DNA of 64,000 nucleotides from Bacteroidota bacterium. Lineage in GTDB: Bacteria > Bacteroidota > Ignavibacteria > Palsa-1295. The notes beneath the pieces are model-generated. The model did not search any database. It saw only the letters and a program-made list of their open reading frames with translations, and was not told where the DNA came from. Of this stretch, positions 1 to 64,000 are shown piece after piece. How positions within the stretch are numbered: position 1 is the stretch's first letter; each line of letters opens with the position of its first letter. The stretch spans positions 450,510-514,509 of the forward strand of contig JAJPIO010000009.1 in NCBI GenBank assembly GCA_021324735.1, in the 5' to 3' direction. The translations under genes and the position numbers were made by a program.

Positions 1-402
1 CTGATCGATAACGCTGTTCGTGCCCTTGCGATCGATCCGGTGCGTGGGGAAGCGTACGTAGGTACTCCCTCCGGTATTTCTCGCTTTGCAACTATCTTCA
101 AGCGCGGCCACACCGATTATGCAGGAATTCATGTGTATCCTAATCCTGTCGTACAAACATCCGAGCAGAGTCCTCTTGTCTATGTTGATGGCTTGGTGGC
201 TGGCTCTACGGTGCAAGTTTTCACCCTCGATGGAAAACTTGTAACGACGATCAACGGCACGTCACTCGGCTCGACTGTAACTTGGAATGGCCGCGATGCG
301 TTAGGGCGACAAGTTGCCAGCGGACTATACCTTATTAGCGCGACTTCTCCGCAATCGGGAGAAAATGGAGTGGCAAAAGTGGTTATAATACAACGACCAT
401 AA
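1..402 (+). CDS. C-terminal fragment of a secreted protein with a T9SS (Por) C-terminal sorting domain; the 5' end lies outside the window
   Basis: The reading frame is open from the window edge. The tail (...TVQVFTLDGKLVTTINGTSLGSTVTWNGRDALGRQVASGLYLISAT...VKVVIIQ) matches the roughly 80-aa beta-sandwich T9SS CTD pattern seen again at the C-termini of the 41463 and 48347 genes. Confidence 0.55.
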   Translation: MIDNAVRALAIDPVRGEAYVGTPSGISRFATIFKRGHTDYAGIHVYPNPVVQTSEQSPLVYVDGLVAGSTVQVFTLDGKLVTTINGTSLGSTVTWNGRDALGRQVASGLYLISATSPQSGENGVAKVVIIQRP

Positions 403-473
403 TATTTTCGTAGAGACTGGTGAGTTATCAGACTGGTTCTCGTCGTAATTCATCATTTAGGATTTGATCAACG

Positions 474-785
474 ATGCCAACGTACGAATACCGCTGCCAC
501 TTTTGTAATCGCCTTTCGGATGCCTTCCAGAAGATGAGCGATCCTCCACTTATTACATGCCCTTATTGCGGTAAAGATGGCCTCGAGCGCGTTGTCTCCG
601 GTGGTGCTGGAGTGATCTATAAAGGCGAGGGATGGTACGTGACCGATTATTCAAAAAAATCGTCCGGCGGAAAAGACTCACCGTCAAGTACTTCGACCTC
701 GACGAAGGCAGATGCCAAGCCAACAGGTTCTGGTTCTTCCGAAAATACCTCTTCCGCCGGTTCAAGCTCGTCGACTGCTTCTTAG
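474..785 (+). CDS. FmdB-family zinc-ribbon protein with a Ser/Thr/Gly-rich low-complexity tail
   Basis: The N-terminus MPTYEYRCHFCNRLSDAF...ITCPYCGKDGLERVVS carries two CxxC pairs, the hallmark of FmdB/regulatory zinc ribbons. The C-terminal half is STSTSTKADAKPTGSGSS low complexity. Confidence 0.8.
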   Translation: MPTYEYRCHFCNRLSDAFQKMSDPPLITCPYCGKDGLERVVSGGAGVIYKGEGWYVTDYSKKSSGGKDSPSSTSTSTKADAKPTGSGSSENTSSAGSSSSTAS

Positions 786-1003
786 TATGTAGTCGAGCCG
801 TTGCCGTTATTTCCGTTCGTGCCGTTATTCATATCGGTGTTCGTGTTGTGCTGCATCCGATAATGCGATGAACGTCGGGAGGATGTCCGCATAGCTGTAG
901 TATGCGCTTTCCGTGTGTGTCGATGGTGTTTTTTGGCATAGGTCGGGCTTGCCAGGGAAAGGCCAAGCATGAGTACGAGTGCTGCCATTATTTTTGCGAT
1001 CAT
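782..1003 (-). CDS. Small hypothetical secreted protein, His/Arg-rich then Asn/Gly-rich
   Basis: 73 aa with a signal-peptide-like N-terminus (MIAKIMAALVLMLGLSLASPTYA) followed by KKHHRHTRKAH and NNGTNGNNGNG. It is convergent with the FmdB gene. No family was recognised, so it may be spurious. Confidence 0.3.
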   Translation of the reverse strand: MIAKIMAALVLMLGLSLASPTYAKKHHRHTRKAHTTAMRTSSRRSSHYRMQHNTNTDMNNGTNGNNGNGSTTY

Positions 1004-1168
1004 AGGCTTCTTAGTTTAGTGAATATTACTGTGAGTTTAGTGGATATTAGTGTAATATTCTTAAGGTTTGGCAAAGGATAGGCCACCCGATACTCGACCG
1101 AATCGTGGACTTCAATCGCCTTGTTTCGTGTTTCGTGGCGCGAAGATTTAGACACTTCTCATCTCATT

Positions 1169-2782
1169 ATGGCCAAAACGAACATTCCAGCATTTAAGAA
1201 CGAAGAGTATAAGGACTATTCTCTGCCACGGGAGCGCCGCGCTATGGAAAATGCCCTCCGAGCAGCTGAAAAAAAATTCGGTGAGAAGTATCCACTCGTT
1301 ATTGGTGGGAAGCGAATAATAACAGAAGGCTCTATTATTTCTCGCAATCCTGCGCACCCGGATGAGGTCGTAGGGAAATTCTCCCATGGTACGGTCGAAC
1401 ATGCTGAACAGGCGCTGCAAACGGCCCGCGAAGCATTTGTGACGTGGAGCAGAGTTCCGTTCGAAAAGCGAGCGGCACTGCTATTTAAAGCCGCAAAGAT
1501 CGCTCGCCGGCGCCGGTATGAGATCAATGCATGGATGGTGAAGGAAGTCGGTAAGAACTGGGGAGAGGCCGATGCAGATACTGCCGAAGCGATCGATTTT
1601 CTCGAGTTTTATGCACGAGAAATGATGCGTCTAGGTGGTCCACAACCGGCACATCAGCTTAAGGGCGAAAAAGACTGGCTGGAGTATTTGCCGCTTGGTG
1701 TAGGAGTGATCGTACCGCCATGGAATTTCCCGTTTGCGATCCTCGTCGGTATGTCCAGCGCCGCTATTGTTACGGGCAACACGATCGTACTGAAGCCGTC
1801 GAGCGACAGCCCCATGATGGGATGGCTCTTTACTGAGATCATGGAAGAAGCTGGACTTCCAAATGGCGTTTTGAATTTTGTAACCGCGCCTGGTGGTGAA
1901 GTTGGAGATTATCTCGTAAATAGTCCAGTCACACGTTTTGTGTCGTTTACAGGCTCGAAGGATGTCGGTCTGCGAGTGGCTCAGAATGCTGCCACGCATC
2001 GTCCGGGTCAGAAGTGGATCAAACGTGTGGTCGCTGAAATGGGCGGGAAAGATGCGATCGTTGTGGCCAAGGACGCCGATCTCGATAGTGCCGCCGAGGG
2101 TATCGTGACAAGCGCATACGGTTTCCAAGGACAAAAATGCTCTGCTTGTTCACGCGCGATCATTGAAGAATCGGTATACCCCAAGCTAATAGAAAAAATT
2201 CAGGAGCGTGTGAACGCACTGGAGATTGGCGATCCGACGGAGAACAAACGAGTCGGTCCTGTTGTGAACGAACGCGCATTTAAGAAAATACAGGAATATA
2301 TCGAGATCGGGCGTAATGAAGGACGCATTGTTGCCGGAGGCGGGTCTGTTGGAAATGAAGGGTACTATATTGCTCCGACGGTAGTAGCAGATATTGCACC
2401 CACCGCTCGTTTAGCGCAGGAGGAAATTTTTGGTCCCGTGCTCGCCCTTATTCCAGTTAAGAATTTCGATGAAGCTCTGGACGTGGCGAATAATACGGAA
2501 TATGGATTGACGGGCGCGGTATATACGAAGAGCCGTAAGAATATCGAGCGGGCTGAACGAGAGTTCTTCGTTGGTAACCTATATATCAATCGCAAGTGTA
2601 CGGGTGCAATGGTAGGCGCCCATCCGTTTGGTGGCTTTAATATGTCGGGTACCGATTCGAAAGCCGGAGGCCACGATTACCTCTTACTTTTTATGCAAGC
2701 GAAAAGCATAGCGGAGAAGATCACCACTGCGGGGAAAAAGAAAGTAGCAACGAAGAAGGTAGCTGCCAAAAAGAAGCGATAA
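1169..2782 (+). CDS. pruA: L-glutamate gamma-semialdehyde (1-pyrroline-5-carboxylate) dehydrogenase of the aldehyde dehydrogenase superfamily, with an added Lys-rich C-terminal tail
   Basis: The start is placed at MAKTNIPAFKNEEY (ATG 1169) because the ORF-track start at 1121 adds a non-conserved leader. Residues such as VIVPPWNFPFAI, EMGGKDAIVV and FGFQGQKCSACSR are typical of RocA/PruA-type P5C dehydrogenase with its catalytic Cys. The C-terminus is extended by TTAGKKKVATKKVAAKKKR. Confidence 0.9.
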   Translation: MAKTNIPAFKNEEYKDYSLPRERRAMENALRAAEKKFGEKYPLVIGGKRIITEGSIISRNPAHPDEVVGKFSHGTVEHAEQALQTAREAFVTWSRVPFEKRAALLFKAAKIARRRRYEINAWMVKEVGKNWGEADADTAEAIDFLEFYAREMMRLGGPQPAHQLKGEKDWLEYLPLGVGVIVPPWNFPFAILVGMSSAAIVTGNTIVLKPSSDSPMMGWLFTEIMEEAGLPNGVLNFVTAPGGEVGDYLVNSPVTRFVSFTGSKDVGLRVAQNAATHRPGQKWIKRVVAEMGGKDAIVVAKDADLDSAAEGIVTSAYGFQGQKCSACSRAIIEESVYPKLIEKIQERVNALEIGDPTENKRVGPVVNERAFKKIQEYIEIGRNEGRIVAGGGSVGNEGYYIAPTVVADIAPTARLAQEEIFGPVLALIPVKNFDEALDVANNTEYGLTGAVYTKSRKNIERAEREFFVGNLYINRKCTGAMVGAHPFGGFNMSGTDSKAGGHDYLLLFMQAKSIAEKITTAGKKKVATKKVAAKKKR

Positions 2783-2977
2783 AAGCTGATTTCGCAAGAA
2801 CTTCTCTAAAAAAAACGCTGTATTATAAAGTGGGCGAAAGTGGGGATTCGTGGGTGCCCTCCCGAATCTCAACAAAAATCGCCCATTTACAGGCATTCTA
2901 AAAGCGTACTCTGCCCAGACGATTTTAGAGTGTCATGTGCAGCATCCTATGTAATTCAGGGTGGCTGCTCTTACAGC

Positions 2978-3289
2978 ATGGCTCGAACTCCGATCAAAAA
3001 GCGATTAAAGCGTATTTTGCGCTCCCCGCGATTGCTGCTTATTACAGCGATCCTGACGGTGCTTGGTACCACATTGCTATTTGCGAACAAAGGGTTATGG
3101 CGCCATATAGCACTGCGGCATGAGATCAGCGATCGAAAAGAATATCTTGCGAAATTGCAGCGCGATGAAAATGAGGTTAATCGCAGGGTCAACCTTCTCA
3201 AATTGGAAGACGCTTCCATGATAGAACGAATCGCTCGCGAGCGCTATAACTTGAAGCGCCCGGGCGAAATTATTTTCAAAGAAAATTAA
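2978..3289 (+). CDS. Septum formation initiator (FtsB/DivIC family) cell-division protein
   Basis: The start is taken at MARTPIKKRLKRIL (ATG 2978). There is a single TM segment (LLLITAILTVLGTTLLF) and then a coiled coil KEYLAKLQRDENEVNRRVNLLKLEDASMIERIARERYNLKRPGEIIF, which is the classic FtsB signature. The upstream 2840 start of the ORF track is probably spurious. Confidence 0.7.
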   Translation: MARTPIKKRLKRILRSPRLLLITAILTVLGTTLLFANKGLWRHIALRHEISDRKEYLAKLQRDENEVNRRVNLLKLEDASMIERIARERYNLKRPGEIIFKEN

Positions 3290-3363
3290 GTAGGAAGTAC
3301 GTTAAGCGATAAACGGGTTAAGAAGTAGGAGTTGGCTTCTGCTCGTTATATACTTCTTAATCC

Positions 3364-4308
3364 ATGATACTTGGTGTAGATATTGGAGCAACGACGATCA
3401 AGTTGGGAGTGGTGGATACCCAGAGGGGTGAAATTGCCGCGGAGGCTTCCTTACCTACTCCACAACAAGGATCGCTCTCTGTCGCTCATGCAATAGCCGA
3501 GCGCACAAAAGAATTTTTGGCCGCATATCCGGAAATTAGATTGCTGGGTGTGGGCGTCCCCGGGTCGATGAATATCGATCGCTCGCTCGTTCGTTATCCA
3601 CCGAATTTATTAGGTTGGAAGGAAGAACCACTTCGCGATCATTTAAAGAGAGAACTCCCTCAGTTTAAAAAGATCGAAGTTGATAATGATGCTAATGTTG
3701 CTGCTTTAGCGGAGGCATATCATGGTGCAGGTAAAGGCGCATCTCACTTTTTACTGGTAACACTCGGAACGGGCGTTGGCGGTGCGATCTATATATCAGA
3801 AGAGAATTTTAAGGGTATAGTACGAGGCGCTTCCGGTGGTGCCGGAGAATTTGGTCATACTTCGATCGATCTCAACGGACCTACTTGCCAGTGCGGCTCG
3901 AGAGGATGCATCGAGGCATATCTTGGTATTCATTATCTAGCAGAACGGACGAGGAAAAAATTACTCGAGAACCCTGGCATTGTATCTTCGTTGCGAGAAA
4001 ATATAGAGATACTTTCGCCAAAGCTTATTGCTTCTGCCATGAACTCCGGTGATCGATTCGCAAGAACGGTCTTTGAAGAAGCCGGTAACTTTCTCGGTGC
4101 TGCATTGGCGAACGTTGCAAATCTGTTGGATATTCATGTATTCATCATTGGCGGTGGTGTTGCGGAGGCGGGAGACGTCTTATTCGATGCAGCCTTTGAT
4201 TCGCTACGTTCGCGAGTGCTTGAAAACTTAAAGCCGGTCGTAGAGATACATCGGGCAAAGTTTGGCAATCGAGCCGGCATTATTGGGGCGGCGATGATGG
4301 TCTCATAA
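3364..4308 (+). CDS. ROK-family sugar kinase (glucokinase-like)
   Basis: MILGVDIGATTIKLGVVD is the N-terminal ATPase motif. GHTSIDLNGPTCQCGSRGCIEAY is the ROK zinc-binding CxCGxxGC motif. Confidence 0.85.
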   Translation: MILGVDIGATTIKLGVVDTQRGEIAAEASLPTPQQGSLSVAHAIAERTKEFLAAYPEIRLLGVGVPGSMNIDRSLVRYPPNLLGWKEEPLRDHLKRELPQFKKIEVDNDANVAALAEAYHGAGKGASHFLLVTLGTGVGGAIYISEENFKGIVRGASGGAGEFGHTSIDLNGPTCQCGSRGCIEAYLGIHYLAERTRKKLLENPGIVSSLRENIEILSPKLIASAMNSGDRFARTVFEEAGNFLGAALANVANLLDIHVFIIGGGVAEAGDVLFDAAFDSLRSRVLENLKPVVEIHRAKFGNRAGIIGAAMMVS

Positions 4309-4339
4309 GTTATCCCCGGTTGTGCCGTATTTTTGTGGC

Positions 4340-5149
4340 ATGACATTTTTCGAAAAGCTTAAGCGGTCTCAGGAAAAATCAAAATCACTTCTCTGCGTCG
4401 GGTTGGATACGGATTCCCGTGGACTTCCTGATATTCTCAAAATGGAGGCGAATCCCGTTATTGCTTTTAATAAAGCTATAATCGATGCCACCAAAGATTT
4501 TGCTTGTTGCTATAAGCTTCAGTTAGCTTATTACGAAGCGTATGGTAAGAAGGGCATTGATGCGGTAGAGGAGACGCTTGCTTACATTCCCAGTGATATT
4601 TTAACGATCGGTGACGTGAAGCGGGGCGATATTGGCGCGACCAGTGAACAGTATCGATATGCGTACCAGGAGATGTTCCCGTTCGATTCGATCACGATCA
4701 ATCCACTGATGGGCTCGGATGCCGTCGAACCGTTTTTGCAGCGAGAAGATCGCGGAGTATTCTTTCTGGGGCTTACATCCAATCCGGGCGCGCGCGATTT
4801 CGAATATCTCGAACTAACGAACGGCAAGCGACTGTATGAGGAAGTGACCGATAAAGTCCGCGAGTGGAACACGGCGAAAAAAAACGCCGGGCTTGTAGTG
4901 GGCGCCACGAAGCCAGACGAGCTAAAAGCATTGCGGCAGCGCGCTCCTGAATTACCATTTCTTATTCCTGGTATTGGTGCGCAGGGTGGCTCTCTGGAAG
5001 CAGTGTTAGAAGCAAATGGCGATGGCCTTGCTCTAATCAATGTGAGCCGGGGAATTGCCGGTGTTTCAAAAGGGTCAGATTTCGCTGAAGCTGCTGGTAA
5101 GGCTGCACAGAATTATGCAGAGCAGATGCGAGCTGTTCTCTCGATGTAG
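4340..5149 (+). CDS. pyrF: Orotidine-5'-phosphate decarboxylase
   Basis: The start is at MTFFEKLKRSQEK (ATG 4340); an alternative upstream ATG lies at 4322. LLCVGLDTD, DVKRGDIGATSEQY and the overall length of about 270 aa match OMP decarboxylase. Confidence 0.85.
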   Translation: MTFFEKLKRSQEKSKSLLCVGLDTDSRGLPDILKMEANPVIAFNKAIIDATKDFACCYKLQLAYYEAYGKKGIDAVEETLAYIPSDILTIGDVKRGDIGATSEQYRYAYQEMFPFDSITINPLMGSDAVEPFLQREDRGVFFLGLTSNPGARDFEYLELTNGKRLYEEVTDKVREWNTAKKNAGLVVGATKPDELKALRQRAPELPFLIPGIGAQGGSLEAVLEANGDGLALINVSRGIAGVSKGSDFAEAAGKAAQNYAEQMRAVLSM

Positions 5150-5194
5150 TTGCCGTATTATACGGTCCTCCGTTTTTCTTCATTATCGACTACG

Positions 5195-6565
5195 ATGATC
5201 GCAGAGCGCTTCCTTCGCGAAATATGGAAGGGCGGCGAGAGTTTTCTCCAACGGCCGCTCCTTCTTTCGGATGGTTCAGAAATAACGGTGCTCGAATGCG
5301 GCATTGAAAACGAGCACCGTGGTGGTCCCGATTTCCTCGGCGCCCGTATCGTTATAGATGGCGTTGTGGTAAGTGGGGATGTGGAATTGCATCTCACTCC
5401 GAACGGGTGGAATGCTCACAACCATGAAGAGGACAATCGGTATAGCAATGTCATTCTTCATGTGGTCCTGGAATCGGAAGAAAACCACGCTGGTCCCCCC
5501 GTTCCAGAGCTTATTCTGCGTGATAACCTTTTATTTGATCGTCAAAATTTATGGACGGCACTCTTCGAGCGTGTGTATGAGCACCCGCCAGAATTAGTAT
5601 GCTTCCCTGAAAGTATCAGGCTTCCAATGCGCTTTAAGCGAAAGCTGCTGGAGAAATTTGGCAATGCTCGCCTCGAGGAGTTGATCGATCGTTATATAAT
5701 TACCAGTGAAGTACAGTCTGAGCAAACGCTGCTGGAACGCGTTTTCCAGCAAACGATGGATGCTCTGGGTTATTCTCAAAATCGTATTCCTTTTAGAGAG
5801 CTATCCTCCCTGTTACCGCTCTCACGTTTGCGGTTCGTTCGTTCCGCGTTTCCGGGCAATACATCGCTTGCATTTGAAGCACTCTTTTTTGGAGTGGCTG
5901 GCCTTCTTGTCCATCCTAACAGTGAGTTCGACACGGAGACGAACGAGCACTTGATCGAACTCCAGGCGTGTTGGAATTTACTGCAACTATCGATCCGATT
6001 CCCGGAAGTATTAGCGGAAAACGATTGGGCATTCTTCCGGCTTCGCCCGGCAAATAGCCCGCATCGGCGGCTTGCCGTAGCTGCGAAGTTAGCGGAGAAA
6101 TACTTTGGTCGGGAGGACTGGAATTTTCGCCATGAGTTTTTTAGTGAAGGACCCACCGTGACTATTGGGGAAAATTCTTACTGGGAGTCCCATACATCAT
6201 TTGGTACTCGCTTACAATCGCCACAATCGTTATTGGGCAAGGAACGGGAATCAGCCATTTGGTTAAATGTCATTTTACCCGCTCGCATTGCGCGCGTCAG
6301 AATGGAATCCGAGTCGCCGGCGCGCAGGGAGAAAGAGAAATGTCTCTCGAACGAATGGGGGAATGCTCATACTGAGTCCAGCGCAAAATTTTTGATGGTG
6401 GTCGAACAGGAACTTCTGGAAGGCGAAAACGTTAGCTCCGTGCGCTCAGAACAAGGGGCTTTGCTCTTGAAGCGAAACTTCTGCGAAAAGCATCGATGTT
6501 CTCAGTGCCCGATCGGGACTCACCTGCTGGAAACAGGTTGGAAACCGAGCCGATTTGTCAATTGA
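5195..6565 (+). CDS. DUF2851-family protein
   Basis: From MIAERFLREIWKGG (ATG 5195; a TTG at 5150 would add 15 aa), the sequence ...RGGPDFLGARIVIDGVVVSGDVELHLTPNGWNAHNHEEDNRYSNVILHVV reproduces the conserved N-terminal block of DUF2851 proteins common in Bacteroidota. The stop lies 2 nt before tRNA-Gly. Confidence 0.75.
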   Translation: MIAERFLREIWKGGESFLQRPLLLSDGSEITVLECGIENEHRGGPDFLGARIVIDGVVVSGDVELHLTPNGWNAHNHEEDNRYSNVILHVVLESEENHAGPPVPELILRDNLLFDRQNLWTALFERVYEHPPELVCFPESIRLPMRFKRKLLEKFGNARLEELIDRYIITSEVQSEQTLLERVFQQTMDALGYSQNRIPFRELSSLLPLSRLRFVRSAFPGNTSLAFEALFFGVAGLLVHPNSEFDTETNEHLIELQACWNLLQLSIRFPEVLAENDWAFFRLRPANSPHRRLAVAAKLAEKYFGREDWNFRHEFFSEGPTVTIGENSYWESHTSFGTRLQSPQSLLGKERESAIWLNVILPARIARVRMESESPARREKEKCLSNEWGNAHTESSAKFLMVVEQELLEGENVSSVRSEQGALLLKRNFCEKHRCSQCPIGTHLLETGWKPSRFVN

Positions 6566-6567
6566 AT

Positions 6568-6640
<73 letters not shown>

Positions 6641-6647
6641 CTCCAGA

Positions 6648-6672
6648 AAGCCGCTTTAAGCGGCTTTTTTCG
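6648..6672 (+). terminator. Rho-independent terminator after tRNA-Gly
   Basis: GCCGCTT-TAA-AGCGGC forms a hairpin that is followed immediately by TTTTTT. Confidence 0.7.
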
Positions 6673-6742
6673 TTTGTTCGCCCCACTAGACGAAACGCGA
6701 CTACAAAGCAATTGTGGCAGGCCTTTTGTACTGCTTGCCCCT

Positions 6743-6931
6743 ATGAAGCAGAAATATAAGGTATTAAAATTTAGAGCATTATTGGTCCTATTAATTACGC
6801 TTCCGGTAATAGGATTGAGTGGCTGCCAAGCCATCGCGGATATTTTTAAAGCAGGCGTTTGGGTAGGGGTCATTATCGTTATTATCATTTTAGCGATAAT
6901 CTTTGGGATTACACGAATGTTTAAGAAATGA
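6743..6931 (+). CDS. Small lipoprotein / membrane protein of 62 aa
   Basis: MKQKYKVLKFRALLVLLITLPVIGLSGCQAIADIF has a signal peptide with an LSGC lipobox. A second hydrophobic helix VWVGVIIVIIILAIIFGI follows. The upstream part of the ORF-track entry 6599..6931 overlaps the tRNA and is rejected. Confidence 0.5.
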   Translation: MKQKYKVLKFRALLVLLITLPVIGLSGCQAIADIFKAGVWVGVIIVIIILAIIFGITRMFKK

Positions 6932-6962
6932 GGGCGGAATAAGCGGTCCCGAACGTCGAAAA

Positions 6963-8171
6963 TTGTCGATCAAAGAAGATCTTGCTGCGGAGTTATCCCG
7001 CGAACGGTATGCATTAAGCTCGCTGCTGGAGTTTGCGCGTACGCTTACCCCCGATCTTGGTCCGCACGGTATCATTCGTAGCGTTCTTCGGACCGCGATG
7101 GGAAAATCCCTCATTAAGGAAGCCTTTGCCTATATTGAGATCTCGAATCAAACCGGCGAAGAGTTCGAACTGGCTGCTCGAGCAGGATTTGCAGATGAAG
7201 TGTTGCCGGATAAACTCGATCGACGAGGATACGAAAAGCTGATCAACGAAACGGGACATCGGTATACTGCCGTACCCTTGGTCTCTTCCGATGGAAGTGG
7301 CTACCTGGGTATGCTGGGGCTCGGGCCATCCATCAATCCGCTACTAAGCCTTGATACTGAAGCGACCTATCTGGCGTCGCTTGCGGCGTTGACATCGATC
7401 GCTCTCACAAACGCATGGCTCTTCGAGCGCGAAAAAGAACGTGAGAGATTAGAATCCGAACTTCGCCTCGCACGCGATATTCAGCAGTCGTTGTTGCCTC
7501 AGCGCTTTCCTCGAATGAAGGGGATAGAATTCGCAGCTTTTTCGAAACCCTCCGAATGGGTAGGCGGTGATTACTATGATGTGATCGAATTGGATAATCA
7601 TCGCGTCCTGTTGGCGATCGCGGACGTCGTAGGGAAGGGGGTTACCGCTGCGCTAACAATGTCCAATCTACAAGCTGCATTACGGGCCCTCGTTAGCTTA
7701 CTTCGTGTAGGTCATTACTCGTTGGTGGATGTTGTGAGCGAACTCAATCGTTTAATGTGTGAAAGTACGTCTCCGGAGCGATTTATCACGGCAGTGTTTG
7801 GCATTTTGGATTCTACAACCGGTCGGTTGGATTCTGTTGTTTGTGGCCACCCGAATCCCATGATCAGCCGGCCTGGTAAGAAAGTTATAACTGTCGAGAG
7901 CTCCGGTATTCCATTGGGCATTGTAAACGGATTCAAATATCAGCTTTGTACCGATCATCTCGACCGCGGAAGCCTTCTCGTATTTTACACGGACGGTCTT
8001 TCGGAGGCGATGTATTCCGGCAAATCGCTTGGCGAACAAGGCACGGCTGAGCTTGTCGCGGCTGTGGCCAATGGCGATGGTTCTCTCGACGAATCCCTCC
8101 ACCATGCAATGCAGGACAGCGCCATCTCGATCGAAGACGACGTAACGGTGCTCGCTGTGCAGCTTAATTAA
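6963..8171 (+). CDS. PP2C/SpoIIE-family serine phosphatase with an N-terminal GAF-like sensor domain
   Basis: The C-terminal half (GGDYYDVIELDNHRVLLAIADVVGKGVTAAL...VFYTDGLSEA...DDVTVLAVQL) is a SpoIIE/PP2C phosphatase domain. The N-terminal roughly 180 aa look GAF-like. The start is uncertain. The ORF track gives an ATG at 6903, which would overlap the upstream lipoprotein gene, so an in-frame TTG at 6963 is used here. Confidence 0.7.
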   Translation: MSIKEDLAAELSRERYALSSLLEFARTLTPDLGPHGIIRSVLRTAMGKSLIKEAFAYIEISNQTGEEFELAARAGFADEVLPDKLDRRGYEKLINETGHRYTAVPLVSSDGSGYLGMLGLGPSINPLLSLDTEATYLASLAALTSIALTNAWLFEREKERERLESELRLARDIQQSLLPQRFPRMKGIEFAAFSKPSEWVGGDYYDVIELDNHRVLLAIADVVGKGVTAALTMSNLQAALRALVSLLRVGHYSLVDVVSELNRLMCESTSPERFITAVFGILDSTTGRLDSVVCGHPNPMISRPGKKVITVESSGIPLGIVNGFKYQLCTDHLDRGSLLVFYTDGLSEAMYSGKSLGEQGTAELVAAVANGDGSLDESLHHAMQDSAISIEDDVTVLAVQLN

Positions 8172-8353
8172 AAAGCCGCGAACTTGTCGGAAAAGCGGCC
8201 TGTTAACCCGCTCCGCACCCGGGAATAGAACCAGGATTTTGCGGATTTCAAAAGATTGTTGGATTGATTTCCAGGATTATCTGGATGTGAATCATTCTGC
8301 AGATCAAACTTGGAAATCCATTTTAATCCGTGTGATCCAGGTTCTGGATTTAT

Positions 8354-8427
8354 GCGCCCGTAGCTCAGTTGGATAGAGCAACAGCCTTCTAAGCTGTGGG
8401 TCGCTGGTTCGAATCCAGCCGGGCGCG
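8354..8427 (+). tRNA. tRNA-Arg (anticodon TCT)
   Basis: Hand-folded. The acceptor GCGCCCG/CGGGCGC closes with discriminator G. The anticodon stem ACAGC/GCTGT with loop CTTCTAA gives TCT. The T-arm is GCTGG TTCGAAT CCAGC. The CTA misreading was checked and rejected using the stem register. Confidence 0.85.
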
Positions 8428-8503
8428 CGAAATTGAAACCACGATTCTTCGGATTAACGCCGATTTTCTGGATTGATTTTTAAGGATTAGATGGATTTTT
8501 CTA

Positions 8504-8640
<137 letters not shown>

Positions 8641-8748
8641 TTTCAATGAAGAATTAAGAATGAAGAGTTAGACTCGGTTCAGAACCAGATCTGATATTCC
8701 CGAAATTCTTCTCTCTTAATTCTTCATGCTTAATTCTTCGTTATCATC

Positions 8749-10188
8749 TTGGTTCGTGTAAGATTCGCTCCTTCTCCCACTGGGTACGTCCATGTCGGTT
8801 CGCTGCGTACCGCGTTATACTGTTACCTTTTTGCCCGGCGTCATAGCGGTGTAAATATTCTCCGAATAGAAGATACCGATCGCACACGCTATGTTGAAGG
8901 CGCTGTTGAGAATCTGCTTCGAACCATGGAGTGGGCCGGGATCGGCTTTGATGAAGGCCCGATCGAAGGTGGTGCGTGCGGACCCTACGTTCAATCCGAA
9001 CGCACCGAATTATATCGCGAGCACGCTAACCAGCTCATTGCAAACGGACATGCCTATGTCTGTTTCTGCACACCCGAGCGATTAGATACCGTTCGCAAAT
9101 CGCAGCAAGCTGCCGGCATTCCACCTATGTACGATCGGCATTGCCGTAATCTTTCCAAGGAAGAGGTAGATAGCAGGGTTGCTGCCGGAGAGCCGCATGT
9201 TGTTCGCCTGCGCGTACCCATTGGTGAAATGGTCCGCTTTCATGATATGATCCGCGATGACGTGGAATTCGATTCGCGCACGATCGACGATCAGGTGCTT
9301 TTGAAGTCCGATGGATTTCCGACCTATCATCTTGCAAATATCGTCGACGATCACTATATGCAAGTGACGCATGTAATTCGCGGTGAAGAATGGCTATCTT
9401 CGACGCCAAAACATGTTTTGCTCTATCAGGCATTTGGCTGGGAGCCGCCGAAGTTTGCACACCTGCCGTTACTACTGAATGCGGATCGTTCAAAACTCTC
9501 GAAGCGGCAGGGCGATGTGGCAGTAGAAGATTATAGGGACAAAGGCTATCTTCCGCAGGCCCTTATCAATTTCGTTGCTTTGCTTGGCTGGAATCCAAGC
9601 GCGACGGAAGAGATATTCTCGATGGACGAGCTTATCCGCCAGTTCGATCTCGAGCGAGTAAATAAAGCCGGTGCGGTATTCAACCGGGAAAAGCTCGATT
9701 GGATGAATGGCGAGTACATCCGCAAGATGACTCCGGAAGAATTATTGCCGCTTGTTCGTCCGCTTCTGGAAAAACGCAATTTTGTTGCGAGTGATGAGTA
9801 TGTATGCTCTGTCATCAAGCTCATGCAGGAGCGCGTCCGTACGCTGTGGGATTTCGTTGATTTTGCAAGCTACTTCTATATTACGCCTGACTTCACAACG
9901 GCGGATGAAAAATATAAGTCGAAGCACTGGACCCCGCAGGCAAAAGAACATCTCGGTGCGTTGCTTCCTAAATTAGAATCACTCGAGACCTGGAATCATG
10001 ACTCGATCGAGGCAGCTGTTCGCGAATATGCGGAAGCGAATGGTATGGGTGCGGGAAAGCTTATTCACCCGATTCGCCTGGCAGTAACGGGACGAGGTAT
10101 GGGACCGGGACTCTTTGAACTACTTGCTGTGCTTGGCAAGCAGGAGTGTGTTACACGCATTCAGCACGCACTGACATCGTTAGCGTGA
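8749..10188 (+). CDS. gltX: Glutamate--tRNA ligase
   Basis: (TTG start) VRVRFAPSPTGYVHVGSLRTALYCYLFARRH matches the class I HIGH region as HVGS. The KLSKRQGD KMSKS-like motif is present. Length is 479 aa. Confidence 0.9.
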   Translation: MVRVRFAPSPTGYVHVGSLRTALYCYLFARRHSGVNILRIEDTDRTRYVEGAVENLLRTMEWAGIGFDEGPIEGGACGPYVQSERTELYREHANQLIANGHAYVCFCTPERLDTVRKSQQAAGIPPMYDRHCRNLSKEEVDSRVAAGEPHVVRLRVPIGEMVRFHDMIRDDVEFDSRTIDDQVLLKSDGFPTYHLANIVDDHYMQVTHVIRGEEWLSSTPKHVLLYQAFGWEPPKFAHLPLLLNADRSKLSKRQGDVAVEDYRDKGYLPQALINFVALLGWNPSATEEIFSMDELIRQFDLERVNKAGAVFNREKLDWMNGEYIRKMTPEELLPLVRPLLEKRNFVASDEYVCSVIKLMQERVRTLWDFVDFASYFYITPDFTTADEKYKSKHWTPQAKEHLGALLPKLESLETWNHDSIEAAVREYAEANGMGAGKLIHPIRLAVTGRGMGPGLFELLAVLGKQECVTRIQHALTSLA

Positions 10189-10191
10189 GCG

Positions 10192-10503
10192 TTATACCTG
10201 GATCGTGTCGTTAAGTTTGCGCGACATTAATGCTGAGAGAAACGAGTGTAGGTCCTCGCCATCCTTCTCATTTAACCATGCATCGCCGCTCCAATTAAAG
10301 CGATGGCCGCCATAGTTAGCCGAGACCCATAGCTGTTCGAGCGGCGACTGCGGTGTGATCACGATCTTCTCACCATCCTCGAATTCAATATCGAGGACAT
10401 CGCCTTTGCGTTCGAAATCGAATTCCGAACCTGAATCGACCAGATCACCAAGTTTTATTTCAAGAGTTCGAACGGTATTGTCGTAGGTTTGAGAGAAGTT
10501 CAT
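10192..10503 (-). CDS. cyaY: Iron donor protein CyaY (bacterial frataxin homologue)
   Basis: 103 aa. The acidic N-terminal helix, LDIEFEDGEKIVITPQSPLEQLWVSANYGGHRFNW and the trailing aromatic motif are the frataxin/CyaY signature. Confidence 0.8.
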   Translation of the reverse strand: MNFSQTYDNTVRTLEIKLGDLVDSGSEFDFERKGDVLDIEFEDGEKIVITPQSPLEQLWVSANYGGHRFNWSGDAWLNEKDGEDLHSFLSALMSRKLNDTIQV

Positions 10504-10520
10504 AATTGCTCCCTAATAAA

Positions 10521-13499
10521 CTAGTCCACAGGTAAACCCAATTCTTTTCGCAAAAAGAAAGCAGTATGACTTCCGGACTTACTGAATCGATTTGCAAGAT
10601 CCTCCGGCGTTCCTTGATCGACAATACGTCCACCGCCGGAGCCGCCTTCGGGTCCAAGATCGACGACCCAGTCAGCCATTTTTATTACATCGAGGTTATG
10701 TTCAATAACTACTACGGTATTGCCTCGTGCTCGTAATTCGAGGAGCACGGATAAAAGCTGCTTGATATCTTCGAAGTGAAGTCCGGTCGTTGGTTCGTCG
10801 AGAATGTAGAGTGTTTTACCAGTCGCTACTTTTGAAAGTTCAGTCGCTAGTTTAACGCGCTGTGCTTCACCGCCGGAGAGTGTCGGTGCTTGCTGTCCTA
10901 AACGAATATATCCAAGCCCAACGGCTGAAAGCGTTGACAGCTTTCGCTTAATGCGTGGAATTTCCGAGAAAAATTCTTCCGCTTCTGTAACGCTCATTGC
11001 GAGTACATCGGCAATGGACTTGCCCTTGTAATGCACTTCGAGCGTCTCACGATTATATCGTTTACCGCGACACACATCGCAGGTGACGTACACATCGGGC
11101 AGGAAATTCATCTCGATCTTTTTGACGCCATCACCTTCACATGCTTCGCAGCGTCCGCTCTTAACGTTGAAAGAGAACCGGCCTACCTTATAACCGCGAA
11201 TGTTTGATTCTGGTAAAGAAGCAAAGAAATCTCGAATGTATGTGAACAGCCCGGTATAGGTTGCTGGATTAGAGCGCGGGGTACGGCCAATAGGCGATTG
11301 ATCGATCTCAATAACTTTATCGATAAGGTCGAGTCCCTCGATCTTCTTGTGAGGAAGCGGGACAACATGCGAGCTATAAAAATGCCTATTCAGGATCGGC
11401 GCTAACGTCTCATTGATAAGCGTCGATTTACCCGAACCCGATACTCCCGTGATGCAGGTAAACGTACCAAGCGGAATCGTGAGTGTGATGTTTTTGAGGT
11501 TGTTACCGGTTGCCCCTTCCAGGACGATCTCTTTTCCCTTTTTAGACTTTTGACGCTCCTTAGGAATTTCGAGCGAAGCGTTTCCCGAAAGATACCGGGC
11601 AGTAGGTGAATCCGCTCCAATGAAGAACTGGTCTGACCCGTTAGTCCCCACCGTCCCGCGATAAAAAAGCGATGGGGGACCATAAGCAACAAGCTTTCCT
11701 CCATATTCACCAGCGCGAGGCCCAATATCAGCGAGGATATCTGCCGACTCCATCATTTCACGGTCGTGCTCTACGACGACGACTGTATTGCCGAGGTCTC
11801 GAAGCTGCTCGAGGGAGTGAATAAGCCTGCGGTTATCGCGCTGGTGTAGCCCAATGCTCGGTTCGTCTAATATATAGAGCACGCCAACGAGTTGCGTGCC
11901 GATCTGTGTCGCAAGGCGAATACGCTGTGATTCACCGCCCGAAAGCGAGCGTGCCGAGCGGTCGAGCGATAAATACGATAGACCAACCTGCAACAGAAAA
12001 TCAATTCTTGGGATGATCTCACGCAAGATCGGTTCGGCAATCGTTTGCTTCATTCCATCGAATGTGAGCGAACGGAAATACTCGATAGTATTACCCAAGG
12101 ACATTGTGACGATGTCCTGAACGTTCTTGCCGGCGACGCGAATGGCCAGGTTTTCCGGCTTCAATCTTCCGCCATTGCAGACAGGACAGACATTGGAAGC
12201 CATAAACTCTTCGGCCCAACCACGCTGTGCCTCAGAACCAGATTCACCATACCAATATCGAAGCGTTTCGATGACGCCTGCCCAACGGGTTTTATACTTC
12301 GATGTTCTTCCACTATCAGAAGTCCACACGACATCCAGCTTTTCCTTGCCGGAGCCGTTCAGTAGCATGTCATAAACTTTCGGCGGAAGAGACTTTATGG
12401 GCGCTGAAAGGTCGCACTTAAAATGTTGGAATACCGCTTCCACCTGCGCCCATAGCCAATTTTTGCGCTGCTTGCCAAGAGGTATCACACCGCCCTCCGC
12501 AACTGATACGGAAGGGTCAGGAATAATTAGCTCGAGTACGAAGTCTTTTTTCTCGCCCAGCCCATGACAGGCCGGGCACGCGTTCGCAGGAGAGTTAAAA
12601 GAAAAAGTGTTTGGCTGTGGCTCTTCATAGGAACGACCACAATTCGGGCAACTATATTTTTCACTAAAGAGTACGTCTTCGGCTGGTTGGCCGGGTGGAA
12701 TGATCTCGGCACTGATCGTGCCTTTGCTCATTTTGAGCGCTGTTTCCACTGAAGCTGTGAGACGTTCGCGAACGGCGTCCTGCAGCACGAGCCGGTCGAT
12801 GACGATCTCAATCGTGTGTGCTTTATAGCGGTCGAGCTCGAGACCGTCGAAAATATCCTTTAGCTCGTGATCGATTCGAGCGCGGGTAAATCCTTGCCGT
12901 AAGACGTCACGAAAGACATCTTTGAACTGGCCCTTGCGACCACGGACCAACGGAGCATAAATAGTGATCTTTGTACCATCGGGGTGCTTGAGCAAAGCAT
13001 CAATGATCTGATCGACCGTCTGTTTGGTAACCGGTAGATTGCAATCGACGCAATACTGCGTGCCAGTCCTCGCAAAGAGGAGTCGGATGAAATCATAGAT
13101 CTCGGTTACCGTGCCGACGGTCGAGCGAGGGGTAGAGCCTATGGTCTTTTGGTCGATCGAAATAGCAGGGGAGAGCCCTTCAATGTAATCGACATCCGGG
13201 CGCTCCATCATGTCGAGAAACTGGCGGGCATACGGCGAAAGGGACTCGACATACCGCCGCTGGCCCTCGGCATAGATCGTATCGAACGCAAGCGAAGACT
13301 TCCCCGAACCGGAAATGCCGGTAATTACTACCAGCTTCTCACGAGGAATATCGACATCCAGGCCTCGAAGATTGTGGACGCGCGCTCCGCGAACCACAAT
13401 GGATTCACTATTCGAAAGGTCGAGGGCACGCGCTGGTATGCCGTTGTCCGCCACCAGTGTTTCATTCTTAGAGGTATCTTTCTTTGTTCGCTTGGCCAA
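10521..13499 (-). CDS. uvrA: Excinuclease ABC subunit A (class I UvrA)
   Basis: 992 aa. It has two ABC ATPase modules ([34 protein letters not shown] and a second Walker [11 protein letters not shown]), CxxC zinc fingers, and the signatures [12 protein letters not shown] and [12 protein letters not shown]. Confidence 0.95.
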
Positions 13500-13666
13500 T
13501 GTTTTGACGGTATGAAAGCGCTGTTATGCGCTCCTATATCAGCCATTTCGTAGGCTGGTTTTGGACAACAGGACAGAAATTTGGTTGGTTGCGAATCCAG
13601 CATTAAGAAGTAAATGGAACTATCAACGGCTGCAAATTCTTTGGAAGCGCGACTGAACAAGAACCA

Positions 13667-14656
13667 GTGACCGTCTCTGCCCGGAAACGACTTCAACCCC
13701 AGCCGCCCTCGGCCAACGGCAGAGTCTTTTCCTCCTCCGACCGCCGGGATCTTTTAACGATCGAGGCCCTGCCTGCTGAAACGATAATCGGTCTTCTCGA
13801 CCGTAGTGATGAGTATCTTAAGAGCTTAATAGCGACCGGTCCCTTTCAAAAGTCAAAGCTGCTGGAAGGCCGGACTATCGTTAATCTCTTCTTTGAGAAT
13901 TCAACGCGCACACGAACATCGTTCGAATTGGCTGAGCGACGGCTCGGAGGTGATGCCGTCACTATTTCACCGGCAGCAAGTAGCCTTACAAAGGGCGAAT
14001 CTATTTTAGATACGGTTCATGTACTGGAGGCAATGAAGGTCGATGCCTTTGTTGTGCGACATAGCGCATCCGGTGTTCCGGCATTTCTTGCAAAGCATCT
14101 GCCGCCCCATGTGCATGTCATCAACGCTGGTGATGGAGCGCACGAACATCCTACTCAAGCCTTACTCGATGCTGCCGAGCTCCGCGCCGCCCTGGGAAAT
14201 TTGCGAGGTAAGCGCATCGCCATTGTTGGGGATATAACACATTCTCGGGTGGCCCGCTCGAATATGTGGCTCTTAAAGAAACTGGGTGTGCACGTTACGC
14301 TTGTTGGACCGGAGACGCTATTGCCCCCAAGTGTGGGAGAGGTTTTCGGTGTCGCCGTTTCCCATAATATCGAATCTGTGCTCGCCGAAAGCGATGCTAT
14401 CATTGCGTTGCGTATTCAACTCGAACGGCAATCGCGTGGATTATTCCCTTCGATCGAAGAATACCGTGAACGTTATGGGTTAACAATTCAGCGTCTCGCG
14501 CGGACACGAGCGATCATCCTGCATCCCGGACCCGTGAACGTTGGAATCGAACTCGATCATGAGATCGCCTCACACGATCGTTCGTTTATGCTTCGGCAAG
14601 TAAAGCGTGGTGTCGCCGTGCGTATGGCTGTGCTCGAATGGATATTTTCTAATTAA
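13667..14656 (+). CDS. pyrB: Aspartate carbamoyltransferase catalytic subunit
   Basis: FENSTRTRTSFELA is the carbamoyl-phosphate-binding STRTR motif, and HPTQALLD is also present. A roughly 25-aa N-terminal leader before RDLLTIEAL may mean the true start is a downstream non-ATG codon. Confidence 0.9.
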   Translation: MTVSARKRLQPQPPSANGRVFSSSDRRDLLTIEALPAETIIGLLDRSDEYLKSLIATGPFQKSKLLEGRTIVNLFFENSTRTRTSFELAERRLGGDAVTISPAASSLTKGESILDTVHVLEAMKVDAFVVRHSASGVPAFLAKHLPPHVHVINAGDGAHEHPTQALLDAAELRAALGNLRGKRIAIVGDITHSRVARSNMWLLKKLGVHVTLVGPETLLPPSVGEVFGVAVSHNIESVLAESDAIIALRIQLERQSRGLFPSIEEYRERYGLTIQRLARTRAIILHPGPVNVGIELDHEIASHDRSFMLRQVKRGVAVRMAVLEWIFSN

Positions 14657-14665
14657 AAATTACGG

Positions 14666-15940
14666 ATGGATCTACTGCTTCGGAACGCTCACCTTGTCGA
14701 TCCTTCGCTGGGTCTCGACGCAACTGGAATGGACGTTGAGATACTCGGTGGGGTTATTACGCGGATTGGTAAGTCCCTTCAGTCATCGGCAGAGGTTTGC
14801 GATCTGAATGGCGCTGTCGTAGCTCCCGGTTTTTTTGATATGCACGTTCACCTGCGTGAACCTGGGCAGGAATACAAAGAGACGATCGCGACCGGACTAA
14901 CTGCGGCCGCTGCCGGCGGTTTTACCGGCATCTGTTGCATGCCGAATACCGAGCCTTCGATTTCCGATCCATTTGTTGTAAGCTACATTAAAGAACGAGC
15001 GGCAGGACATTTAGTCGATCTGGTGATCTGTGGGACGATGACGAAGGGTCGTAAAGGCGAAGAGCTTGCACCAATGGCGGCATTGGTAGATGCGGGAGTA
15101 AAGATGATCTCAGATGACGGCGGAGCCGTTCGTAGCGCCGAGGTCATGCGTCGTGTGTTCGAATATGCAAAGATGTTCGATCTACTCGTTACTCAGCATT
15201 GTGAAGAGCACTCGATGACGGCGGGCGCGGCGATGAACGAAGGCCATACTTCTACAAAGCTTGGAATTCCTGGTTGGCCGGCGGTTGCCGAAGATATCAT
15301 TGTGGCCCGCGATATTCTGCTGGCGGAGTATGTAGGCAATGTCCGTTATCATGCAGCACATTTGAGTACTAAGGGTTCAGTGCGATTGGTGCGGGAAGCA
15401 AAAGGTCGAGGTGCAACAGTGTCTTGCGAAGTGACACCACATCATTTTATGTTGACCGACCAAGCCGTCGAAAAGCATGGTACGATGGCGAAGATGAACC
15501 CTCCACTCCGCGCAGAAGACGACATTAATGCAATTATTGAAGGCTTGCAGGATGGCACGATCGATTGCATTGCGACCGATCATGCACCGCATGCAATGCA
15601 TGAAAAAGAGACCGATATTGTAAGCGCGTCGTTCGGTATTATTGGTCTTGAGACTGCTATTCCAATTGGTCTTACTTATCTGGTAAAACCGGGACATTTA
15701 TCGCTCTCTCAATATATCGAGAAGTGTTCGATCAACCCACGCAAAGCTCTTAAACTACCGGCGGTCCAAATAAAAGAGAAGGAAAGAGCTAATCTCACGA
15801 TCTTTGATCCCCATAAGACATGGCGATTTGAGGAAAGTGACATTCGGTCGAAGTCCAAAAACACACCGTTCGTGGGTGAAGAATTTACAGGTAAAGTCAT
15901 TGGGACGATCAATAACGACCATGCGTATTGGTCAAATTGA
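14666..15940 (+). CDS. pyrC: Dihydroorotase
   Basis: LLRNAHLVDP...APGFFDMHVHLREPGQEYKETI is the amidohydrolase HxH motif. DHAPH is present and the length is 424 aa. It sits immediately downstream of pyrB. Confidence 0.9.
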   Translation: MDLLLRNAHLVDPSLGLDATGMDVEILGGVITRIGKSLQSSAEVCDLNGAVVAPGFFDMHVHLREPGQEYKETIATGLTAAAAGGFTGICCMPNTEPSISDPFVVSYIKERAAGHLVDLVICGTMTKGRKGEELAPMAALVDAGVKMISDDGGAVRSAEVMRRVFEYAKMFDLLVTQHCEEHSMTAGAAMNEGHTSTKLGIPGWPAVAEDIIVARDILLAEYVGNVRYHAAHLSTKGSVRLVREAKGRGATVSCEVTPHHFMLTDQAVEKHGTMAKMNPPLRAEDDINAIIEGLQDGTIDCIATDHAPHAMHEKETDIVSASFGIIGLETAIPIGLTYLVKPGHLSLSQYIEKCSINPRKALKLPAVQIKEKERANLTIFDPHKTWRFEESDIRSKSKNTPFVGEEFTGKVIGTINNDHAYWSN

Positions 15941-15996
15941 GCGGGGGAACGAGAGCTAATCGAAGAATGTATTAAGACTCAGTCTTAATAAGGATT

Positions 15997-16602
15997 ATGA
16001 AGACCTCCGCTTCCTCCACAACTAAAAAGCGTCCGCCCGCCCTCCGAAGAGAGCAGCAGGGGCCGCACGAACACTTCCGCAAATTCCTGCAGGAAGGGCA
16101 GTATCGTATTACGCCCGAACGCTTTGACGTTCTCGACGCCGTGCTTGCATGGGACGATCACTTCGATGCCGACAATCTTTTCATTTATCTTAAGAACAAC
16201 GGTTCGAAAGTCTCTCGCGCAACAGTCTACAAGACCTTGGCACTCTTGCATGAATGCGGGCTCGTTTCTCGATACCGTTTCTCTCAGGGACACGCTCAAT
16301 ATGAGAAAACGACCGATCGTCCGCACCACGATCACATGGTCTGTACTAAATGTGGTAAGATCGTGGAGTTCGAAAATTCACGCGTCGAGCGATTACAGGA
16401 TGATGCCTGTGCCCAGTTCGGCTTTACGCCGATGTATCACTCCTTTCAAATATTTGGTATTTGCCTCGAATGTCGCACGGCTGGTACCAATGCAACCACA
16501 CGGAACCATGCAGTCCAACAGCAGGGTGTAACCGGCATTCCCGGTTCCGGCGGAGTGCTTCCGCTCAAAGCAGTGAAAGAGCAGCACTCGAAAGAGTCGT
16601 GA
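15997..16602 (+). CDS. fur: Fur-family metalloregulator (Fur/Zur/PerR-like) with N- and C-terminal extensions
   Basis: RITPERFDVLDAV..., HHDHMVCTKCGKIVEF and ICLECR match the Fur DNA-binding and metal-binding (HHDH, CxxC...CxxC) pattern. At 201 aa it is longer than typical Fur. A perfect 21-bp palindrome lies just upstream. Confidence 0.8.
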   Translation: MKTSASSTTKKRPPALRREQQGPHEHFRKFLQEGQYRITPERFDVLDAVLAWDDHFDADNLFIYLKNNGSKVSRATVYKTLALLHECGLVSRYRFSQGHAQYEKTTDRPHHDHMVCTKCGKIVEFENSRVERLQDDACAQFGFTPMYHSFQIFGICLECRTAGTNATTRNHAVQQQGVTGIPGSGGVLPLKAVKEQHSKES

Positions 16603-16689
16603 TTATTATTTCAGCCCTGATGTTCGCGAAGCCAAGCCGGCAGTATACACAAGCGCCTGTTTTATAGATTCTTGAAGTATTATTCTCCC

Positions 16690-17880
16690 ATGACACGAAT
16701 TCTTGCAATTCTGATCTTGATCGTTCTTCCACTTTCGGTATTCGGGCAGGCTACGGCGCCTACACCCATTACTGACACATCAAAAAAATCGTCGACATGG
16801 TCGCTATCTACGATCCATATTGCGCCGATGTATCGATTTTCGATCCAGGATAATGCGATGATTGACTCTGCGAAGCAATTTCGTGGACCACAGCCATTAC
16901 CAGATTCGTGCTATTATCCAGGCGAGAAACATCTTAAGAATATTCGCCAATATACCTTTGAAGGAGAGAATGCGGAGGCTTATTTAAGCCCTGATGATAA
17001 ATACATCTCATTTCAGGCGCATGGTAAAAATCCGAATACATGCGATCAGATCTATTGGATGCCATTCGATGGGAGTTATGTAAAACGAATTTCTCCAGGT
17101 ACGGGCCGGACTACCTGTTCTTACATTTATCCTGGCGATGGCGTCGTCTTGTATGCGTCTACCATGGCAATGTATGACGCTTGTCCACCACAACCGGATT
17201 TTTCAAACGGATATGTGTGGCCTCTCTATAAAGGATATGACATCTATCTTTCGGATACGAATGGCACACTGGTGGCCCGACTAATGAAGGATACCGAATA
17301 TTACGATGCGGAAGCAACGATCGCACCAGATGGCCGTCACATTGTATTTACAAGTACCCGTTCCGGAGACATCGATCTGTTTTCGATGAACCTTAATGGT
17401 ACTGGTATTAAACAGCTGACGCATGAAGAAGGGTACGATGGAGGCGCATTTTATTCGCCTGATAGCAAAGAGATCGTGTATCGTGCTTCACGTCCGAAGG
17501 GTAAAGGGTTAAAAGAGTATCGTGAGCTTTTGAAACAAGGCCTTGTCAAACCTCATACACTTGAAATTTATGTGATGAATGCGGATGGTTCGCGCAAACG
17601 ACAAGTAACACATCTGGGCGGAGCCAGCTTTGCACCCTTCTTTGCACCCGATGGCCAGCATATTATTTTTTCGTCCAACTATCTCGATCCGAATGGACGG
17701 AATTTCGATCTTTTTATGATCAAGAAGGACGGTACCGGTCTCGAGCGTATTACTTATGGTGGTGGCTTTAACAGCTTTCCGATGTTCACGAAGGACGGCA
17801 AGCATCTTATCTTCTGCTCGAACCGTAATGGCTCCCATCCGCACAATACCAATATTTTCGTCGCTGATTGGGTAGACTAA
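16690..17880 (+). CDS. Secreted PD40/TolB-like beta-propeller repeat protein
   Basis: Signal peptide MTRILAILILIVLPLSVFGQA. Repeated blocks of the form IAPDGRHIVFTSTRSGDIDLFSMNLNGTG, FAPDGQHIIFSSNY...DLFMIKKDGTG and MFTKDGKHLIFCSNRNG are WD40-like PD40 repeats. Confidence 0.7.
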   Translation: MTRILAILILIVLPLSVFGQATAPTPITDTSKKSSTWSLSTIHIAPMYRFSIQDNAMIDSAKQFRGPQPLPDSCYYPGEKHLKNIRQYTFEGENAEAYLSPDDKYISFQAHGKNPNTCDQIYWMPFDGSYVKRISPGTGRTTCSYIYPGDGVVLYASTMAMYDACPPQPDFSNGYVWPLYKGYDIYLSDTNGTLVARLMKDTEYYDAEATIAPDGRHIVFTSTRSGDIDLFSMNLNGTGIKQLTHEEGYDGGAFYSPDSKEIVYRASRPKGKGLKEYRELLKQGLVKPHTLEIYVMNADGSRKRQVTHLGGASFAPFFAPDGQHIIFSSNYLDPNGRNFDLFMIKKDGTGLERITYGGGFNSFPMFTKDGKHLIFCSNRNGSHPHNTNIFVADWVD

Positions 17881-17927
17881 GCCGTTCGAACAACCTAAAA
17901 GTCGCAACACGTTTAATGTAGTATTAC

Positions 17928-19106
17928 ATGAGAGTATCGTATATCCTTGTTCTTCGTCCGTTATTAAGATTAAGTCTTTATAGCACCCTGGTCTTTATTG
18001 TACCTTCGCAAACGGTTCGTGCACAATCCTCAGAAGATTCGATTCCATCTACATCTCTTCAAAACTTTCTTGATAAAACCCATATCGGCGGGTATGGAGA
18101 GATCACATACAAAGCTCCGAATGAAGGCGATGTCCCTCGATTAGATATACCGCGTTTCGTAATTTATCTCGATCATTATTTCTCCGATAAATGGGCAATG
18201 AAATCCGAGACGGAGATCGAGCACGTTAAACTCGAACGTGGTGAGGGCGGAGAGATCGGTCTCGAGCAAGCATTTTTAGATTACCACGCCAATTCACATA
18301 TTGGGTGGCGGACCGGATTGCTTCTTATTCCGATGGGTATTATCAATCAAACCCACGAGCCGAACACGTTCTATAGTGTGGAACGACCACAGTTCGACGA
18401 GCAGGTAATTCCGACGACCTGGCGTGAGATCGGAACCGGTGTGTATGGTGATCTCAGCGAAGGCCTGAAATATCAATTATATGTAACAGAAGGTCTAAAG
18501 ACGCAAGAGATAACCTCCGAAGGACTTGATGGCGGGAAGCAGGAGGGGTCTGCCGGAGAAGAAACATCGGATTTCATGGCGGGTAGTGATGCTTCACATC
18601 CCGCGCTCTCGGCGAAACTCGAAGTATTGCCGTTTGCGGGGTTGCGGATTGGTGCATCCACATATATTGAGCCTGGTTATACCCACGATATATCACGATC
18701 ATTTTTCATGAGCGTTCTGGACGCACGATATGAACATGGGCCACTCCATATTCGAGGCGAAGGAGGTGTTATCAACACGGGAGATGCCTCGGATTTTCCG
18801 CATGTACCAACAGGTGCTCGCGGAGGTTATGTTGAAGCCGCCTATAATGTGATGCCATTATTTTCGTCTGCGGAATCAGAATTGCTTCCGTTCGTGAGAG
18901 TGGAAAGAATAGAATTTTCGTCGCGAAGCGACACAACCGAAGCCAATTTTAGCACCGATCGTGACATTGACCGAAATACGATCACTGCAGGCCTGGCATT
19001 TAAGCCCCTCGATAATATTATTTTGAAAGCCGACTATCGGGTCACGAAAATCGAAGGAGAGCTTGATTATCGTCAATTTAGTTTAGGACTCGGATTTGCT
19101 TATTAA
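17928..19106 (+). CDS. Putative outer-membrane beta-barrel protein
   Basis: N-terminal signal-like region, alternating amphipathic beta-strand pattern, and a C-terminal ...GLGFAY aromatic terminus typical of OMP barrels. No named family was recognised. Confidence 0.45.
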   Translation: MRVSYILVLRPLLRLSLYSTLVFIVPSQTVRAQSSEDSIPSTSLQNFLDKTHIGGYGEITYKAPNEGDVPRLDIPRFVIYLDHYFSDKWAMKSETEIEHVKLERGEGGEIGLEQAFLDYHANSHIGWRTGLLLIPMGIINQTHEPNTFYSVERPQFDEQVIPTTWREIGTGVYGDLSEGLKYQLYVTEGLKTQEITSEGLDGGKQEGSAGEETSDFMAGSDASHPALSAKLEVLPFAGLRIGASTYIEPGYTHDISRSFFMSVLDARYEHGPLHIRGEGGVINTGDASDFPHVPTGARGGYVEAAYNVMPLFSSAESELLPFVRVERIEFSSRSDTTEANFSTDRDIDRNTITAGLAFKPLDNIILKADYRVTKIEGELDYRQFSLGLGFAY

Positions 19107-19110
19107 TCGA

Positions 19111-19650
19111 ATGCAGAGACTAATTATCGTTTGCCTCTTGGTAGGCTTTCCAGTATTGGCCAAGGCGCAGTCTATTGCGCAAAAGGCTGACGCTGCAATG
19201 CACAGAGTTTTTGGCGAGCAAGCAGTACTGACGAAGGAGACTCTTCCCATTGATCCACCAATGCGTTCAGCGGTCCAGAAGCGCTCGGAAGAAGAGGTCG
19301 GTGATAAAGTCATTGTGCATAAAGCGTTGAAAGACGGCAAGATAATCGGCTACGGCATCGTCGATGACGTTCGAGGCAAAGCTCAGCCCATTACCTATAT
19401 TACGTTGTTTCATCCTGATGGCAAAATTGCGGATGTAGAAGTTCTTGTTTATCGCGAGCCGTATGGTGGTGAAGTTGCCTATGAATCATTTCGCAAGCAA
19501 TTTCGAGGAAAGAGCTCGAACTCTCAGCTTCGTGTAGGCCATGATATACAAAACGTTGCCGGCGCTACGATCTCGAGCAAGGCGATCACATATGGAGCAA
19601 AAAAAATAGCCGTTCTCTTCGACGAGCTTAGGAAGGCCGGCAAATTATGA
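19111..19650 (+). CDS. FMN-binding domain protein (extracytoplasmic, NqrC/RnfG/NosR-like FMN_bind)
   Basis: Signal peptide MQRLIIVCLLVGFPVLAKAQ. ...ITYITLFHPDGKIADVEV and ...ATISSKAIT match the FMN_bind domain, including the flavinylated Thr/Ser context (GATISS). The start at 19111 avoids overlap with the upstream gene. Confidence 0.7.
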   Translation: MQRLIIVCLLVGFPVLAKAQSIAQKADAAMHRVFGEQAVLTKETLPIDPPMRSAVQKRSEEEVGDKVIVHKALKDGKIIGYGIVDDVRGKAQPITYITLFHPDGKIADVEVLVYREPYGGEVAYESFRKQFRGKSSNSQLRVGHDIQNVAGATISSKAITYGAKKIAVLFDELRKAGKL

Positions 19651-20249
19651 GAGAAGCACGAACACTGCCGCTCCTTCGCAATCTACCCAAAGAAGCGCGC
19701 CTGTTTGCTGTTCTCATTATGACAGTGCTCGGCATTGGCTACGCTCATGCGCTCGCTTATGTCTATCAAACGACACGAATCGTACCTAAAGGTATAGAAG
19801 AGCGCTATCGTGGTACCGAGACTATTCAAAGTGATACATCACAGGCGGTTTTATCCAGTGAAGAGGCGGAGGATTCTTCGAACACCGCAGCCGTAACGCC
19901 CGAAGTTAAAACCATAACCGGTGAGATACAATACCAGAAGTCATTAGCAGAAATGCTGAATATTATTCACACGCATATTCTAACGATGACCTTTATCTTT
20001 GCTTTATCCGGGTTCTTAACATTGATGACAGATTCCATTTCCACACGTCTTCGAAAGTTTGTTATTATCGAGCCATTCATCGGTATTATTGTCACCTTTG
20101 CAGGACTATGGCTTATGCGATACGTTCATCCAGCTTTTAGCTGGCTCGTTAGTCTTTCTGGAACAGTGATGGCGCTTGCATTTGCTGGGCAATGTGTCGC
20201 GCTATTTAAAGAAGTTCGTCAGGCGCGGAAAGTGGGAGGTGTGCAATGA
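19647..20249 (+). CDS. Hypothetical integral membrane protein, 4-5 TM
   Basis: Hydrophobic helices LFAVLIMTVLGIGYAHALAYV, ILTMTFIFALSGFLTLM, FIGIIVTFAGLWLM and LVSLSGTVMALAFAG. It overlaps the upstream FMN-binding gene and the downstream apbE gene by 4 bp each. Confidence 0.5.
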   Translation: MREARTLPLLRNLPKEARLFAVLIMTVLGIGYAHALAYVYQTTRIVPKGIEERYRGTETIQSDTSQAVLSSEEAEDSSNTAAVTPEVKTITGEIQYQKSLAEMLNIIHTHILTMTFIFALSGFLTLMTDSISTRLRKFVIIEPFIGIIVTFAGLWLMRYVHPAFSWLVSLSGTVMALAFAGQCVALFKEVRQARKVGGVQ

Positions 20250-21229
20250 ATCGGAGGCTCTTTTTAAAGCGAGCGTTTCAGTCATCTGGTATTGTAGTCA
20301 TGCTTCCTGCAGCTAAAAGCCTTGGAGCGATCGAACATGCACGTAAGGCCGGTTATTATGAGCATACGATCCTTGCCATGGGGACTACCGCTCGGCTTGG
20401 TGTATATGCTCGAGGCGAGGAAGCAGCCAACGAAGTCATTACTGCTTGCTTCGAGGAGTTAAAACGGATCGAATCGCTTCTCACCATTTTTAATCCTTCG
20501 AGTGAGATCTCGAAATTGAATTCAAACGCTGGGGGCGGATTTCTCTTCTGTTCTGCTGATACTGTTGCGATCCTTGTGGCAGCTAAACAATATGCATCGC
20601 TTACTGACGGTGCGTTCGAAGCGACCGTCGAGCCACTAATGCGGTTATGGGGATTCCGAAACGATAACAATGTGCTTTCTCAGCTTCCCTCTGATATAGA
20701 AGTTGCAGATGCATTACGCTTTATCGGCAGCGATCATATTGAGTTACGTGATTCCAGTGCTCGTCTTACCATCGCCGGAGCAAAACTCGATCTTGGTGGA
20801 ATAGCAGTTGGTTATTCCCTCGATAAGATGGTTGCCATGTTACATAACGCCGGTATCGAAGATGCTTTTATCGATATTTCCGGCGACATGTTTGCGCTCG
20901 GTAAGGAGCGCGGTAAAAGGGGATGGGATGTTGCCATTCCAGACCCACAAGATACCGCTAAACTAATTTATCATGCCACCATCTCGAACGAAGCGCTCGC
21001 GACCAGCGGTAACTACGAATCCTTTGTTGTATATCAAGCTCAGCGGTTCGGTCATATTATGGACCCACACCAAGGGAGATCTTCGGTGCGGATGCTATCA
21101 TCTACAGCGATCGCTAAGACAGGCCTGGATGCCGATGCATTATCGACAGCCTCTTTTGTGTCTGGAAAGGCATACGGGACATCACGGCTTATAGGGGTCA
21201 ACAAAATTGGCACTCTAACTGTGACGTAG
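20246..21229 (+). CDS. apbE: FAD:protein FMN transferase (ApbE family)
   Basis: Tat/Sec-like leader MNRRLFLKRAFQSSGIVVMLPAAKSLG. ...DLGGIAVGYSLDKM and ...ISGDMFALG are ApbE motifs. Length is 327 aa. Confidence 0.85.
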   Translation: MNRRLFLKRAFQSSGIVVMLPAAKSLGAIEHARKAGYYEHTILAMGTTARLGVYARGEEAANEVITACFEELKRIESLLTIFNPSSEISKLNSNAGGGFLFCSADTVAILVAAKQYASLTDGAFEATVEPLMRLWGFRNDNNVLSQLPSDIEVADALRFIGSDHIELRDSSARLTIAGAKLDLGGIAVGYSLDKMVAMLHNAGIEDAFIDISGDMFALGKERGKRGWDVAIPDPQDTAKLIYHATISNEALATSGNYESFVVYQAQRFGHIMDPHQGRSSVRMLSSTAIAKTGLDADALSTASFVSGKAYGTSRLIGVNKIGTLTVT

Positions 21230-21273
21230 GACAGGAAGGAATTACTTCCAAATCCTGTTATTCTTACACGAAT

Positions 21274-21705
21274 ATGCCAGAGCCCTCGCCTAACTGCGTG
21301 TTTTGTGATATCGTGCGTGGCACGAATCCGCACGAGATCGTTTATGAGGACGCCGAGTATCTCGGCTTTCTCGATCGTTATCCGCTTAATCCCGGCCATA
21401 CCCAGTTTATCCCGAAACGTCATTACCGGTGGGTGTGGGACATGGAAAAAGCAGACCTGGGCTTTATGTTTATGAAGGCGCGCCGAGTTGCAAAGGCGCT
21501 GCAAACAGTGTTCAAGACGGATTGGGTTATCGCTGATACCGGCGGCATCGGCGTGCCGCATGCGCACATTCATCTCGTGCCACGCTTCGAAGATGATGGC
21601 CATGGCGAGCTACCCGATCCGAAAATACTTCGGGAAATTCCGGACAGTGAGATGGCGGAATTCGCCCGTAAGATCAGATTGGAAATCGAGCGTACCCCGC
21701 AATAG
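21274..21705 (+). CDS. HIT (histidine triad) family nucleotide hydrolase/transferase
   Basis: CVFCDIV...FLDRYPLNPGHTQFIPKRH and HAHIHLVPRF (HxHxHxx). Length is 143 aa. Confidence 0.85.
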   Translation: MPEPSPNCVFCDIVRGTNPHEIVYEDAEYLGFLDRYPLNPGHTQFIPKRHYRWVWDMEKADLGFMFMKARRVAKALQTVFKTDWVIADTGGIGVPHAHIHLVPRFEDDGHGELPDPKILREIPDSEMAEFARKIRLEIERTPQ

Positions 21706-22695
21706 ATGCTAATTAGTCAGACCCCGCTTCGGATCAGCCTCGGTGGAGGAGGAACCGATCTTCGAGCCTATTATAAAGACTCCGATGGTTTCGTCGTCTC
21801 GACCGCCATCGATAAGTACATGTACGTGCTTATCAAAGAGCGATTCGATTCGAAGATCTATCTCAATTATGCGGCCCGCAAAGAGATTGTCGACGATATC
21901 TCCGAGATCCAGCACGAGCTGGTTCGCGAGGCTGGACTGGTTACCGGTCTTCGCAATGGATTTGAATTAGCAACGTTCGCGGATATTCCTTCGGAAGGCT
22001 CCGGACTGGGGTCTTCCAGCAGCCTGACCGTCGGTCTGCTAAACGCCATGCACACCTTTCGTGGCAGGCAGGTCACGCACGATCAACTCGCTGAAGAAGC
22101 CTGCATGATCGAGATCGACATTCTCAAAAAACCCATTGGCAAGCAGGACCAGTACATTGCGGCTCACGGAGGACTTACGACCATCACCTTTCATGGTTCG
22201 GAGCGCGTAACAACGGAACGCCTCGAACTCGACGAACGCGAGCGCCACGACCTCGGCGGTCGTTTCATGCTCTTCTTTACCAATGTTACACGTCAGGCGT
22301 CGTCGATCCTCACAGAGCAGCAGGAAAAAACTACCATCAATCGGAAGCACTTGCTCGCGATCCACGGACTTGGCAAGAAGATCGAAGACGCAATCCGCTC
22401 GCGCAAGTTCGATACGATCGGGGAAATTCTGGATGAGAACTGGACACTGAAGAAAAATCTCGCATCCGGAATTACCACACCGCAGATCGACGACATGTAC
22501 AAACGCGCTCGCGCTGCCGGTGCCGTGGGCGGAAAAGTCGCCGGTGCAGGCGGCGGCGGCTTCTTGCTCCTCTACGTCAAACCGGAACATCAGGCCAAGG
22601 TGCGCGAAGCTCTTTCAGAATATCGCCGGATGCCGATCATGCTCGATAATTTCGGGGCCACGATCATTTTCAATCAACGGCGGTACCGTTGGTAA
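21706..22695 (+). CDS. GHMP-family sugar kinase (D-glycero-D-manno-heptose 7-phosphate kinase-like)
   Basis: TPLRISLGGGGTDL and IPSEGSGLGSSSSLTVGLLNAM (GHMP motifs). KVAGAGGGGFLLLY is near the C-terminus. Its start lies 1 nt after the HIT stop, so the two are translationally coupled. Confidence 0.8.
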   Translation: MLISQTPLRISLGGGGTDLRAYYKDSDGFVVSTAIDKYMYVLIKERFDSKIYLNYAARKEIVDDISEIQHELVREAGLVTGLRNGFELATFADIPSEGSGLGSSSSLTVGLLNAMHTFRGRQVTHDQLAEEACMIEIDILKKPIGKQDQYIAAHGGLTTITFHGSERVTTERLELDERERHDLGGRFMLFFTNVTRQASSILTEQQEKTTINRKHLLAIHGLGKKIEDAIRSRKFDTIGEILDENWTLKKNLASGITTPQIDDMYKRARAAGAVGGKVAGAGGGGFLLLYVKPEHQAKVREALSEYRRMPIMLDNFGATIIFNQRRYRW

Positions 22696-23334
22696 ATGCT
22701 CGAAATTTACTTTCTTCGTCACGGTCAAACCGAATTCAGTCGCGACAACAAATTTTGCGGCTCTGCCACGGACGCTCAGCTCACTCCGCAGGGCCGCGCA
22801 ATGGGCGAGGCCTTCGCGGAATTTTATCGAGATACCCAATGGCGCGCGATCTACTCGAGTCCGCTCGAGCGCACTCGGATCACCGCCAACACGATCGCAT
22901 CCCGCTTAAACCAACAGCCGATCGTTCGTGACGGCCTGACCGAGATTGGCTACGGCAAATGGGAAGCGCGGACCGTGGATGAGGTCGACCGGTTATTCCA
23001 CGACGACTATCTTCGCTGGACGGCCGACCCGGCGTGGTATCCTCCGACCGAAGGCGAATCCGCAATTTCCGTTTCCACGCGCGCGCTCGAAGTCGTTCAG
23101 GAAATCCGCGATGATTGCCACGAAGGCAAGGTCCTCGTCGTCTCTCACAAGGCCACCATTCGCATCGTACTCTGCGCCCTGTTGGGCATCGATGTCGGGC
23201 GGTTTCGGTACCGGCTCGGATGCCCGGTGAGCTCCGTTAGCGTCGTCAGCTTTGCCGGACACGGCCCGCTCCTCGAAGTCCTGGCGGATCGGTCGCATCT
23301 TCCACAGGAGTTGCTCCAGCTCGAGGGCACCTGA
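22696..23334 (+). CDS. Histidine phosphatase (phosphoglycerate-mutase-like) family protein
   Basis: MLEIYFLRHGQTEFS is the RHG catalytic motif. YSSPLERTRITA and ...VVSHKATIR (catalytic His) are present. It is coupled to the upstream kinase. Confidence 0.85.
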   Translation: MLEIYFLRHGQTEFSRDNKFCGSATDAQLTPQGRAMGEAFAEFYRDTQWRAIYSSPLERTRITANTIASRLNQQPIVRDGLTEIGYGKWEARTVDEVDRLFHDDYLRWTADPAWYPPTEGESAISVSTRALEVVQEIRDDCHEGKVLVVSHKATIRIVLCALLGIDVGRFRYRLGCPVSSVSVVSFAGHGPLLEVLADRSHLPQELLQLEGT

Positions 23335-23667
23335 GGGATGGTGCTCGAGCCCCGGATTCCGCTGCGCTAATAAATCCCTAGATTCTGGCGTACGTACATA
23401 CGGCAGAACCTACTCAACTTTCAACGAACGATGGGGAAGCGACGATCTATCTTCAATGTGGTAGGGATCACGCACGAAGTCTAATCTCTAGATGCCTGTA
23501 CGGACAGAGGCGTGTTTGCCTGGTAGGATCGGGACCGCTTGGTTGCTTTTTTTTCGTGTCTGAGGGGCAACCAGACCCAATCTAATGTACGCAATAAGTA
23601 TATTTTTGTTTCAACTAAATGATATTCTATAGGACAAAAATCCCACTGGATTCGCTAGCCATCTATG

Positions 23668-24194
23668 TTATGCTGGTGGCCGAAATCCTATGGGACGGCG
23701 TGGCCGCTCGTCGGCAGCGATCATCTTTTTGATCGCGTCGAATACAACTTGGAAGTTCTTATCGTACTTTCTTTCCAGCTCCTCCAGTTTGCGAGCCAGT
23801 TCACGATGGGCCGTTAGCCACGTTCGCATTTGGACGAACGTTCGCATGATCGCGATATTGACATCGATAGCCTGCTTGCTGTTGAGAATTCCGGAGAGCA
23901 TGGCGATACCTTGCTCTGTGAAGGCAAAGGGAAGGTATTTCGAATGCCCCCGCGCTTTAAGGTCACAGATTGTGATCTTAAACGGTGAGACTCCTCCACA
24001 GTCAACTCGAACATAAAGTCCTATGGGAAGCGCCGCAAATGCCGCCGAACAGATTGTTTCAGGACCCGAGTTGAAACGCCGTATTATCGTGCGAGATCGG
24101 CGTCTAAAATGACGCGCTCTCCTCGAATGAAGTAAATGTGAGAGGCAATGACCTCCTCGCGAAGCGCTACGGCATGGGTAGATTGGTTTTGCAT
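23668..24194 (-). pseudogene. ORF6N (KilA-N-like) domain protein pseudogene with two in-frame stops and a +/-1 frameshift
   Basis: Hand translation of the minus strand gives MQNQSTHAVALREEVIASHIYFIRGERVILDADLAR*YGVSTRVLKQSVRRHLRRFP*DFMFELTVEESHRLRSQSVTLKRGG, then a frame switch to KYLPFAFTEQGIAMLSGILNSKQAIDVNIAIMRTFVQMRTWLTAHRELARKLEELERKYDKNFQVVFDAIKKMI. This is collinear with the Bacteroidota ORF6N-protein pattern as recalled (...IRG..V.LD.DLAELYGV.T..LNQAV.RN..RFPEDFMF.LT.EE...LRSQ......GGRRYLPYAFTEQGVAMLS.VL.S..AI.VNI.IMRAF). TAA (24084-24086) replaces the Leu codon and TAG (24021-24023) replaces the Glu codon. The frameshift is at the C5/G5 run at 23947-23951. Confidence 0.65.
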
Positions 24195-24602
24195 AGAGGA
24201 CCGAGTTTGAAAACCTCTGCAAAATTACGAAAATGTCCCTCGATTCACAGCAAGCAGAACCAGTGTTCGGACATGGCCAGCACATCCCAGCGAGCGAAGG
24301 CAAGGCCCCGAACACCATCTGGGGCCGTCCTCGAACGGCTGTTTGATCTCGTGGAGGGGAAGCAGCAGACGAGGGTGGAGGAGCGGTAGGGACGTGCCTT
24401 CGGCGCGTCCACTGTGGGGATTAGATAACGTCAGTCAACAAGATGAATTGGCGGGCAGCAGGATTTGTAAATCGCAAGGAGCGTTATGATTGAGCACGTG
24501 ACAGCATTTCGGCATTCCCCACGCTGGACGTACCGGAGGTACGTCCCTACCGACTTAGGACCAAGCCACATTAAGACGGATTAATCGTCGGAATTGTGCG
24601 CA

Positions 24603-25520
24603 TTATGTAGTACTTTGAGGAGGCTGTTTCTTTAATGGGACAGTTGCTTGTACGCGGTCATAGAGTAGCTCTTTTAAATTAGCCGGGTTAGAGTAGAAAA
24701 TGTGGCTATAAGCTTTTGTATCAAAATGGAGCTTTTCTTTTTCCTCGATCTTGCAACACCAAACCACTGGTATTCCAAGACCGAGTGCAAAGCCCGCCTC
24801 GAAATAGCAACCACCTCGCTGACCTGTGAAATCAGCTACGACCAAGGAGCTGCGTCGTATTTCAGCCATGATTTTATCATTGATATTATCATTGTGCTGA
24901 GCAGCCTTTAGCATCATGGGGCTATATCCTGCTCTTTCGAGTGCAGGCTTAATACCGTTCGCCCAAACATCATCCATACTATCATCAAACCACATCGCCA
25001 CAAACGCTTGGTTTCCGAGCGGCGTTGTTTCCCGCAAATGTACTGCTCTGGCCCAACCGCTAAGTGTTGGCAAGAACTGTTCAACATAGCCACTCCCTCC
25101 CTCCAGTTCGAGGTAGCCCAACTCCGCCGCCTTATTCAGCCAATACCCCAACTCGTTCGGATCACAAGCGACCCAGATGGGGTATAGTATTTCTTCATCA
25201 AGAACGAACCGCTGATCCATCCGCTCAAGGCCGTCATAAAGGGTTCTAATGACGTTATCAATGGCTTCGAACAAGTTCGATGGCCTTCGAACCATACTTG
25301 CGATTTGCTCCTGCCCCTCAGTCTGTATTTCTATCCTTCGGCCGTTGTCCCATGCGAGGCGAGTCGCTGCGCTTAAAAGATAGCCAGCAACTTTTAATTC
25401 GCTGTGATATGCTTCTGGCGTGATGACGTACTGTCCGCATGTTCGGCACTTCATGCCGTAGGCCTCTCTCCCGCTAATCTCGCCACCCTCGGCTTCTTTT
25501 CCACAAAGTTTACAATTCAT
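24603..25520 (-). CDS. Gene B of a candidate conflict/defense operon: N-terminal zinc ribbon plus C-terminal nucleoside 2-deoxyribosyltransferase-like (SLOG/NDT-fold) domain protein
   Basis: 305 aa. The N-terminus MNCKLCGKEAEGG...KCRTCGQYV carries CxxC...CxxC. The C-terminal roughly 130 aa (AFVAMWFDDS...IMAEIRRSSLVVADFTGQRGGCYFEAGFALGLGIPVVW) match the NDT/DNPH1-fold pattern: hydrophobic beta1 before a Gly-rich turn, then D..G.....E.G.A.A.GKPV with the catalytic Glu. The central roughly 100 aa were not recognised. GC is about 42-45 %, lower than flanking DNA. Confidence 0.55.
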   Translation of the reverse strand: MNCKLCGKEAEGGEISGREAYGMKCRTCGQYVITPEAYHSELKVAGYLLSAATRLAWDNGRRIEIQTEGQEQIASMVRRPSNLFEAIDNVIRTLYDGLERMDQRFVLDEEILYPIWVACDPNELGYWLNKAAELGYLELEGGSGYVEQFLPTLSGWARAVHLRETTPLGNQAFVAMWFDDSMDDVWANGIKPALERAGYSPMMLKAAQHNDNINDKIMAEIRRSSLVVADFTGQRGGCYFEAGFALGLGIPVVWCCKIEEKEKLHFDTKAYSHIFYSNPANLKELLYDRVQATVPLKKQPPQSTT

Positions 25521-25578
25521 TTTACGTCAATCGTTAAGATAGGGTGAATCTCAATTCCGCTTTCGTCGTGCCGCCAAC

Positions 25579-26580
25579 CTACACGGTTTCCTGGGCGCTT
25601 GGCTCGGGTTGCTGATTGCCTTGTAAACGCTGAACATATCTGAGCTTCTTCTCAATTTCGCAATAAGCATTACGAATTCTAGTTTCTTCGCAACCTAGTT
25701 CGATTAGCGCATCAATCGTCGCCTGTAATCGGTTTTCCGCCGATTGGTGCTCGATTATACTCGCCCAAAAGTGATGTGGCGTTGCTGAAGCAAGTACCGA
25801 TTCATAATGCAAGAAAGTAAATGCTTCGGCTGACTCAGCTAACTCCTCGACTACTTTTAGGCACCGTTCCGCACATTCCGTTTTCAGACGAGAATTGAAA
25901 TCCCCAAAGACCGTCCATTCTCTTGCTAGGATGCGTCTCTGCTCTTCCTGAAACCATGTGTGAAAGCCCTCGATCTTAGCCTGATACTCGGTGAAGATGT
26001 CTTTCACGTTCAAGGGTTGATTTTGCTTCTGTAGAAAGCTCCGCGCAGATGCCTTCCAGGCGTAGCCCTCAAGAAGCTTTTTTGGAATGAGTTGCACCTG
26101 GATAATCAGACCGTCAGGGTTAAAAATATAATTAGTATTTAATTCAGGCGGTCGATAATGCACAAAGTAATCTCGAAGATCATGCATGAATCGTATCAAT
26201 TCATCTTTCGCCAGCTCATCCTTTCGTCGCTCGTAATCCGGCATCAACGTTGACCCATGCTCACGATATAGGTTCCTTGTGTGATCAGCTAAAGTTTTGA
26301 CAGCAGCTAAGTAATTGAAAATCAATAATACAATATTTTCTCTAAAAGCCAGTCCCCAAACTTTTTGCTGATTTGTGTGAAATTCCAGAAATCTCTGAGG
26401 GTTGGTGAAGTCTTCGATTGCCTTTTGCAGCATGAAATAATTTCTATCGACAAGCTTATATAAAATGTTAAGTCGAAGGCTGTTTTCAACACTCGCGACC
26501 TCTTTGCTTGCCATTCTTTCCCTATAAAGCGCCGACACCCCTTCAGTGTGCAAGATTGTTTGTCCTTCGTGAATATTCAT
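25579..26580 (-). CDS. Gene A of the candidate conflict/defense operon: helical hypothetical protein (possible HEPN/Abi-like)
   Basis: 333 aa, predicted mostly alpha-helical. It contains TRNLYREHG (an Rx5H arrangement, compatible with a HEPN motif) and many conserved-looking aromatics. GC is about 35-40 %, clearly lower than neighbouring housekeeping genes at 55-60 %. It is first in a two-gene minus-strand operon with gene B across a 58-bp gap. No family assignment is possible without a search. Confidence 0.45.
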   Translation of the reverse strand: MNIHEGQTILHTEGVSALYRERMASKEVASVENSLRLNILYKLVDRNYFMLQKAIEDFTNPQRFLEFHTNQQKVWGLAFRENIVLLIFNYLAAVKTLADHTRNLYREHGSTLMPDYERRKDELAKDELIRFMHDLRDYFVHYRPPELNTNYIFNPDGLIIQVQLIPKKLLEGYAWKASARSFLQKQNQPLNVKDIFTEYQAKIEGFHTWFQEEQRRILAREWTVFGDFNSRLKTECAERCLKVVEELAESAEAFTFLHYESVLASATPHHFWASIIEHQSAENRLQATIDALIELGCEETRIRNAYCEIEKKLRYVQRLQGNQQPEPSAQETV

Positions 26581-26961
26581 GCTCGGCCAGTCAAGCGCTA
26601 CTTATTGCTTTCGCACAAGTGTGCGGGATACATTGAATGAAATCACCTTCAGGGTCGAAGAGTTGGATGATCGCTCACCCTTGAGGAACATTATATAAAC
26701 CGGTCGGCAAATTTCGGAGTTCGCACAATTATTAGAGTAGGTATGGAGTAGTTGCCGCCAATACAAAGACGCCTCCGATCGAGACAGCCTCATTTCGTAG
26801 GTCCTATTCGAATTTGCAATAGGTGTTTGCTGGGTTTGTCGCGGAAGATGCAGCGTTCAGTTTGCCATGTCCGCCCCCCGGGATGCCATCTGTTTTGCCC
26901 TAAAGCGGAATGAACTCAATTGCATCGAAGATGAGTTAGGCGAACCAGTACGATCCCCACA

Positions 26962-27552
26962 TTGCCGCCCACGATATTCAAGATGACCTTTCAGGAATAC
27001 CTTAGTTATTTCAATCAGTCGCTAACTTCGCTTAATACGACCGAGATCGGTCAATTTCTCGATCTGCTGGTCGATGCCTATGAGAACGACCGTACCGTGT
27101 TCGTCATCGGAAACGGTGGCAGCGCGGCCAATGCGTCGCATTTTGCCAATGACCTGGCGAAAGGTACGCTCCGCTCGATGGACCAGCCGAAGCGCCTACG
27201 GGCATTATCGCTGACCGATAACGTCGCGCTCATGACCGCGTATGGTAATGATGAAGGCTACGCGACGATCTTCGAGCAGCAATTGCGGACCTATGCTCGT
27301 CCCGGCGATATTGTCGTTGCGATCTCGGGCTCGGGTAATAGCCCGAATGTGATCTCCGCGATCGAGTGGGCCAATGCGAACGGTCTTCACACCGTAGGGG
27401 TCACCGGTTTTGCAGGCGGCAAACTCAAGCAGATCGCCTCGACGACGGTCCACGTCCCGCTCAATGATATGTGCACCTCCGAAAGCGTGCACTCGGTCAT
27501 TTTCCATTATGTCGCGATCGAATTACCGAAGCGACTGTATAAAGAATCGTAG
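26962..27552 (+). CDS. gmhA: SIS-domain phosphoheptose isomerase (D-sedoheptulose 7-phosphate isomerase, GmhA-like)
   Basis: VFVIGNGGSAANASHFANDLAKG and DIVVAISGSGNSPNVISA are SIS-domain motifs. Length is about 190 aa. An alternative start MTFQEYL lies at 26983. Confidence 0.8.
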   Translation: MPPTIFKMTFQEYLSYFNQSLTSLNTTEIGQFLDLLVDAYENDRTVFVIGNGGSAANASHFANDLAKGTLRSMDQPKRLRALSLTDNVALMTAYGNDEGYATIFEQQLRTYARPGDIVVAISGSGNSPNVISAIEWANANGLHTVGVTGFAGGKLKQIASTTVHVPLNDMCTSESVHSVIFHYVAIELPKRLYKES

Positions 27553-27720
27553 CCGTGACCTTTAGGTCACGGCGAATTGAGGATGCGTCTGTAGCCGTAA
27601 CATTTATGTTACGGCGAATTGAGGATGTGCACCATGTTATTGAAACCATGTCCATGGCCGGCGGTGCGTTTCGCCGTGACCTGAAGGTCACGGCTACGAA
27701 TCACGGCTACGAAATCACGG
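27549..27720. repeat. Cluster 1 of REP-like self-complementary 22-bp hairpin repeats (three copies) with conserved flanks
   Basis: GCCGTGACCTTTAGGTCACGGC is at 27551-27572, GCCGTAACATTTATGTTACGGC at 27593-27614 and GCCGTGACCTGAAGGTCACGGC at 27672-27693. Each has 9-10-bp perfect arms. The conserved flanking string cgaattgaggatg.g..ccatgtt.ttgaaaccatgt.catggc.g.cggtgcgtttc and the trailing ggctacgaa(a)tcacg motif (tandem) are shared with cluster 2. Confidence 0.8.
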
Positions 27721-27726
27721 AATCTA

Positions 27727-27939
27727 CTATCTCCCGTTATTTGCTGCTAAAGGATTGGAATAGCTGAAGGAGCGTAGGTCAGCGCGGGAGGATGCGTGTT
27801 CCATCGTAATGGAGATAAGATTTCCCTGATGGTCGTACTCCGCAAGGGTGTTCTCATCAAGATCGCGCGTGCTTTCAGCATCCGCTGATGCGAATTCTAC
27901 AAGCAACGTGTCGGTGTCTTGAAAGTATGTGACTTTCAT
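27727..27939 (-). CDS. DUF2283-family protein (putative antitoxin of the DUF4258/DUF2283 pair)
   Basis: 70 aa. MKVTYFQDTDTLLVEFASADAESTRDLDENTLAEYDHQGNLISITMEHAS is the canonical DUF2283 pattern (MKITYD.E.D.LYI.L). Confidence 0.7.
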   Translation of the reverse strand: MKVTYFQDTDTLLVEFASADAESTRDLDENTLAEYDHQGNLISITMEHASSRADLRSFSYSNPLAANNGR

Positions 27940-27958
27940 CGCTTAGAGGAGATATGGG

Positions 27959-28201
27959 TCAATCTGGCTTGCGGAATGACCGATCGAAAAAGGCATTATG
28001 TACGGTCTCTCCATCAGGCAGGATAACAACCCTAAGCCATTTATTGTTTGCCTCGGAAATCCTGGCCCATCGTCGAATTCGGCCGTCCGATTGAATGGTT
28101 TCCCATTCTGGATTCATCATAACTCGCTGAATCCATTCAACTTCGATCCAATCGCGATCGGGAGCCGCATGTCGGTACTTGAAATATTCAGTGAATTTCA
28201 C
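27959..28201 (-). CDS. DUF4258-family protein (putative RelE/ParE-fold toxin)
   Basis: 80 aa. ...ETIQSDGRIRRWARISEANNKWLRVVILPDGETVHNAFFDRSF matches the DUF4258 C-terminal HNAFFDR motif. It lies immediately upstream of the DUF2283 gene on the same strand with a 19-bp gap. Confidence 0.7.
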   Translation of the reverse strand: MKFTEYFKYRHAAPDRDWIEVEWIQRVMMNPEWETIQSDGRIRRWARISEANNKWLRVVILPDGETVHNAFFDRSFRKPD

Positions 28202-28217
28202 GATGCCTTCCTAATTG

Positions 28218-28380
28218 TAGCCGTGACATTTATGTCACGGCGAGTTGACGGATGCGTACCATGTTGTTGAAACCATGTTCATGGCGGTCGGTGCGTTTCG
28301 CCGTGACCTAAAGGTCACGGCTACGAAATCACGTGGTATGTTTCGCCGTAACCTAAAGGTTACGGCTACGAAATCACGCT
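28218..28380. repeat. Cluster 2 of REP-like self-complementary 22-bp hairpin repeats (three copies)
   Basis: GCCGTGACATTTATGTCACGGC is at 28220-28241, GCCGTGACCTAAAGGTCACGGC at 28300-28321 and GCCGTAACCTAAAGGTTACGGC at 28345-28366. The inter-hairpin sequence is about 85 % identical to cluster 1, in the same orientation. Clusters 1 and 2 bracket the TA pair. Confidence 0.8.
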
Positions 28381-29245
28381 ACCTAAGGGCTGATTCGAGT
28401 GCAGTCCGAGCGTCCGTCTTTTCGTCGCGATATTTAATAATGATCGGGGAGTAGAGGGAGAGTCCCTGCTCTCGGGCGAACTCCGATTTCTTTCCTACGA
28501 AGCGAGAGCCAGCTACTATAACCGCACCCTCGGGGACAATCAATGGCTCATTCTCATTTGCTCGAGAAATTACTTTGCCGTTCACCAGATCGTAGATCGG
28601 CGTCGAGCCGGTAAGGACCACACCGGATGCCAATACTGCTCGCTTCTTAATAACACATCCCTCGTAAACTCCGGTATTGCCGCCGAGCAGTACATCATCT
28701 TCGATAATGACCGGCAGCGCACCCGCTGGTTCGAGAACGCCACCGATCTGTGCAGCGGCGCTGATATGAACGCGTTCACCTACCTGTGCACAGCTTCCCA
28801 CGAGCGCATGGGAATCGATAAGGGTACCGGAGCCAACATACGAGCCGATGTTTACGTAGGAGGGCGGCATCATGATGACACCCGCCGCCAGATGGGCTCC
28901 ATCGCGTACAGTGCTTCCGCCCGGCACGATGCGAACGTTATCCTCAACGAAAAAGCCATGTAAGGGCACCGTGTCTTTATCGAAGAAATGCCATCCTTGC
29001 GGAGCTTTCAGTTCTTCGAGCCGGCCAAGTCTGAATCCCAGCAGAATACCTTGCTTGATCCACGCATTTACTCGCCAGCCGCTCGTAGCAGAGGAGTCCG
29101 GTTCAGCGGATCGGATCTCCGCCTTATTCAGTGCCAGTCGTAGGCGAAGGACTGCACTTACTGCAGAATCGCGGTGCAAATTGATCTCTTCCGTCGTGAG
29201 CGGAAACAGCTTTTCAATAGTTTGGCGGAGTTCGTCGAGGTTCAT
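28379..29245 (-). CDS. dapD: 2,3,4,5-tetrahydropyridine-2,6-dicarboxylate N-succinyltransferase
   Basis: The start is at MNLDELRQTIEKLF (ATG 29245); the 40-aa ORF-track extension is rejected because it spans a terminator. Left-handed beta-helix hexapeptide repeats (GSYVGSGTLIDSHALVGSCAQVGERVHISAAAQIGGVLEP...) and the N-terminal helical domain match the DapD pattern. Confidence 0.85.
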   Translation of the reverse strand: MNLDELRQTIEKLFPLTTEEINLHRDSAVSAVLRLRLALNKAEIRSAEPDSSATSGWRVNAWIKQGILLGFRLGRLEELKAPQGWHFFDKDTVPLHGFFVEDNVRIVPGGSTVRDGAHLAAGVIMMPPSYVNIGSYVGSGTLIDSHALVGSCAQVGERVHISAAAQIGGVLEPAGALPVIIEDDVLLGGNTGVYEGCVIKKRAVLASGVVLTGSTPIYDLVNGKVISRANENEPLIVPEGAVIVAGSRFVGKKSEFAREQGLSLYSPIIIKYRDEKTDARTALESALR

Positions 29246-29246
29246 A

Positions 29247-29280
29247 AAAAAGAAGCCCCTCTTCCAAACGGAAGAGGGGT
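29247..29280 (-). terminator. Rho-independent terminator downstream of the 29301 lipoprotein gene
   Basis: CCCCTCTTCC-AAAC-GGAAGAGGGG is a perfect 10-bp stem. On the minus strand it is followed by CTTCTTTTTT. Confidence 0.7.
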
Positions 29281-29300
29281 GTAAATTACGATGACAATTA

Positions 29301-30344
29301 TTACTTAACTCGGAAGCTCTGAACCGATTTTTCGAGCGCCGGTCGGAACGCACCTTCCAGCTCATTCGGCCAGGACACGGTAATGCGATAGACCTTCTGG
29401 CCGGACATCACGAAGTAGGCACGCGCGGTCGCGCCGGCCGATCCGTAGCTGATCACTTTTGCCGGTTGGCCGCCCAATGTTGCACTTTGTGCTGTCGCGC
29501 CGTGATACGTTTTCTTGGCGTTCTCGTCCACATATTTGTTTAGGTCGATGCCTTTATCAACCGTATTAGCATCCACGCGGACCATAGCATCGGCGCGTTC
29601 GCCTTTTATCTCGACGCCGCCACCCATCGGCGATGCGTGGAAATTATCGGGATATTGAATGCTAAAACCGCTGCCGTTGAAGGTGGAGAACGTCTGCGAC
29701 GGCTTCATCTGCTCGATCATAGCATTGAGCGAAGCGCTGTCGATCTTGCCGTTTGTTACTTTAAGTACGAACGCCGGCTGCACTGATTTTTCCGCCGCAT
29801 CGAAGATCTGCGCGTACTTCTTCATGCGGTTCTGGCCAAAGGTAGCTGCATCGAAGTAGGTAACGAGCGAGTCCTTATCGGCAAAGATTCTGTAGCCTGT
29901 CAACCCGTCTTCATCGCCCTGGATCGAGTAGCTGATCTTAATGGCCGGCAATCCGCCCAGCGTAGTATTTTCCGGATTGGAAAACGTTACGTTATCCATG
30001 CTCTGCTTGAAGTCATTCGCGACTTTCTCTTTGGTCGAATGCTCCATCGCACCGACGCCGATGCGAGCGCCGTAATCACCTTCGGTAAATTTCTGAAAAC
30101 GGGTTTCAGTCGATGGGGTCGAGTAATAAAAGGTATGTTCACCCGGTACCGACTCGGCTGCCCACGCCTTCGGAGCTTTGAAGCTGAAGCGATAGACAAG
30201 GTCCTTATACGTTACCATTTCGCCGGGCTGGACGGGCGACATATCTTCTTCCTTCTTACCGCAGCCGGCAATTATAGCGATGAGAGCGAGGGATACCAGT
30301 GAGGTAGTAACCCATGACTTCATTCGAAATTCGTGCGTCTTCAT
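29301..30344 (-). CDS. Lipoprotein of unknown function, downstream partner of the MCE/MlaD-like gene
   Basis: The signal peptide and lipobox are LVSLALIAIIAGCGKK. It is a 347-aa soluble domain with no recognised family. It lies 2 bp downstream of the MlaD-like gene. Confidence 0.5.
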   Translation of the reverse strand: MKTHEFRMKSWVTTSLVSLALIAIIAGCGKKEEDMSPVQPGEMVTYKDLVYRFSFKAPKAWAAESVPGEHTFYYSTPSTETRFQKFTEGDYGARIGVGAMEHSTKEKVANDFKQSMDNVTFSNPENTTLGGLPAIKISYSIQGDEDGLTGYRIFADKDSLVTYFDAATFGQNRMKKYAQIFDAAEKSVQPAFVLKVTNGKIDSASLNAMIEQMKPSQTFSTFNGSGFSIQYPDNFHASPMGGGVEIKGERADAMVRVDANTVDKGIDLNKYVDENAKKTYHGATAQSATLGGQPAKVISYGSAGATARAYFVMSGQKVYRITVSWPNELEGAFRPALEKSVQSFRVK

Positions 30345-30346
30345 TC

Positions 30347-31294
30347 TTATTTTACAGGTTTTGAACTATTGAAAAATCGGATGTTCGCATCGATGCCCTG
30401 AAGGCGAATTTGCTCGCTCAGTTTGCCAAGCGATGTTAGCGCGCTATCGAGCCGCATCGCGAAGCTGGTATCGCGGGTGAGGCGGTACATGAATGTGTTC
30501 TCCCGCCCGGCGTTTATAAGTAGGCTGTCTAATCGGCCCAGCGAACGACGAGCATCGGCGATAGCCCGCGAGCCGGAATCCACAAACACTCGAAGCCCCG
30601 GTCTGTTCTCCGCAATGATCGAAGAAAGTTGACGCATCGTGGAGTCCGCCTGAGAAAGCGCTCGTGAGAGCGTTGGCCCATTCTGGGTAAGCAACGCATT
30701 GACCCGTCCTGCGGTACCATCCAGGCGCAGAAGAGCGCCATCGGCAACGTCCAACGTGTGGTTCAACTTGGTCTTAAATCCATCCCCTTCGAGGACGCTG
30801 TTTAAAGACGTAAATAAAGTATCGGTCTTACCGGTGATCGATGCCAGTGTGCCGGAAAGGGATGTCACCATTCCCACGAGCGTACTAATGTCGCCATTAT
30901 TGTTGCCAGGGATCATGGTCCCCGTAGGTAGCGGTTCTGAAGCACTGCCGGGGGTTAACTCAACTTTCTTTCCGCCCATGAGCTCGAGCATGGAAATGGA
31001 GGCGGAAGCATCCCGACGAAGATCGACGTGTTTCGAGAACCCCATCGTTACGACGACGCTCGATTGACGAAGCTCAATACCTTCGACGGTCCCTAATTTA
31101 ACGCCGTTCACCGTCACCGGATCGCCTTTTTCCAGACCGCCCGCACTTAGGAATACCGCTTTATGGGTTTCAGCCTCGCCCCCAAAGCCCCATCCTTTAG
31201 CCCACCCGATACCGATCAGCAGGAGAGTAATGCCGGCAAGTACGGTGAGCCCAACCTTAAAATCTGTTCGTTCCTCTTTAGTCACTGAGTGCAA
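30347..31294 (-). CDS. MCE-domain protein (MlaD-like lipid-transport component)
   Basis: An N-terminal TM helix (VGLTVLAGITLLLIGIGWA) precedes an MCE domain (HKAVFLSAGGLEKGDPVTVNGVKLGTVEGIEL...SVVVTM). A long helical C-terminal region follows. Confidence 0.75.
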   Translation of the reverse strand: MHSVTKEERTDFKVGLTVLAGITLLLIGIGWAKGWGFGGEAETHKAVFLSAGGLEKGDPVTVNGVKLGTVEGIELRQSSVVVTMGFSKHVDLRRDASASISMLELMGGKKVELTPGSASEPLPTGTMIPGNNNGDISTLVGMVTSLSGTLASITGKTDTLFTSLNSVLEGDGFKTKLNHTLDVADGALLRLDGTAGRVNALLTQNGPTLSRALSQADSTMRQLSSIIAENRPGLRVFVDSGSRAIADARRSLGRLDSLLINAGRENTFMYRLTRDTSFAMRLDSALTSLGKLSEQIRLQGIDANIRFFNSSKPVK

Positions 31295-34200
31295 AGTTAC
31301 GGACTTTCAGGCAAACTAAAGTTGATACGATATGATTTTTACGAGGTTCAGCATATTTCCGAAGAGATAATAAGCCAGTATTACGTGCCGTCAGCCCCAG
31401 CTCGAAATAAACCGAAGACCAGCGATACAGCGAAAAATTCGCCATCTTTAGCCGCACCTCAACCCAACGGAGCGTCTCCGGGATCGAATTTGCCATCCCA
31501 GAAGCGTCCCATTTCGGTCCGTGGTGCTCGTCTGCATAATCTGAAAAATATTTCACTCGATCTTGCTCGAAATAAATTTCACGTCTTTACCGGGGTAAGC
31601 GGTTCTGGCAAGTCATCGATGGCCTTCGACACGCTCTATGCAGAAGGGCAGCGTAGGTACGTAGAGAGCCTTTCGGTTTATGCTCGGCAGTTCCTGGAAA
31701 GAATGCCGAAGCCGGAAGTGGACTCGATAACCGGTATCAGCCCGGCCGTAGCCATCGAGCAGAAGACACTCACTCGAAATCCGCGTTCGACCGTCGGGAC
31801 GACGACCGAGATATACGATTATCTCCGGTTGCTCTTTGCGAGAGTGGGTCACACCTATTGCGTGCGGTGCGGTCGGCTCGTTCGAAAGGATACTCCACAA
31901 ACCGTACTTCAAGCGATTGCTGAGCGTGCAAAGGAAAGCCAGAAATTCTACATTCTTTTCCCGATGCATCGCCACGAGAAGCGGACGATGGACGAGGAAT
32001 GGAATAACCTGCGCTCCCAAGGATTTTCGCGACTCGTAATGGCTGGCGAGGAGCGTATACTCGATCTTTCGGAAGAGAACCCGAAGCAACTGGAATCTTC
32101 AAACGTGAGGATCCTCGTTGACCGCCTCATCTGGAAATCGAATGATGAAGCGCTTCAATCGCGTATTGCTGATTCCATCGAGGCGGCTTTCAACGAAGGC
32201 GCCGGACGAGCAATCATTGCTTACTTAGATGGCAACGGCGAGACGGCGGAAGAATTGTTCTCAGAGCATTTCGAGTGTGCAACCGACGGCCTGCCTTATG
32301 AAGAGCCCGAACCGAGATTATTCTCCTTCAACAATCCGTTCGGCGCGTGCCCCGAATGCCAGGGGTTTGGCCGCGCGATGGGTATCGATCCCGATCTCGT
32401 AATTCCCGATCCGAGCCGCTCGATCCGCACCGGCGCGATCGTCTGCTGGAATGGACCGAAGTTCAGCGAGTATTGGCGAGAGTTGATACTTATTGCCAGG
32501 AAGGCCGACGTTAACGTCGATCTTTCATACTCTTCGCTTACCGAGCGGGAAAGGAAGATCGTTTGGGAAGGCTTTGAAGGATTTAAAGGCATCGATGGCT
32601 TCTTCGAAGAATTGGAGAAGAAGACCTACAAGCTACATTACCGTGTGATGCTCTCGCGATTCCGTGGCTACACGACGTGCCCGAAGTGTCATGGTTCTCG
32701 TCTCCGTCCTGCGGCATTGAATGTTCGTGTTGCCGGCAAGACGCTGCACGACGTCGTTTGCATGACGATCGCGGAAGCTCGCAATTTCTTCGAGTCCCTT
32801 TCGCTGACGGAGTATGAAATGACGGTCGCGGCTCGCATCATCGATGAACTTCGAAAGCGTACCCGATATCTGGATGAAGTTGGACTGAGCTATTTAACAC
32901 TCGATCGGCTTTCGAATACATTATCAGGAGGCGAATCCCAGCGAATCAACCTCGCCACTTCACTCGGTAGTGCGCTTACCGGGGCACTCTATGTGCTGGA
33001 CGAGCCGAGCATCGGACTTCATCCGCGCGATACCGACAAGCTTCTTAGAATTCTGAAGAGCGTTCGTGACTTAGGAAATACGGTCGTGGTGGTGGAGCAT
33101 GATGAAGAAGTGATACGCTCGGCCGATGAATTAGTTGATTTTGGTCCGCTGGCTGGTGAACTGGGTGGAGAGCTAATGTATCAGGGACCACCGGCAGAAC
33201 TGGAAAAGATTCGAAACGGGAGATCGATCACCGGTAAATATTTGCAGGGTGAGCGCGCTATTCCAATACCAGCGAAGCGGCGTCGAGTCGATCTTAGCTA
33301 TGCCATCGCGGTAAAAGGTGCAACGGCTAATAATCTTAAGTCGATCGATGTGAGATTCCCGTTAGAGTCGTTTGTAGCGGTCACCGGTGTATCCGGCTCG
33401 GGCAAATCGACGCTGGTACACTCGATCCTGTACTCCGGACTAAAAAAATTACGCGGCGAGAGTGTAGGTCCGGTAGGATCGTATCGCGAATTAAAGGGAG
33501 AGGACCTCGTCAATCACATCGAGCTTGTGGACCAATCGCCGATCGGCCGCACACCGCGTTCGAACCCAGCAACGTACGTAAAGGTCTTCGATCAGATCCG
33601 CGAAGCATTTAGCCGAACCGTGTATGCAAAGCAGCGCGGCTGGGCGCCGGGCTACTTTTCCTTTAATATTCCCGGAGGCCGCTGCGAAACCTGCCAGGGC
33701 GAAGGATATGTAACGGTCGAGATGCAATTCCTTGCTGATATGTATCTCGAATGCGATACGTGCGGCGGAAAGCGCTATAAGCAAGAAGTGCTCGATGCGA
33801 CGCTTAACGGCAAGAATATCGTCGACGTGCTCAGCATGACGGTTAGCGAAGCACTATCATTCTTCTCCGAGCACGACCGTATAAAAGCGAGATTACAGGT
33901 ACTGGATGATGTCGGCTTAGGCTATATTCGATTAGGCCAGCCCGCAACCACCCTCTCAGGCGGCGAAGCGCAACGTGTAAAGCTTGCATCACATCTCGCC
34001 GATCAGACCGAAGAGCGCACGCTCTTTATCTTCGATGAACCAACGACCGGACTTCATTTCGATGACATCGCTAAGCTGTTAAAGGCACTAAATGCGTTGG
34101 TCGATCGCGGGCACTCTGTCATTGCGATCGAGCATAATCTCGATGTGATCAAAGCGGCCGATTGGGTGATCGACCTCGGGCCGGAAGCGGGCGATGGTGG

Positions 34201-34312
34201 AGGTGAATTAGTCGGGGAAGGGACACCCGAAGCGCTTACCAAGATCGAACGCAGCTATACGGGCCACTATTTACGTCCTGTTCTCGAACGCGCAAAACGA
34301 TTAGCATCGTGA
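31289..34312 (+). CDS. UvrA paralog (second excinuclease ABC subunit A-like ABC ATPase)
   Basis: ISVRGARLHNLKNISLD...[34 protein letters not shown], the second Walker [24 protein letters not shown] and [12 protein letters not shown] are all present. The first CxxC of the middle zinc finger is replaced (FECATDG...CPECQGFG). The ATG at 31289 overlaps the divergent mlaD start, so the real start is probably internal (GTG 31385 or TTG near 31490). Confidence 0.85.
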   Translation: MQSYGLSGKLKLIRYDFYEVQHISEEIISQYYVPSAPARNKPKTSDTAKNSPSLAAPQPNGASPGSNLPSQKRPISVRGARLHNLKNISLDLARNKFHVFTGVSGSGKSSMAFDTLYAEGQRRYVESLSVYARQFLERMPKPEVDSITGISPAVAIEQKTLTRNPRSTVGTTTEIYDYLRLLFARVGHTYCVRCGRLVRKDTPQTVLQAIAERAKESQKFYILFPMHRHEKRTMDEEWNNLRSQGFSRLVMAGEERILDLSEENPKQLESSNVRILVDRLIWKSNDEALQSRIADSIEAAFNEGAGRAIIAYLDGNGETAEELFSEHFECATDGLPYEEPEPRLFSFNNPFGACPECQGFGRAMGIDPDLVIPDPSRSIRTGAIVCWNGPKFSEYWRELILIARKADVNVDLSYSSLTERERKIVWEGFEGFKGIDGFFEELEKKTYKLHYRVMLSRFRGYTTCPKCHGSRLRPAALNVRVAGKTLHDVVCMTIAEARNFFESLSLTEYEMTVAARIIDELRKRTRYLDEVGLSYLTLDRLSNTLSGGESQRINLATSLGSALTGALYVLDEPSIGLHPRDTDKLLRILKSVRDLGNTVVVVEHDEEVIRSADELVDFGPLAGELGGELMYQGPPAELEKIRNGRSITGKYLQGERAIPIPAKRRRVDLSYAIAVKGATANNLKSIDVRFPLESFVAVTGVSGSGKSTLVHSILYSGLKKLRGESVGPVGSYRELKGEDLVNHIELVDQSPIGRTPRSNPATYVKVFDQIREAFSRTVYAKQRGWAPGYFSFNIPGGRCETCQGEGYVTVEMQFLADMYLECDTCGGKRYKQEVLDATLNGKNIVDVLSMTVSEALSFFSEHDRIKARLQVLDDVGLGYIRLGQPATTLSGGEAQRVKLASHLADQTEERTLFIFDEPTTGLHFDDIAKLLKALNALVDRGHSVIAIEHNLDVIKAADWVIDLGPEAGDGGGELVGEGTPEALTKIERSYTGHYLRPVLERAKRLAS

Positions 34313-35460
34313 CGAAAGAGCACACTATTATGCTGATCGCCGGCGAAGCTTCCGGCGACCGTATCGCCGCGCGTGCTGTTCGAGCGGCTAAAGAATTAGC
34401 GATCGAAAGAAACGAACCGATTTCCTTTTTTGGAATTGGTGGCGATGAGTGTGTTGCTGAAGGCGCGAAATGCTTCTATAGCGTCCGCGAAATGTCGGTG
34501 GTCGGCTTTGTCGAAGTGGCGCGTCGCTTCAGCTTCTTTAAGCGTGTCTTTCGCGAAATGACCGCGCTGTTGGATTCGCGTAAGCCCAGTGCGCTTCTTC
34601 TGGTCGATTATCCGGGGTTCAATATTCGCCTCGCCAGGGAAGCGAAGAAGCGCGGTATTCGGGTCGTTTATTATGTAAGCCCGCAGGTATGGGCATGGCA
34701 TGCTTCGCGCATTCACGATTTAAAAGAAGTTGTGGATGAAATGCTCGTGATCTTTCCATTCGAGGAAAAGCTCTATCGTGATGCCGGAATGAAGAACGTT
34801 CACTTCGTTGGCCATCCGCTCGTGGAACGGATCGACGAGGAAAAGACGAGGTATCAGGACCGTACTAATTTTGCCCTACAGCATAGCCTTGATGCGAGCA
34901 AAGAATGGCTGTTAGTATTCTCCGGTAGCCGTACCGAAGAGGTGAGGCGGCTATTACCGGTAATGTCGGAAACTGCCCATGCATTTGCCGAGAAGCATAC
35001 TATGCAGGCAATTCTGGTTGAATCGGGCTCGATCGATCGATCACATTACGACGAATATCTTCGAGCGCCACTTACACGAATTCGCGATGCTGCGGCAACA
35101 CACGAACTCATGTGGCACGCAAAGCTCGGGATCCTCAAAAGCGGTACAACGACACTCGAAGCAGCACTGCTCGGATTGCCAGGAGTTATCTGCTACCGAA
35201 CGCACCCCGTTTCCTTCGCGATAGGAAAGCGGCTTGTGAAACTGCCATACATTGGTTTGGCGAATATTGTGATCGGCCACAAGCAATACCCTGAATTATT
35301 GCAAGGCGATGTTACTCAGGAAAAGATCACTTCTGAGCTTGAGAGTATTTTAACGAATTACCCAGCGTTCAAGCAGTCTCTGGAAGGGCTTGCTACTACC
35401 CTGCGTTCATCCGGGGATGGGCCTTCACGAAAGGTTGCGGAGGTGCTATTAGCCTCATGA
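34309..35460 (+). CDS. lpxB: Lipid-A-disaccharide synthase
   Basis: IMLIAGEASGDRIAARAV... and FFGIGGDECVAEGAK... are LpxB N-terminal motifs. Length is 383 aa. It has a 4-bp overlap with the upstream uvrA paralog. Confidence 0.9.
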   Translation: MTKEHTIMLIAGEASGDRIAARAVRAAKELAIERNEPISFFGIGGDECVAEGAKCFYSVREMSVVGFVEVARRFSFFKRVFREMTALLDSRKPSALLLVDYPGFNIRLAREAKKRGIRVVYYVSPQVWAWHASRIHDLKEVVDEMLVIFPFEEKLYRDAGMKNVHFVGHPLVERIDEEKTRYQDRTNFALQHSLDASKEWLLVFSGSRTEEVRRLLPVMSETAHAFAEKHTMQAILVESGSIDRSHYDEYLRAPLTRIRDAAATHELMWHAKLGILKSGTTTLEAALLGLPGVICYRTHPVSFAIGKRLVKLPYIGLANIVIGHKQYPELLQGDVTQEKITSELESILTNYPAFKQSLEGLATTLRSSGDGPSRKVAEVLLAS

Positions 35461-36035
35461 TCGAACGATTGCTTCCGTTCTTCGCCACCTTGCTTGCCGG
35501 GACGCTTCGTTTTCGGTGGCAGGGGGATGCACTGCCTGCTAATGCGATCCTTATGTTTTGGCATGGAAAGATGTTTGGAGGTTGGTACTCCGTAAGAAGG
35601 AGACATCCTGTTGCCCTGGTAAGTAAAAGCAAGGATGGTCGTTTTTTATCTGCTGTACTTGCACGATGGGGCTATAAGTTAGCGAGAGGGTCGAGCGGAA
35701 AAAAAGGAATGGAGGCCCTCGAAGAAGCGATGGCACTGATACGATCGGGTAATGCTGATTCGTTAGTCATTACTCCCGATGGTCCTCGCGGTCCACGTCA
35801 TTCGTTCAAGCGAGGCGCGTTTATCGCTGCCTGCGAGCTTGACCTGCCGCTCTATATGCTCTCCATAACGTATGGCTCGTTCAAAGAGCTAAAAAGCTGG
35901 GACCGCTTTGAAGTGCCGATGCCATTTAGCCGAGTAACAATTCAAGTTACGAAAGTTGACATTAGTGCGCTCCCGGCCGAACCAGAACTTCAGCGGTCGT
36001 GGCTTGACGCGCTTTCCTCCCAGTTCGATACCTGA
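35457..36035 (+). CDS. DUF374 / lysophospholipid-acyltransferase-like protein, conserved between lpxB and lpxK
   Basis: 192 aa. ...MFWHGKMFGGWY...ITPDGPRGPRHSFKRGAFIAA matches DUF374, which is often encoded in Kdo/lipid A clusters. It has 4-bp and 1-bp overlaps with its neighbours. Confidence 0.7.
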   Translation: MIERLLPFFATLLAGTLRFRWQGDALPANAILMFWHGKMFGGWYSVRRRHPVALVSKSKDGRFLSAVLARWGYKLARGSSGKKGMEALEEAMALIRSGNADSLVITPDGPRGPRHSFKRGAFIAACELDLPLYMLSITYGSFKELKSWDRFEVPMPFSRVTIQVTKVDISALPAEPELQRSWLDALSSQFDT

Positions 36036-37021
36036 TGCCGATAATTGACTACATCAATCCCTATGCATATCTTATGCGATTACGGCGCATGATGTACCAG
36101 CATGGATGGCTGAAGTCGTTTCATCCCGGTGTGCCGGTTATCAGTATAGGTAATCTTACGGTGGGTGGCACGGGTAAATCGCCGATGGTAATGCTTATCG
36201 CCGATTACCTCGAGCGAATGCACGGCAAAAAAGTCGCGATCGTTTCGCGAGGATATAGACGACGATCGAAAGGCTATGTGTTGGTTCGCGATGGAATGCA
36301 AATTCTGGCATCGGTCGAACAAAGCGGCGATGAAGCGCAAATGTTTGCCGAACGTTTGCCGAATGCGATCGTCATTGTGGATGAAGATCGGTGGCATGGT
36401 GCCAGGGAAGCGAAAGCACTTGGAGCGGATGTGATCGTTCTGGATGACGGCTATCAACATTTGCGCTTAAAGCGTGATCTGAATATATTACTCGTCGATG
36501 CATCACGCAGTATTTCTCCTGTCATTCCATTTGGCCGATCGAGAGAACCGCTGAGTGCGGCGAATGCAGCTGACATCGTTATTGAGACGAACGGTAAACA
36601 GGCGCTCCCTGCGGAATTCAGGCAATCGGTCACAGCGCAAACGCACAGCAAAGCAGCCAGCTTAATGCCATTGCAAGGCCGTGAAGCGCTTGCGTTAAAA
36701 AGCTTGAATGGCAAGAAGATTCTGGCATTAAGCTCTATTGCATCGCCAAAGCGCTTTCACCGAATGCTCGACGAGTTAGGTGCGAATCTTGTAGTCCGTG
36801 ACCTGGGCGATCATGCCGAATACTCGCAGGCGTTAGTAAATAGCATAATTTCGGACGCTCAGCGTCATAATGTCGAGATGATCGTTACGACGTTAAAAGA
36901 TGCAGTAAAATCGCGAAGGTATTTTCACCATTCTGAGATTCCAGTATATATCCTTCTGCACGAGCTTGAATTCTTGAGTGGGGAGGAAGGTTTTTACAAC
37001 GCCATCGATCAAATTCTATGA
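36035..37021 (+). CDS. lpxK: Tetraacyldisaccharide 4'-kinase
   Basis: PVISIGNLTVGGTGKSPMVMLIADYL is the P-loop at the characteristic position. Length is 328 aa. Confidence 0.85.
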   Translation: MPIIDYINPYAYLMRLRRMMYQHGWLKSFHPGVPVISIGNLTVGGTGKSPMVMLIADYLERMHGKKVAIVSRGYRRRSKGYVLVRDGMQILASVEQSGDEAQMFAERLPNAIVIVDEDRWHGAREAKALGADVIVLDDGYQHLRLKRDLNILLVDASRSISPVIPFGRSREPLSAANAADIVIETNGKQALPAEFRQSVTAQTHSKAASLMPLQGREALALKSLNGKKILALSSIASPKRFHRMLDELGANLVVRDLGDHAEYSQALVNSIISDAQRHNVEMIVTTLKDAVKSRRYFHHSEIPVYILLHELEFLSGEEGFYNAIDQIL

Positions 37022-37803
37022 AGCTTACTATTGGTCTCTCCTATGCACCTTCCGATAATCCGAAGTTCGAGTTTTACCGAAAAGCGGTCATAAAAGCTGC
37101 GGAGGTGCTGGGGTATGAGGTTGAATTGATCGATCTATCTCGTGGAGGCAATGTCGCTGAAGTTGATGCTGTTGTTTTTACGGGTGGCGATGACGTTCAT
37201 CCGGCTCGTTACGGCAAGCAATCCGAAGAACACTTATGCGGCGACATTAACGATGAACGCGATCAACTGGAATTCAAGCTCGCTAACAACGCTGAGGAAA
37301 ACGGCCTTCCCATTCTTGGCATTTGCCGCGGACTTCAACTCTTGAATGTCCATCGCGGAGGTACGTTGATCACCGATATAGAATCATTCGGAGGTGCCAG
37401 TCATAGAAAGCTCGATGGTTACGATTCTCGTCATCAGGTAAAAGTAGAGCCGGGAAGTTATCTCCGACGGATCCTCGGGGAAGGGCAAGGCGAAGTTAAT
37501 AGCGCGCATCATCAGGGCGTTGAGCGAGTAGGGGATGGCCTCACTGCCAGCGCCCGTGCTGAAAGTGATGGTACGATCGAAGCGCTTGAATGGGCCGATG
37601 CCACCGGGAAGCCATTTTTTCTTGCGGTGCAGTGGCATCCCGAGCGCATGGATTTTGCAGAGCAATTTGCAGGACGTATATTTGAAACGTTCTTATGGGA
37701 AGCTGGCGCACATAAACTTCTTCGTTCACGGATGGGTACCTTAAAATCTTCCCGGCAGCCAGATATGTCTGAATCTCTTAATGGAGCAGCGAAACAGCCA
37801 TGA
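37018..37803 (+). CDS. Class I glutamine amidotransferase-like peptidase C26 (gamma-glutamyl-gamma-aminobutyrate hydrolase family)
   Basis: LPILGICRGLQLLNV is the catalytic Cys. ...NSAHHQGV... and ...VQWHPE provide the His/Glu of the triad. Confidence 0.8.
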   Translation: MKLTIGLSYAPSDNPKFEFYRKAVIKAAEVLGYEVELIDLSRGGNVAEVDAVVFTGGDDVHPARYGKQSEEHLCGDINDERDQLEFKLANNAEENGLPILGICRGLQLLNVHRGGTLITDIESFGGASHRKLDGYDSRHQVKVEPGSYLRRILGEGQGEVNSAHHQGVERVGDGLTASARAESDGTIEALEWADATGKPFFLAVQWHPERMDFAEQFAGRIFETFLWEAGAHKLLRSRMGTLKSSRQPDMSESLNGAAKQP

Positions 37804-38759
37804 CACGCGATCTCGATAATGCTTTTCGCGTTCGCCCTTTGGTCCTCGATGGCGCGCTCGGCACCGAGCTCGAGGGACGAGGTGTCAATACGTCGGGTAA
37901 AAGTTGGACCGCTCGCGGTATTGTTACCAATCCCGATCTGATCTTTAAGATCCATCGGCAATATGCCCGCGAAGGAGCTGATATACTGACAGCCAACACG
38001 TTTCGCACTAATCCTCGCGCACTCAAAGATACTGGTCTCGATGCGGAAGCGCTCACAAAAAAAGCTGTTCGAATTGCACGTAAAGCGAGAAGAGAAAGAA
38101 ATCCGCTGATCCGTGTCGCAGGTTCAATAGCGCCCGTCGAGGACTGCTTCACTCCGAAATTGGCCCCGAAGAACGATCCCGCCTTGATCGAAGAGCACCG
38201 CATTATGGCGCGCTGGCTCGATGAAGCTCGAGTGGATATTATTCTTATCGAGACGATGAGCACGTTCCATGAGGCGATCTGCGCGCTTCAGGCTGCTAAA
38301 GAAGAGAGCGAGAAGTATGTGTGGATATCGGTCGTACCTAAGGATGGCGAGACCATGCTCGATGGGACACCACTCGATTATGCCGTTCAGCGTTTTAAAG
38401 AGGGAGGCGCGCATCTTGTAGCGCTTAATTGTGCGCCAGTGACGACCATGTACGATGCACTGCCGTTATTCTCGAAAGCTGCAAAGAAGGCGGGACTTTG
38501 GTTTGGATGCTATCCTAATACGTCGGAGAAATTACCAGATGGCACCTGGAATTTGCGCGCTTATAATAACGAGCAAATGGCTAAGTGCGCGGTAGCATGG
38601 ATGAAAGCCGGTGCTGTAATGGTCGGGAGCTGCTGCCATTCAACGCCGCGAACGACGGAAGCCATTCGACAGAAGCGCGATATTTTCGGGATCGGGAAAG
38701 AAGGCCTGGAGCTAGGCCTCGATGACGATCTGGACCTGCCAGAGTGGTTGTTGTGGTAG
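37800..38759 (+). CDS. Homocysteine S-methyltransferase family protein
   Basis: LVLDGALGTELE...ADILTANTFRTN is the Hcy-binding domain N-terminal motif. Cys residues near the C-terminus (VGSCCHSTP) fit zinc ligation. Confidence 0.8.
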   Translation: MTRDLDNAFRVRPLVLDGALGTELEGRGVNTSGKSWTARGIVTNPDLIFKIHRQYAREGADILTANTFRTNPRALKDTGLDAEALTKKAVRIARKARRERNPLIRVAGSIAPVEDCFTPKLAPKNDPALIEEHRIMARWLDEARVDIILIETMSTFHEAICALQAAKEESEKYVWISVVPKDGETMLDGTPLDYAVQRFKEGGAHLVALNCAPVTTMYDALPLFSKAAKKAGLWFGCYPNTSEKLPDGTWNLRAYNNEQMAKCAVAWMKAGAVMVGSCCHSTPRTTEAIRQKRDIFGIGKEGLELGLDDDLDLPEWLLW

Positions 38760-38760
38760 T

Positions 38761-40863
38761 CTATTCGATCTGCACACCCAGATTGTAGAACGTAAATGCC
38801 AGAGAGTCGGCAAATTCCGCAATGACTTTCGATAGCGGTTTTCCTCCACCATGTCCGGCCTTCGTTTCGATCGAGATCAGCGTTGGATTCGTGCCGGCCT
38901 GAACGTGCTGCAGCGTAGCGATGAACTTGAAGGAGTGTCCCGGCACGACGCGGTCATCGTGATCGGCGGTCGAAACGAGCGTTGCAGGATAGGAAACACC
39001 GGGCTTCAAATTGTGCAGCGGCGAATAGTGATAAAGATTTTTAAAATCGGTTGAATCATCACTGGTGCCGTATTCAGAAGCCCAGCCCCAACCGATCGTA
39101 AACTTATGATAGCGCAACATGTCCATCACGCCAACTTCGGGCAGCGCAACTTTGCATAGGTCGGGCCGCTGACACATCACCGCGCCGACGAGCAGTCCGC
39201 CGTTCGATCCGCCCTGGATGGCCAACTTATCAGGCGACGTGTACTTCTCCTTAAAGAGATATTCGGCTGCCGCAATAAAATCATCGAAAACATTTTGCTT
39301 GTGAAGCTTCATACCGGCTTCATGCCAGGCTTTGCCGTATTCACCACCGCCGCGAAGGCTTGGTTCGGCAAAAATTCCACCTTGTTCGAGAAACGCTATC
39401 AGTGCAGCACTAAAATGAGGAGTTAAGCTAATATTGAACCCGCCATAAGCATAGAGCTTGGTGGGGTTTTTACCATTGCGTTCGAGGCCTTTTTTATGTA
39501 CGAGAAACATTGGTACTCGGGTACCATCCTTACTCGTATAAAAGACTTGTTCGGTAACGAAATCGTTAACGTTGAATGGGACCTCGGTCTTATGAAACAC
39601 GACCGACTCATTGGTTTTGAGGTTATATTGATAGATCGTCGGCGGTATGGCAAAACTCGAAAACGTATAGAATACGACCGAGTCTTTCCGTTTACCCACA
39701 AAACCGCTAACACTCCCAAGCCCGGGAAGACTAATTTCCTGCTCGAGCTTGCCTGCCGCATTAAAAATATACGTGTGGCTGGAAGCATCCTTCAAGTAAG
39801 AAGCGATCAATTTGCCACCTACAAAGCTGACGTCTTCGAGTTTTTCCTCCTTTGCAGGAATAATATCATGATAGTTCGATCTATCAGGCGTTGCAGGATC
39901 GACGAGGACGAGGCGGTTTGTCGGGGCGTCTTCATCGGTCATCAGCAAAAACTTGTCTCCGAGGTTATCGATCACACCGGCATTATGTCCGAATTCCGAG
40001 ATGAGAGGCTTAAACTCTTTATCAGAACCGTCCGCATGTTTCCAGGAAATGAGGCTGCCAATTTTTCCACCTTCGTTAATATAGAGGATAAGATATTTTT
40101 CGTCTTCCGTAACGCTCACAGAGAATGTGCGCTTAGGGTTGTTACGGTCTTCAAAAATAAGGGAATCGGCGGATTGTGGCGTACCCAGTTTGTGATAATA
40201 AATTTTTTGGAAATCGCTGCTTGCTGTGTATTGGCCGGAGGTTGGAGCATCGTAACGTCCGTAGAAAAAGCCATCTTTATACCATGAGGCCGAGCTATAA
40301 CGGACCCATTCAATATGATCCGTAAGTTGCTTGCCCGTGGAGACTTCTTTTACAAAGATCTCCTGCCAGTCTGAACCGGACTTGTGAATGCTGTAGGCCA
40401 AATAGCGATCGTCATTCGAAAAATCCATTGATCCCAGCGAAGCAGTGCCATCACTGGAGAGAGTATTCGGATCGAGAAAAACTTCTGGTGTTGCATGTAA
40501 GCCGTGTTGCCGGTAAACAATTGGCTGATTTTGAAGTCCCTCGTTCCTGGAGAAGAAATAATATTCTCCAACCTTGTTCGGAGCGCTGATGCGCGGATAA
40601 TTGAACAATTGCTCGAACCGGGCGCGTAATTTCTCGCGATACGGAATCTGATCGAGGTAGGACTGCGTGACCTTATTCTGCTCTTCTACCCATGTGTGTA
40701 CATCTGCTGAATCTACATTCTCGAGCCATCGATAGGGATCGGCGACCTGTGTGCCAAAGTAGTTATCGAGCTGGTTACCGCGTTTTGTTATTGGATAATG
40801 TAATCGCTGAGCGAGAGCAGAGGAAAAGCTAGTAAGCACAATAAATAATAGCAGAATTTTCAT
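38761..40863 (-). CDS. Prolyl oligopeptidase (S9A family) with signal peptide
   Basis: MKILLLFIVLTSFSSALA is the signal peptide. DPYRWLENVDS...EQNKVT is the POP N-terminal motif. The C-terminal catalytic domain has GGSNGGLL (Ser nucleophile) plus Asp/His. Confidence 0.85.
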   Translation of the reverse strand: MKILLLFIVLTSFSSALAQRLHYPITKRGNQLDNYFGTQVADPYRWLENVDSADVHTWVEEQNKVTQSYLDQIPYREKLRARFEQLFNYPRISAPNKVGEYYFFSRNEGLQNQPIVYRQHGLHATPEVFLDPNTLSSDGTASLGSMDFSNDDRYLAYSIHKSGSDWQEIFVKEVSTGKQLTDHIEWVRYSSASWYKDGFFYGRYDAPTSGQYTASSDFQKIYYHKLGTPQSADSLIFEDRNNPKRTFSVSVTEDEKYLILYINEGGKIGSLISWKHADGSDKEFKPLISEFGHNAGVIDNLGDKFLLMTDEDAPTNRLVLVDPATPDRSNYHDIIPAKEEKLEDVSFVGGKLIASYLKDASSHTYIFNAAGKLEQEISLPGLGSVSGFVGKRKDSVVFYTFSSFAIPPTIYQYNLKTNESVVFHKTEVPFNVNDFVTEQVFYTSKDGTRVPMFLVHKKGLERNGKNPTKLYAYGGFNISLTPHFSAALIAFLEQGGIFAEPSLRGGGEYGKAWHEAGMKLHKQNVFDDFIAAAEYLFKEKYTSPDKLAIQGGSNGGLLVGAVMCQRPDLCKVALPEVGVMDMLRYHKFTIGWGWASEYGTSDDSTDFKNLYHYSPLHNLKPGVSYPATLVSTADHDDRVVPGHSFKFIATLQHVQAGTNPTLISIETKAGHGGGKPLSKVIAEFADSLAFTFYNLGVQIE

Positions 40864-40924
40864 GGACATAAAAAAGGATACCTGTCCTGGCCAGACAGTT
40901 TGAAGAAGAGGCGAAAACGAGTAG

Positions 40925-40962
40925 GAACACAAAAGGTCTGGGGATAACGCTATCCCCAGACC
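40925..40962 (-). terminator. Rho-independent terminator downstream of the histone H1-like gene
   Basis: GGTCTGGGGATA-ACGC-TATCCCCAGACC is a perfect 12-bp stem, followed on the minus strand by a T-rich tract (TTTTGTGTT). Confidence 0.7.
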
Positions 40963-40988
40963 GAAACCTTGCAGATCGCGAACGATCC

Positions 40989-41183
40989 TTACGCGGCGGG
41001 TGTGCTGGGCTCGGTGGCCTTGATCTCCTGGACTTCCTTGCGGATTTCCTGCGCCTTACGCTTTAGCTCGTTCATAGCCTTGCGAAGACGGGTACCGGCA
41101 GACTTGTTGCCTTTCTCATAGAACTTCTCAAAGTCCTTTTCGAAAGACGCGAGCAAGTCCTGTAGTTCTTTATAACGGTTCAT
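40989..41183 (-). CDS. Histone H1-like nucleoid protein (Hc1-like domain)
   Basis: 64 aa. MNRYKELQDLLASFEKDFEKFYEKGNKSAGTRLRKAMNELKRKAQEIRKEVQEIK is the typical Bacteroidota histone H1/Hc1 N-terminal domain pattern. Confidence 0.7.
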   Translation of the reverse strand: MNRYKELQDLLASFEKDFEKFYEKGNKSAGTRLRKAMNELKRKAQEIRKEVQEIKATEPSTPAA

Positions 41184-41462
41184 TCTTGTGCCTCCTATAT
41201 GTCAAGAGTCGTTTGTAAGCTGATCTGAACATTGGTCGGGACTCAGATTCCGAACGAAGAGCCAAAGTCCCCTTAGTAAGAATATGAGCGTAATGACGAG
41301 ACACCCGAGGTGCAACTCATCTCTACAATGGCTAAAATACGAGATTTTTAGGGCAAAAGCAAGTATTCTGGCGAAAAAAACGGCAACGGAATAGTTTGCT
41401 TATAGCAAGCAAAGACCCCTTCCACATAGTGAAAGGGGTCTCCGTAGTTTGGGTTTGGGTCT

Positions 41463-44306
41463 TTATTTCACGACCTCTAGTTCACGAATAAGACGAATTC
41501 CGTTAGATTCGAAAATGCAGTAATAACTGCCGCTCGATAACGAATTTACGTCAAACGTCAAGTCATGGTCGCCAGCACCGAATCGGCCGTTAGCGATCAT
41601 CTTCAGCATTGTGCCCTTTTGATCGGCGATCGACACATGCACACTTGCGTCATACGGAAGTGAGAATGAGATCGTTGTCGCATTGTTTGCCGGATTTGGA
41701 TAATTTTGCTTCAGACTAAATCCTTCCTCGGTTGTTACTTCCGAGACTCCGCTGTTTGCACCAACTCCATTTAATGTGAAGTTGAACGCAGGCATTGGAG
41801 AGGGCGAAGCACTCGGGAAAGTAAGTGTTGCCGTTTCGCTTGCAGCAATAGTTGGCGTGAAATTGATCGTAAGCGTACCCGAGTTTCCGGCAGAGATCGT
41901 AGAAGGAGTGACCTGAGTTGCTACGACGAAATCATTGGCATTGGTGCCGGTAATGCTGGCAGCACCCGGCGTCCAATCCATATTGCCGTTATTGGTCACT
42001 GTAACAGTGAATGTTTTTGTCTTGCCAACGGCAACAGTTCCAGCGGCGCCGTTTGCGGCAGCAGCAACGCCTTCACCAGAGCCCATCAAGTTGACGACCA
42101 TCGGCGTTACACCGGTACCACCGCTAACAGTAAGAGAAGCGATCGATTGAGAGAAATCCGTCGGTGCAAATACGACCTTGAACGTTGTATTCCCGCCAGG
42201 CATAACAACCGGGCTAATTGCGGGAGTAACTGTGTACGGCCCGGTTACACCGGTAATCGCTGCATTGTAGGTAGTAGCTACATCGCCGCAATTCGTGATC
42301 GTAACTATCTCGGTATCGGTCGTTCCGGCCAGGATCTTGTTCGCATTAAAGAGAACATCCTGCGAAGCATTCGCACAAACCTGCAAGCCAACATCACTAA
42401 TGCTGAACGGAATATTCTCCGTAATATCATTGGTCGTAACGTTTGCCTGCACGCCCATCGTACGCACGCCACGCGCTGACGGCGTAAAGCTGACGGTGAT
42501 AGGCACCGTGGAGTTCGCAGCAATGGTAAGCGGGAAGGTCTGCCCACTGATCGAAAAGTCAGAGGTGTTTCCGGAAACAGGAATAAGCGAATTGATCGTC
42601 AGGCTTTCGGAGCCGTTATTCGTTAACGAACCGGTGCGCGTATCGCTTATGCCGACGATGGCAGAATCCGGTTGCGGGAAATTCGCGGTAAGAATGCCGA
42701 CCGGAATTCCAACGCCTGTTACATAGACATCCACGCTCGATGTATCGATCGAAGGATCGCTAAATGTCGGCGGAATATTAGTCGTCAGACGGACCGTCGC
42801 AAGCCGCGTTCCACGGTCGAGCGGAGCGAAAGTAACGGTAAACTGTGCGCTCTGGCCCGGAGCCAGTTTTTGTCGAGTCGAAAGTCCCGTATACGAGAAA
42901 TCATAGTCGGCGCTTGCAAAATAATTGCGAACGAGAACCAGCGTATCGGTACCGGGATTCGAGACTGTAAAATTCTGGGAGACCTGATTACCGATCGGAG
43001 TGGCAGGGAAATCGAAGCTGGATGGCGTTACCGAAATATGCGGTAAAATTCCAACCCCGCGAAGCTGTACGATCTGTTCACCACCGTTACTTTCGATGTA
43101 TAGCAATGCGCTGTGCATTCCTTCGAGCGTTGGATGGTAGACGACCGTTATCGAATCCATATCGCCATTCGATAGCCGTTCCGACGGCACACGAACGAGG
43201 CTGTACTCACTGGGATAATCGCCCGCAAGGTGAGTGGATGGAAGAATGATCAGGTGGGCAGGGCCGCTATTGCTTACTGTTACACTTTGCGTGACAGATT
43301 GACCCAGCTTAATATGGGACTTATTAAATAGAGTTTGCGAACCAACGGCTAAGTTCGGTGCAATACCGGTGCCTTGCAGCGTAAGTGAGACGTTCGCAGG
43401 ATTATCGGCATCGGTATTGAAGGTCAGCGTACCCGCCTGGGAGCCGCCCACCGTGGGTGTGAACATTACGACGATCGAATCGAGTGTCGGATTGGCTTGT
43501 GTGCCAGGAGCGATCGTCGTTGCGGCATAGGCAAGTCCGAATGCCGAGCCTACCACATTCACATTGGAAATAGTGATCGCAACGGGATTCGGATTTGAAA
43601 GAATGACCGTTCTATATTCTGTATCCTCTATCGAAACACTGCCGAAATTGATAGAGGTAGCCGGTGTTACACCGAGCGAATTAAAGTGTGTACCAGAGAT
43701 CACTACATTATCGATCGCTGGGTTACTTGCACCCCAATTGGGGTTTCCCTGAAACTGGATTCGAAGATCCGACGTGCGGAATGCGGCCGGGATCGCAATG
43801 TGATAATGGGCCCAGTTATCGCTCGAGGTCAATGGATCAAAAAGAACCGAGTAACTACCATCCGCGTCATTATAGGTATAAGCAGTGCTTGTCGAGAGAC
43901 TGAGGACCTGCTGTGAACCACTCGAATTTGTGACCAGTACCTGGAAATTATCGTCGCCGAACATAGCGGCGTAATCGTTGTACTCCCAAAAGAAGTCGAA
44001 GTCAAGATAGGCTTCGTCCGAGGAATTACTCCAACGGCTCGCATCGATCGTTGGCGATACGATAGGATCCCCGCCGAAGTAATAATCGTACATATCACAG
44101 ACGAGCGATCCATTGTAATCGCCATTACCGGAAGCGCTATAATTCCAACTGTAAGTGCTATTATCCCAACCATCGGGAATGCTGCCGCCGCTGAAGTCTT
44201 CCGAATAGACTGTGCTCGTGGTGCTTGCCAAGCTGGGTCGTGCTCCCGCGAGGGAGAGTCCCGCTACGCATAGTAAAAAAACAAGAAACCGTATCTGTGT
44301 TTTCAT
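41463..44306 (-). CDS. Large secreted Ig-like repeat adhesin-type protein with T9SS C-terminal sorting domain
   Basis: 947 aa. It has a signal peptide and many Thr/Ser/Asn-rich beta-sandwich repeats. The C-terminus (...NYPNPANNATTISFSLPYDASVHVSIADQKGTMLKMI...SGSYYCIFESNGIRLIRELEVVK) is a T9SS type-A CTD. Confidence 0.75.
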   Translation of the reverse strand: MKTQIRFLVFLLCVAGLSLAGARPSLASTTSTVYSEDFSGGSIPDGWDNSTYSWNYSASGNGDYNGSLVCDMYDYYFGGDPIVSPTIDASRWSNSSDEAYLDFDFFWEYNDYAAMFGDDNFQVLVTNSSGSQQVLSLSTSTAYTYNDADGSYSVLFDPLTSSDNWAHYHIAIPAAFRTSDLRIQFQGNPNWGASNPAIDNVVISGTHFNSLGVTPATSINFGSVSIEDTEYRTVILSNPNPVAITISNVNVVGSAFGLAYAATTIAPGTQANPTLDSIVVMFTPTVGGSQAGTLTFNTDADNPANVSLTLQGTGIAPNLAVGSQTLFNKSHIKLGQSVTQSVTVSNSGPAHLIILPSTHLAGDYPSEYSLVRVPSERLSNGDMDSITVVYHPTLEGMHSALLYIESNGGEQIVQLRGVGILPHISVTPSSFDFPATPIGNQVSQNFTVSNPGTDTLVLVRNYFASADYDFSYTGLSTRQKLAPGQSAQFTVTFAPLDRGTRLATVRLTTNIPPTFSDPSIDTSSVDVYVTGVGIPVGILTANFPQPDSAIVGISDTRTGSLTNNGSESLTINSLIPVSGNTSDFSISGQTFPLTIAANSTVPITVSFTPSARGVRTMGVQANVTTNDITENIPFSISDVGLQVCANASQDVLFNANKILAGTTDTEIVTITNCGDVATTYNAAITGVTGPYTVTPAISPVVMPGGNTTFKVVFAPTDFSQSIASLTVSGGTGVTPMVVNLMGSGEGVAAAANGAAGTVAVGKTKTFTVTVTNNGNMDWTPGAASITGTNANDFVVATQVTPSTISAGNSGTLTINFTPTIAASETATLTFPSASPSPMPAFNFTLNGVGANSGVSEVTTEEGFSLKQNYPNPANNATTISFSLPYDASVHVSIADQKGTMLKMIANGRFGAGDHDLTFDVNSLSSGSYYCIFESNGIRLIRELEVVK

Positions 44307-44578
44307 GGGGGTGTTGCGTTTTATTGTGAACTAAGAGTCGGCTAATAGACCGAGGTAATTGACCGACGGACCAGCTAATAACCAGCAAAGAATAAGGGGC
44401 AATAATGAGGTGCGATCAGAGAGAGAAATCCAGGTCCCTATACTCTGGGGCCTGATTGACGGACTGCTCGAAGCCTCATCTGAGTCTGCTATGACAATAA
44501 CACTTCAGGTAGCCCGATGTTACAAATATTAATGATAAATTTTAGAATGTGGATAAATCAGCGCGTTATCTACGCTTA

Positions 44579-45562
44579 TTATCGACCGAGAAGCCAATAT
44601 TCGAGTAGGGCGACGCTTTCTCTAAGACGATAATAAAGAAGATCGAGGAAGGGTTGGTGTATTCTGGAAGGACTCCCTATAGCGATCAAACCATTAAACC
44701 GGCACATTTCGATCACCCGAGCTATATGATACTGGTCGGAGATGATCACAAATCGCGTCCATTTTTGGTGGGAATAGAGTTCGTCCCGTATATAGCGTAC
44801 TTGTTCGAGCGTCGTATGTGAGGCAGACTCTTCGACGATCTGTGATTCATCGACACCACGGCGCATGAGGTCCTGTTTTGCAACTTCTGCTTCTGCCAAT
44901 TCGCCGGGTGCGCTTGCTCCTGTTACCACAATTCGTGGGATGGCGTGTTTGGTTAAAAGATCGTATCCCAGTTCGATGCGCTCGCGGAGCGCCGGGCTTG
45001 GACGATCTCCAAGCCCGTGACCGCGCCATACTGCGGCTCCGAGGACCACTCCGGCATCCGGATTAAAGTCCGCGATCTCCTCGACTCGGGAGTAGGTCGG
45101 ATAAAAAAAGGCGTATATAAAAGCCAGTAAGATAGAGAAGGTAAGGATCGCTGCTGTGTTCAGTACGATCTTTATAAATCGCTGGTAGGGGAGCAGCGTA
45201 CTTTTAGAACGAGTCAGGAGAGTGGCCAACACTGCGAACATTGCAAGCAGGATCAGTACGGCTGCTTCCGGAGTAAAATCTTCCGCGGGTGTTCGCCGAA
45301 TTCCAAAGTCCAGCCACAGCAAAATAGCAGAAAGAACGACGATACTGATCGACCGAGTGCGTCCGATCCGCTCCGGATGAACGATAGCGGCTATGATAAG
45401 GCCGATAACAAGGAATAGATAGAAGAGCGAGATAAGATCGCTCATCGTAGTAAGTCGAAAATATACGGTCGTGAGTCCCTGTCCTTCGTATCGGCTCTCG
45501 GTTAGCACAATGTAGGCAATCAACTGTGCAGCGAGCATAATAAAGAAGAGGACGCGTTTCAT
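44579..45562 (-). CDS. Membrane protein with C-terminal DUF218 (YdcF/SanA/ElyC-like) domain
   Basis: The start is at MKRVLFFIML. Several TM helices are followed by DAGVVLGAAVW.G...PSPALRERIELGYDLL...PRIVVTG...HTTLEQV, which matches the DUF218 pattern. Confidence 0.6.
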   Translation of the reverse strand: MKRVLFFIMLAAQLIAYIVLTESRYEGQGLTTVYFRLTTMSDLISLFYLFLVIGLIIAAIVHPERIGRTRSISIVVLSAILLWLDFGIRRTPAEDFTPEAAVLILLAMFAVLATLLTRSKSTLLPYQRFIKIVLNTAAILTFSILLAFIYAFFYPTYSRVEEIADFNPDAGVVLGAAVWRGHGLGDRPSPALRERIELGYDLLTKHAIPRIVVTGASAPGELAEAEVAKQDLMRRGVDESQIVEESASHTTLEQVRYIRDELYSHQKWTRFVIISDQYHIARVIEMCRFNGLIAIGSPSRIHQPFLDLLYYRLRESVALLEYWLLGR

Positions 45563-45856
45563 CCGCCGGTCCTTGCCGGCCGCTGCAGAGGTGGGAGAAG
45601 AATCGGTCCGAAATTCGGTGAGGCTCATCGCATACAATAATGCGCGATGGTAAGACAATCTAAGGAGTATTGCCGTTTCTCTTTAGTGAGCTTGCGGTGT
45701 TGTTCCGAACTGTTCGCTTTCATGGTACTGTTGTTACAACGATTACCGTGAACGATCCTTCAAAAGCATACTATCGGCGGTTGAGGTAGCAGCACAATAG
45801 CGATGTGCAAAAAGCCCTCTTAGCGCCGTGGTTACATCATAAGATCTTAGGTCGAT

Positions 45857-47233
45857 TTGTCAGACTTTAAATTCATGGCGCTCGGTGGCGGGCGCGAGAT
45901 CGGGGCTAATAGCTTTTATTATTCCGTTGACGGTCAGGGTATCCTGATCGATGCCGGTCTGCATCCGGAAAAAACGGGATGGGCTGCATTCCCCGCGATC
46001 GCTGCTTTGCAGGGGAGCCCGGTCGATCATTTCCTCGTCACTCACGCTCATACCGATCACTTAGGTGCTGTTCCATTCGTGCGTCAATCGTATCCGAATG
46101 TTCCGATTTACGCCACGAGCGAGACGATCGAGCTAAGCAAGATCATGCTTCAGAATTCTGCAAGCTTGTTGCCAAAGCAGCACTCGCAGGAGGTTCTGGA
46201 CGCATTGCCGAATTATGCAATGACAGCGTTGCCCGAGACGATCGAGCGAATGCGACCACTGGACCTCGGAACGTCCGAAACGGTGGCTGGTGGTAACGTC
46301 AGGATCAGTTATTATCCGAGCGGCCACATCCTCGGAGCGGCGGGTATCTATATAGAAGCGGACGGCCAAAAGATCTTTCACACCGGCGATACTTCTCTTC
46401 ACGCGCAACGATTGGTAACAGGGGCGCAACTTCCGGAAGGCCCTATCGATGTACTGGTTACAGAATCAACGAATGGCGTAGTGGACGCCTATCTTACTCA
46501 TTCTCGCGAGAAAGAATTAGAGCGCCTGATCGAGACGATCAACGAGACGCTGAAAAATGAAGGCTCGGTACTTATACCTGTTTTCGCGCTCGGCAAGTTG
46601 CAGGAAATGCTGACGATGATCGGGGATGCGGTGAAAGCCGGTAAACTACCGTCCGTACCGATTTATACTGGTGGCATGGGACGTCGCATTAACGAGGTGT
46701 ACGATAAGTTCTTAACGAGCCGTTCACGCACAAATGATGTAGATAAAACATCCGATATCGAACAGGCTGAATTACCTCGACGAGAATTTTTGTTCGGTGG
46801 CAAGTTCTTTCGCGAACCGAGCATTGTGTTAGCGGCGAGCGGTATGATGCAGGAGGGCACGGCCAGTTACTTCCTCGCTCAGCGTTGGCTGCGGCATTCG
46901 CATTTTACGATCTGCTTCGTCGGATATACCGATCCACGAACGCCCGGATATATCGTTTCCCATGCTCAGCAAGGGACTCGCATACGGTTCGGCTCGATGA
47001 AGCGGGATGTACCGGTCCGCAGTCGTATCGAGCGGTTTAGATTTAGTGCTCATGCTCGGCGCGAAGAGCTCTTGGAAATTGTTAGACGTCTGAAGCCTCG
47101 TCATGTGGTCCTCACCCATGGCGATGAAAAAGCGATGTCGGCATTTGGTGAACTCATTCTCGAGAATTTCCCGGAAATGAAAGTGAGTGCACCAGAGGTC
47201 GGTAAGTGGTATGGCTTTAATGGTTCTCGGTAG
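45857..47233 (+). CDS. MBL-fold metallo-hydrolase of the beta-CASP (RNA-metabolising) type
   Basis: HFLVTHAHTDHLGAVPF is the HxHxDH motif. Length is 458 aa with beta-CASP-like downstream motifs. Confidence 0.75.
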   Translation: MSDFKFMALGGGREIGANSFYYSVDGQGILIDAGLHPEKTGWAAFPAIAALQGSPVDHFLVTHAHTDHLGAVPFVRQSYPNVPIYATSETIELSKIMLQNSASLLPKQHSQEVLDALPNYAMTALPETIERMRPLDLGTSETVAGGNVRISYYPSGHILGAAGIYIEADGQKIFHTGDTSLHAQRLVTGAQLPEGPIDVLVTESTNGVVDAYLTHSREKELERLIETINETLKNEGSVLIPVFALGKLQEMLTMIGDAVKAGKLPSVPIYTGGMGRRINEVYDKFLTSRSRTNDVDKTSDIEQAELPRREFLFGGKFFREPSIVLAASGMMQEGTASYFLAQRWLRHSHFTICFVGYTDPRTPGYIVSHAQQGTRIRFGSMKRDVPVRSRIERFRFSAHARREELLEIVRRLKPRHVVLTHGDEKAMSAFGELILENFPEMKVSAPEVGKWYGFNGSR

Positions 47234-47257
47234 TAGTTCAGCTTCTTCTCAACAGCG

Positions 47258-48232
47258 TTGAAAATAAGTAGTATTGGTGTCCTCACGAGTGGCGGTGATG
47301 CCCCGGGGATGAATTCATCGATTCGTAGCATTGTCCGTGCTGGGTTGCAGCGCGGCCTTCGTGTGATGGGTATTTATCACGGATATTCCGGACTCATGGC
47401 CGGGGACTTCGTTGAGCTCGATGCCCAAAGTGTTTCGAATATTATCCAGCGTGGTGGCACGATCCTCAAAACGGACCGCGCAAAGGAATTCCGAACTCCG
47501 GCGGGACGCAAGCGTGCGGCTGAAGCCATCGCGGCGAATGATGTCGATGCGCTGGTGGTCATCGGCGGTAACGGTACTTTCCAAGGGGCCGAGCTTTTAT
47601 CACAAGAGCATAATATTCCGGTGATCGGCGTGCCATCAACGATCGATAACGATCTCTATGGCACCGATTGGACCATTGGCTATGACACCGCAGTCAATAC
47701 GGCGATCTACAATATCGATAAGATACGCGATACCGCGGAAGCATTGGAACGTACGTTCTATATCGAAGTGATGGGGAGAGCCACCGGATTTATCGCTCTC
47801 GACGTGGGCTTAGCGACCGGTGCCGAATACATTGCCATTCCCGAACGCGAAACCCGGCTCGATGTCGTCCTCAAACTCTTCGAGCGTCAGCGCGCGACGA
47901 AGCGCTCGAATATTATTATTGTGGCCGAAGGAGAAACCCCTGGCACCAGCGCCCTCGAAATCGCGGAGAAGGTGAAGCAGATGAACGGCATGGATTATCG
48001 CATAACGATCCTCGGCCACATTCAGCGTGGTGGTAGCCCCACCGCCCGGGATCGAATTCTTGCAAGCCGGTTGGGTGCGTTTGCGGTCGATGAACTGCTT
48101 GCTGGCTCCTCTTCGGTCATGGTCGGCGAACAGCGGGGAAGCCTCTGCACGACGCCGTTAAAAGAGAGTTTTACGCGAATGAAGCCGATCCATGAGGATT
48201 TGGTCCAATTGAGCGGGTTGCTTTCGGCGTAA
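47258..48232 (+). CDS. pfkA: ATP-dependent 6-phosphofructokinase
   Basis: (TTG start) KISSIGVLTSGGDAPGMN is present. GGNGTF...VIGVPSTIDNDL..TD.TIGYDTA matches the PfkA catalytic motifs. Confidence 0.9.
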   Translation: MKISSIGVLTSGGDAPGMNSSIRSIVRAGLQRGLRVMGIYHGYSGLMAGDFVELDAQSVSNIIQRGGTILKTDRAKEFRTPAGRKRAAEAIAANDVDALVVIGGNGTFQGAELLSQEHNIPVIGVPSTIDNDLYGTDWTIGYDTAVNTAIYNIDKIRDTAEALERTFYIEVMGRATGFIALDVGLATGAEYIAIPERETRLDVVLKLFERQRATKRSNIIIVAEGETPGTSALEIAEKVKQMNGMDYRITILGHIQRGGSPTARDRILASRLGAFAVDELLAGSSSVMVGEQRGSLCTTPLKESFTRMKPIHEDLVQLSGLLSA

Positions 48233-48346
48233 CGAATCCACGAATTTCGCCCGAGTATCCTATTTTTTTTGTAACTTTAAGGCTCACCGGATGTCCCGAG
48301 GTCTGGAAGTTCGGTGCGTAAACGTCTCGTACTTTATTAAAAGAGA

Positions 48347-50300
48347 TATGAAACAGTTGCTTACGGCGTTCTTTGTAACCCTTCTTTCCATTGCATTTTG
48401 CTACTCGGCACAAGCCCAGGGCTTACCCGGTGACAAACTTGACATCGTTAGCTCCAATGCAGTCGCCTTTGTAAAGGCCGATCGGAGCATCCTATATATT
48501 AAGCGGCCGGGTGCATCCGTCGACTCGTACGATCTGGTGAGCCTCATTACCTCCGCAACACAAGGATCGTTTCAGATCGATTCCATTCGGCATCTCGCAG
48601 TTATTGGGATGACTCCGAACCAGGACCACATCGTGCTGGGCGGCGCGCTCTATTTCGTCAATCCGCTTAACCAGCAGCATGTCTCGTTCATTGGTATTTT
48701 CCGGTTACCGTGGCCTCTTACTCTTGCCACCATAACGGCCGATCCGCCGGTCAATACACAGACGTTGGCAATGCCGTGGTTCTTGGTGCCAGCACCAAAT
48801 GGCGCCGGTGGTTTTCATCCGGTTGGAGTTTTATCACCGGATGGCAGCGAATGGTGGGCGACACCACAGAGCAGTTCGGAAGGAAACGAACGCTTAGTGT
48901 TCTACCATGGCAAAGTGGTAGGTGGGACCTCGGTCGATAGCGCTGTAGTAACGACGGAAATTGCCGGCAATGGCCGCCCGCCCCAAGGTGGATGGATCAC
49001 GTCCAATGTTACTCTTGACACCAGCAGTCATACAATGCTGGTCTTCTCCTTTGACGGTATGAACGATCCCTCGCAAAGTGGCCGGTTTATGATCACGCGC
49101 TGGAATCCACAAAATGTAACACCATTATTCTCATGTCTCGACATTACAGGGCAGGTAAAAGGTCTCGCGACGGATATGTACTTTATCGATAGCTTGTTCG
49201 GCCTGACTCTTATTCCTCATCAGGATGGAGGTAACGTCGATCTTGCTATTGCAAATGTAAGTAAACCACGAGATGGCTCGATTCAATTTTATTCCGCCCG
49301 ATACAACTCGATTGGTGCACTAACATCGAGCAGTAATTTACTGTCTAGGCACGTAATACCCGACGCAAATGCAACATTTTTCGCAGGTGGAAAGGCGGGC
49401 TCTTACCAGGACGCCAACTCACAATTCCACAATAATGGCCAGAGCGGAGACATTATGGTAACGAGAGATGGCAGATATGCTCTCTTTACGACACATGGCT
49501 ACCCGTTTGACAGCACCGCCACTTATCCTCATTCGCAGAGGAATGTGAAGTCCGCCATCTATTCTTACGATTTCAATGGCAGCGGTCAGGCACAGCTTAT
49601 CTATAATGATTCGAACGCCCAGGAGATACAACCAGTGTTTGTGCCTTCGTTAGATACAATTCCACATACCCCGAGCTTTAATGCTTCAACCTCGTCCTTG
49701 ACTTTTGCTGCGACTGATACTGGAAAGACCGCTTCGTCATCTGTAACGATCACTGATGCGTCCAGCTTTGCAGGTGGCATCCTCGACTCGGCTGTTATTT
49801 CGGGAGCCAATGCCAGCGAGTTTTCCATCGTTGGCGAATTTCCGGTTACCGTCCAGCATAGTAGTTCTGCAACGATCAACCTGAAGTTTGCACCCGTCGG
49901 GGCCGCGGGCTCGCGCAGCGCAACGCTCAAGATCTATTCGCACATGGCGAACCAGACGCTCTCTATCAGCTTGAGCGGTACAGCCAAAGTACAGCAGGGT
50001 GGTGGTGGCAGTGTTGCCGAGGATCCGGTGCTTGCTGCTAACATGACGGTTCAACCGAACCCGTTCACGGCTCGTACATCGATCGCACTCGTTGCTCCGC
50101 AGGATGGCGCGATCGGGATCGTGGTCCACGATGCGTTAGGCCGTACGGTCTACACTTCGGATGTGCGTAAGGTGGGTGCTGGTGCAACGGAGAATTTCTC
50201 TTTCGATGCACAGTCTCTTGCGCTTCCGAATGGCGTTTACTATGTAACGGCGTTCATTGGAGAGCGCAGCGCATCACGGCAGGTGATCTTCGTTCGGTAG
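48347..50300 (+). CDS. Secreted protein with T9SS C-terminal sorting domain
   Basis: The start is at MKQLLTAFFVTLLSIAFCYSAQA (signal peptide). The C-terminus (...VQPNPFTARTSIALVAPQDGAIGIVVHDALGRTVYTSDV...GVYYVTAFIGERSASRQVIFVR) is a T9SS CTD. The body is unassigned. Confidence 0.65.
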
Positions 50301-50315
50301 GAATTAGGCTTTAAG

Positions 50316-50356
50316 CAAAAAAAGAGGATAGCTTTTTAGCTATCCTCTTTTCGTTT
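50316..50356. terminator. Bidirectional rho-independent terminator between convergent genes
   Basis: AGAGGATAGC-TTTTTA-GCTATCCTCT is a perfect 10-bp stem with A-run and T-run flanks on either side. Confidence 0.7.
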
Positions 50357-50378
50357 TAAATCTATTTAAAGGACGGGA

Positions 50379-50663
50379 TCACTTCCATTGTATATCGCGC
50401 ACCATCCCTTCACCAAATTCCTGTGCGATCTTTTCCATTATGCCGGGCTTCTGCATTTGCAGTTCGTAGCGCCAGACCTGGTTCTTAACCTTAACGGTCA
50501 GCACCCCCTTATCAAGCTTTTCGGGATGAGTAGCTTTTGCAATCTTTTCCCCAACTATTTTAGGCCATGCGGTTATGACCGAATAGCTTCGTGCCTTCTT
50601 ATCGAGGCCGAATTCTTTCAGAGTATCGGGAATAACCTTTTCGAGTGAAATCGGATGCGCCAT
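50379..50663 (-). CDS. DUF721-domain protein (DciA-like, typically encoded next to recF)
   Basis: 94 aa. ...ARSYSVITAWPKIVGEKIAKATHPEKLDKGVLTVKVKNQVWRYELQ matches the DUF721 pattern. It lies downstream of recF. Confidence 0.7.
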   Translation of the reverse strand: MAHPISLEKVIPDTLKEFGLDKKARSYSVITAWPKIVGEKIAKATHPEKLDKGVLTVKVKNQVWRYELQMQKPGIMEKIAQEFGEGMVRDIQWK

Positions 50664-50690
50664 TGCTTTCGTGCAAAGATACTATACTAC

Positions 50691-51845
50691 TTACGCTCCT
50701 CGTAAAATAGGGGCAACGGTTCCGCTCGAGACTTCGAAAAATGCATGATCGCCGGACGAGAAATCCAATTTTTTTTCGAATCGAGAGCGCTCGGTCGACG
50801 TGATAAAGGTTTGACCTAACTCTTCGGAAGCAGCAAGATCGAGCAGTTGGTGAGCGCGATCGTCATCGAGCTCGCTAAAGACATCATCGAGAAGGAGAAT
50901 AGGCGTCTCGCTCGCCGCATCGCGAAGATATTCGAATTCCGCAAGCTTCATTGCAACGAGTAGCGTTTTATGCTGGCCTTGTGACGCGTAAAGCCGGGCT
51001 TCCTGCGTCGGATTTACAAATAATAAAAGTTCATCGCGGTGCGGACCAAAGAGTGTTGTTCCACGGCGAATCTCGTCCGTCTCACATTTTGAAGCCTCCG
51101 AGGCAAGCAACGCCTCATAATCCGTGGCGACGGATTCGAGTCCCATAGGTAAATACTGAAGCGACGGTTCTTCTCGGCTTTGTGAAAGCTTTGAATACCA
51201 CGCAAGAAGCCGTGGCCGGAATTCCTCGGTAAAGCTGGCTCGCCGCCGCATAATGCGGGCGCCATGCTTTCGGACGAGTTCGGTCCAGGGGGCTATTAAG
51301 GGTTGAATATAAGATAGCGAGCGCCCTTGCTGCCTTGAAAGGATCGCATTTCGCTGCTTTAATGCCCGGCGATATTCGAGCTCATCTTCCAGGTATGCTC
51401 GGCTGGCTTGCGAGAGCACCATATTAAGGAAACGTCGCCGCTCCGATGGTCCACCACCCGTAATAACTTTCTCATCCGGCGTGAGAATAACAACGGGCGC
51501 GATCCCAACGAGGTCCGCCGCCGAGCGAATGCGTTCGCTATTGGCAAAGATGCTTTTGCGGATCGGTGGCCCAAGCGTAATTTCTATCTTGACATTATGC
51601 GGCACGCCAAGATCGGTTTGAAAGCGAGCATCGACCGAAAGAGATTGCTCCTCTTTCTTTATGAGAACGCTATCCGAATGAGTGGTAAAGCTTTTAGTCA
51701 GTGTAGCAAGTGAAAGCGCTTCGAGAATAGAGGTTTTGCCTGCTCCGTTCTGGCCAACGAAAACATTGATCTTAGGCGCAAGACCAGACACGCTGGTATC
51801 GCTATGATTGCGGAAGTTCTGAAGGTGAAGAGAGTGTGCTAGCAC
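50691..51845 (-). CDS. recF: DNA replication and repair protein RecF
   Basis: LQNFRNH...VFVGQNGAGKTSILEAL (Walker A), the signature ...LSGGQ-like region and ...LLLDDVFSELD (Walker B/D-loop) are present. Confidence 0.9.
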   Translation of the reverse strand: MLAHSLHLQNFRNHSDTSVSGLAPKINVFVGQNGAGKTSILEALSLATLTKSFTTHSDSVLIKKEEQSLSVDARFQTDLGVPHNVKIEITLGPPIRKSIFANSERIRSAADLVGIAPVVILTPDEKVITGGGPSERRRFLNMVLSQASRAYLEDELEYRRALKQRNAILSRQQGRSLSYIQPLIAPWTELVRKHGARIMRRRASFTEEFRPRLLAWYSKLSQSREEPSLQYLPMGLESVATDYEALLASEASKCETDEIRRGTTLFGPHRDELLLFVNPTQEARLYASQGQHKTLLVAMKLAEFEYLRDAASETPILLLDDVFSELDDDRAHQLLDLAASEELGQTFITSTERSRFEKKLDFSSGDHAFFEVSSGTVAPILRGA

Positions 51846-51857
51846 AGCCCGGTACGG

Positions 51858-52304
51858 CTATGAAAATTGGGCTTCGCGATATAACTCTGTTACAGAATCA
51901 CGCGAAAGAACAACGATAGTGAATACGCCGAGCGCAGTACCCAATGGTAAATGTAAGCAATTGACAGCCGCGACAACTATTGAAAATATCCGATGCTTTT
52001 TCTGCCTCAAAAAAATACCGGATACAATATTAAGCGCGGCCTGGACTACGTAATAGATCGAAAAGAGTACTACGAAAACTTGAAAAAAATCGAAGAACTC
52101 CGGCGGTAATCCATTGGGCCCACTGCGCCATACTTCTGCTCGTTCAAAGATTACACGAATTAACCTATACTCAAACGCGAGCATAGGGAGCATTAAGAGG
52201 GCAAGGCCCGCGCCAACAAAATGAAAGATCGAAAGGAGACGAAGGTGCTCTTCGTCGGTTGCCCGGCGATCGCTTACAAAAACGGGCTGGGCAAATTCAT
52301 TCAT
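51858..52304 (-). CDS. Hypothetical membrane protein between dnaN and recF
   Basis: 148 aa with 3-4 predicted TM helices. No family was recognised. Confidence 0.4.
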   Translation of the reverse strand: MNEFAQPVFVSDRRATDEEHLRLLSIFHFVGAGLALLMLPMLAFEYRLIRVIFERAEVWRSGPNGLPPEFFDFFQVFVVLFSIYYVVQAALNIVSGIFLRQKKHRIFSIVVAAVNCLHLPLGTALGVFTIVVLSRDSVTELYREAQFS

Positions 52305-52305
52305 G

Positions 52306-53421
52306 TTATCCGTTCAGCCGGACCGGCATTACGAGCATGAGCAGATCTTCTTCATTCGTGCTTGCCGGCTCGATGATGGCTGCGCGTGTCGGTGTTGAAA
52401 ACTTGAAGGAGATCTCGTCGGTATCGAGGTGCGCAAGAGCGTCTTCGATAAAGCGGCCATTAAAGCCGATCATGAGATCGTCATTGCCATAGTCGCATGG
52501 AATATGTTCCCGTGCTTCATTGCCGGCGTCGAAATTCTCAGCGAGGATCGACATCTGGTCTTTCGCTAACTGAAATTTCAATTGCTTCGTATTCGCATTG
52601 GCAAAGATGGAGACGCGCTTTACCGAACGGAGCATTGCATCCTTCGAAATGATCAGGTGCTTGTCATTCTCACGCGGAATGACAGCCTCGTAGTTCGGAT
52701 ACCGCTCGTCGATGAGACGCGATAAAATGGTCGTCGGGCCGGAGTGGAATTGCACGTGCGTTGGCGAGAAGCTAAGTGCAATGTTATCAGAATCTTCGAA
52801 AGACTTGGAGACTAAGCTCAAGGCCTTAGCCGGCACGATAATATCCAGTTCGGAATCAGTCTTAAGCGTAACATTTGTAAACCGGACCAGGCGATGTCCA
52901 TCTGTCGCTACGGCGCGAGTACCATCCGGAGAGAACTGGAACAGCACGCCCATCATGCTCGGGCGAAGATCGTCTGTAGAGACCGCGAAGACGGTTTTTG
53001 CGATGAGCCGCTTCAGCGTCGAAGCATCCACATTGATCGAACCCTCCGGCTTGAACTCGCTGGCAGCGTTCGGCAACTGCGCCGTTTCATCGACCGAGAG
53101 TTGGTAGTTACCCTGGCTCGTTTGCAAGAGCGCGCGTCGCGTTGTTTTATCGAGCGTAAATGTAAGCTCACCTTCTGGCAGCGCTCGTACGATCTCATAA
53201 AAGAGCTTTGCCGGTATATTCGCAGTGCCGTCCTTTACGCCACTTACTTCCAGTGATGCCGTGACCGTGATCTCAAGGTCCGTACCGGTAAAAGTAAGTG
53301 CATCACCCTTTAGCTCGACGAGCACCGTCTCGAGCTGAGGTAACGTGGACTTACTCGGAATAACGGCGATAACGCGTGCAAGCGTCTCTTGAAGCGGCTT
53401 AATTTGCGCGATGAATTTCAT
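52306..53421 (-). CDS. dnaN: DNA polymerase III beta sliding clamp
   Basis: The start is at MKFIAQIKPLQETL. The three-domain length (about 371 aa) and ...LELKGDALTFTGTDLEITV are typical of DnaN. Confidence 0.9.
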   Translation of the reverse strand: MKFIAQIKPLQETLARVIAVIPSKSTLPQLETVLVELKGDALTFTGTDLEITVTASLEVSGVKDGTANIPAKLFYEIVRALPEGELTFTLDKTTRRALLQTSQGNYQLSVDETAQLPNAASEFKPEGSINVDASTLKRLIAKTVFAVSTDDLRPSMMGVLFQFSPDGTRAVATDGHRLVRFTNVTLKTDSELDIIVPAKALSLVSKSFEDSDNIALSFSPTHVQFHSGPTTILSRLIDERYPNYEAVIPRENDKHLIISKDAMLRSVKRVSIFANANTKQLKFQLAKDQMSILAENFDAGNEAREHIPCDYGNDDLMIGFNGRFIEDALAHLDTDEISFKFSTPTRAAIIEPASTNEEDLLMLVMPVRLNG

Positions 53422-53623
53422 GGATGCGGCTCGAACAGAAATGGATGGACTACTGCCAGTGTCTCTGGTCAGGTTTCTGGCTTTGGTATAACTCAAATTC
53501 ACGACTTCCAGCGCCGGTTTGAGTTCAATTTTATCAACAAAATCGGAAAACAGAAAATCAGTGCGGGAATTCCCTAAGTGAAAGAATTCCTACTTCGAAC
53601 TAAAATTGGCCGAAAGAGCCGAT

Positions 53624-55138
53624 TTATATTGACCTTCGGGTGATTCTTTGGCCAAGTATTTTTGCTCGTTGCCATAACCAACGTAGTAGCATGGCCCAAC
53701 TACGGCTGATCGAAAGATCGGCTTCCAAAAGGAATCGCAGATCGCGCACATCTTCATCCGACATAGGAAGCTGCGATGGCTGTGAACCGGTAACAGGCAT
53801 TCCTTCTCCCGGTTCTTCCGGCTTACCCAGGAATTGCCCCAGGAGTCGGCGGAGGTGATCGTCCATTGCCTTTAGCCGGTTCGAAAGATGTTCATCCGTC
53901 TCGAACCGTTGAAGGAATTGAATATGGTCGTGCAACACCGCTAACTTTTTTGTTACTTCGGGAGTCAAAAATTCTTTTGCTTCTTCTTCGAGCGCAGCGG
54001 CGAGGGCCTCCAGATCGCTGATCGTTTCCGGGTCAGCTCGAAAGCGCTCTTTCTCGACGATGTCGTCAACGTTTATGTAGACGGATGAAAGTTGTTCAAG
54101 CTCATGCCCGAACGGAATTTTGCGCTGAGCGATCTGTGCTCGTACTCCGGCAAGCATTTGTTCGAGCATATGCCGCCGCGTAGCACCTTCGGTTACACGC
54201 AATTGGTGTTCGATGTCGTTCTTCTGGCTTTGTAGATCGAGTAATAGCCGGTCTTTTATCTGTCCTCGGGAGACCATGTCCGCGAGCTGTGCTTCATTGG
54301 GGATCACCTCCACATGGCCGATCTTTACCGTGTGAATTTGAATATTCTCATCCATTCTCGCGCGAATGTGTTCGAGATCGAGGGAGACAGCGCCATCCGT
54401 GATGATGAGAATTTCGGCGCCCGACAGATGTTCCATTTCATGGATGTCATCCAAGGCCTGAAAAATAGCACGTTGCAGGATCGTCCCTTCGCCAAGATGA
54501 TTAATTCGAAGTACGAATCGCATAAGCGCTTCGTAGCTCGCCTGGTCGACCGCCGTATGAAGTTCGCCTAAATGGTCGTCGAACGTACGAAGGCTGATAT
54601 GGCCAAGATCGACCTTGTTGCGCTTCAGGAAAAGGTAAAGGATCGCTTTGGCAAGATGGATGCGATGGTGAGACGCCATCGAGCGGGACGTATCGAAGAG
54701 CACATACACTTTTTGCTTGCGGCTGTCGAAGGCGAATCCTTCTTCCGAGTCGTCGATAGGGAGGATAACGCCCGAACGGGCGACGGGCATCCAAAGCTCG
54801 CGCAAAGCAAGCCGCTGTAAAAATACTTCCTCCGGAAGAAGAAACTGGCTCGGATAAATTCGCGAGACATCGAGATAGCTGGTAATGAGATCGGCGGCAT
54901 ATCGATCGCCGGCAGGGGAATAGCGGTGGAAGTCTTCTGCTTTATCAAGCCTCCTCGTATTGGCCGGTACCGGCAACCGGAATACCTTTTCTAATTTCTG
55001 TGAGAGCTCGTTCGTGTTATCTTCCAGGATACGCGCGATCTCGAAAATGGCTGTAAAATCTGGCGGCAGCTTCTCGTAGATGTGCGAGAAGAAGCCAAAC
55101 TCCTCCATTACCGGGAAAAATGCGCGCTCGGAAGACAA
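53624..55138 (-). CDS. VWA (von Willebrand factor A) domain protein, distal gene of the MoxR-like operon
   Basis: VYVLFDTSRSMAS is the MIDAS DxSxS motif. ...TILQRAIFQAL... and ILIITDGAVSL complete a VWA fold at about residues 140-310. The N- and C-terminal regions are not recognised. Confidence 0.7.
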   Translation of the reverse strand: MSSERAFFPVMEEFGFFSHIYEKLPPDFTAIFEIARILEDNTNELSQKLEKVFRLPVPANTRRLDKAEDFHRYSPAGDRYAADLITSYLDVSRIYPSQFLLPEEVFLQRLALRELWMPVARSGVILPIDDSEEGFAFDSRKQKVYVLFDTSRSMASHHRIHLAKAILYLFLKRNKVDLGHISLRTFDDHLGELHTAVDQASYEALMRFVLRINHLGEGTILQRAIFQALDDIHEMEHLSGAEILIITDGAVSLDLEHIRARMDENIQIHTVKIGHVEVIPNEAQLADMVSRGQIKDRLLLDLQSQKNDIEHQLRVTEGATRRHMLEQMLAGVRAQIAQRKIPFGHELEQLSSVYINVDDIVEKERFRADPETISDLEALAAALEEEAKEFLTPEVTKKLAVLHDHIQFLQRFETDEHLSNRLKAMDDHLRRLLGQFLGKPEEPGEGMPVTGSQPSQLPMSDEDVRDLRFLLEADLSISRSWAMLLRWLWQRAKILGQRITRRSI

Positions 55139-55211
55139 GGGAAGTTATGAATTGATCGTGGATTCGCGGACGCTAATCCGTGAGTTGTTCGAACTCATTT
55201 TAGGTACATTA

Positions 55212-55820
55212 TTACATAAAGTAATATCTAAGCACAATACCAGTTGATGTTGCGGTACTAAAATTCCATGCGGAAGTCGTCGTCGCAGGCTCATATTTAG
55301 CACGACCACGAATCGTGGCAGCGTATGAAATAAACCCGGCGATAGAAAAATGCTCCTTGCTGTCAAGTGCATACTCCGGTCCAGCAATTAAAGCAAGGCT
55401 TGTACTCAAGTACTGGGAGCTATGTTTAATCGTATCGTAAGTATACTCATACGTCGATCGATAGCCGGTTACAGTTACGCGTGGGCCAGCGGTAAAATAT
55501 AGATTGTCGAATGGATAGCGTACTCGCCAATGCAGATATGCACCCAGACCGAGCGTAAGGGACATCGAAGTGGAATAATCGTTCGAATTTACCTCATTGT
55601 CCGAGGACGTAAACCCGATCATCGGTTCAATGCGCCACGCTCGACCATAACTATTTAGATCGGGACTTTGCCACGAAATTAGTAACAGACTCGAACCGGA
55701 AAACTGAAATCCTAATCCCATTTTCGAGGATGGCAAAGGTTTCAGATCGGCTTGGGCGTAACACGTCGCTGTAATTATAGAAAGGACCGAGAGAAATACA
55801 ATTGTTTTCATTGTGGACAA
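55212..55820 (-). CDS. Small outer-membrane beta-barrel protein (OmpW/OmpA-like barrel)
   Basis: Signal peptide MKTIVFLSVLSIITATCYAQA. Alternating beta-strand pattern. The C-terminus is ...GIVLRYYF(M), aromatic. Confidence 0.5.
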   Translation of the reverse strand: MSTMKTIVFLSVLSIITATCYAQADLKPLPSSKMGLGFQFSGSSLLLISWQSPDLNSYGRAWRIEPMIGFTSSDNEVNSNDYSTSMSLTLGLGAYLHWRVRYPFDNLYFTAGPRVTVTGYRSTYEYTYDTIKHSSQYLSTSLALIAGPEYALDSKEHFSIAGFISYAATIRGRAKYEPATTTSAWNFSTATSTGIVLRYYFM

Positions 55821-55826
55821 AAATAT

Positions 55827-57002
55827 TTAAGACAAAAACTCGATCGTAATATCCATGATCTCTGGCGTATTACCAATACGGATCGGAGGTCCCCACGTGC
55901 CGGAACCACAGGAGACATAAATATGGGTATTACCTTTTTTCTTATATCCCCAACTCACTTCATACACTCGTTGTGTGATATAATTCCACGGCCATATCTG
56001 CGCATGGTGCGTGTGACCGGAAAGCTGCAGGTCGACGCCATTTTGTTCTGCTTGTTCGAGATGAAACGGCGTGTGGTCCATTAAAATAAGGGGCTTGGAC
56101 TGATCCAGTAACGCCACCAACACTTCGAGTGTCTTCCGTTCGACATTTGCAAACTGCTTCGCTGCAATATCCTCGCGACCGACCAAATAAACGCCAGCCA
56201 CTTCAGTAGTCGCATCTCTCAGCATTGTAATGCCATGCGCCTCCAGATAAGCGCAGCTCGTTTCCGCATTACCGATATATTCGTGGTTGCCAGTGATAGC
56301 AAAGACGCCATGTTTGCTTCTGATCTGCTTCAACTCAGCACCCAGATCCAACTCCATCACCGGATGCGGATTACCATCCACTTGATCGCCGATCATCAAT
56401 ACCAGGTCTGCATCGATCGAATTTATTTTGCGGATCATCTGCTGTACCATTCGCCGTCCGATGAGCGAGCCCATGTGCATATCGCTGATAGCGGCAATTC
56501 GAAGAGTCGATCCCGGCTTTTCTATTTTTATCCGAAGTGGCTTTATCCTAATATTCCGGGCATTTAGAAACCCCAGGAACATCGATAGCAAGATAAAACC
56601 GGAAGTCACTGCGCCGATAATGGCTTTATTCTCTTCTGAGAGCGAGGGAATGAAGCCAAAGATGAGGTTTAATAGTCTGACAAGATCAACTAATGCCGAG
56701 GCAAGAAAAAACCATGTCATTGCGCCCAACCAGAAGGATCCTATCCATGTAAGAAGATCGCTTACGAATGAGCTCGATCGTCGCTCGAGGAATTGCCCAA
56801 CGAGGTAGCACAGGACGATAAAAAGAAAGACCGGGGGAAAAACAGAATGAACCCAGCTACTTGCTGAAATAGCGTCCATCAACCGCTCATAAATATACAA
56901 ATTGATGAGGCCATATATTGTGAGAACGATGGAAAAGAAGATAGCAAATGAGCGGCGGCGTTCTCTTCGCCGCTCTCGAACTTCGAGCGTTGCGTCCTGC
57001 AC
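55827..57002 (-). CDS. Membrane-anchored calcineurin-like metallophosphoesterase
   Basis: N-terminal multi-TM region. Then IAAISDMHMG, LMIGDQVDG, ITGNHEY and SGHTHH: the full set of metallophosphatase metal-binding motifs. Confidence 0.8.
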   Translation of the reverse strand: MQDATLEVRERRRERRRSFAIFFSIVLTIYGLINLYIYERLMDAISASSWVHSVFPPVFLFIVLCYLVGQFLERRSSSFVSDLLTWIGSFWLGAMTWFFLASALVDLVRLLNLIFGFIPSLSEENKAIIGAVTSGFILLSMFLGFLNARNIRIKPLRIKIEKPGSTLRIAAISDMHMGSLIGRRMVQQMIRKINSIDADLVLMIGDQVDGNPHPVMELDLGAELKQIRSKHGVFAITGNHEYIGNAETSCAYLEAHGITMLRDATTEVAGVYLVGREDIAAKQFANVERKTLEVLVALLDQSKPLILMDHTPFHLEQAEQNGVDLQLSGHTHHAQIWPWNYITQRVYEVSWGYKKKGNTHIYVSCGSGTWGPPIRIGNTPEIMDITIEFLS

Positions 57003-57018
57003 AGTTTGAATTTATGAC

Positions 57019-58377
57019 CTAAAAGTGTTCCACATGATCGGCGAAGACCTGCTTGATCTGTTCTTCCAAATGAGCTTTAAGCGATTTCAAGTCTTCCGTG
57101 GAAGGATGGATGCTCTGCAGGAAGCCTTCGGCTAACCGGCGCTTATGAGCGGCGGATGCATCGGCGACCCCGAGTGTTTCTTTTGCCCACGCGATGAGAG
57201 ATCGCCTTGTTGGAACGCTACCTTCTAATTCCGTGAGCGGCTTCGACATGAGTGTAGGATCGTGGCGGAGTCGCGACAAAGTTTCATCGAGCGTAAGCAG
57301 CGAGGCGAGTTGATCGAATGCGCCGGACACCTGATAAAGCTGGAGCAGCGTTTCGTACGATCTCTGAAAGAGCGCCTTCTCTTCTGCGATACCGGCGGTA
57401 CACAGTAACAAATGCAGTTTCGGAATATCAGACCGCTCTGCATTTAAACGGCCGTGCAATAATGCAATGGCCCGGAGTACATCCAACGACTTCGCCTGGG
57501 TTCGAGGCGAGATATAAAAATCCTTCGTTCGAAGATGCGCTTCATGAGGCCGCTCATGCAGGAGTCGGTTGCGCTGAATCTCATAATGGCGAATTACAAG
57601 ATTCATAAAATAAACAACATCAGGTGTAACCGTCACTTGAGAGCCCTGGAGATCGCCCCGGATCAATCGGCAAGCGTAGACCAAGTCGCTATAGTGCACC
57701 TTCTTGGGTGGCTCGATCGCATTGCCGAGATTCTTTAGATATTGTTGCGATATCTTATACTGGAAAAAGACATCTTTATCCGGATGGATCAGCGCTTTGA
57801 AAAGAAAGCGATCGAGCAGCGCTTCAGTGATCTCCGAAAGTCGAAGATAATTCGTTGCAGCAATAACCGTATGAACGCTCGAGTGTACCCTCTGCACACC
57901 ACGAATCAGTTCTCGTTCGTTCAAGAGCGATAGCAGTGCGCGCAATGTATAGTCATTGGCGTCGAAAATTTCGTCGATAAATCCAAATTCGCTTTCGACA
58001 AGCGATCCTTCCGTGTTATGGATCAAGCGGCCTTGTTTTAGCTCATCGAGAAGCAGGCCGCCAAAGTAGGTATCGGGCTGCTGCTCTTTACTCGCCTGGA
58101 CCTTAAAAGTACGCGCTCCTTCGAACATCCGAAAGATCTGCTCGGCCAGAAGCGTCTTTCCAACGCCTGTTCGACTCTCGAGCAGAACATGCTCGCCGAT
58201 GAGCATTGCCAGAAAGATCTGTTCAACTACCTCCTCACGGTTTACTATGCGCTCCTGAACGAACTCCAATGCTTCATTCAGGTCAACGATGATAGCTGAC
58301 ATATCGCGCGACGCGCCATTCGTCCCGACTGTTGTTCCAGTCACTGCTGCCATTCCTCGGGTCTTGACTTCGGCCAT
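57019..58377 (-). CDS. MoxR/RavA-like AAA+ ATPase
   Basis: LLESRTGVGKTLLAEQI is Walker A. GFIDEIFDA is Walker B. VIAATN is sensor 1. A roughly 150-aa helical C-terminal extension follows. It is first in a four-gene minus-strand operon that ends with the VWA gene. Confidence 0.75.
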   Translation of the reverse strand: MAEVKTRGMAAVTGTTVGTNGASRDMSAIIVDLNEALEFVQERIVNREEVVEQIFLAMLIGEHVLLESRTGVGKTLLAEQIFRMFEGARTFKVQASKEQQPDTYFGGLLLDELKQGRLIHNTEGSLVESEFGFIDEIFDANDYTLRALLSLLNERELIRGVQRVHSSVHTVIAATNYLRLSEITEALLDRFLFKALIHPDKDVFFQYKISQQYLKNLGNAIEPPKKVHYSDLVYACRLIRGDLQGSQVTVTPDVVYFMNLVIRHYEIQRNRLLHERPHEAHLRTKDFYISPRTQAKSLDVLRAIALLHGRLNAERSDIPKLHLLLCTAGIAEEKALFQRSYETLLQLYQVSGAFDQLASLLTLDETLSRLRHDPTLMSKPLTELEGSVPTRRSLIAWAKETLGVADASAAHKRRLAEGFLQSIHPSTEDLKSLKAHLEEQIKQVFADHVEHF

Positions 58378-58457
58378 GGTCTATTATAGGCTCAATCCAG
58401 AATACCTGAGAAAAGCTTGGAAGGGGAGAAAGTTGCGCCGGTCGTTGTTAACCGATC

Positions 58458-58973
58458 ATGCTTGAACTCATACGAACGTATTACGCCTTCAATTCCTGGG
58501 CAACCGAGCAACTTCTCGCCAAATGCTCGGAGCTTTCAGAAGAAGAATACAATGCCCCTGGCTGTAGCGGTCACGGTTCCATTGGGGAGACGCTCTCTCA
58601 TTTGGTACTCGTCCAGCAAGGGTGGGTGGCCTGGTTCGAAGGATCAATGGAAATGAAGGATGCTGTCTCCATTATGGTAAAGGAAAAGCTCAATACCCTT
58701 ACCGCGGTCAACGAGCGATGGGCACTCGTTAAGAAGTTGACCAATAATCTGATAAACTCTCTCACCGAAGAGAAGGTAACCGCCGTTCGACATTTCACCC
58801 GCATGAATGGTAAAGAGGAGTCCCATCCACTATGGAAGTTAATGATGCACACCGCAAATCACGGTACGCACACGCGCGCGCAGATCGTTGCAGCGATTCG
58901 CCGGCTTGGACATAACCCCGGCAATGTCGATCTGCTAAATTTCGTCCTCAACGTCGACACCGCGAATGTGTAG
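58458..58973 (+). CDS. DinB/YfiT-like (DinB_2) four-helix-bundle metalloprotein
   Basis: ...WATEQLL...GETLSHLVLVQQGW... and MHTANHGTHTRAQI with His-rich metal ligands match the DinB-family pattern. Confidence 0.7.
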   Translation: MLELIRTYYAFNSWATEQLLAKCSELSEEEYNAPGCSGHGSIGETLSHLVLVQQGWVAWFEGSMEMKDAVSIMVKEKLNTLTAVNERWALVKKLTNNLINSLTEEKVTAVRHFTRMNGKEESHPLWKLMMHTANHGTHTRAQIVAAIRRLGHNPGNVDLLNFVLNVDTANV

Positions 58974-58993
58974 CTCACTCGCTTCGCCATTAC

Positions 58994-59761
58994 TTGATGT
59001 CAATAGAACTTCTTCTCCTTTGCGTTGCCGCTTTCATTGCGGGCTTCGTCGATGCCGTCGTGGGTGGCGGGGGACTCATCCAAATTCCTGCCGCGATCAT
59101 TCTTTTGCCAGGAATTCCCGTCGCCACGGTGATCGGTACTACCAAGATCCCGTCGTTTTGCGGTACGAGCCTCGCCGCATTACAATACTCGCGGAAGGTC
59201 CGGCTTAATTATAAGCACCTTCTGCTTATGGCCGCGATCGCCAGCGTCATGGCGTTCACTGGCTCTCGCGTACTTACGCTCGTCAGCAATGACTTTATGA
59301 AGCCCTTCTTGCTCGTCGTTTTGACAGCGGTCGCTATTTACACCTACAGTAAAAAGAATTTCGGCGCTCACTCCGAGAAAGACCACACCGAGCTTCAGCA
59401 CTACCTTTACATTATCCTGATAAGCCTCATCATCGGTTTTTACGACGGCTTCGTCGGGCCGGGAAGCGGCAGCTTTCTCATTCTCGTCTTCATCACCTTA
59501 CTCGGATACGATTTCCTTAAAGCGAGTGCCACCGCTAAGTTCGTAAACCTCTCAACGAACATTGGCTCTATCATTCTCTTCTCGATGAGCGGTAAGATCA
59601 TCTACAGCGTTGCGCTTCCCATGGCCGCCTGCAACGCCATGGGCGGATTCCTGGGAGCGCGACTTGCCATACTTCGCGGCAATAAATTCATCCGCATTTT
59701 CTTTCTTTCGGTCGTCGTGCTAATGATCGTCCGTTTTGCGTACGATGTTTTCTGGAAGTAA
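58994..59761 (+). CDS. TauE/SafE-family (DUF81) sulfite/anion exporter
   Basis: Two repeated 4-TM halves with VVGGGGLIQIPAAIILL and GPGSGSFLILVFITLLG (Gly-rich TauE motifs). Confidence 0.85.
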   Translation: MMSIELLLLCVAAFIAGFVDAVVGGGGLIQIPAAIILLPGIPVATVIGTTKIPSFCGTSLAALQYSRKVRLNYKHLLLMAAIASVMAFTGSRVLTLVSNDFMKPFLLVVLTAVAIYTYSKKNFGAHSEKDHTELQHYLYIILISLIIGFYDGFVGPGSGSFLILVFITLLGYDFLKASATAKFVNLSTNIGSIILFSMSGKIIYSVALPMAACNAMGGFLGARLAILRGNKFIRIFFLSVVVLMIVRFAYDVFWK

Positions 59762-59804
59762 CCATACAGCACCAATTGTCTTTGGGGCTTTATGAGCTAT
59801 TCTG

Positions 59805-60671
59805 TTAGCAGCAGCCCTCACAGCCACAGGAGCCTTCCGGTTTTTCGGCGTAGACGGTGATGCTGAAAATCCCGGAGTCCCGAGAGCCGAACTGGGTGGC
59901 ATCTTCCTCGCTCATGTAATTCCGCAGAATGTCCATTGGAATTATGATCGCTTTTTCTTTTTGGAGTGTGATATTCTTAAAGCCGTTCTTCGTAATAAGT
60001 CGAAGATATTCTTCTTTTTGAATTGCACCAGCTACGCAACCGGCATACATTTCCGCATCTTTTTGCAGTGCCTCTGGTAAATCACCAACGAGCACGACGT
60101 CCGAAATGCTGAAATGGCCACCCGGTTTTAGCACGCGAAAGATCTCGGCGAACACCGCATCCTTATTTGGTACCAGATTCAACACGCAATTGCTCACGAC
60201 CACATCAGCGCGATTGGGACCGACCGGCATGTGCTCGATATCGCCCATGCGAAATTCAACGTTATTGAATCCGAGGCGCTCTGCATTATTGCGTGCCTTC
60301 TCGATCATCTCTTCGGTAAAATCGATGCCGATCACCTTACCGGATTCACCCGTTTCGGACCGTGCAACAAAGCAATCATTTCCGGCACCAGAACCGAGAT
60401 CGATCACAGTATCGCCGGATTTGATCTTCGCAAATACAGTGGGGAGGCCGCAGCCAAGGCCAAGGTCAGCACCCGGCTCGTAGCCTTTAATCGTTGAATA
60501 ATCATCGTTCATGATGTTTGCGATCTCGGTCGAGCAGCACCCGGAGCCGCAACAGGACGATGCATTAGTCTCTTTATCTTGCTTTGCTATCTCCGCATAT
60601 TTTTGACGGACGAGTGCTTTCAATTCATCGTCAGTGGAGTATCTCTCGGTCAGTGAAGTAAGTGTTTCCAT
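59805..60671 (-). CDS. arsM: Arsenite S-adenosylmethionine methyltransferase
   Basis: It has Cys pairs near the N-terminus (SSCCGSGCC) and C-terminus (SCGCEGCC), a class I SAM-MTase core (VIDLGSGAGND...GIDFTEEMI), and VLKPGGHF. It sits in an ars context. Confidence 0.85.
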   Translation of the reverse strand: METLTSLTERYSTDDELKALVRQKYAEIAKQDKETNASSCCGSGCCSTEIANIMNDDYSTIKGYEPGADLGLGCGLPTVFAKIKSGDTVIDLGSGAGNDCFVARSETGESGKVIGIDFTEEMIEKARNNAERLGFNNVEFRMGDIEHMPVGPNRADVVVSNCVLNLVPNKDAVFAEIFRVLKPGGHFSISDVVLVGDLPEALQKDAEMYAGCVAGAIQKEEYLRLITKNGFKNITLQKEKAIIIPMDILRNYMSEEDATQFGSRDSGIFSITVYAEKPEGSCGCEGCC

Positions 60672-60730
60672 TGTCGTTTGTAGATTTAATCGTTATTTAA
60701 CGATGGATTGGAGGACCCATAAGCGGGCTG

Positions 60731-61063
60731 TTAGCAGCATTTTGCCGCCAGCTCCTGGTGTTGTTTGAAAAACTCTGCGAGTGCCGTTTCGGCCGCCTTC
60801 CACTCTTTCTCATCGATACAATAACATACGCGCGGACCATCGATCTCGCCTTGGATAAGTCCCGCGTCCTTAAGCTCTTTCAGGTGCTGTGATACAGTGC
60901 TTTGGGAGAGTGGAAGTTCGTCAACGATATCCCCGCATACGCATGCCTGGCGTTGCGAGAGGAGCCGGAGGATGGCAATGCGTGCCGGATGACCGAGCAC
61001 CTTTGCATAACGGGCGATACGGTTATCGCGGACGGTGAATTCATCTGATTTGGTGAGTCCCAT
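60731..61063 (-). CDS. arsR: ArsR/SmtB-family metalloregulator
   Basis: [28 protein letters not shown]...[16 protein letters not shown] has the wHTH and the CVC metal(loid)-binding site. Confidence 0.85.
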
Positions 61064-61215
61064 AGGGAATTATACATCGTAATATTACGATTTGTTTCGC
61101 GTGAGCGGTGTACTGGCGATCTCCGATCGCCAAACCCTTTTAAGACGAGCTGGAAGTTGTCGCTTTTAGACTCTTGCTCAGGTGAGGTTCGCGAATAGAA
61201 TACACTATACTAACT

Positions 61216-61653
61216 ATGAAACGAGTTCTCTTTATCTGCATCCATAATAGCGCGCGGAGCCAGATCGCGGAGGCTCTGCTGAAAAGAGAGTGTGGCGATG
61301 CTGTGCATGTCGAAAGTGCCGGGTTAACGCCGGGCACGCTTAATCCGCTTGCGGTCGACGTACTGCGCGAGATCGGGATCGATATAGCTGGCAAACCGAC
61401 GCGTGATGTATTCGAGTTGTATAAGTCGGGTGCAAAATTTACGCACGTGATCACCGTATGCGATCAGGCAAGTGCGGAGCGTTGTCCGATATTTCCGGGT
61501 ACGTTTGGAAAAACGAATTGGAGTTTTGCCGATCCCTCGAAGTTTGAAGGCACATACGAAGAAAAACTCGCACAGACCCGTGAGGTAAGAAACGCGATCG
61601 AGCAAAAAATTCTCGAATGGTGTTCGGTCAATTGCGTCGCCGCTACACACTGA
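61216..61653 (+). CDS. arsC: Arsenate reductase (LMW-PTP / thioredoxin-coupled ArsC type)
   Basis: MKRVLFICIHNSARSQIAEALL is the CX5R P-loop. Additional Cys residues (CDQASAERCP) complete the disulfide cascade. Confidence 0.85.
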   Translation: MKRVLFICIHNSARSQIAEALLKRECGDAVHVESAGLTPGTLNPLAVDVLREIGIDIAGKPTRDVFELYKSGAKFTHVITVCDQASAERCPIFPGTFGKTNWSFADPSKFEGTYEEKLAQTREVRNAIEQKILEWCSVNCVAATH

Positions 61654-61685
61654 CCCATTACATAAATCTACCTATTGAAGCTACA

Positions 61686-62354
61686 TTGAACCGCGCACTC
61701 TCTCAGCGAGTCCTGGCGGAAGCCCTCGGCACATTCGCAATTGTTTTTTTCGGATGCGGAGCGATCATGCTCGCGGACCGGATGCCCGGCGCCATATCGG
61801 TCTCTGCGATACCGGTGGTCTTCGGAGTTGTAGTCGCGGCGATGATCTATGGATTAGGTCACGTATCCGGCGCGCACTTTAATCCGGCAGTGACGCTCAC
61901 GTTCGCCGTCACACGACATTTTCCATTCGCGGAGGTACTTTTTTATTGGGTGGGACAATTCGTGGGCGCCATTGCCGCAAGTGCACTCTTAAGTTACCTC
62001 TTTATTGGTGGCAATACATTTGGTGCGACGGTCCCGCATGTGCCCCAAATGCAAGCGCTGGTGTGGGAAGCAGTGATGACATTTTTTCTCATGCTCGTTA
62101 TTATGGCGGTGGCAACCGATACGCGTGCGGTTGGCACGATGGCCGGCGCTGCGATCGGTGGCGTAGTGATGATCGATGCCTTTATTGGCGGATGGGCAAC
62201 CGGCGCTTCAATGAACCCGGCCCGTTCGTTAGCACCTGCCCTCCTGCAAGGCGCGATGAATTCCGTTTGGATCTACTTTCTCGCGCCGATGGTCGGGGCG
62301 CTGGTTGGGGGAGTGGTGTATAAGATGGTGGGGAGAACTAGCGCATCGACTTAA
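61686..62354 (+). CDS. MIP-family aquaglyceroporin (arsenite channel, AqpS/GlpF-like)
   Basis: It has two NPA boxes (GAHFNPAVTL and SMNPARSL) and six TM helices. The start is taken at in-frame TTG 61686 (NRALSQRVLAEALGTF...). The ORF-track ATG at 61617 would overlap arsC by 37 bp. Confidence 0.8.
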   Translation: MNRALSQRVLAEALGTFAIVFFGCGAIMLADRMPGAISVSAIPVVFGVVVAAMIYGLGHVSGAHFNPAVTLTFAVTRHFPFAEVLFYWVGQFVGAIAASALLSYLFIGGNTFGATVPHVPQMQALVWEAVMTFFLMLVIMAVATDTRAVGTMAGAAIGGVVMIDAFIGGWATGASMNPARSLAPALLQGAMNSVWIYFLAPMVGALVGGVVYKMVGRTSAST

Positions 62355-62390
62355 AATCTGCGTTACGTTCGCCATACCCACCAAGCAGTA

Positions 62391-63755
62391 TTAAGGGTGT
62401 AATGCGAAAACGGTCCTTTTCTTAATCAGCGTCCAAATGCTATCATAGCCGATGATCGCGATGGGAGTTAGCACAGCAAAAATGTAGATCTGATACCGTG
62501 GAATCACGAAAGTAATAAAGGATATCCCACAATAAAAGATAAGAAAGAGAGTATACAGTATGCCTGCATTCCACAACCGAGGATTGCTTCTCCTTCGAAG
62601 AAGATAAGCAATGCCTATTAATGTCGGGAATGTAAGTGCAAGCATGGAAAATGGATAAATAAAGTCGAATGCGTGCGTAGATCTCTCATTAAAGTTAATG
62701 GAGAACGTCAGCAACATGAGGAGTTTACGGCATCCAAGAGCAAGTGTCTGAGAGGGATGCGAGCGGACATATGTTATAGCCTCATGCCTAAAAACACTGT
62801 CGAGTCGAATTACAAAATATTGGTCGTATGGAATGGAATCAGCCGTATGAACAAGTTTTGGAAACAGCCATGGTTTCAGCCATACGACAGTGCCATCGCT
62901 ATTAACTCCGCTGGGTGTTGAAAGTGCATTATTTCCCCGCCAGATTTCATGCCATGGGCGGTCCACTGTTGGGACGAATTTATGGAAAAGCTCGTAGTTT
63001 CGAATGGTCCACGGCCCAATAATGATTAGGGAGCAGACCGCTGCAACGACGGCACGCTTGAAGATATCATTTCGTGATGCGCGCTGAAGTGCCAACATCG
63101 CGGAGGCTGCGAGAATGGTAAAACCTAAGGCGAATAGCTCACTTCGCAAGAGCATAGAAACGCCAGAGATGAAACCGAAAAGAATAAAATTCTTCCAGGA
63201 AGGATCGCGCGATATCCTTAATGCAAAAAGCATGAGAGTTGCGACGACAACAATATAGAGCGGTGATCCAGAAAACGTTGTTACAGAAAAAGCCGCTGGA
63301 ATAAAGAATGCACTGACTATTGCTGTCGATCGGGATAGAGACTCTCCTGCAAATTCCTTTACTGCATAATATTGGATGACGCCGATTAAGGAGTTACAGG
63401 CGGCATAGAACAACATGAGTGCGAGATATGCCTTGGGTCCCTCGCCAAGAAGAAGATAAGCGCCATACATTATGTATGGATTGAGGGGAGGTTGGTAGCT
63501 ACTCTCAAAAACCGGAGGCGATTGCATGATTCGTATTCGTGCCGAATCAAGCGGCTCATAAGGCCAATGCATAGCATAACCGTGTCCAGTGAGTAAGTTA
63601 TGTGCAATTGCACCATGCTCATAGGTTCTTGGATTTTGAAAATTGCCGGCAACGAAGATGACAAGAACGCGAAGAGCAAAAGCTACTGCGAAAATTAACC
63701 AAACAAACTTTACTCTATTCATTGAATAGAGCAATCTTAGGCATTTCTTTATCAT
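62391..63755 (-). CDS. GT39/PMT_2-family (ArnT-like) integral-membrane glycosyltransferase
   Basis: 454 aa with about 11 TM helices. The N-terminal pattern VWLIFAVAFALRVL...G and extracytoplasmic loops resemble ArnT/PMT-type lipid-linked sugar transferases. Confidence 0.6.
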   Translation of the reverse strand: MIKKCLRLLYSMNRVKFVWLIFAVAFALRVLVIFVAGNFQNPRTYEHGAIAHNLLTGHGYAMHWPYEPLDSARIRIMQSPPVFESSYQPPLNPYIMYGAYLLLGEGPKAYLALMLFYAACNSLIGVIQYYAVKEFAGESLSRSTAIVSAFFIPAAFSVTTFSGSPLYIVVVATLMLFALRISRDPSWKNFILFGFISGVSMLLRSELFALGFTILAASAMLALQRASRNDIFKRAVVAAVCSLIIIGPWTIRNYELFHKFVPTVDRPWHEIWRGNNALSTPSGVNSDGTVVWLKPWLFPKLVHTADSIPYDQYFVIRLDSVFRHEAITYVRSHPSQTLALGCRKLLMLLTFSINFNERSTHAFDFIYPFSMLALTFPTLIGIAYLLRRRSNPRLWNAGILYTLFLIFYCGISFITFVIPRYQIYIFAVLTPIAIIGYDSIWTLIKKRTVFALHP

Positions 63756-63775
63756 TATTTCAACGGAATGAGATA

Positions 63776-64000
63776 TTAATCTCTGTCAAATAGATTATAC
63801 TGAAGAATACAGCGAACTGCGCTTATCCCGTCTTTCCAGCTAATCTTTTTGCCTTCTTTATATGTGCGACCATTGTATGAAATACCTACTTCGAAAATGC
63901 GGCAACCTTTTGTGCGAGCGAGCTTGGCCACCTTTGCCGTAATTTCTGGCTCGAAGCCGAAGCGACTCTCTTTGATATCGAATTCGCGAATAACCTCTCT
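63776..64000 (-). CDS. GT2-family glycosyltransferase (polyprenyl-phosphate sugar synthase-like), 3' fragment with the 5' end outside the window
   Basis: The minus-strand translation ...REVIREFDIKESRFGFEPEITAKVAKLARTKGCRIFEVGISYNGRTYKEGKKISWKDGISAVRCILQYNLFDRD* is a typical C-terminal end of DPM1/ArnC-like GT2 enzymes. Confidence 0.6.
   Translation of the reverse strand, partial: REVIREFDIKESRFGFEPEITAKVAKLARTKGCRIFEVGISYNGRTYKEGKKISWKDGISAVRCILQYNLFDRD

Follow-up and report, generated by a model that had tools for sequence, protein, structure and literature searches.

Introduction

Variable hot spots and defence islands of the integrase-independent kind ('islets') combine a lineage-specific insertion between conserved, functionally linked genes, site contents that differ among relatives, and a cargo of defence-type and toxin-antitoxin (TA)-type genes together with a decayed mobile-element gene. 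All these features recur at the locus described here, which lies in a 64-kb stretch of DNA (hereafter the window) from an uncultured member of the Kapaibacteria from soil. Compared with such hot spots, the locus is small (3.6 kb), carries no complete system recognized by PADLOC and is represented by no strain-level empty site. Classical genomic islands are similarly absent from relatives at a conserved site and show a modest compositional shift, but the integrase, the tRNA and the flanking direct repeats of such islands are all missing here. The locus is a real but ordinary genomic hot spot, and its arrangement is of a known kind.

For the native genes of the locus, the closest described system is the GDP-D-glycero-alpha-D-manno-heptose pathway (GmhA, HddA, GmhB and HddC), of which GmhA-like and HddA-like proteins are encoded here, without GmhB and HddC. 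For the accessory genes, comparison is possible with the NDT-like effectors established in retron defence (PMC7736814; bioRxiv 10.1101/2023.08.16.553469). The NDT-like domain of retrons is reportedly required for abortive-infection defence, and adenine derivatives are depleted (PMC7736814; bioRxiv 10.1101/2023.08.16.553469). The type II retron effectors Ec86/Eco1 and Sen2 combine this domain with a winged helix, as does a 305-aa protein of the present locus. However, the domain order of the 305-aa protein is opposite to that of the retron effectors (PMC7736814), with the winged helix first and the NDT-like domain last, and the protein has an extra N-terminal zinc ribbon.

A first-pass annotation had described the locus as a single island of about 5 kb with the gmhA gene inside it. 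The four kinds of accessory content that it listed (an ORF-free segment, an ORF6N pseudogene, two low-GC novel genes and a TA pair between REP-like clusters) were all found at the positions that it gave. We consider it likely, however, that two accessory segments, independent of each other, occupy the variable end of a conserved gene block, namely an acquired 3.6-kb insertion of defence type and a separate REP-flanked TA pair.

Results and Discussion

Conserved genes around the insertion

The native left flank consists of three plus-strand genes with Pfam matches, which encode a HIT protein (21274-21705), an HddA-like GHMP kinase (21706-22695) and a His_Phos_1 phosphatase (22696-23334). The stop codon of each gene runs directly into the next start codon at the HIT/GHMP (TAGATG) and GHMP/phosphatase (TAAATG) junctions, with no spacer, in line with the coupling first noted for these genes. 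The three genes are kept and colinear in the related loci L001-L013 and L081-L093, and in about 20 related Kapaibacteria loci they are contiguous with gmhA.

The gmhA-like SIS isomerase gene of the window (26901-27552, plus strand; Pfam SIS_2, 4.6e-22) encodes a product with 84-91% amino acid identity to the relatives' proteins. As the latter begin with MTFEEY, translation probably starts from the ATG at 26983. Upstream of gmhA, about 80 bp are weakly colinear with the relatives, with a weak match at 26900-26941. The gene is native and retains its own upstream region, and the insertion lies wholly to its left. A HAD hydrolase gene follows gmhA in some relatives.

The best NCBIfam match of the GHMP kinase was HddA (1.9e-48), with 165.6 bits against a curated cut-off of 600. 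The gmhA product matched phosphoheptose isomerase with 117.6 bits (5.8e-34), against a cut-off of 276. In other phyla, the orthologous pair of HddA-like and GmhA-like genes adjoins NTP_transferase and dehydratase genes. According to Pfam, a HAD-type GmhB phosphatase and an HddC nucleotidyltransferase are absent from the cluster, and His_Phos_1 and HIT genes are present instead. The NDP-heptose-like pathway proposed earlier would agree with the best matches, both of which lie below cut-off, and with the neighbours in other phyla.

Extent and origin of the insertion

The phosphatase and gmhA genes are separated by 39-421 bp in all 20 close relatives that have both, compared with 3.65 kb in the window, and the cargo genes are missing from all 160 related loci. 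These comparisons support a foreign origin of the roughly 3.6 kb of accessory DNA between the two genes (23335 to roughly 26900), as the first-pass annotation had supposed for DNA placed between linked genes. All cargo genes are antisense to the sugar cluster. In a neighbor-joining tree, the window was nested among island-free relatives as sister to L002. The site occurs in three states: a gap of 39-106 bp, a gap of about 390 bp with a small conserved ORF, and the 3.6 kb seen here. This organism's lineage would have gained the insertion, probably with replacement of a short native spacer.

Four contigs of the same organism were found by exact-protein look-up (JGI 3300027965, ENA ERZ27279670, Logan SRR5579883). 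Three of the four were aligned; they were 99.98-99.99% identical, and all three carried the island. Scans of genomes and metagenomes gave no relative closer than about 90% amino acid identity. The relatives' sites lack the island, but alignment gave no empty site at the strain level. Because every aligned assembly of the same organism has the island, the time of acquisition and the exact borders are not fixed.

The GC content is 0.48 in the 305-aa gene and 0.44 in a second cargo gene, which encodes a 333-aa protein, compared with 0.50 in the window and 0.54-0.60 in the flanking cluster genes. GC at third codon positions (GC3) is 0.45-0.48 in the cargo and 0.60-0.70 in the cluster genes. A sliding window of 1.5 kb at 25501-27000 gave a z of -2.3, and windows at 16.7-18.2 kb and 62.5-64 kb were equally low. 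The deviation is modest (about two standard deviations from the window mean), being real against the flanks but not unique in the window. Relative to their flanks, the two novel genes are low in GC, but the dip is a modest one.

Short direct repeats, which had been suggested for the borders, did not emerge beyond chance. The longest word shared in direct orientation between 23300-23720 and 26560-26990 was 8 nt, which is the mode of shuffled sequences, and the longest in inverted orientation was 10 nt, inside the shuffle range. No target-site duplication or terminal inverted repeats beyond chance were found at the insertion. ORFs were scanned over 17.9-34.3 kb of the 64-kb window, and no integrase or recombinase was found among those between the conserved flanks using Pfam, NCBIfam, PADLOC and PHROGs. 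There was no tRNA or tmRNA beside the insertion, the only tRNAs of the window being at 6.5-8.6 kb, and the island DNA had no match in phage and plasmid collections. The most likely route of acquisition would be recombination via the conserved flanking genes, or arrival in a larger mobile element that has since decayed; site-specific integration would be less likely.

Non-coding parts and the ORF6N pseudogene

The left non-coding part of the insertion (23335-23667) contains no meaningful ORF, has no Rfam match and is unlike the intergenic DNA of the relatives. It had been characterized as ORF-free and AT-rich. The first description holds; the second applies to its right third only, with GC of 0.47 overall, 0.516 at 23335-23559 and 0.38 at 23560-23667. 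The right non-coding part (26581-26900) lies upstream of the 333-aa gene, has no similarity to relatives and, from its position, presumably holds the promoter of that gene. No tRNA or Rfam RNA was found in the non-coding parts, and these flanks showed no homology to the relatives' spacers except for the weakly colinear stretch just upstream of gmhA.

Next to the left non-coding part is an ORF6N (KilA-N-like/antirepressor-like) pseudogene (23668-24194, minus strand), with matches to Pfam ORF6N (7.5e-5), PADLOC PDC-S05 (4.9e-24) and a PHROG anti-repressor (1.2e-9). A three-frame reconstruction confirmed its decay, with in-frame stops TAA (24086-24084) and TAG (24023-24021) and a frameshift near 23950. 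This decayed gene would be a mark of mobile-element origin.

A hairpin-forming element of 169 nt (24384-24552) consists of two 37-nt inverted arms (inverted repeat I1), each palindromic and 84% complementary to the other, with a 95-nt spacer. Its folding energy was -101.8 kcal/mol on the plus strand (z = -6.8) and -79.4 kcal/mol on the minus strand (z = -3.6). No second copy was present in the window or the related loci.

The 305-aa zinc-ribbon/winged-helix/NDT-like protein

The 305-aa gene (24603-25520, minus strand) encodes an N-terminal CxxC...CxxC zinc ribbon, a winged-helix-like middle part and a C-terminal NDT/DNPH1/TIR-like domain. Its match to Pfam PF05014 (7e-6; 26.6 bits) is below the gathering cut-off of 28.8 bits, while many of its homologues carry a precomputed PF05014 label. 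The protein also matched the PADLOC model 'Effector TIR' (1.6e-13) and phrog_16139 (3.6e-39). The family has at least 1365 proteins, with members in 34 viral contigs.

The AlphaFold2 (AF2) model of the protein had a pLDDT of 87, and a Foldseek search with it retrieved BcmB, NDT, DNPH1 and the SARM1 TIR domain (probability 1.0, TMt 0.5-0.72). Residues from about 170 to 295 have the same fold as DNPH1/Rcl, nucleoside 2'-deoxyribosyltransferases, the CMP N-glycosidases BcmB/MilB and TIR NADases, and, as in these enzymes, an acidic residue is conserved within a D..G...FE.G-type motif. In the 305-aa protein, E241 in YFEAG is invariant across 35 aligned sequences of the family; judging from the motif rather than from superposition, it would be the counterpart of the catalytic glutamate. 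The protein differs from these enzymes in its low identity (13-19%), its sub-threshold Pfam score and its fused sensor-like domains. It is a predicted nucleotide or NAD N-glycosidase. The zinc ribbon and winged helix would have a sensing or regulatory part, and the enzyme domain would deplete a nucleotide pool once activated.

An NDT-like gene near a hairpin could indicate a retron. This candidate was ruled out by the missing reverse transcriptase and the reversed domain order: Pfam detected no reverse transcriptase among the island genes, and Rfam detected no retron msr/msd RNA.

Proteins with the NDT/DNPH1 fold act on nucleotides, and the 305-aa gene sits inside a nucleotide-sugar cluster, so that its product might instead be a member of the sugar pathway, for example with a nucleotide sugar as the substrate of this N-glycosidase-like protein; alternatively, the whole segment might be ancestral and have been lost in the relatives. 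We regard either origin as highly improbable. Loss would have had to occur independently in each of about 20 relatives belonging to several clades. The cargo is antisense to the cluster, deviates in its codon-position GC and includes a pseudogene. Furthermore, homologues of the 305-aa protein occur in viral and defence-type contexts, adjoining TIR, HNH, DpnII, DUF4062, PIN and HicA genes, and not in sugar clusters.

The 333-aa helical protein

The 333-aa gene (25579-26580, minus strand), just upstream of the 305-aa gene, had no Pfam, PADLOC or NCBIfam match. The product is predicted to be all-helical with one beta-hairpin (AF2 model pLDDT 85.7), and the model had no fold match in PDB or BFVD. 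A word-indexed search matched the protein only to itself, as if it were an orphan; the full HMMER scan then gave a large family, in which 1088 cluster representatives reached E<=1e-3 (about 1,000 clusters when grouped at 50% identity). The protein therefore appears to belong to an undescribed, widespread family without a counterpart in Pfam, PADLOC or PDB.

Residues N47, N89, F131, R136, H141, W175 and W209 are invariant in the family, and H100 and R102 are nearly invariant. They lie in the motifs HN..AS..DH.R and LR.Y..H, within the signature N...HN...DH.R...LR.Y..H...W...W. The invariant R136-x4-H141 has the R-x4-6-H pattern with a polar residue after the arginine, and no HEPN match was found in Pfam or among PDB folds. 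Assignment as a HEPN nuclease or a ClyA-type toxin was considered but not adopted: despite a suggestive motif, the fold matches were insignificant (E >= 0.03, TM about 0.15).

Genes for members of the family adjoin SAVED, PemK, NYN and TIR-cyclase genes. The surviving cargo resembles the content of defence islands, and a defence role would be suggested through guilt by association in a few contexts. PADLOC identified no complete known anti-phage system in the insertion; its matches were the domain-level TIR-effector match and, for the pseudogene, the candidate family PDC-S05. Validated defence systems include neither of the two cargo genes.

The two genes might form one anti-phage system, with the helical protein as its conserved sensor or regulator, the NDT/TIR-like protein as the effector, and other effectors in other genomes. 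They are on one strand with 58 bp between them and arrived together, and the strictly conserved polar residues of the 333-aa family would suit an active or binding site. In addition, a same-strand variable gene follows the 333-family gene in four of the five contexts that were looked at (one weakly PIN-like, two unknowns and the NDT-like gene here). On the other hand, this pattern comes from five contexts, and some of the supposed pairs are separated by 200-290 bp. The two families occurred together at this locus only and in none of the other contexts sampled; the 305-aa family usually stands alone or with other neighbours, and PADLOC did not match the pair. We consider a joint system rather unlikely.

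REP-like elements and the predicted TA pair beyond gmhA

To the right of gmhA, the minus strand carries a DUF2283 gene (27727-27939; Pfam, 9.9e-14) and, upstream of it, a gene for an 80-aa DUF4258-like protein (27959-28201; E 0.015, below the Pfam threshold). Plasmid homologues of the 80-aa protein (43-55% identity) lie in the same order beside DUF2283, and one of them is annotated as DUF4258. The two genes are a predicted type II TA pair, which agrees with known DUF4258/DUF2283 two-gene modules in gene order, sizes and the pairing kept on plasmids, but differs in that the 80-aa partner falls short of the Pfam DUF4258 threshold.

The pair lies between two REP-like clusters, as initially reported. 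The palindromes (GTAGCCGTGACCTTTAGGTCACGGCGAA-like) occur in six copies, at 27549, 27591, 27670, 28217, 28297 and 28342, with none expected by chance and none elsewhere in the 64 kb. The left cluster (27547-27719) consists of a solo REP (27549-27576) and an inverted doublet with a conserved spacer (27591-27697), and the right cluster (28217-28378) of an inverted doublet (28217-28324) and a solo REP (28342-28369). Related copies are found at other intergenic sites in L004/L081, L005, L006, L013, L086 and L088. Like proteobacterial REP/REPIN elements associated with RAYT, they are units of about 28 nt in which asymmetric flanks surround a palindromic core of about 22 nt, form inverted doublets with a conserved spacer, and are intergenic and dispersed across related genomes. 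They differ in their host, a member of the Kapaibacteria, and in their low number in the 64 kb, with only six copies that all lie at a single locus.

The bracketed pair may be viewed as a non-autonomous mobile cassette, whose doublets would serve as ends for a RAYT or an IS200/IS605-type transposase acting in trans. The layout is symmetric (REP> [REP> spacer <REP] TA [REP> spacer <REP] <REP). One doublet stands on either side of the pair in direct-repeat orientation, with 90% identity over 112 nt between 28216-28327 and 27590-27700. Relatives contain dispersed copies of the REP family, and the site is a rearrangement hot spot. However, no second copy of the REP-flanked cassette was found, and no transposase was seen for it among the scanned ORFs (17.9-34.3 kb). 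A multi-copy TA cassette was rejected: in each of the four contigs containing the exact protein, it is encoded at this locus alone (three places shown). Intergenic DNA beside any gene commonly accumulates REP clusters. A mobile cassette seems to us quite unlikely.

Synteny with the relatives breaks on the right side of gmhA. They have about 10 different arrangements there, the gene order differing in almost every one, and L082 has a PemK/MazF-type pair at the position of the TA pair. Together with the three states of the left site, this variability upholds the earlier notion of a hot spot. Since the right flank is syntenic with no relative, the TA pair is not demonstrable as an insertion. We retain the reading of two independent pieces, the second being the TA-type pair between inverted REP doublets, which adjoins the right end of gmhA in a stretch of variable gene order.

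Conclusions

The locus provides a clean, well-bounded case of a conserved operon interrupted by accessory DNA, from the little-studied, uncultured Kapaibacteria. It also documents a REP/REPIN-like repeat family outside proteobacteria. Current concepts are unchanged by these results, and their value is that of a lead list rather than a discovery. Two protein families are flagged, a zinc-ribbon/winged-helix/NDT-like family of more than 1,300 members and an unannotated helical family of about 1,000 members, both of which recur in defence-type neighbourhoods. If the unlikely joint system were true, the 333-aa family would be the conserved core of a modular anti-phage system with interchangeable downstream effectors, NDT-TIR-like here and PIN-like or unknown elsewhere.

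Conserved cluster and its pathway setting

The genes of the region were mapped from an ORF listing and family scans. A HIT protein gene (21274-21705, + strand), a GHMP kinase gene (21706-22695, +) and a His_Phos_1 phosphatase gene (22696-23334, +) are linked by the stop-to-start junctions TAGATG and TAAATG. The best NCBIfam match of the kinase was heptose-7-phosphate kinase HddA (1.9e-48, under the curated cut-off). Following a gap of 3.65 kb (23335-26982) lies a SIS isomerase gene (26983-27552, +), whose product best matches phosphoheptose isomerase GmhA. Beyond gmhA, the minus strand carries a DUF2283 gene (27727-27939), an 80-aa gene (27959-28201) and DapD (28379-29365). The map, with its genes in the gap and the right-hand pair, confirms the observation of the first-pass annotation that accessory content sits among heptose-pathway genes, while the interpretation given there holds in part.

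The canonical GDP-heptose pathway uses HddC (nucleotidyltransferase) and GmhB (HAD phosphatase), whereas in the Kapaibacteria cluster their places are taken by a HIT protein and by a phosphatase of the His_Phos_1 type. The cluster may represent a non-canonical nucleotide-heptose route. Loci from other phyla (L097 4825-8256; L014 9315-11550) have genes for an NTP_transferase and a GDP-mannose-dehydratase-like enzyme around the orthologous kinase–isomerase pair, a setting that fits nucleotide-heptose synthesis. A set of FMN_bind, membrane protein and ApbE genes (19096-21229) lies between a porin-like gene and the HIT gene in the window and in the relatives L003, L004 and L011. This trio is missing from L002 and L082, in which HIT comes directly after the porin-like gene, and from L009, which has no porin either; it is a further presence/absence polymorphism near the cluster.

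Insertion between the phosphatase gene and gmhA

We compared the locus with 160 loci collected by a genome scan with the kinase as query and a metagenome scan with GmhA as query. The close relatives were Kapaibacteria/Ignavibacteriota MAGs (kinase amino acid identity 84-91%). The order HIT–GHMP–phosphatase–GmhA was unbroken in all 20 relatives showing both flanking genes, with the last two genes 39-421 bp apart. Homologues of the cargo genes were found in none of the 160 related loci. When the four proteins were concatenated, a neighbour-joining tree placed the window inside the clade of the relatives, beside L002. Given the unbroken cluster, the absence of the cargo and this nested position, a gain in the lineage of the window is far more parsimonious than repeated loss. 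In the relatives, the site holds either a short AT-rich spacer or a spacer of about 390 bp. The longer spacer carries, on the minus strand, a small conserved ORF (55-65 aa; L004 11707-11904) that has no Pfam match. Homologues of the L004 ORF occur in L001, L003, L081, L082, L084, L090 and L093 (44-60% amino acid identity between genomes). The window has neither spacer state, nor this small ORF, and is colinear with and weakly similar to the long-spacer relatives only in the last 80 bp or so 5′ of gmhA. Because only this stretch resembles the relatives, the right border of the island is placed near 26900.

The mean GC of the window is 0.50. GC and GC3 are 0.54-0.60 and 0.60-0.70 in the four cluster genes, both 0.48 in the gene for a 305-aa protein, and 0.44 and 0.45 in the gene for a 333-aa protein. 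In the 1.5-kb window 25501-27000, GC deviates with z = -2.3 and tetranucleotide composition with z = +2.3, but similarly deviant windows were found elsewhere in the 64 kb. The discontinuity is thus real relative to the flanks, yet not striking.

No direct or inverted repeat joining the two borders was found above chance. There was no tRNA near the island, no recombinase in it and no match of its DNA to phage and plasmid collections. The same organism was represented on four contigs from three sources. Three of these, fetched and aligned, were 99.98-99.99% identical and all carried the island; none provided a strain-level empty site. A short-read assembly of the same organism, Logan SRR5579883 (contigs L216, L163 and L212), breaks at 23467/23503, leaving 35 bp unassembled, and again exactly at a copy of a REP-like repeat (27672-27700). 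As the contigs match the window exactly as far as each break, the breaks are no evidence for an alternative junction. The second is explained by the repeat; the first, inside the left non-coding segment, could reflect low coverage or heterogeneity at the left edge of the island.

Smaller features of the insertion

The gap begins with 333 bp that are indeed free of ORFs, as first described, but AT-rich only at 23560-23667. An ORF6N gene is full length when three frames are read, but a frameshift and two stop codons (TAA and TAG) interrupt it. At 24384-24552 lies a 169-nt hairpin-forming inverted repeat with 37-nt arms and a 95-nt spacer, each arm being itself palindromic (GGACGTxCC..GGxACGTCC). 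Folding strongly favours the plus strand, at -101.8 kcal/mol (z = -6.8) against -79.4 (z = -3.6) for the minus strand. The window contains a single copy of the element and the fetched loci none, and no Rfam family matched it. A structured RNA is one possibility, a second REPIN/MITE-like element another. A gap of 21 bp separates the end of a 63-aa ATG-initiated ORF (26602-26793, minus strand) from the 333-aa gene, which lies downstream of it in the same orientation. Public annotation of the organism's contigs does not call this ORF, which may be either a small regulator or spurious.

Cargo proteins

The 305-aa protein, encoded on the minus strand, is one of a family numbering at least 1365 proteins, each about 300 aa long. 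Conserved in the family are CxxC…CxxCG cysteines, a middle domain and a C-terminal block (QAFVAMWF…ADFTGQRGGVYFEAGFA.GLG.PVIW…HFDTRQY). The AlphaFold model (pLDDT 87) comprises a zinc ribbon, a helical/winged-helix region and a Rossmann-like domain, for which the top solved-structure matches were the CMP N-glycosidase BcmB, nucleoside 2′-deoxyribosyltransferases, DNPH1 and the SARM1 TIR domain. The protein scored slightly below threshold for Pfam PF05014, and matched a PADLOC TIR effector model (1.6e-13) and phrog_16139 (3.6e-39). Homologues, mostly full length, are present on 34 viral contigs. PIN, HicA, TIR, HNH, DpnII, DUF4062 and helicase genes neighbour its homologues, with no fixed partner across the sampled neighbourhoods. 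Type II retron effectors combine an NDT-like domain with a winged helix (PMC7736814; bioRxiv 10.1101/2023.08.16.553469); the 305-aa protein, in contrast, has the reversed domain order, and its locus has no reverse transcriptase. We infer that it is a self-contained sensor-effector, which, once triggered, would cut a nucleotide or NAD+ at its N-glycosidic bond. In L165 (2287-5927), a homologue lies 27 bp downstream of a gene whose 895-aa product weakly matches guanylate cyclase and HEAT, and the next gene encodes a DUF4062 protein; the DUF4062 family was recently reported to be a TIR-like NADase (bioRxiv 10.64898/2026.05.01.722283). The L165 locus may be a cyclase-effector arrangement.

For the 333-aa protein, also encoded on the minus strand, a word-indexed search returned only the protein itself, and an exhaustive HMMER scan yielded 1088 cluster representatives at E <= 1e-3. 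Invariant or near-invariant residues are N47, H88/N89, D99/H100/R102, R136, H141, W175 and W209, with R136 and H141 in R-x4-H spacing. No family member matched a relevant Pfam or PADLOC family. The model (pLDDT 85.7) is a long helical bundle with a single β-hairpin, and fold searches of PDB and BFVD gave nothing significant. Neighbours in four other contexts include SAVED, PemK, NYN, TIR-cyclase and DUF2283 genes. A variable same-strand gene, in one case a weak PIN-like match, follows the family gene in three of the four, and a 305-family gene was never adjacent in the contexts sampled. A role as partner to variable effectors is possible, if thinly supported.

REP-like repeats and the right end of gmhA

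A REP-like palindrome, GCCGTGACC-TTTA-GGTCACGGC flanked asymmetrically by GTA…GAA, is present in six copies, against a chance expectation of none, all inside 27549-28369. Two inverted doublets (27590-27700 and 28216-28327), 90% identical and with a conserved spacer, flank the predicted toxin-antitoxin (TA) gene pair as direct repeats, and a solo copy lies outside each. The 80-aa protein of the pair has a marginal DUF4258 match only; its plasmid homologues in Rhodothermus and Picosynechococcus, one of them annotated as DUF4258, are encoded immediately 5′ of DUF2283 genes. Related REP copies lie at unrelated intergenic sites in relatives, such as the tsf/pyrH gap of L004; the family is REP/REPIN-like and spans the lineage. 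Copies of this palindrome are also seen between the HIT and kinase genes in L005, L006 and L013 (about 9907-9999), so the repeats invade the cluster itself as well in other lineages.

Synteny with the relatives extends more than 10 kb upstream of the cluster. Genes downstream of gmhA in the relatives matched none of the genes in the 64-kb window, and about ten arrangements occur there. In L082, a PemK/MazF toxin gene and a small upstream ORF occupy exactly the position of the TA cassette, and in L011 a PIN gene lies 1.8 kb off on the same side of gmhA. The right end of gmhA is thus a breakpoint used repeatedly, at which small accessory modules gather. This speaks more for a hotspot than for a single island. 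At the variable end of a conserved block, the locus combines a small accessory insertion that has no integrase with a TA cassette flanked by REP-like repeats. As such it is a fresh example of a familiar phenomenon, and the parts most worth pursuing are the REP family and the families of the two cargo proteins.

Follow-up and report, generated by a model that had tools for sequence, protein, structure and literature searches.

The window analysed here, a stretch of 64,000 nucleotides from a Bacteroidota contig, contains a conserved run of genes in which the neighbouring His_Phos and SIS genes are separated by an insertion of about 3.6 kb. The insertion holds three minus-strand genes: p333, p305 and, 408 bp beyond p305, the remnant of a gene of the ORF6N family. 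Proteins of this family are small, bind DNA and form part of the phage 'Bro network'; in them the ORF6N domain is followed by a helical tail. The remnant, its lesions and the open reading frame reported over it are as follows.

23668..24194, minus strand: ORF6N-family pseudogene, whole remnant of 527 nt, 175 aa once repaired; recognized by a Pfam ORF6N match and a gap-free alignment with homologues
24084..24086, minus strand: in-frame TAA at codon 37, in place of the conserved Leu of DLAxLYG; from translation and alignments
24021..24023, minus strand: in-frame TAG, codon 58, in place of the mostly-Glu residue of RFPEDF; from translation and alignment
23947..23951, minus strand: G5 run (C5 on the plus strand), one base fewer than in the family, with a −1 frame thereafter
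23668..23949, minus strand: C-terminal half (end of the ORF6N domain and helical tail), undamaged in its own frame, with its stop TAA at 23670–23668
23668..24318, minus strand: 216-aa ORF (P0242) from public gene callers, about 120 out-of-frame residues followed by the true C-terminal 95

The remnant and its three lesions

Read codon by codon on the minus strand, the remnant starts with ATG at 24194–24192 and continues with MQNQSTHAVALREEVIASHIYFIRGERVILDADLAR. The first lesion stands in the context DLAR-TAA(24086–24084)-YGV, with YGVSTRVLKQSVRRHLRRFP as the text after the TAA, and the second in the context RRFP-TAG(24023–24021)-DFMFEL, with DFMFELTVEESHRLRSQSVTLKRGG after the TAG. At the G5 run (23951–23947) the family text shifts one base back, so that TLKRGG is followed by HSKYLPFAFTEQG; the family spacing RGxHSKY is recovered across this join when one base is put back, and alignment with intact homologues identifies the frame change inside TLKRGxHSKY as the loss of one base. 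The reading after the shift is HSKYLPFAFTEQGIAMLSGILNS ... IGFRPPA, ending at the TAA at 23670–23668. A sequence-only reading of this DNA had already placed the TAA, the TAG and the G5 run, and all four of its coordinates are exact on minus-strand retranslation.

Masking both stops and restoring one base gives a repaired reading of 175 aa that matches Pfam ORF6N (PF10543) with 107.9 bits (E = 3.2e-31) over profile positions 2–85 of 86, where the gathering threshold is 27.8 bits. The full-length ORF6N-type protein that had been recovered by hand translation is therefore real after repair, and the family resemblance, which a profile search might have dissolved, is strongly upheld by it. The repaired reading has 8000 homologues in a protein collection of 5.8 billion clusters, and it also matches a PHROG anti-repressor family (E = 1.4e-27). 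The closest homologues, among the matches listed with a computed identity, are 59–68% identical, and the intact ones align without gaps. The wider family is present in viral contigs, with 217 stretches in IMG/VR and a best identity of 60%.

These alignments place each lesion. The TAA column holds Leu in 13 and Met in 1 of 14 homologues, and Leu in at least 90% of a set of 112. The TAG column varies, being mostly Glu but also Pro, Ser, Leu or Ile. The earlier claim that both stops fall on conserved residues thus stands for the Leu, whereas the Glu of RFPEDF is less conserved than had been remembered. The simplest single changes would be TTA to TAA at the first stop and GAG to TAG at the second, suggesting TTA and GAG as the ancestral codons. 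A comparison with intact orthologues had been proposed; no intact orthologue above 70% identity was found in the collection of 5.8 billion clusters.

Apart from its lesions the remnant is a well-preserved member of its family. It keeps all 38 columns that are invariant in the alignment with 14 homologues, and both the profile and these residues assign it to ORF6N; its frame is interrupted. The remnant is a real pseudogene of a very common phage-type DNA-binding family, for which the label 'phage-type gene family' is fair.

Assembly error, recoding and phase variation

The lesions could in principle be artefacts of assembly or sequencing in an intact gene, as one of them lies in a homopolymer and the window possibly comes from a long (835-kb) contig. 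We retrieved other assemblies of the locus through the neighbouring His_Phos and SIS proteins, obtaining a JGI contig (3300027965), a MEGAHIT-style ENA contig (ERZ27279670) and two Logan contigs (SRR5579883). All are identical to the window across the remnant and carry the TAA, the TAG and the G5 run. The sole difference over 20.6 kb is base 25687 inside p333, which is T in the window and A in the JGI, ENA and Logan sequences; these assemblies may share raw reads, and only this single-nucleotide difference shows strict independence from the window. It distinguishes the NCBI protein variant P0243 from P0241.

One Logan contig runs unbroken from 23503 to 27700, across the gene, and as a unitig-style sequence it makes it less likely that an intact allele is common in that sample. 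The Logan contigs of SRR5579883 end at 23467 and resume at 23503, leaving 35 nt of the spacer uncovered just downstream of His_Phos, on the left side of the remnant; this gap could reflect low coverage or a variant at the left edge of the insertion.

Two of the lesions are moreover substitutions, not homopolymer errors; a G5 run is too short to be prone to error in short reads; and among the matches listed no intact protein above 68% identity appears in the 5.8 billion clusters, which derive from the same sources. We therefore regard an intact gene obscured by errors as very improbable, and a sequencing error as the cause of the shift, which the sequence-only reading had allowed, finds no backing in the public assemblies.

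Expression of the gene by recoding would combine read-through or reassignment of the stops with a programmed −1 frameshift at the G run. Such a scheme would fit the full retention of conserved residues despite three lesions, and the frame change is indeed a −1 shift at a run of G. Stop codon usage in the window is, however, ordinary: of the 47 ORFs of 150 aa or more that do not overlap one another (together 86% of the window) 23 end in TAA, 12 in TAG and 12 in TGA, so that TAA and TAG terminate 35 of the 47, including p305 (TAA) and p333 (TAG). The only tRNAs in the window are Gly-GCC, Arg-TCT and His-GTG, with no suppressor among them, and the shift site CGC GGG GGC is non-canonical, lacking a slippery X XXY YYZ heptamer. 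Recoding would also have to serve two different stops for two different residues (Leu and Glu), and three separate events within 250 nt would be unprecedented. We give this explanation hardly any weight. An alternative genetic code was considered separately and rejected, as all three stops are used normally and no suppressor tRNA is present.

A phase-variation switch at the G run is just as implausible. The shift does sit in a homopolymer, but the run is only 5 nt long and of equal length in all assemblies, and with two stop codons upstream the protein would stay broken even if the frame were restored. A phase-variable contingency gene has a long, variable homopolymer whose change of length restores the ORF, and the remnant has none. 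Taken together, the shared lesions, the ordinary stop usage and the lack of a suppressor tRNA support genuine decay over recoding, assembly error and phase variation, as the sequence-only reading had proposed in setting decay against recoding.

The accessory insertion and its surroundings

The insertion, approximated by the interval between His_Phos and SIS, and its two other genes lie as follows.

23335..26961, strand not applicable: lineage-specific insertion of about 3.6 kb at the His_Phos/SIS junction; from synteny with relatives and a GC content lower than that of the flanks
24603..25520, minus strand: p305, zinc ribbon and TIR-like / nucleoside-2-deoxyribosyltransferase-like protein; PADLOC TIR effector match, E = 1.6e-13
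25579..26580, minus strand: p333, member of a widespread family without a curated model; from HMMER relatives

In each of the 11 related loci that span this site, the genes for HIT, GHMP kinase, His_Phos and SIS follow one another directly, and His_Phos lies 60–400 bp from SIS, against 3.6 kb in the window. The GC content of the insertion is 41–51% and that of the flanks 55–61%. The neighbouring GHMP kinase is 84–90% identical to those of Kapaibacterium or Ignavibacteriota-type metagenome-assembled genomes. The island that had been proposed from the sequence is thus a real accessory insertion in a conserved gene cluster of sugar-nucleotide type, as the adjacency of His_Phos and SIS in all 11 related genomes bears out.

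In the spacer between His_Phos and SIS the four closest relatives have a small conserved minus-strand ORF (about 60–80 aa, MQPSAS..RLLRLQNAATQ..) and also a conserved AACGAAAGGCCAA motif. In the relatives' loci the ORF and the motif belong to these stretches.

L004, 2927–3315: spacer ORF (minus strand) and motif
L005, 11627–12004: spacer ORF (minus strand) and motif
L006, 11698–12103: spacer ORF (minus strand) and motif
L007, 11696–12090: spacer ORF (minus strand) and motif

Neither the ORF nor the motif occurs in the window or in more distant relatives, and the flanks of the insertion have no DNA similarity to the relatives' His_Phos–SIS spacers beyond the start of the SIS coding sequence. 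Synteny with the relatives stops just after SIS. Because the relatives' small ORF is absent here and synteny ends after SIS, the His_Phos–SIS junction is a variable spot. Just past SIS, at 27727–28201 on the minus strand, a DUF2283 protein of 70 aa and a neighbouring ORF of 80 aa have the appearance of a toxin–antitoxin-type pair. DapD, PsbP_2 and MlaD were not found near SIS in the relatives. Two large, divergent UvrA-like genes (ABC_tran / UvrA_DNA-bind; 10521–13499, minus strand, and 31289–34312, plus strand), about 18 kb apart, bracket the region.

p305 has an N-terminal zinc ribbon and a C-terminal domain that reaches 26.6 bits in Pfam, below threshold, and matches phrog_16139 with E = 3.6e-39. 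It looks intact, because homologues of 300–310 aa, members of a large family, cover 96–99% of it. Its closest relative lies amid toxin–antitoxin genes, with no ORF6N gene. An exhaustive HMMER search finds 1088 relatives of p333 at 25–39% identity, where a word-based search returns p333 alone; the family is diverse and has RLLHNFV..DHTR and LRxYxxHY among its conserved motifs, and p333 has no match in Pfam or PADLOC. The AF2 model of p333, a confident one (pLDDT 91.5), consists of long helices and a β-hairpin and has no significant PDB match, the best being ClyA-type toxins (E of about 0.03, TM of at most 0.2). No NCBIfam model covers any protein of the insertion. p305 lies 58 bp downstream of p333, and the two genes possibly form a defence-type operon; this pairing was not found at 80 other p305-type loci.

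An imperfect inverted repeat (24384–24552) separates the p305 stop from the start of the ORF6N gene; its 37-nt arms are 84% complementary and 95 nt apart. Each arm forms a GC-rich hairpin of its own. The repeat has a fold z-score of −4.55, is unique in the window and is without an Rfam match. It could be a terminator of p305 or a MITE-like relic. More generally, no structured RNA was matched in Rfam at E ≤ 1 over 23300–27000.

The sequence-only reading had taken ORF6N genes to mark mobile elements in Bacteroidota and the remnant to be a fossil of the element by which the island arrived. Neither idea was supported. The families found among the genes of the insertion are ORF6N, TIR-like / nucleoside-deoxyribosyltransferase or none, with no integrase, transposase or relaxase. 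We found no convincing terminal direct or inverted repeats and no target-site duplication at the insertion, and no tRNA adjoins it, the nearest being about 15 kb away. HMM searches found ORF6N or p333-type genes at 0 of 80 p305-type loci (477 kb, metagenomic), and p305-type or p333-type genes at 0 of 87 ORF6N loci (853 kb). Five intact close homologues of the remnant, located on long contigs, all stand alone: each is flanked by housekeeping or metabolic genes, and neither mobility nor phage genes occur within 7 kb of it. The absence of an integrase, attachment repeats and a tRNA, the lack of co-occurrence and the solitary homologues together fail to bear out the fossil, and with five of five close relatives being solitary chromosomal genes an ORF6N match by itself should not be taken to indicate an integrated mobile element.

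A recurring ORF6N–p305–p333 module was also considered and rejected, as no locus joins any two of the three families.

Timing of decay, the paralogue and comparison with known systems

Aligned with 112 intact homologues, the remnant departs at 2 of 53 columns that are conserved in at least 95% of sequences, where intact members depart at 0.75 on average and 21% of them at two or more. At the 80 columns conserved in at least 80% it departs at 5 (mean of intact members, 4.25). Because there is no excess drift besides the three lesions, the inactivation would be recent on the scale of family divergence. In a neutral simulation on the repaired gene a median of 43–52 substitutions accumulates before two nonsense codons have arisen, and the probability of finding at most one of the 55 conserved residues altered at that point is 5–6%. 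The gene therefore has slightly more disabling hits than drift predicts, a surplus that luck could account for, as could selection for the first knock-out, and that we judge not significant.

An intact ORF6N protein, P0016 (183 aa), is 63% identical to the repaired remnant (79% positives) over 172 residues without gaps. NCBI records P0016 on a contig of 835,316 bp, and likewise places the 216-aa ORF, p305 and an NCBI variant of p333 on 835,316 bp. The genome thus very probably keeps an intact ORF6N paralogue, apparently on the same 835,316-bp contig, with which the gene at the remnant may have been redundant.

We consider it highly likely that a once-functional ORF6N gene in this small accessory insertion was recently inactivated by three independent mutations. 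Two of these would be nonsense substitutions and the third the loss of one G from a short run of G, after which a full-length product would no longer be possible. The loss was probably tolerated, given the intact paralogue elsewhere on the same contig.

The undamaged C-terminal half raises the question of whether part of the gene is still expressed, either through the 216-aa ORF, which starts at an ATG at 24318, or from an internal start, giving a chimeric or truncated product whose helical half could pair with the paralogue and modulate it. The frame that carries the C-terminal half is open for 250 codons. For the 81 codons overlapping the ORF6N N terminus, the probability of such openness is about 3% (31 of 1196 windows taken from local genes; 0.0295 by synonymous resampling), and none of 50 distinct homologue genes shares it. 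The C-terminal half is also very similar to that of P0016, and gene callers do report the ORF. Such a product, if real, would explain both the long open alternative frame and the missing drift despite three lesions.

Against this, the first 120 residues of the 216-aa ORF are an out-of-frame, Cys/Arg/Ser-rich text with no family match, and the whole ORF scores 23 bits against ORF6N, below threshold. Promoter and terminator signals are at chance level in a consensus scan, the openness statistic is post hoc, and the protein cluster contains this one sequence only. We regard a truncated or chimeric product as improbable; most likely the 216-aa ORF is an annotation artefact and its open frame coincidental. 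For annotation, the public 216-aa 'hypothetical protein' is really the out-of-frame artefact of an ORF6N pseudogene. Decay of this kind is ordinary biology, with nothing to surprise the specialist and of use mainly for annotation correction, and the locus documents a small accessory insertion in a conserved cluster of a poorly studied, Kapaibacterium- or Ignavibacteriota-like lineage.

KilA-N and ORF6N are both part of one network of DNA-binding modules shuffled in phages (PMC10111431), and the sequence-only reading had called the gene KilA-N-like. This label was not reproduced. The repaired remnant has no match to Pfam KilA-N (PF04383) at E ≤ 0.01, and no APSES/KilA-N chain occurs among the 50 best PDB matches that Foldseek gives for the P0016 model, a weak test in which all matches have E ≥ 0.3 and the AF2 model has a pLDDT of 76. 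The best of these non-significant matches are Ski/Dachshund and MarR/MerR winged-helix-type domains, and no sequence relatives were found in the PDB. The gene is therefore filed as ORF6N and not as KilA-N.

The repaired protein matches three models of the PADLOC defence candidate PDC-S05, the best being PDLC04856 (E = 8.2e-57, 189.8 bits), and the remnant adjoins a TIR-like gene. In E. coli B, one PDC-S05 representative is reported in a preprint to have lowered the plating of T7 and T5 by a factor of about 1000 (bioRxiv 10.1101/2024.09.26.614923). That tested representative is described with a Virulence_RhuM domain, whereas none was detected in the repaired remnant, and the copy in the remnant is non-functional.

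The remnant can also be compared with the intact members of the ORF6N family itself. P0016 has a helical tail nearly identical to that of the remnant, but it is intact, occupies a different locus between the genes for a Por_Secre_tail protein and a glycosyl hydrolase, and is too divergent for the two to be recent duplicates. From the family as a whole the remnant differs by its two stops and its frameshift, and the intact relatives nearest to it are chromosomal and solitary, not parts of phages or satellites. It shares with that family the full-length profile match and the architecture of the homologues of about 170–185 aa, a domain and a helical tail ending in ..IGF...

Follow-up and report, generated by a model that had tools for sequence, protein, structure and literature searches.

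Two adjacent genes on the minus strand of a Bacteroidota genome, here called gene A and gene B, raised the question whether they work together as one defence system or merely stand side by side. An earlier note, made from the DNA letters, had proposed the former, a two-gene operon directed at nucleotides. We analysed the pair within the whole stretch of DNA available (64,000 nucleotides; hereafter the window) and compared both proteins with their relatives in other genomes.

Locus layout and base composition

Both genes were confirmed as co-directional open reading frames 58 bp apart, exactly where the earlier note had placed them. The locus comprises the following features (positions are those of the window):

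24384..24552 (strandless), long inverted repeat on the 3′ side of gene B, its 37-nt arms separated by a 95-nt spacer
24603..25520 (−), gene B, 305 aa
25521..25578 (−), spacer of 58 bp between gene A and gene B, with a weak sigma-70-like site and without a terminator
25579..26580 (−), gene A, 333 aa
27552-28366 (strand not given), palindromic repeat family, five copies vs. none expected
27727-27939 (strand not given), DUF2283, by Pfam match
27959-28201 (strand not given), 80-aa ORF with no Pfam match at E≤0.01

In some sources gene A is called as a 311-aa protein instead.

The shared strand, the short spacing and the lack of a terminator-like site between the genes speak for a two-gene operon, as does their location in a single 3.6-kb islet. 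Against it stands a promoter-like site within the spacer. This sigma-70-like match at 25548-25519(−) agrees at 9 of 12 positions; such sites are not found in the region above shuffle expectation, and scans for promoters and terminators near the two genes did not rise above chance level. Co-transcription is possible and, because A and B are so oriented and spaced with no terminator between them, so is a local functional coupling of the two in this genome.

The 3.6-kb stretch carrying both genes lies between housekeeping genes, its borders being a histidine-phosphatase gene (His_Phos_1, ends at 23334) and a SIS-domain gene (starts at 26962), and is best read as a small variable islet. The long inverted repeat marks the junction of the gene B flank with an ORF6N-like remnant; its arms occur in just two copies in the whole window and the region folds with z=−4.4. 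The remnant had been taken for an ORF6N pseudogene and counted as a mobile marker, yet it gave a sub-threshold match only (23.4 bits vs. a cut-off of 27.8), confined to the final 24 positions of the domain. As for the DUF4258/DUF2283 TA pair described in the earlier note, DUF2283 is present, and the 80-aa ORF called DUF4258 there has no Pfam match at E≤0.01. The reported REP-like repeats do exist, as the palindromic repeat family listed above. An Rfam search of the window returned three tRNAs and nothing else.

Base composition gives a weak argument for a foreign gene pair. GC had been put at 35-40 % for gene A and 42-45 % for gene B in surroundings of 55-60 %, which is overstated: the measured values are 0.436 and 0.481-0.483 at a window mean of 0.500, and 0.54-0.60 is reached only by the two immediate flanking genes. 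Of the 46 genes that code for 150 aa or more, gene A has the lowest GC (z=−2.2) but just the 9th lowest GC3 (z=−1.1). As its GC3 is unremarkable and its GC2 is 0.33, the low GC of gene A comes mainly from its amino-acid content. Gene B is 11th lowest in GC (z=−0.7), and both its GC and its GC3 are typical of the genome.

Pairing of genes A and B in other genomes

The joint occurrence of the two families bears on the choice between one system and two. No gene A relative was found at any of 81 gene B loci (phmmer, E<10), no true gene B family member at any of 73 gene A-family loci, which were scanned with a profile from a 10-sequence sub-alignment, and none of 36 viral loci carried both families. 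Even at the locus of the closest gene B homolog (58% identity) gene A is absent, and its upstream place is taken by a PIN_3 gene and a 106-aa ORF. In the gene A relatives sampled the flanking genes are on the opposite strand, and the gene is monocistronic where this is readable. A conserved partner was found for neither family: none among the immediate and ±2 neighbours of gene B (BLAST clustering, Pfam, PADLOC), and none, nor any cognate antitoxin-like neighbour, for the gene A family.

A single locus, L092, does pair a gene A-family member with a distant NDT-like protein, located 2.4 kb downstream, and could be taken as support for an operon. That protein was rejected as a member of the gene B family, as it scores 27.6 bits, has an N-terminal catalytic domain and does not adjoin the gene A-family member.

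The earlier note had made its two-gene operon dependent on the pair being co-conserved and syntenic in other genomes, and by the above counts the claim that the operon acts as one system does not stand. We consider it very unlikely that A and B belong to a single defence operon in which the HEPN-like A serves the NDT-like enzyme as sensor, regulator or second effector. Instead we favour, with a little better than even confidence, the reading that the islet holds two independent solo accessory genes and not a two-component system, with B a sensor-effector N-glycosidase and A a HEPN-like protein. Adjacency in a single genome, combined with a plausible domain story, had here misled towards a two-gene system.

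Gene B and its NDT/DNPH1-like domain

Gene B was divided into the following parts:

25422..25520 (−), zinc ribbon, aa 1-33, with C3, C6, C25 and C28; three short β-strands, pLDDT >90
25026..25421 (−), middle region, aa 34-165, helical and ending in a three-helix + β-hairpin unit
24636..25025 (−), NDT/DNPH1-like (flavodoxin-like) N-glycosidase-type domain, aa 166-295, by fold and profile alignment
24798..24800 (−), codon of Glu241, the predicted catalytic nucleophile, invariant in 30 family members

A zinc ribbon joined to an NDT/DNPH1-type domain with a catalytic Glu is what had been described for this protein, and the Cys positions, the fold and the profile alignment bear it out. C25 and C28 do not vary across 30 homologs, of which at least 90% also keep C3 and C6. 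The AF2 model (pLDDT 86.4) has the secondary-structure elements H83-96, H109-115, H121-133, E137-140 and E148-151. From this topology only, the end of the middle region may be winged-HTH-like. The middle region, which had no sequence match in Pfam or the PDB, is presumed to be the sensor or nucleic-acid-binding part.

The C-terminal domain has a flavodoxin-like α/β fold superposable on NDT, DNPH1 and MilB. The motifs FVAMWF and ADFTGQRGGCYFEAGFALGLGIPVV, both pointed out in the earlier note, are present, and nowhere is the family more strongly conserved than in these blocks. E241 is invariant also in distant relatives with other architectures, as are F173, D230, T232, G233, G243, F266 and D267 across different architectures. 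Profile alignments place E241 opposite the Glu within the DNPH1/Rcl sequence GYELG (E=1.4e-4) and opposite that within AFEVG of T. brucei NDT; Glu98 of NDT is cited as the nucleophile (PMC3710099, its reference 111; 10.1101/2023.08.16.553469). These alignments were obtained with the profile of the isolated catalytic domain, while the full-length gene B profile gave noise against PDB sequences. The invariance of the Glu and its surrounding motif argues for a probable catalytic function rather than mere ligand binding.

Against PF05014, gene B scored 26.6 bits at full length and 28.5 bits as an isolated domain, narrowly missing the gathering threshold of 28.8 bits, while 12 of 13 diverse relatives matched this model (E<0.01). 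Gene B is therefore placed on a divergent branch of the superfamily and is not a core PF05014 member. NDT-family proteins outscored TIRs in both profile and fold comparison, and the sequence-profile test against TIR models (STIR clan) did not support a TIR assignment. PADLOC matched gene B to the CBASS 'Effector/TIR' domain model PDLC00733 (1.6e-13). This was the only PADLOC match, and it concerns the TIR-like part of the CBASS effector; in keeping with the earlier note, neither protein could be assigned to a named defence system. The SLOG label also attached to gene B was rejected, as neither structure nor profile put its closest similarity with SMF/DprA-LOG.

At identities of 38-58%, the gene B family numbers at least 1,365 cluster representatives, nearly all of them full length. 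Species-representative genomes contain at least 593 loci of the family, spread patchily over many phyla. The N-terminal half had no match among plasmids, and in the sample studied the N-terminal region was not fused to other effector domains. The family is of a known kind and an uncharacterised architecture. One source labels a homolog as a PadR-family regulator.

We infer the N-glycosidase activity of gene B, together with its substrate, trigger and role in defence, as follows. Gene B would be a self-contained sensor-effector, its N-terminal half being fused to an NDT/DNPH1-type N-glycosidase. The zinc ribbon and the helical, wHTH-like region may serve to bind a cue, either nucleic acid or protein, and to hold the enzyme off. 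In the active state Glu241 would attack C1′ of the nucleotide substrate, likely a (deoxy)nucleoside monophosphate, an adenine nucleotide or NAD+. Once switched on, the enzyme would drain or poison this pool, with abortive infection or growth arrest as the outcome, as with the retron-Eco1 NDT-like effector.

The neighbourhoods of the family bear on whether gene B takes part in conflict at all. It might rather be a nucleotide-salvage or repair enzyme, or a transcription factor that combines an NDT-like nucleotide-sensing domain with a DNA-binding zinc ribbon/wHTH. The closest solved relatives, MilB, NDT and DNPH1, are metabolic enzymes, and the PadR-family name and the genome-typical GC and GC3 would agree with such a role. 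Many homologs lie amid plain housekeeping genes, and in three FCB-group genomes gene B is flanked by a GlcD-like oxidase on one side, where the synteny is kept, and by a carboxylesterase on the other. (An identification of the upstream gene in L044, L049 and L060 as hsdM was rejected; it is a GlcD-like FAD oxidase.) Because so many homologs have housekeeping neighbours, the defence association of gene B is partial. Yet the family is patchy across phyla and not clade-wide, and it turns up again and again within R-M operons and proviruses: by raw count, the gene lies inside or beside R-M operons in at least 9 groups of loci, namely L037, L039, L051, L061, L069 and L083 plus three proviral groups, and family members were found on 34 viral or proviral contigs. 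Related catalytic modules occur on plasmids, where they adjoin integrase/recombinase genes, a SEFIR protein, or ATPase and HNH genes; others belong to the lysogeny module of Streptococcus prophages, and PHROG families exist for the catalytic module. The statement in the earlier note that this fold recurs in conflict systems is supported, the module being found in conflict and mobile contexts such as these R-M operons, proviruses, plasmids and prophages. The PADLOC effector-domain match, the existence of split or truncated, pseudogene-like copies and the invariant catalytic Glu with its motif likewise count against a non-conflict function, which we regard as quite unlikely.

Among known systems, the type II-A effector of retron-Eco1 (Ec86) provides the nearest parallel to the proposed sensor-effector. 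It combines an NDT-like domain (catalytic E106) with a wHTH and is held inactive until a phage cue, upon which nucleotides are depleted (10.1101/2023.08.16.553469). Gene B shares the NDT-like domain with its Glu, E241 in this case, and a putative wHTH-type domain for contact with nucleic acid. The order differs, however, being NDT-wHTH in Ec86 and wHTH-like-NDT in gene B, and gene B has an additional zinc ribbon and occurs alone; no reverse transcriptase or msr/msd RNA was found beside it, gene A having no RT domain, and there was no PADLOC retron-effector match.

Proteins that join an Abi N-terminal domain (NTD) to an NDT have been predicted to be toxins (PMC3710099). Like AbiJ-NTD1-NDT (Anantharaman et al. 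2013), gene B would unite a sensor NTD and an NDT toxin in one polypeptide, and it shares with the Abi fusions the variable contexts and the association with R-M systems and mobile elements. In contrast to them, its N-terminal region matches no AbiJ-NTD or other Pfam model and was not found, in the sample studied, with other effectors; the Abi fusions are themselves just predictions. DNPH1/Rcl, the NDTs and the CMP N-glycosidases MilB/BcmB (PF05014 clan) have the same fold and catalytic-Glu motif, but they are single-domain metabolic enzymes of about 120-170 aa, whereas gene B adds about 165 N-terminal residues and is found in accessory contexts.

Resemblance extends also to the TIR and TIR-like NADase effectors, among them Swarozyc (DUF4062), as a single-gene TIR-like system, and ThsI, as an NDT-superfamily effector; ThsI, which belongs to type VIII Thoeris, has a CMP-hydrolase domain (10.64898/2025.12.03.692087). 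Unlike these two, ThsB and the TIR effectors of CBASS/Pycsar, gene B is without a SAVED, STING or TPR domain and without the DUF4062 signature. At the gene B locus we found no CD-NTase cyclase, gene A and the flanking genes being without a cyclase or PADLOC match, and neither a TIR-domain partner nor a TPR as in Thoeris, type VIII included.

Taken as a whole, a stand-alone Abi-like N-glycosidase is a plausible description of gene B. If the family does consist of stand-alone anti-phage N-glycosidases, it would be a widespread addition to nucleotide- and NAD-depleting immunity, present as it is in at least 593 species genomes and on 34 proviral contigs. Gene B would then be a retron-free NDT + wHTH effector and could help to show how such enzymes are controlled between the off and on states.

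Gene A and the HEPN-type motif

Gene A had appeared to be an orphan, as a word-index search found gene A alone. Exhaustive phmmer searches overturned this, yielding 1,088 representatives at E≤1e-3, of which 283 reach E≤1e-10; it was the word-indexed homology search that had misled towards orphan status. Gene A and 59 relatives had no match in Pfam, NCBIfam or the PDB and no PADLOC match of note, and gene A matches phrog_12680, of unknown function, weakly. Gene A is a member of a separate, widespread, uncharacterised family predicted to be all-helical. The conserved parts are:

25876..26523 (−), conserved core of the family, about aa 20-235, from the extent of matched stretches and the alignment
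26158..26175 (−), motif R136-D-Y-F-V-H141, an Rx4H of HEPN type, with R136 and H141 in 60/60 sequences
26275..26286 (−), motif D99-H100-T-R102, with D99 in 54/60, H100 in 56/60 and R102 in 55/60

The earlier note had proposed TRNLYREH as a HEPN-compatible motif. This does not hold, as its His108 is not conserved and is replaced by K, E or G in relatives. HEPN proteins have a conserved Rx4-6H with a polar residue after the R (PMC3710099), a pattern shown by R136/H141 and not by R102...H108: the residue after R136 is polar in 54 of 60 family sequences (N21, Q17, H7, D5, E4). The D99-H100-T-R102 motif overlaps the start of the TRNLYREH stretch (26257-26280).

The Rx4H together with the upstream Asp/His/Arg cluster suggests that gene A may be a HEPN-like metal-independent RNase. 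It could also be a non-HEPN helical protein, for instance a regulator, a scaffold or a prophage-derived protein, in which the conserved Arg and His play another role. None of the 60 family members matches a HEPN_* or Abi_2 Pfam model (E≤0.01) or a PDB chain, and there is no conserved cognate antitoxin-like neighbour. Rx4-6H is moreover a low-information pattern, with 2.6±1.5 matches in shuffled gene A and at least one in 93% of the shuffles, and the likewise invariant F131, W175 and W209 and a predicted β-hairpin lie outside the HEPN definition. On the other side, the Rx4H is kept in all 60 sequences despite an overall identity of about 20-30%, and the polar residue after the R is typical of HEPN. 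Published HEPN hallmarks are a motif that ends a long predicted helix and an acidic residue conserved in the preceding helix; in the single-sequence AF2 model of gene A, unreliable at a pLDDT of 43.5, R136-H141 ends helix 113-141 and D99 is near the end of helix 73-108. A non-HEPN protein is possible, though we would give it clearly less than even weight.

Viewed as HEPN-like, gene A resembles the HEPN Abi RNases (AbiD/F, AbiU2, AbiV, PrrC/RloC-type) in being helical, in its Rx4H with a polar residue after the R, and in its stand-alone occurrence in variable or defence-type contexts. It differs from them in the upstream motif, which is D-H-x-R and not Ex3[KR], in the extra invariant aromatics and the β-hairpin insert, and in matching no HEPN family profile; its helical fold is a predicted one.

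The families of gene A and gene B have about a thousand or more members each, and neither is in Pfam or PADLOC. Both genes might even be founders of new single-gene immunity families, B as a ZnR-wHTH-NDT protein whose N-terminal half would sense a nucleic acid or protein of the phage and whose Glu241 would then serve to cleave a nucleotide or NAD+ pool, and A as a new stand-alone clade of HEPN-type RNases; we put this forward tentatively, as somewhat unlikely. The gene A family, with about 1,000 representatives of which none is annotated, would be a new candidate HEPN clade. The neighbours of its members include IS110 transposases, SLFN/AlbA_2, HsdS, SduA_C, a NACHT C-terminal domain, Fic and AbiU2.

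The islet and its surroundings

Gene A and gene B occupy an islet of approximately 3.6 kb between a histidine-phosphatase gene (ending at 23334) and a SIS-domain gene (starting at 26962). Both ORFs were found exactly where the earlier note had placed them, separated by a 58-bp spacer; public gene callers differ on the start codon of gene A (311 vs. 333 aa). The following features were determined:

23668–24318: ORF6N-like ORF of 216 aa, domain match at 23890–23973
24384–24552: long inverted repeat between the gene B stop codon and the ORF6N-like remnant (37-nt arms, 95-nt spacer)
24603–25520, minus strand: gene B, 305 aa
25579–26580, minus strand: gene A, 333 aa
27544–27706 and 28217–28378: REP-like palindromic repeat family (GCCGTGACCTnnAGGTCACGGC), 5 copies vs. 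0 expected
27727–27939, minus strand: DUF2283 gene (Pfam match, 51.7 bits)
27959–28201, minus strand: 80-aa ORF upstream of the DUF2283 gene, previously read as DUF4258

Both genes had been described as clearly poorer in GC than DNA of 55–60% around them. As written, this did not hold: mean GC of the window is 0.500 (sd 0.025, 1-kb windows), and values of 0.54–0.60 occur only in the two genes directly flanking the islet. Gene B (0.481) ranks 11th lowest among the 46 genes of at least 150 aa (z = −0.7; GC3 z = −0.6). Gene A (0.436) has the lowest total GC in this set (z = −2.2); as its GC2 is 0.33 and its GC3 only 9th lowest (z = −1.1), the low value is largely an amino-acid effect.

The mobile and selfish markers ascribed to the neighbourhood were confirmed in part. 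The DUF2283 gene and the palindromic repeats stand, but ORF6N remained below threshold and the toxin-antitoxin assignment is only half supported, since the 80-aa ORF gave no Pfam match at E ≤ 0.01. In the 216-aa ORF only the last 24 ORF6N positions were matched (23.4 vs. 27.8 bits) and the first ~115 residues do not resemble coding sequence; the ORF is probably what truncation has left of a gene of phage or mobile-element origin. All copies of the REP-like repeat in the 64-kb window lie clustered to the left and right of the DUF2283 gene pair, and reading them as protein gives rise to spurious "RRDLKVTAT" ORFs. The arms of the inverted repeat are 84% complementary, each with its own short hairpin, and no further copy exists in the window; folding of the region gave z = −4.4. 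The repeat may represent a terminator, the remnant of a MITE-like element or the edge of the islet.

Domain architecture of gene B

The gene-B family is large and well conserved. It counts 1,365 or more cluster representatives, almost all of them ~300 aa long and matching end to end at 38–58% identity, and species-representative genomes carry at least 593 loci (Acidobacteriota, Chloroflexota, Bacteroidota, Gemmatimonadota, Planctomycetota, Verrucomicrobiota, Proteobacteria, and others). All motifs reported earlier are present: the CxxC...CxxC pair (Cys3, Cys6, Cys25, and Cys28), FVAMWF and ADFTGQRGGCYFEAGFALGLGIPVV. A confident alignment-based AF2 model (pLDDT 86.4) shows a three-stranded zinc ribbon (aa 1–33), a helical region (aa 34–165) ending in a three-helix and β-hairpin unit, which from its modeled topology appears winged helix-turn-helix (wHTH)-like, and an α/β domain (aa 166–295). 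The profile of the isolated catalytic domain matches DNPH1/Rcl (E = 1.4e-4) and Trypanosoma brucei nucleoside 2-deoxyribosyltransferase (NDT; E = 0.016), and Glu241 aligns with the catalytic Glu of GYELG in the former and AFEVG in the latter. Gene B scores 26.6–28.5 bits against PF05014, just under the cut-off of 28.8, and 12 of 13 diverse relatives match this family. The core residues F173, D230, T232, G233, E241, G243, F266, and D267 are invariant across relatives with differing accessory domains, including proteins from a Bacillus mycoides plasmid, a Leptospira plasmid and a Streptococcus prophage. Taken together, the model, the Glu241 alignment, the PF05014 matches and the core residues bear out the previous domain call of a zinc ribbon joined to an NDT/DNPH1-type enzyme whose catalytic residue is acidic, while the "SLOG-fold" label is imprecise.

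The nearest characterized analogue is the effector of retron-Eco1 (Ec86), which consists of an NDT-like domain with catalytic E106 and a wHTH lobe and responds to a phage cue by depleting adenine nucleotides (10.1101/2023.08.16.553469). Gene B differs in lacking an RT or msDNA partner, in its reversed domain order and in the added zinc ribbon. Its architectural principle is that of the Abi-type N-terminal sensors fused to an NDT toxin, predicted in 2013 (PMC3710099). Other effectors of the NDT superfamily or of TIR-like type operate in type VIII Thoeris (ThsI) and in Swarozyc, a single-gene system. Assignment of gene B to CBASS, retrons or Thoeris fails, as their defining partner genes are absent at the locus.

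The gene A family and its relation to gene B

A word-indexed search of 5.8 billion proteins matched gene A to itself only. That apparent orphan status was overturned by exhaustive HMMER searches, which gave 1,088 representatives at E ≤ 1e-3 (283 at E ≤ 1e-10), mostly of 230–330 aa, at 20–35% identity over aa ~20–235. Among 60 aligned members, no match was obtained in Pfam, whose HEPN_* and Abi models were all covered, nor to a PDB chain or a meaningful PADLOC model; the only match was a weak one to phrog_12680, of unknown function. Residues F131, R136, H141, W175, and W209 are invariant, and N89, L97, D99, H100, R102, Y116, L135, P145, Y199, and F206 are conserved in at least 90% of the sequences. 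The HEPN-compatible motif proposed earlier, TRNLYREH, overlaps a conserved D-H-T-R, but its His108 is replaced by K, E or G in relatives, and Rx4-6H patterns arise 2.6 ± 1.5 times in each shuffle of gene A. The family signature is instead R136-x4-H141 (consensus LR[N/Q/H/D]YxxHY), found in 60/60 sequences, with a polar residue after the Arg in 54. The sole structural model was unusable (pLDDT 43.5). HEPN membership is thus a reasonable, though unproven, proposal.

The two genes had been proposed as a candidate two-gene defense system. With phmmer, gene A found no match even at E < 10 among all ORFs of at least 50 aa at 81 other gene-B loci, and no gene-B family member was present at 70 further metagenomic gene-A-family loci. 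Three directly inspected gene-A relatives have opposite-strand genes on both flanks. Upstream of the closest gene B homolog (58% identity) are a PIN_3 gene and a 106-aa ORF. Viral contigs gave 34 loci with gene-B relatives, two with gene-A relatives and none with both. No recurrent neighbour was detected for either family; the pair is thus neither co-conserved nor syntenic at the loci examined, an outcome that the earlier note had itself named as refuting its proposal. The only hint of proximity among the loci examined came from a 53-kb metagenomic contig (L092), where a 303-aa protein (9248–10159; motifs FVAMPL...ADLTGG...ETG...FD) is encoded 2.4 kb downstream from a member of the gene-A family; its divergent NDT-like domain is N-terminal and its C-terminal half unrelated, an architecture different from that of gene B.

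Most likely, gene A and gene B are accessory genes independent of each other that share a small variable islet. Their families are two widespread, unannotated solo families, one of which is a credible candidate for an N-glycosidase that confers immunity as a single gene, and as such would belong to a general kind already known. Gene B would act in defense as a self-contained Abi-like sensor-effector, whose zinc-ribbon/wHTH-like half would inhibit the NDT-type domain until a trigger releases it; the released domain would then hydrolyze a nucleotide or NAD+ pool. Gene A may be a stand-alone HEPN-like protein.

Genomic contexts of the relatives

Neighbours of the gene-A family are housekeeping genes mixed with IS110 transposases, SLFN/AlbA_2 and HsdS, and also Shedu SduA_C, a NACHT C-terminal domain, Fic and AbiU2. 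On one short metagenomic contig (L086) a HEPN_AbiU2-domain gene (710–1054) lies immediately upstream of the family member, on the opposite strand.

Gene-B homologs likewise occur in mixed neighbourhoods, some of them clearly of housekeeping type. In three FCB-group genomes (Bacteroidetes, L044, 8001–8894; Ignavibacteriales, L049, 4718–5620; Chlorobiaceae, L060, 8001–8906) the homolog occupies an equivalent position, with a GlcD-like FAD oxidase immediately upstream and, in L049 and L060, a carboxylesterase next on the downstream side; beyond the latter, L049 has a CCG/Fer4 protein. Either a conserved insertion site or vertical inheritance would account for this placement, which argues against a simple "always mobile" picture of the family. 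A notable subset lies within or beside restriction-modification operons, with HsdR downstream (L037), a Type ISP enzyme (L061) or a T5orf172 protein (L036) upstream, or HsdM-like or HsdR-like neighbours (L039, L051, L069, L083, and three proviral groups); SLFN/AlbA_2, STALD and SNF2 were also seen. Split or shortened homologs were seen at L075 (61–956), L034, L064 and L079. Some, as in L075, are divided between an N-terminal ORF and a catalytic one, and others comprise only the catalytic domain (~150 aa); they may be pseudogenes produced by frameshifts or minimal forms that function alone.

Related catalytic modules make up PHROG families of unknown function. They were found between integrase and recombinase/HNH genes on the B. 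mycoides plasmid, adjoining ATP-binding and HNH genes on a Hydrogenimonas plasmid, and in the repressor/integrase-proximal slot of Streptococcus prophages. On Leptospira interrogans plasmid p4 (L161, 3997–8809), a 323-aa module protein without zinc ribbon has a SEFIR-domain protein as its immediate neighbour on one side and a 772-aa SAM-dependent methyltransferase on the other; the three genes share a strand and possibly form a multi-gene defense cluster.

Follow-up and report, generated by a model that had tools for sequence, protein, structure and literature searches.

The two hairpin clusters that bracket a small toxin-antitoxin (TA) gene pair in the window (the whole stretch of 64,000 nt analyzed here) are very probably copies of a lineage-specific, GTAG-tagged family of REP/REPIN repeats, copied by a RAYT transposase and inserted beside a TA pair that was already resident.

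The 22-nt palindrome GCCGTRAC-N6-GTYACGGC has six exact matches in the 64 kb (starting at 27552, 27594, 27673, 28220, 28300, and 28345), all of them at one locus, and none in the window outside 27552-28366. In 100 dinucleotide shuffles there were no matches, giving an expectation of zero by chance. All six hairpins of the form GCCGT(G/A)AC-loop-GT(C/T)ACGGC that an earlier note on this DNA had described were thus recovered in the interval it gave, and with the arm and loop sizes it reported: either 9-bp arms with a 4-nt loop or 10-bp arms with a 2-nt loop. A weak REP-like match at 53258, with three mismatches and no GTAG, was treated as chance.

Each palindrome is the core of a REP unit of ~28-30 nt, consisting of GTAG, a perfect stem of 9-10 bp, a loop of 2-4 nt, and GAA (single-strand form GTAGCCGTGAC...GTCACGGC). 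An unpaired GTAG precedes the stem and GAA follows it, and this asymmetry of the flanks gives each unit an orientation. Their order is A, A, B in cluster 1 and A, B, B in cluster 2 (B being inverted), and each trimer comprises one inverted doublet, with GTAG outermost, and one extra singlet (Table 1). We propose that the extra singlet of each cluster was made by a short local duplication, with a period of 42 or 45 nt; REP 6 together with 28335-28341 repeats the right end of REPIN 2 at a period of 45 nt. The layout of both clusters is BIME-like.

Table 1. Genes and repeats at the hairpin locus (positions in the window)
Feature	Position	Strand	Description
gmhA-like SIS-domain gene	26962-27552	+	Pfam SIS_2, 79 bits; convergent with the TA pair; stop supplied by REP 1
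REP 1, orientation A, extra singlet	27549-27576	+	GTAG + GCCGTGACC-TTTA-GGTCACGGC + GAA
REPIN 1, inverted heterodimer, head-head, GTAG outermost	27591-27697	.	REP 2 + 57-nt spacer (27616-27672) + REP 3
REP 2	27591-27618	+	Loop type ACATTTATGT
REP 3	27670-27697	GTAG on -	Right half of REPIN 1
Tandem half-REP array	27688-27720	+	TCACGGCTACGAA(A) x 2.4
DUF2283 antitoxin-like gene, 70 aa	27727-27939	-	Pfam PF10049, 51.7 bits, E = 9.9e-14
Toxin-like gene, 80 aa	27959-28201	-	Sub-threshold DUF4258 match; >4800 homologues
REPIN 2, inverted heterodimer, GTAG outermost	28217-28324	.	REP 4 + 58-nt spacer (28242-28299) + REP 5
REP 4	28217-28243	+	Loop type ACATTTATGT
REP 5	28297-28324	GTAG on -	Right half of REPIN 2
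REP 6, orientation B, extra singlet + GAAATCACG tag	28342-28378	-	Ends 1 nt short of the dapD stop
dapD (tetrahydrodipicolinate N-succinyltransferase)	28379-29245	-	TA pair downstream, same direction

A co-linear core of ~113-135 nt, running in the same direction, is common to both clusters, in agreement with the shared direct units described previously; identity is 91% across an ungapped 78 nt and averages 79% per column when the clusters are compared along their full length, indels included. The tandem ggctacgaaatcacg motif that had been placed at the end of every unit is present as such only in cluster 1 (period 13), whereas in cluster 2 the motif merely trails each B-type REP and forms no array. 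The tandem is a reiterated half-REP, each unit containing the 3' half of the stem and the complement of GTAG; read from the other side, the 13-nt unit is GTAG followed by the 5' stem half. Half-REP arrays of like kind are found in two other loci: nine copies beside a RAYT gene in L052, and six downstream of dapD in L091, where REPs follow dapD and there is no TA pair.

Folding, which had been suggested as a check on the units, gave stable hairpins for single REPs (about -11 kcal/mol, z = -4.8 to -6.6; for REP 1, -11.2 kcal/mol, z = -6.6). The arms of both REPINs, 27-33 nt in length, are 93-94% complementary, and the minimum-energy fold of 28215-28335 (REPIN 2) is a single long hairpin (-33 kcal/mol, z = -6.5). 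A cluster of integron attC sites that has no integrase and carries the TA pair as a gene cassette would have some of the same properties: here too, imperfectly self-complementary units of ~110-120 nt, each folding into a long hairpin, flank a small TA module that has no promoter and point the same way, and TA pairs are frequent cassettes of chromosomal integrons. We nevertheless consider this reading extremely unlikely, given that every arm is itself a perfect GTAG-tagged palindrome, a feature of REPs and not of attC; that direct reading of the units finds no GTTRRRY/RYYYAAC cores; that the doublets are dispersed singly beside unrelated genes and flank RAYT rather than an integrase; and that a relative has the TA pair without the units.

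The spacing of the hairpins is irregular (42, 79, 547, 80, and 45 nt from start to start), they occur in both orientations, and a protein-coding TA pair of 550 nt separates the clusters. A degenerate or miniature CRISPR array therefore has practically no probability, as the earlier note had already judged, although repeat finders may flag short palindromic repeats with short unique stretches between them; the family is moreover dispersed as isolated doublets. An Rfam search (evalue mode) of 26500-29500 returned no repeat match and one chance-level sRNA hit outside the repeats.

Scanning a collection of genomes with a strict REP pattern, we found 74 loci. Seven MAGs of Kapaibacterium-like or Ignavibacteriota-labelled Bacteroidota carry from 4 to ~22 REP loci each, counts that are lower bounds because an exact pattern match was required, and at least 12 loci lie on the complete 3.58-Mb chromosome OY969726.1. 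GTAG stands on exactly one side in 133 out of 145 family members; it is also present in 21 of the 24 copies that were found via RAYT protein look-ups and not via the GTAG pattern. The commonest arrangement in the relatives is an A-(9..44 nt)-B doublet with GTAG outside. The family is depleted from coding sequence and predominantly extragenic: REP midpoints (n = 146) fall within long ORFs in 19% (ORFs of >=150 aa) to 32% (>=100 aa) of cases, compared with 82-90% of bases. The family is thus neither single-copy nor restricted to this locus, two outcomes that the earlier note had named as telling against its proposal, and its REP/BIME-type reading gains from the occurrence of GTAG palindromes as inverted doublets that are dispersed, depleted from coding sequence, and found flanking RAYT genes.

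The same distribution bears on the possibility that the hairpins are cis-regulatory sites that evolved locally, as antitoxin operators or terminators of convergent genes, and are not mobile repeats at all. Such sites could be expected where these stable hairpins lie, just ahead of the TA operon and where dapD, the antitoxin gene, and gmhA end. But the identical motif adjoins unrelated genes at >100 sites in several genomes and is absent both from the REP-free orthologous TA locus (see below) and from 82 other TA loci. The hairpins have no T-run, and a promoter and terminator scan found nothing within the clusters, with overall counts no higher than in shuffles. We judge a purely cis-regulatory origin very unlikely indeed; a secondary part in stabilizing RNA 3' ends would fit the REP explanation and is no competitor to it.

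RAYT genes flanked by these REPs occur in four lineages (L052, L083, L084, and L088). The encoded proteins score 90-95 bits against the NCBIfam model NF047646, "REP-associated tyrosine transposase" (cutoff 80). Scores of 93 bits for this model and 16 bits for the IS200 model NF033573 place the enzyme with the REP-associated type. In the PDB they match E. coli TnpAREP alone (4ER8, E = 3e-8); the HUH motif (DHVHVII) and the catalytic Tyr motif (YILNNPV) of a RAYT of ~160 aa align with those of 4ER8.

One of these genes, P0126 of L084, is a candidate for the RAYT that the earlier note had proposed looking for elsewhere in the genome: it lies on contigs that share their samples of origin (ERZ27279670, SRR5579883) with the window contig, and it is flanked by 10 REPs. 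Among them is a variant with an ACATTTRTGT loop, which out of 172 loci is found only at the P0126 locus and in the window, and the P0126-flanking doublets with this loop have a window-like heterodimer make-up, with a spacer of 51-56 nt. The tetranucleotide usage of the RAYT contig correlates with that of the window at r = 0.906, a value than which some other species are no lower. The common samples, the private REP variant, and the compatible tetranucleotides together suggest a putative assignment of the P0126 contig and the window to one genome; a cluster-member look-up returned no NCBI accessions tying the two contigs to one MAG. The likely own-genome copies that are visible number 16 on the two contigs (six at the window locus and 10 around the RAYT gene).

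The spacer common to the two window REPINs is absent from all other REP loci. The two doublets that contain it (ACCATGTT...CATGG) are only 627 nt apart and, because a 57-58-nt spacer of this kind is seen nowhere else, they could be a local duplication rather than dispersed copies. A metagenome scan with the spacer ACCATGTTNTTGAAACCATGTNCATGG gave no hits in a collection that does not hold even the window contig, and is hence uninformative.

The genes between the clusters had been labelled DUF4258/DUF2283. The DUF2283 label of the antitoxin-like protein stands well above its cutoff of 23 bits, whereas the DUF4258 match of the 80-aa toxin-like protein does not reach its own (16 bits, cutoff 25, E = 0.015). 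DUF4258 is the only family matched by this protein, for which a search of PDB sequences gave no match, and 12 out of 27 of its homologues match the same family at E <= 0.05 (best 3.6e-4), all below the cutoff. On these profile scores the protein resembles DUF4258 and is a putative member.

The clusters directly adjoin these genes and their neighbors, as had been noted. The antitoxin stop is ~7-8 nt from position 27719, at which the conserved repeat sequence of cluster 1 ends, and 15 nt (28202-28216) separate the toxin start, a GTG, from cluster 2. On the outer sides, the gmhA-like gene stops at the TAG (27550-27552) within the GTAG of REP 1, and the dapD stop codon (28379-28381) begins 1 nt past cluster 2.

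A two-gene accessory module hugged on both sides by direct repeats of ~90% identity is what one might expect if the ~150-nt units were the ends, as terminal repeats or recombination sites, of a small mobile cassette or of a composite MITE-flanked element that carried the TA pair in. The privacy of the spacer to the two window copies would fit such an origin, as would the variability of the region downstream of dapD among relatives and the similar bracketing of the L052 RAYT by direct REPIN copies. The closest homologue of the toxin (76% identity), however, lies in the same six-gene order, MlaD-PsbP_2-dapD-toxin-DUF2283-SIS, with intergenic gaps (taken from gene coordinates) of 2, 2, and -4 nt. 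The TA flanks of 2 and -4 nt leave no room for repeats of 160-180 nt: the window clusters are thus insertions, and the TA pair predates the repeats at this locus. The earlier note had entertained the ends of a small cassette and proposed checking whether relatives lack the TA pair; the pair is present in this relative's dapD-gmhA interval, and the suggestion falls. In addition, there is no REP at two loci in other contexts with TA homologues of 71% identity (L089 and L090), nor at 80 further, unrelated TA loci (321 kb), a negative-control set found in a metagenome scan with P0243 as query, in a collection that does not include the contig of the REP-free relative; and many unrelated genes are flanked by the same REPs. 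A cassette origin is accordingly very unlikely. The six dapD relatives at 80-82% identity (L078-L082 and L172) keep the upstream synteny, but they are no empty-site controls because their downstream region differs and has neither the TA pair nor gmhA. We conclude that the TA genes are resident genes, separate from the repeats, and that the pair is bracketed because extragenic slots were there and not because it formed a cassette.

What is known of the family points to a mechanism in which a REP would fold as a single-stranded DNA hairpin during replication and be bound by a single-copy RAYT (TnpAREP), an HUH enzyme related to the TnpA of IS200/IS605, which would be encoded elsewhere in the genome and be itself flanked by the same REPs. 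The enzyme would recognize GTAG, or be guided by it, when it cleaves and transfers the strand, and each doublet would be copied whole into extragenic sites, with a preference for gene 3' ends. RAYT activity in this organism we infer from other systems. At the window locus, the target of the REPIN insertions would have been the older, compact dapD-toxin-antitoxin-gmhA arrangement: two sister copies of one REPIN variant would have entered the near-zero-length junctions dapD/toxin and antitoxin/gmhA, and one REP would thereafter have supplied the TAG stop of gmhA. By analogy with REPs elsewhere, the stable hairpins in the dapD-TA and TA/gmhA 3' transcripts may reduce read-through or shield the ends of the mRNAs. 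The direct repeats, at 90% identity, are also a likely substrate for deletion of the TA pair by recombination.

Perhaps the GTAG-REPIN/RAYT system is currently or recently active in Bacteroidota, with the half-REP arrays as footprints of RAYT cleavage and strand transfer at a GTAG-guided site, and not of replication slippage; we think this rather unlikely. If it were true, segments between REPs of the same orientation, such as the TA pair here and the RAYT gene in L052, would be potential cargo that RAYT could mobilize.

GTAG REPs are known as trimers, as clusters of a dimer and a singleton, and as head-head dimers with 20-100-nt spacers, some of them heterodimers; they supply TAG stops, sit where convergent or co-directional ORFs end, and flank RAYT genes (PMC3733652). 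The repeats described here have the same unpaired GTAG at one end, head-head dimers, trimers, placement at ORF 3' ends, donation of a TAG stop, and flanking of RAYT as those families (PMC3733652), and differ in a lineage-specific stem (CCGTGACC/GGTCACGG) and in their host, a Kapaibacterium-like member of the Bacteroidota. In the 2013 survey of Di Nocera, De Gregorio, and Rocco, GTAG REPs were confined to Proteobacteria, Cyanobacteria, Chloroflexi, and the PVC group; the repeats reported for Bacteroidetes and Chlorobi were all of the CGTC type (PMC3733652).

Similar relationships hold for other systems. In Pseudomonas fluorescens SBW25, REPIN clusters built by tandem duplication lie next to a single RAYT gene (Bertels and Rainey 2011; PMC3116915). 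Inverted REPs and a spacer likewise form one long hairpin here, with doublets dominant, but the visible copies are tens per genome rather than hundreds, and the RAYT-proximal doublets have spacers unlike that of the window, which is found in the window only. Perfectly palindromic REPs with a guide-like GTAG are described from the "REPtrons" of Stenotrophomonas maltophilia and Marinomonas (Corneloup et al. 2021; PMC8266576). With these and with E. coli TnpAREP (4ER8), the present system shares a GTAG-led perfect palindrome and a RAYT of ~160 aa flanked by its own REPs; the RAYT here is only distantly related to the E. coli enzyme. E. coli REPs are bulged, imperfect palindromes. The window clusters resemble E. 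coli BIMEs in having two REP subtypes in alternating orientation, with short linkers, between gene ends, and differ from them in that the palindromes are perfect, there is no sequence relationship, and neither defined linker motifs nor an IHF site was identified; the locus behaves as a BIME cluster would, yet falls outside the E. coli REP/BIME family. The ends of IS200/IS605 elements are alike in their subterminal hairpins, 5' tetranucleotide guide, and single-stranded DNA recognition by an HUH Y1 enzyme. In contrast to those elements, there is no transposase gene between the window hairpins, and the repeats are non-autonomous.

The locus leaves the current understanding of REP function unchanged, and is an ordinary feature in a little-studied lineage. 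The repeats account for two odd intergenic blocks in the annotation and flag spurious small ORF calls, for example a 53-aa gene in L001 (11479-11640); direct repeats bracketing a TA pair would lure automated pipelines to wrong cassette or CRISPR calls. The REP-free orthologous locus provides a clean before/after comparison of insertion into near-zero-length junctions, with a stop codon donated by a REP. The findings add Kapaibacterium-like Bacteroidota, known from metagenomes alone, to the hosts of GTAG-type REP/REPIN-RAYT systems, and the motif could serve for strain typing and for tests of REPIN population dynamics outside Proteobacteria.

The pattern GCCGTRAC-N6-GTYACGGC matches at six positions in the 64-kb window (27552, 27594, 27673, 28220, 28300, and 28345), nowhere else in it, and in none of 100 dinucleotide-preserving shuffles. 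The stems are perfect, with either 10 bp and a 2-nt loop or 9 bp and a 4-nt loop, which bears out the six hairpins described in an earlier note on this DNA, and single units fold at ∼−11 kcal/mol (z = −4.8 to −6.6). The note had overlooked that every palindrome has asymmetric flanks, GTAG on one side and GAA on the other; the units (REPs) are therefore oriented, as A or B. Cluster 1 reads A, A, a 57-nt spacer, and inverted B, and cluster 2 reads A, a 58-nt spacer, and two inverted B units, so that each comprises one inverted doublet (REPIN) with GTAG outermost and one extra singlet, the product of local duplication with a 42- or 45-nt period. REPIN 2 forms a single long hairpin whichever strand is folded (−33 and −31 kcal/mol, z about −6). 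The two similar units in direct orientation claimed in the note are recovered by a repeat finder and pairwise alignment as a common co-linear core of ∼113–135 nt (91% identity over 78 nt).

Features of the repeat locus and of related loci and proteins
Feature	Location	Strand	Remarks
Accessory genes	window 23668–26580	−	three genes, just past gmhA
gmhA-like SIS gene	window 26962–27552	+	left of cluster 1
Cluster-spanning ORF	window 27497–27691	−	
Cluster-spanning ORF	window 27555–27767	+	
REPIN 1	window 27591–27697		cluster 1
Half-REP tandem array	window 27688–27720		cluster 1; TCACGGCTACGAA reiterated, 13-nt period, 2.4 copies
DUF2283 protein (antitoxin)	window 27727–27939	−	clear Pfam match, 51.7 bits vs. 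cutoff 23
80-aa protein (toxin)	window 27959–28201	−	>4800 homologues, many phyla
REPIN 2	window 28217–28324		cluster 2
Cluster-spanning ORF	window 28245–28454	+	
dapD	window 28379–29245	−	right of cluster 2
Half-REP array	L052 5349–5484		nine copies, beside RAYT
63-nt direct repeat	L052 5228–5290, 6105–6167		87% identical
Half-REP array	L091 3132–3211		six copies, after dapD
Second RAYT-like gene	L049 90–791	−	212–234 aa
P0122			RAYT homologue, 83% identity; contig of REP-bearing MAG CAVZOL
P0145			RAYT homologue; 1.9-Mb contig of REP-bearing MAG CAWBEI
P0121	L083		RAYT homologue, 84%; REP-flanked there too
P0126			RAYT homologue, 65%; contigs from ERZ27279670 and SRR5579883

The clusters occupy both intergenic spaces almost wholly. 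As the note had it, they abut the stops of gmhA and dapD: the TAG stop of the gmhA-like gene is the TAG within the first GTAG of cluster 1, and the dapD stop codon begins 1 nt past cluster 2. On the inner sides, the conserved repeat sequence of cluster 1 ends about 7–8 nt from the antitoxin stop, and 15 nt separate cluster 2 from the GTG start of the toxin. Of the proposed DUF4258/DUF2283 toxin-antitoxin (TA) pair, flanked by the SIS-domain gmhA-like gene and dapD, the DUF2283 assignment stands; DUF4258, the sole Pfam match of the toxin, is sub-threshold (16 bits vs. 25), and is matched at E ≤ 0.05 in 12 of 27 toxin homologues. The toxin has no PDB sequence match. Three ORFs of 64–70 aa cross the clusters, reading the palindromes as ...RRDLKVTAT...; one is entered as a 53-aa gene in a JGI record (L001 11479–11640). 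These calls are almost certainly spurious and caused by the repeats.

The note had also considered the repeats as the ends of a small cassette and proposed checking whether relatives lack the TA pair between the clusters. We reject a TA cassette bounded by the repeats. The contig of the closest toxin homologue (P0243, 76% identity) carries MlaD, PsbP_2-like, dapD (2132–2998), toxin (3001–3240), DUF2283 (3243–3461), and, on the opposite strand, the SIS gene (3458–4033). This is the six-gene order of the window, with the TA pair in place and no room for the repeats: The dapD/toxin, toxin/DUF2283, and DUF2283/SIS junctions measure 2, 2, and −4 nt, vs. 177, 19, and 174 nt in the window. The TA pair therefore preceded the repeats at the locus, and both clusters arrived afterwards, inserted into junctions of practically no length. 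One of them remade the gmhA stop codon from the REP's GTAG; such TAG donation is known for GTAG REPs (PMC3733652). In other contexts, homologues of the TA pair with 71% identity (L089 and L090) lack REPs, as do 80 further TA loci (321 kb). Locus L091, with a dapD 81% identical, has a REP doublet and six half-REPs immediately after dapD and lacks the TA pair; other dapD relatives have no REP within 6 kb, and their downstream region differs.

Relatives with about 80% dapD identity (L078–L082, L091, and L172) keep the MlaD–PsbP_2-like–dapD synteny, and what follows dapD varies from each examined lineage to the next: a CPSase-like gene, a gene for a 1012-aa protein, TIR_2, glyoxalase, or the TA pair with gmhA. 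The interval on the 3′ side of dapD is a variable spot, where rearrangement or insertion recurs. The three accessory genes past gmhA have a defence-like look. They encode a 305-aa protein, Cys-rich at the N-terminus and resembling TIR effectors at the C-terminus (PADLOC PDLC00733, E = 1.6e-13; weak Pfam matches to Nuc_deoxyrib_tr and TIR_2), a 333-aa protein that matched no family, and a 216-aa protein of candidate defence family PDC-S05 (E = 4.9e-24). GC content falls to 0.42–0.45 at 25600–26600. Downstream of its dapD, relative L081 encodes another TIR_2 protein, unlike this one, so the interval could be a small, variable island of defence genes.

The window is of metagenomic origin; identical copies are present in JGI 3300027965, ENA ERZ27279670, and Logan SRR5579883, as well as on a contig of 835 kb. 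Scanning one genome per species for GTAGCCGTRAC-N6-GTYACGGC gave 74 loci, about ten of them lone matches in unrelated phyla that look like chance. Seven MAGs that bear the labels Candidatus Kapaibacterium, Ignavibacteriota, or Bacteroidetes account for the remainder, at four to about 22 loci apiece, including at least 12 on the complete 3.58-Mb chromosome OY969726.1; in the lineage, the motif is therefore neither single-copy nor restricted to one locus. Allowing up to two mismatches, the lineage loci hold 145 REP copies, 133 with GTAG on exactly one side, most commonly arranged A-(9..44 nt)-B with GTAG outside. Long ORFs make up 82%–90% of bases yet hold only 19%–32% of the copies.

Searching the fetched loci for motifs revealed an ORF of 160 aa in L052 (Ca. 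Kapaibacterium SMAG_U14065), with REP doublets on both flanks and nine tandem half-REPs. It scores 93 bits against the NCBIfam REP-associated tyrosine transposase (RAYT) model NF047646 (cutoff 80), only 16 bits against the IS200 transposase model, and E = 5.5e-6 against Pfam Y1_Tnp; P0121, P0122, and P0126 pass the RAYT model at 90–95 bits. REPs are linked to RAYT in four lineages. The note suggested looking for a RAYT elsewhere in the genome; this is probably P0126, found in two of the samples holding the window contig. In the PDB, P0126 matches only E. coli TnpAREP (4ER8, E = 3e-8), aligning HUH motif DHVHVII with EHMHCIW and tyrosine motif YILNNPV with YIYINPV. Three doublets lie upstream of its gene and four B-type REPs downstream; the doublets (GTAGCCGTGACATTTATGTCACGGC, then 51–56 nt, then GCCGTAACCTrAAGGTTACGGCTAC) match those of the window in heterodimer make-up and spacer length. 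Among all 172 fetched loci, the ACATTTRTGT-loop variant occurs only at the window locus and on the P0126 contigs. We take P0126 as the probable cognate RAYT of the window's organism because of these common samples, doublets, and private variant; tetranucleotide similarity (r = 0.906) is compatible and non-discriminating.

Locus L049, from the same MAG as the L052 RAYT, carries another RAYT-like gene that is longer than the first (NF047646, 83.5 bits; 34% identity between the two). This gene does not adjoin this REP family, the nearest copy being 2.7 kb off, and may serve another repeat family. In L052, copies of the 3′-terminal part of the upstream gene (...GEYL*) form a 63-nt direct repeat on either side of the whole REPIN-RAYT-REPIN block (about 810 nt). 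The arrangement has the appearance of a long target duplication, or of a tandem duplication that took in flanking DNA, and resembles the bracketing of the TA pair in the window.

The spacers of REPIN 1 and REPIN 2 (57–58 nt) are 90% identical to each other and unrelated to those of RAYT-proximal doublets or to anything in other fetched loci; this makes the two REPINs sister copies of a single variant, either one locally seeded by the other or both derived from a more abundant master copy. A spacer scan of a metagenome collection, from which the window contig itself is absent, gave no match. In three lineages, a 13-nt half-REP (GTAG, the 5′ stem half, and TT: GTAGCCGTGACTT) is tandemly reiterated on the GTAG side of full REPs. 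These arrays could stem from replication slippage or from repeated RAYT nicking and rejoining; we found no description of them in the REP/RAYT literature cited.

The REP/BIME-type reading of the earlier note is upheld by the GTAG tags and doublets of the sequence anatomy, dispersal in the lineage, extragenic bias, and RAYT linkage; insertion polymorphism against the P0243 relative is also observed. The clusters resemble E. coli BIMEs in layout and are not members by sequence: Their perfect palindromes are of the S. maltophilia/Marinomonas type, different from the bulged E. coli type. By the example of the family (PMC3116915, PMC3479197, PMC8266576), the REP hairpin would arise in single-stranded DNA at the replication fork and be bound by the HUH/Tyr RAYT, GTAG would work like the IS200/IS605 guide tetranucleotide in choosing the cleavage site, doublets would be copied as whole units, and clusters would enlarge via short tandem duplication. 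Since gaps of only 2 nt join dapD and the TA genes into an operon in the relative, the clusters possibly attenuate dapD-to-TA read-through; the hairpins might protect mRNA 3′ ends, and the 113-nt, 90%-identical direct repeat could let recombination delete the TA pair.

Every structural trait at the locus is already known for GTAG REPs and REPINs, which include HH heterodimers with 20–100-nt spacers, dimer-plus-singleton trimers, placement at convergent or co-directional 3′ ends, TAG stop donation, and REPIN clusters beside RAYT (PMC3733652, PMC3116915). A 2013 survey recorded GTAG REPs in Proteobacteria, Cyanobacteria, Chloroflexi, and the PVC group, and only CGTC repeats in Bacteroidetes and Chlorobi (PMC3733652); RAYT groups were later recorded in Chlorobia (PMC5581495). 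No paper that connects RAYTs to Kapabacteria or Ignavibacteria turned up in a full-text literature search. What is new is not the structure but the host of this GTAG REP family, Kapaibacterium-like Bacteroidota.
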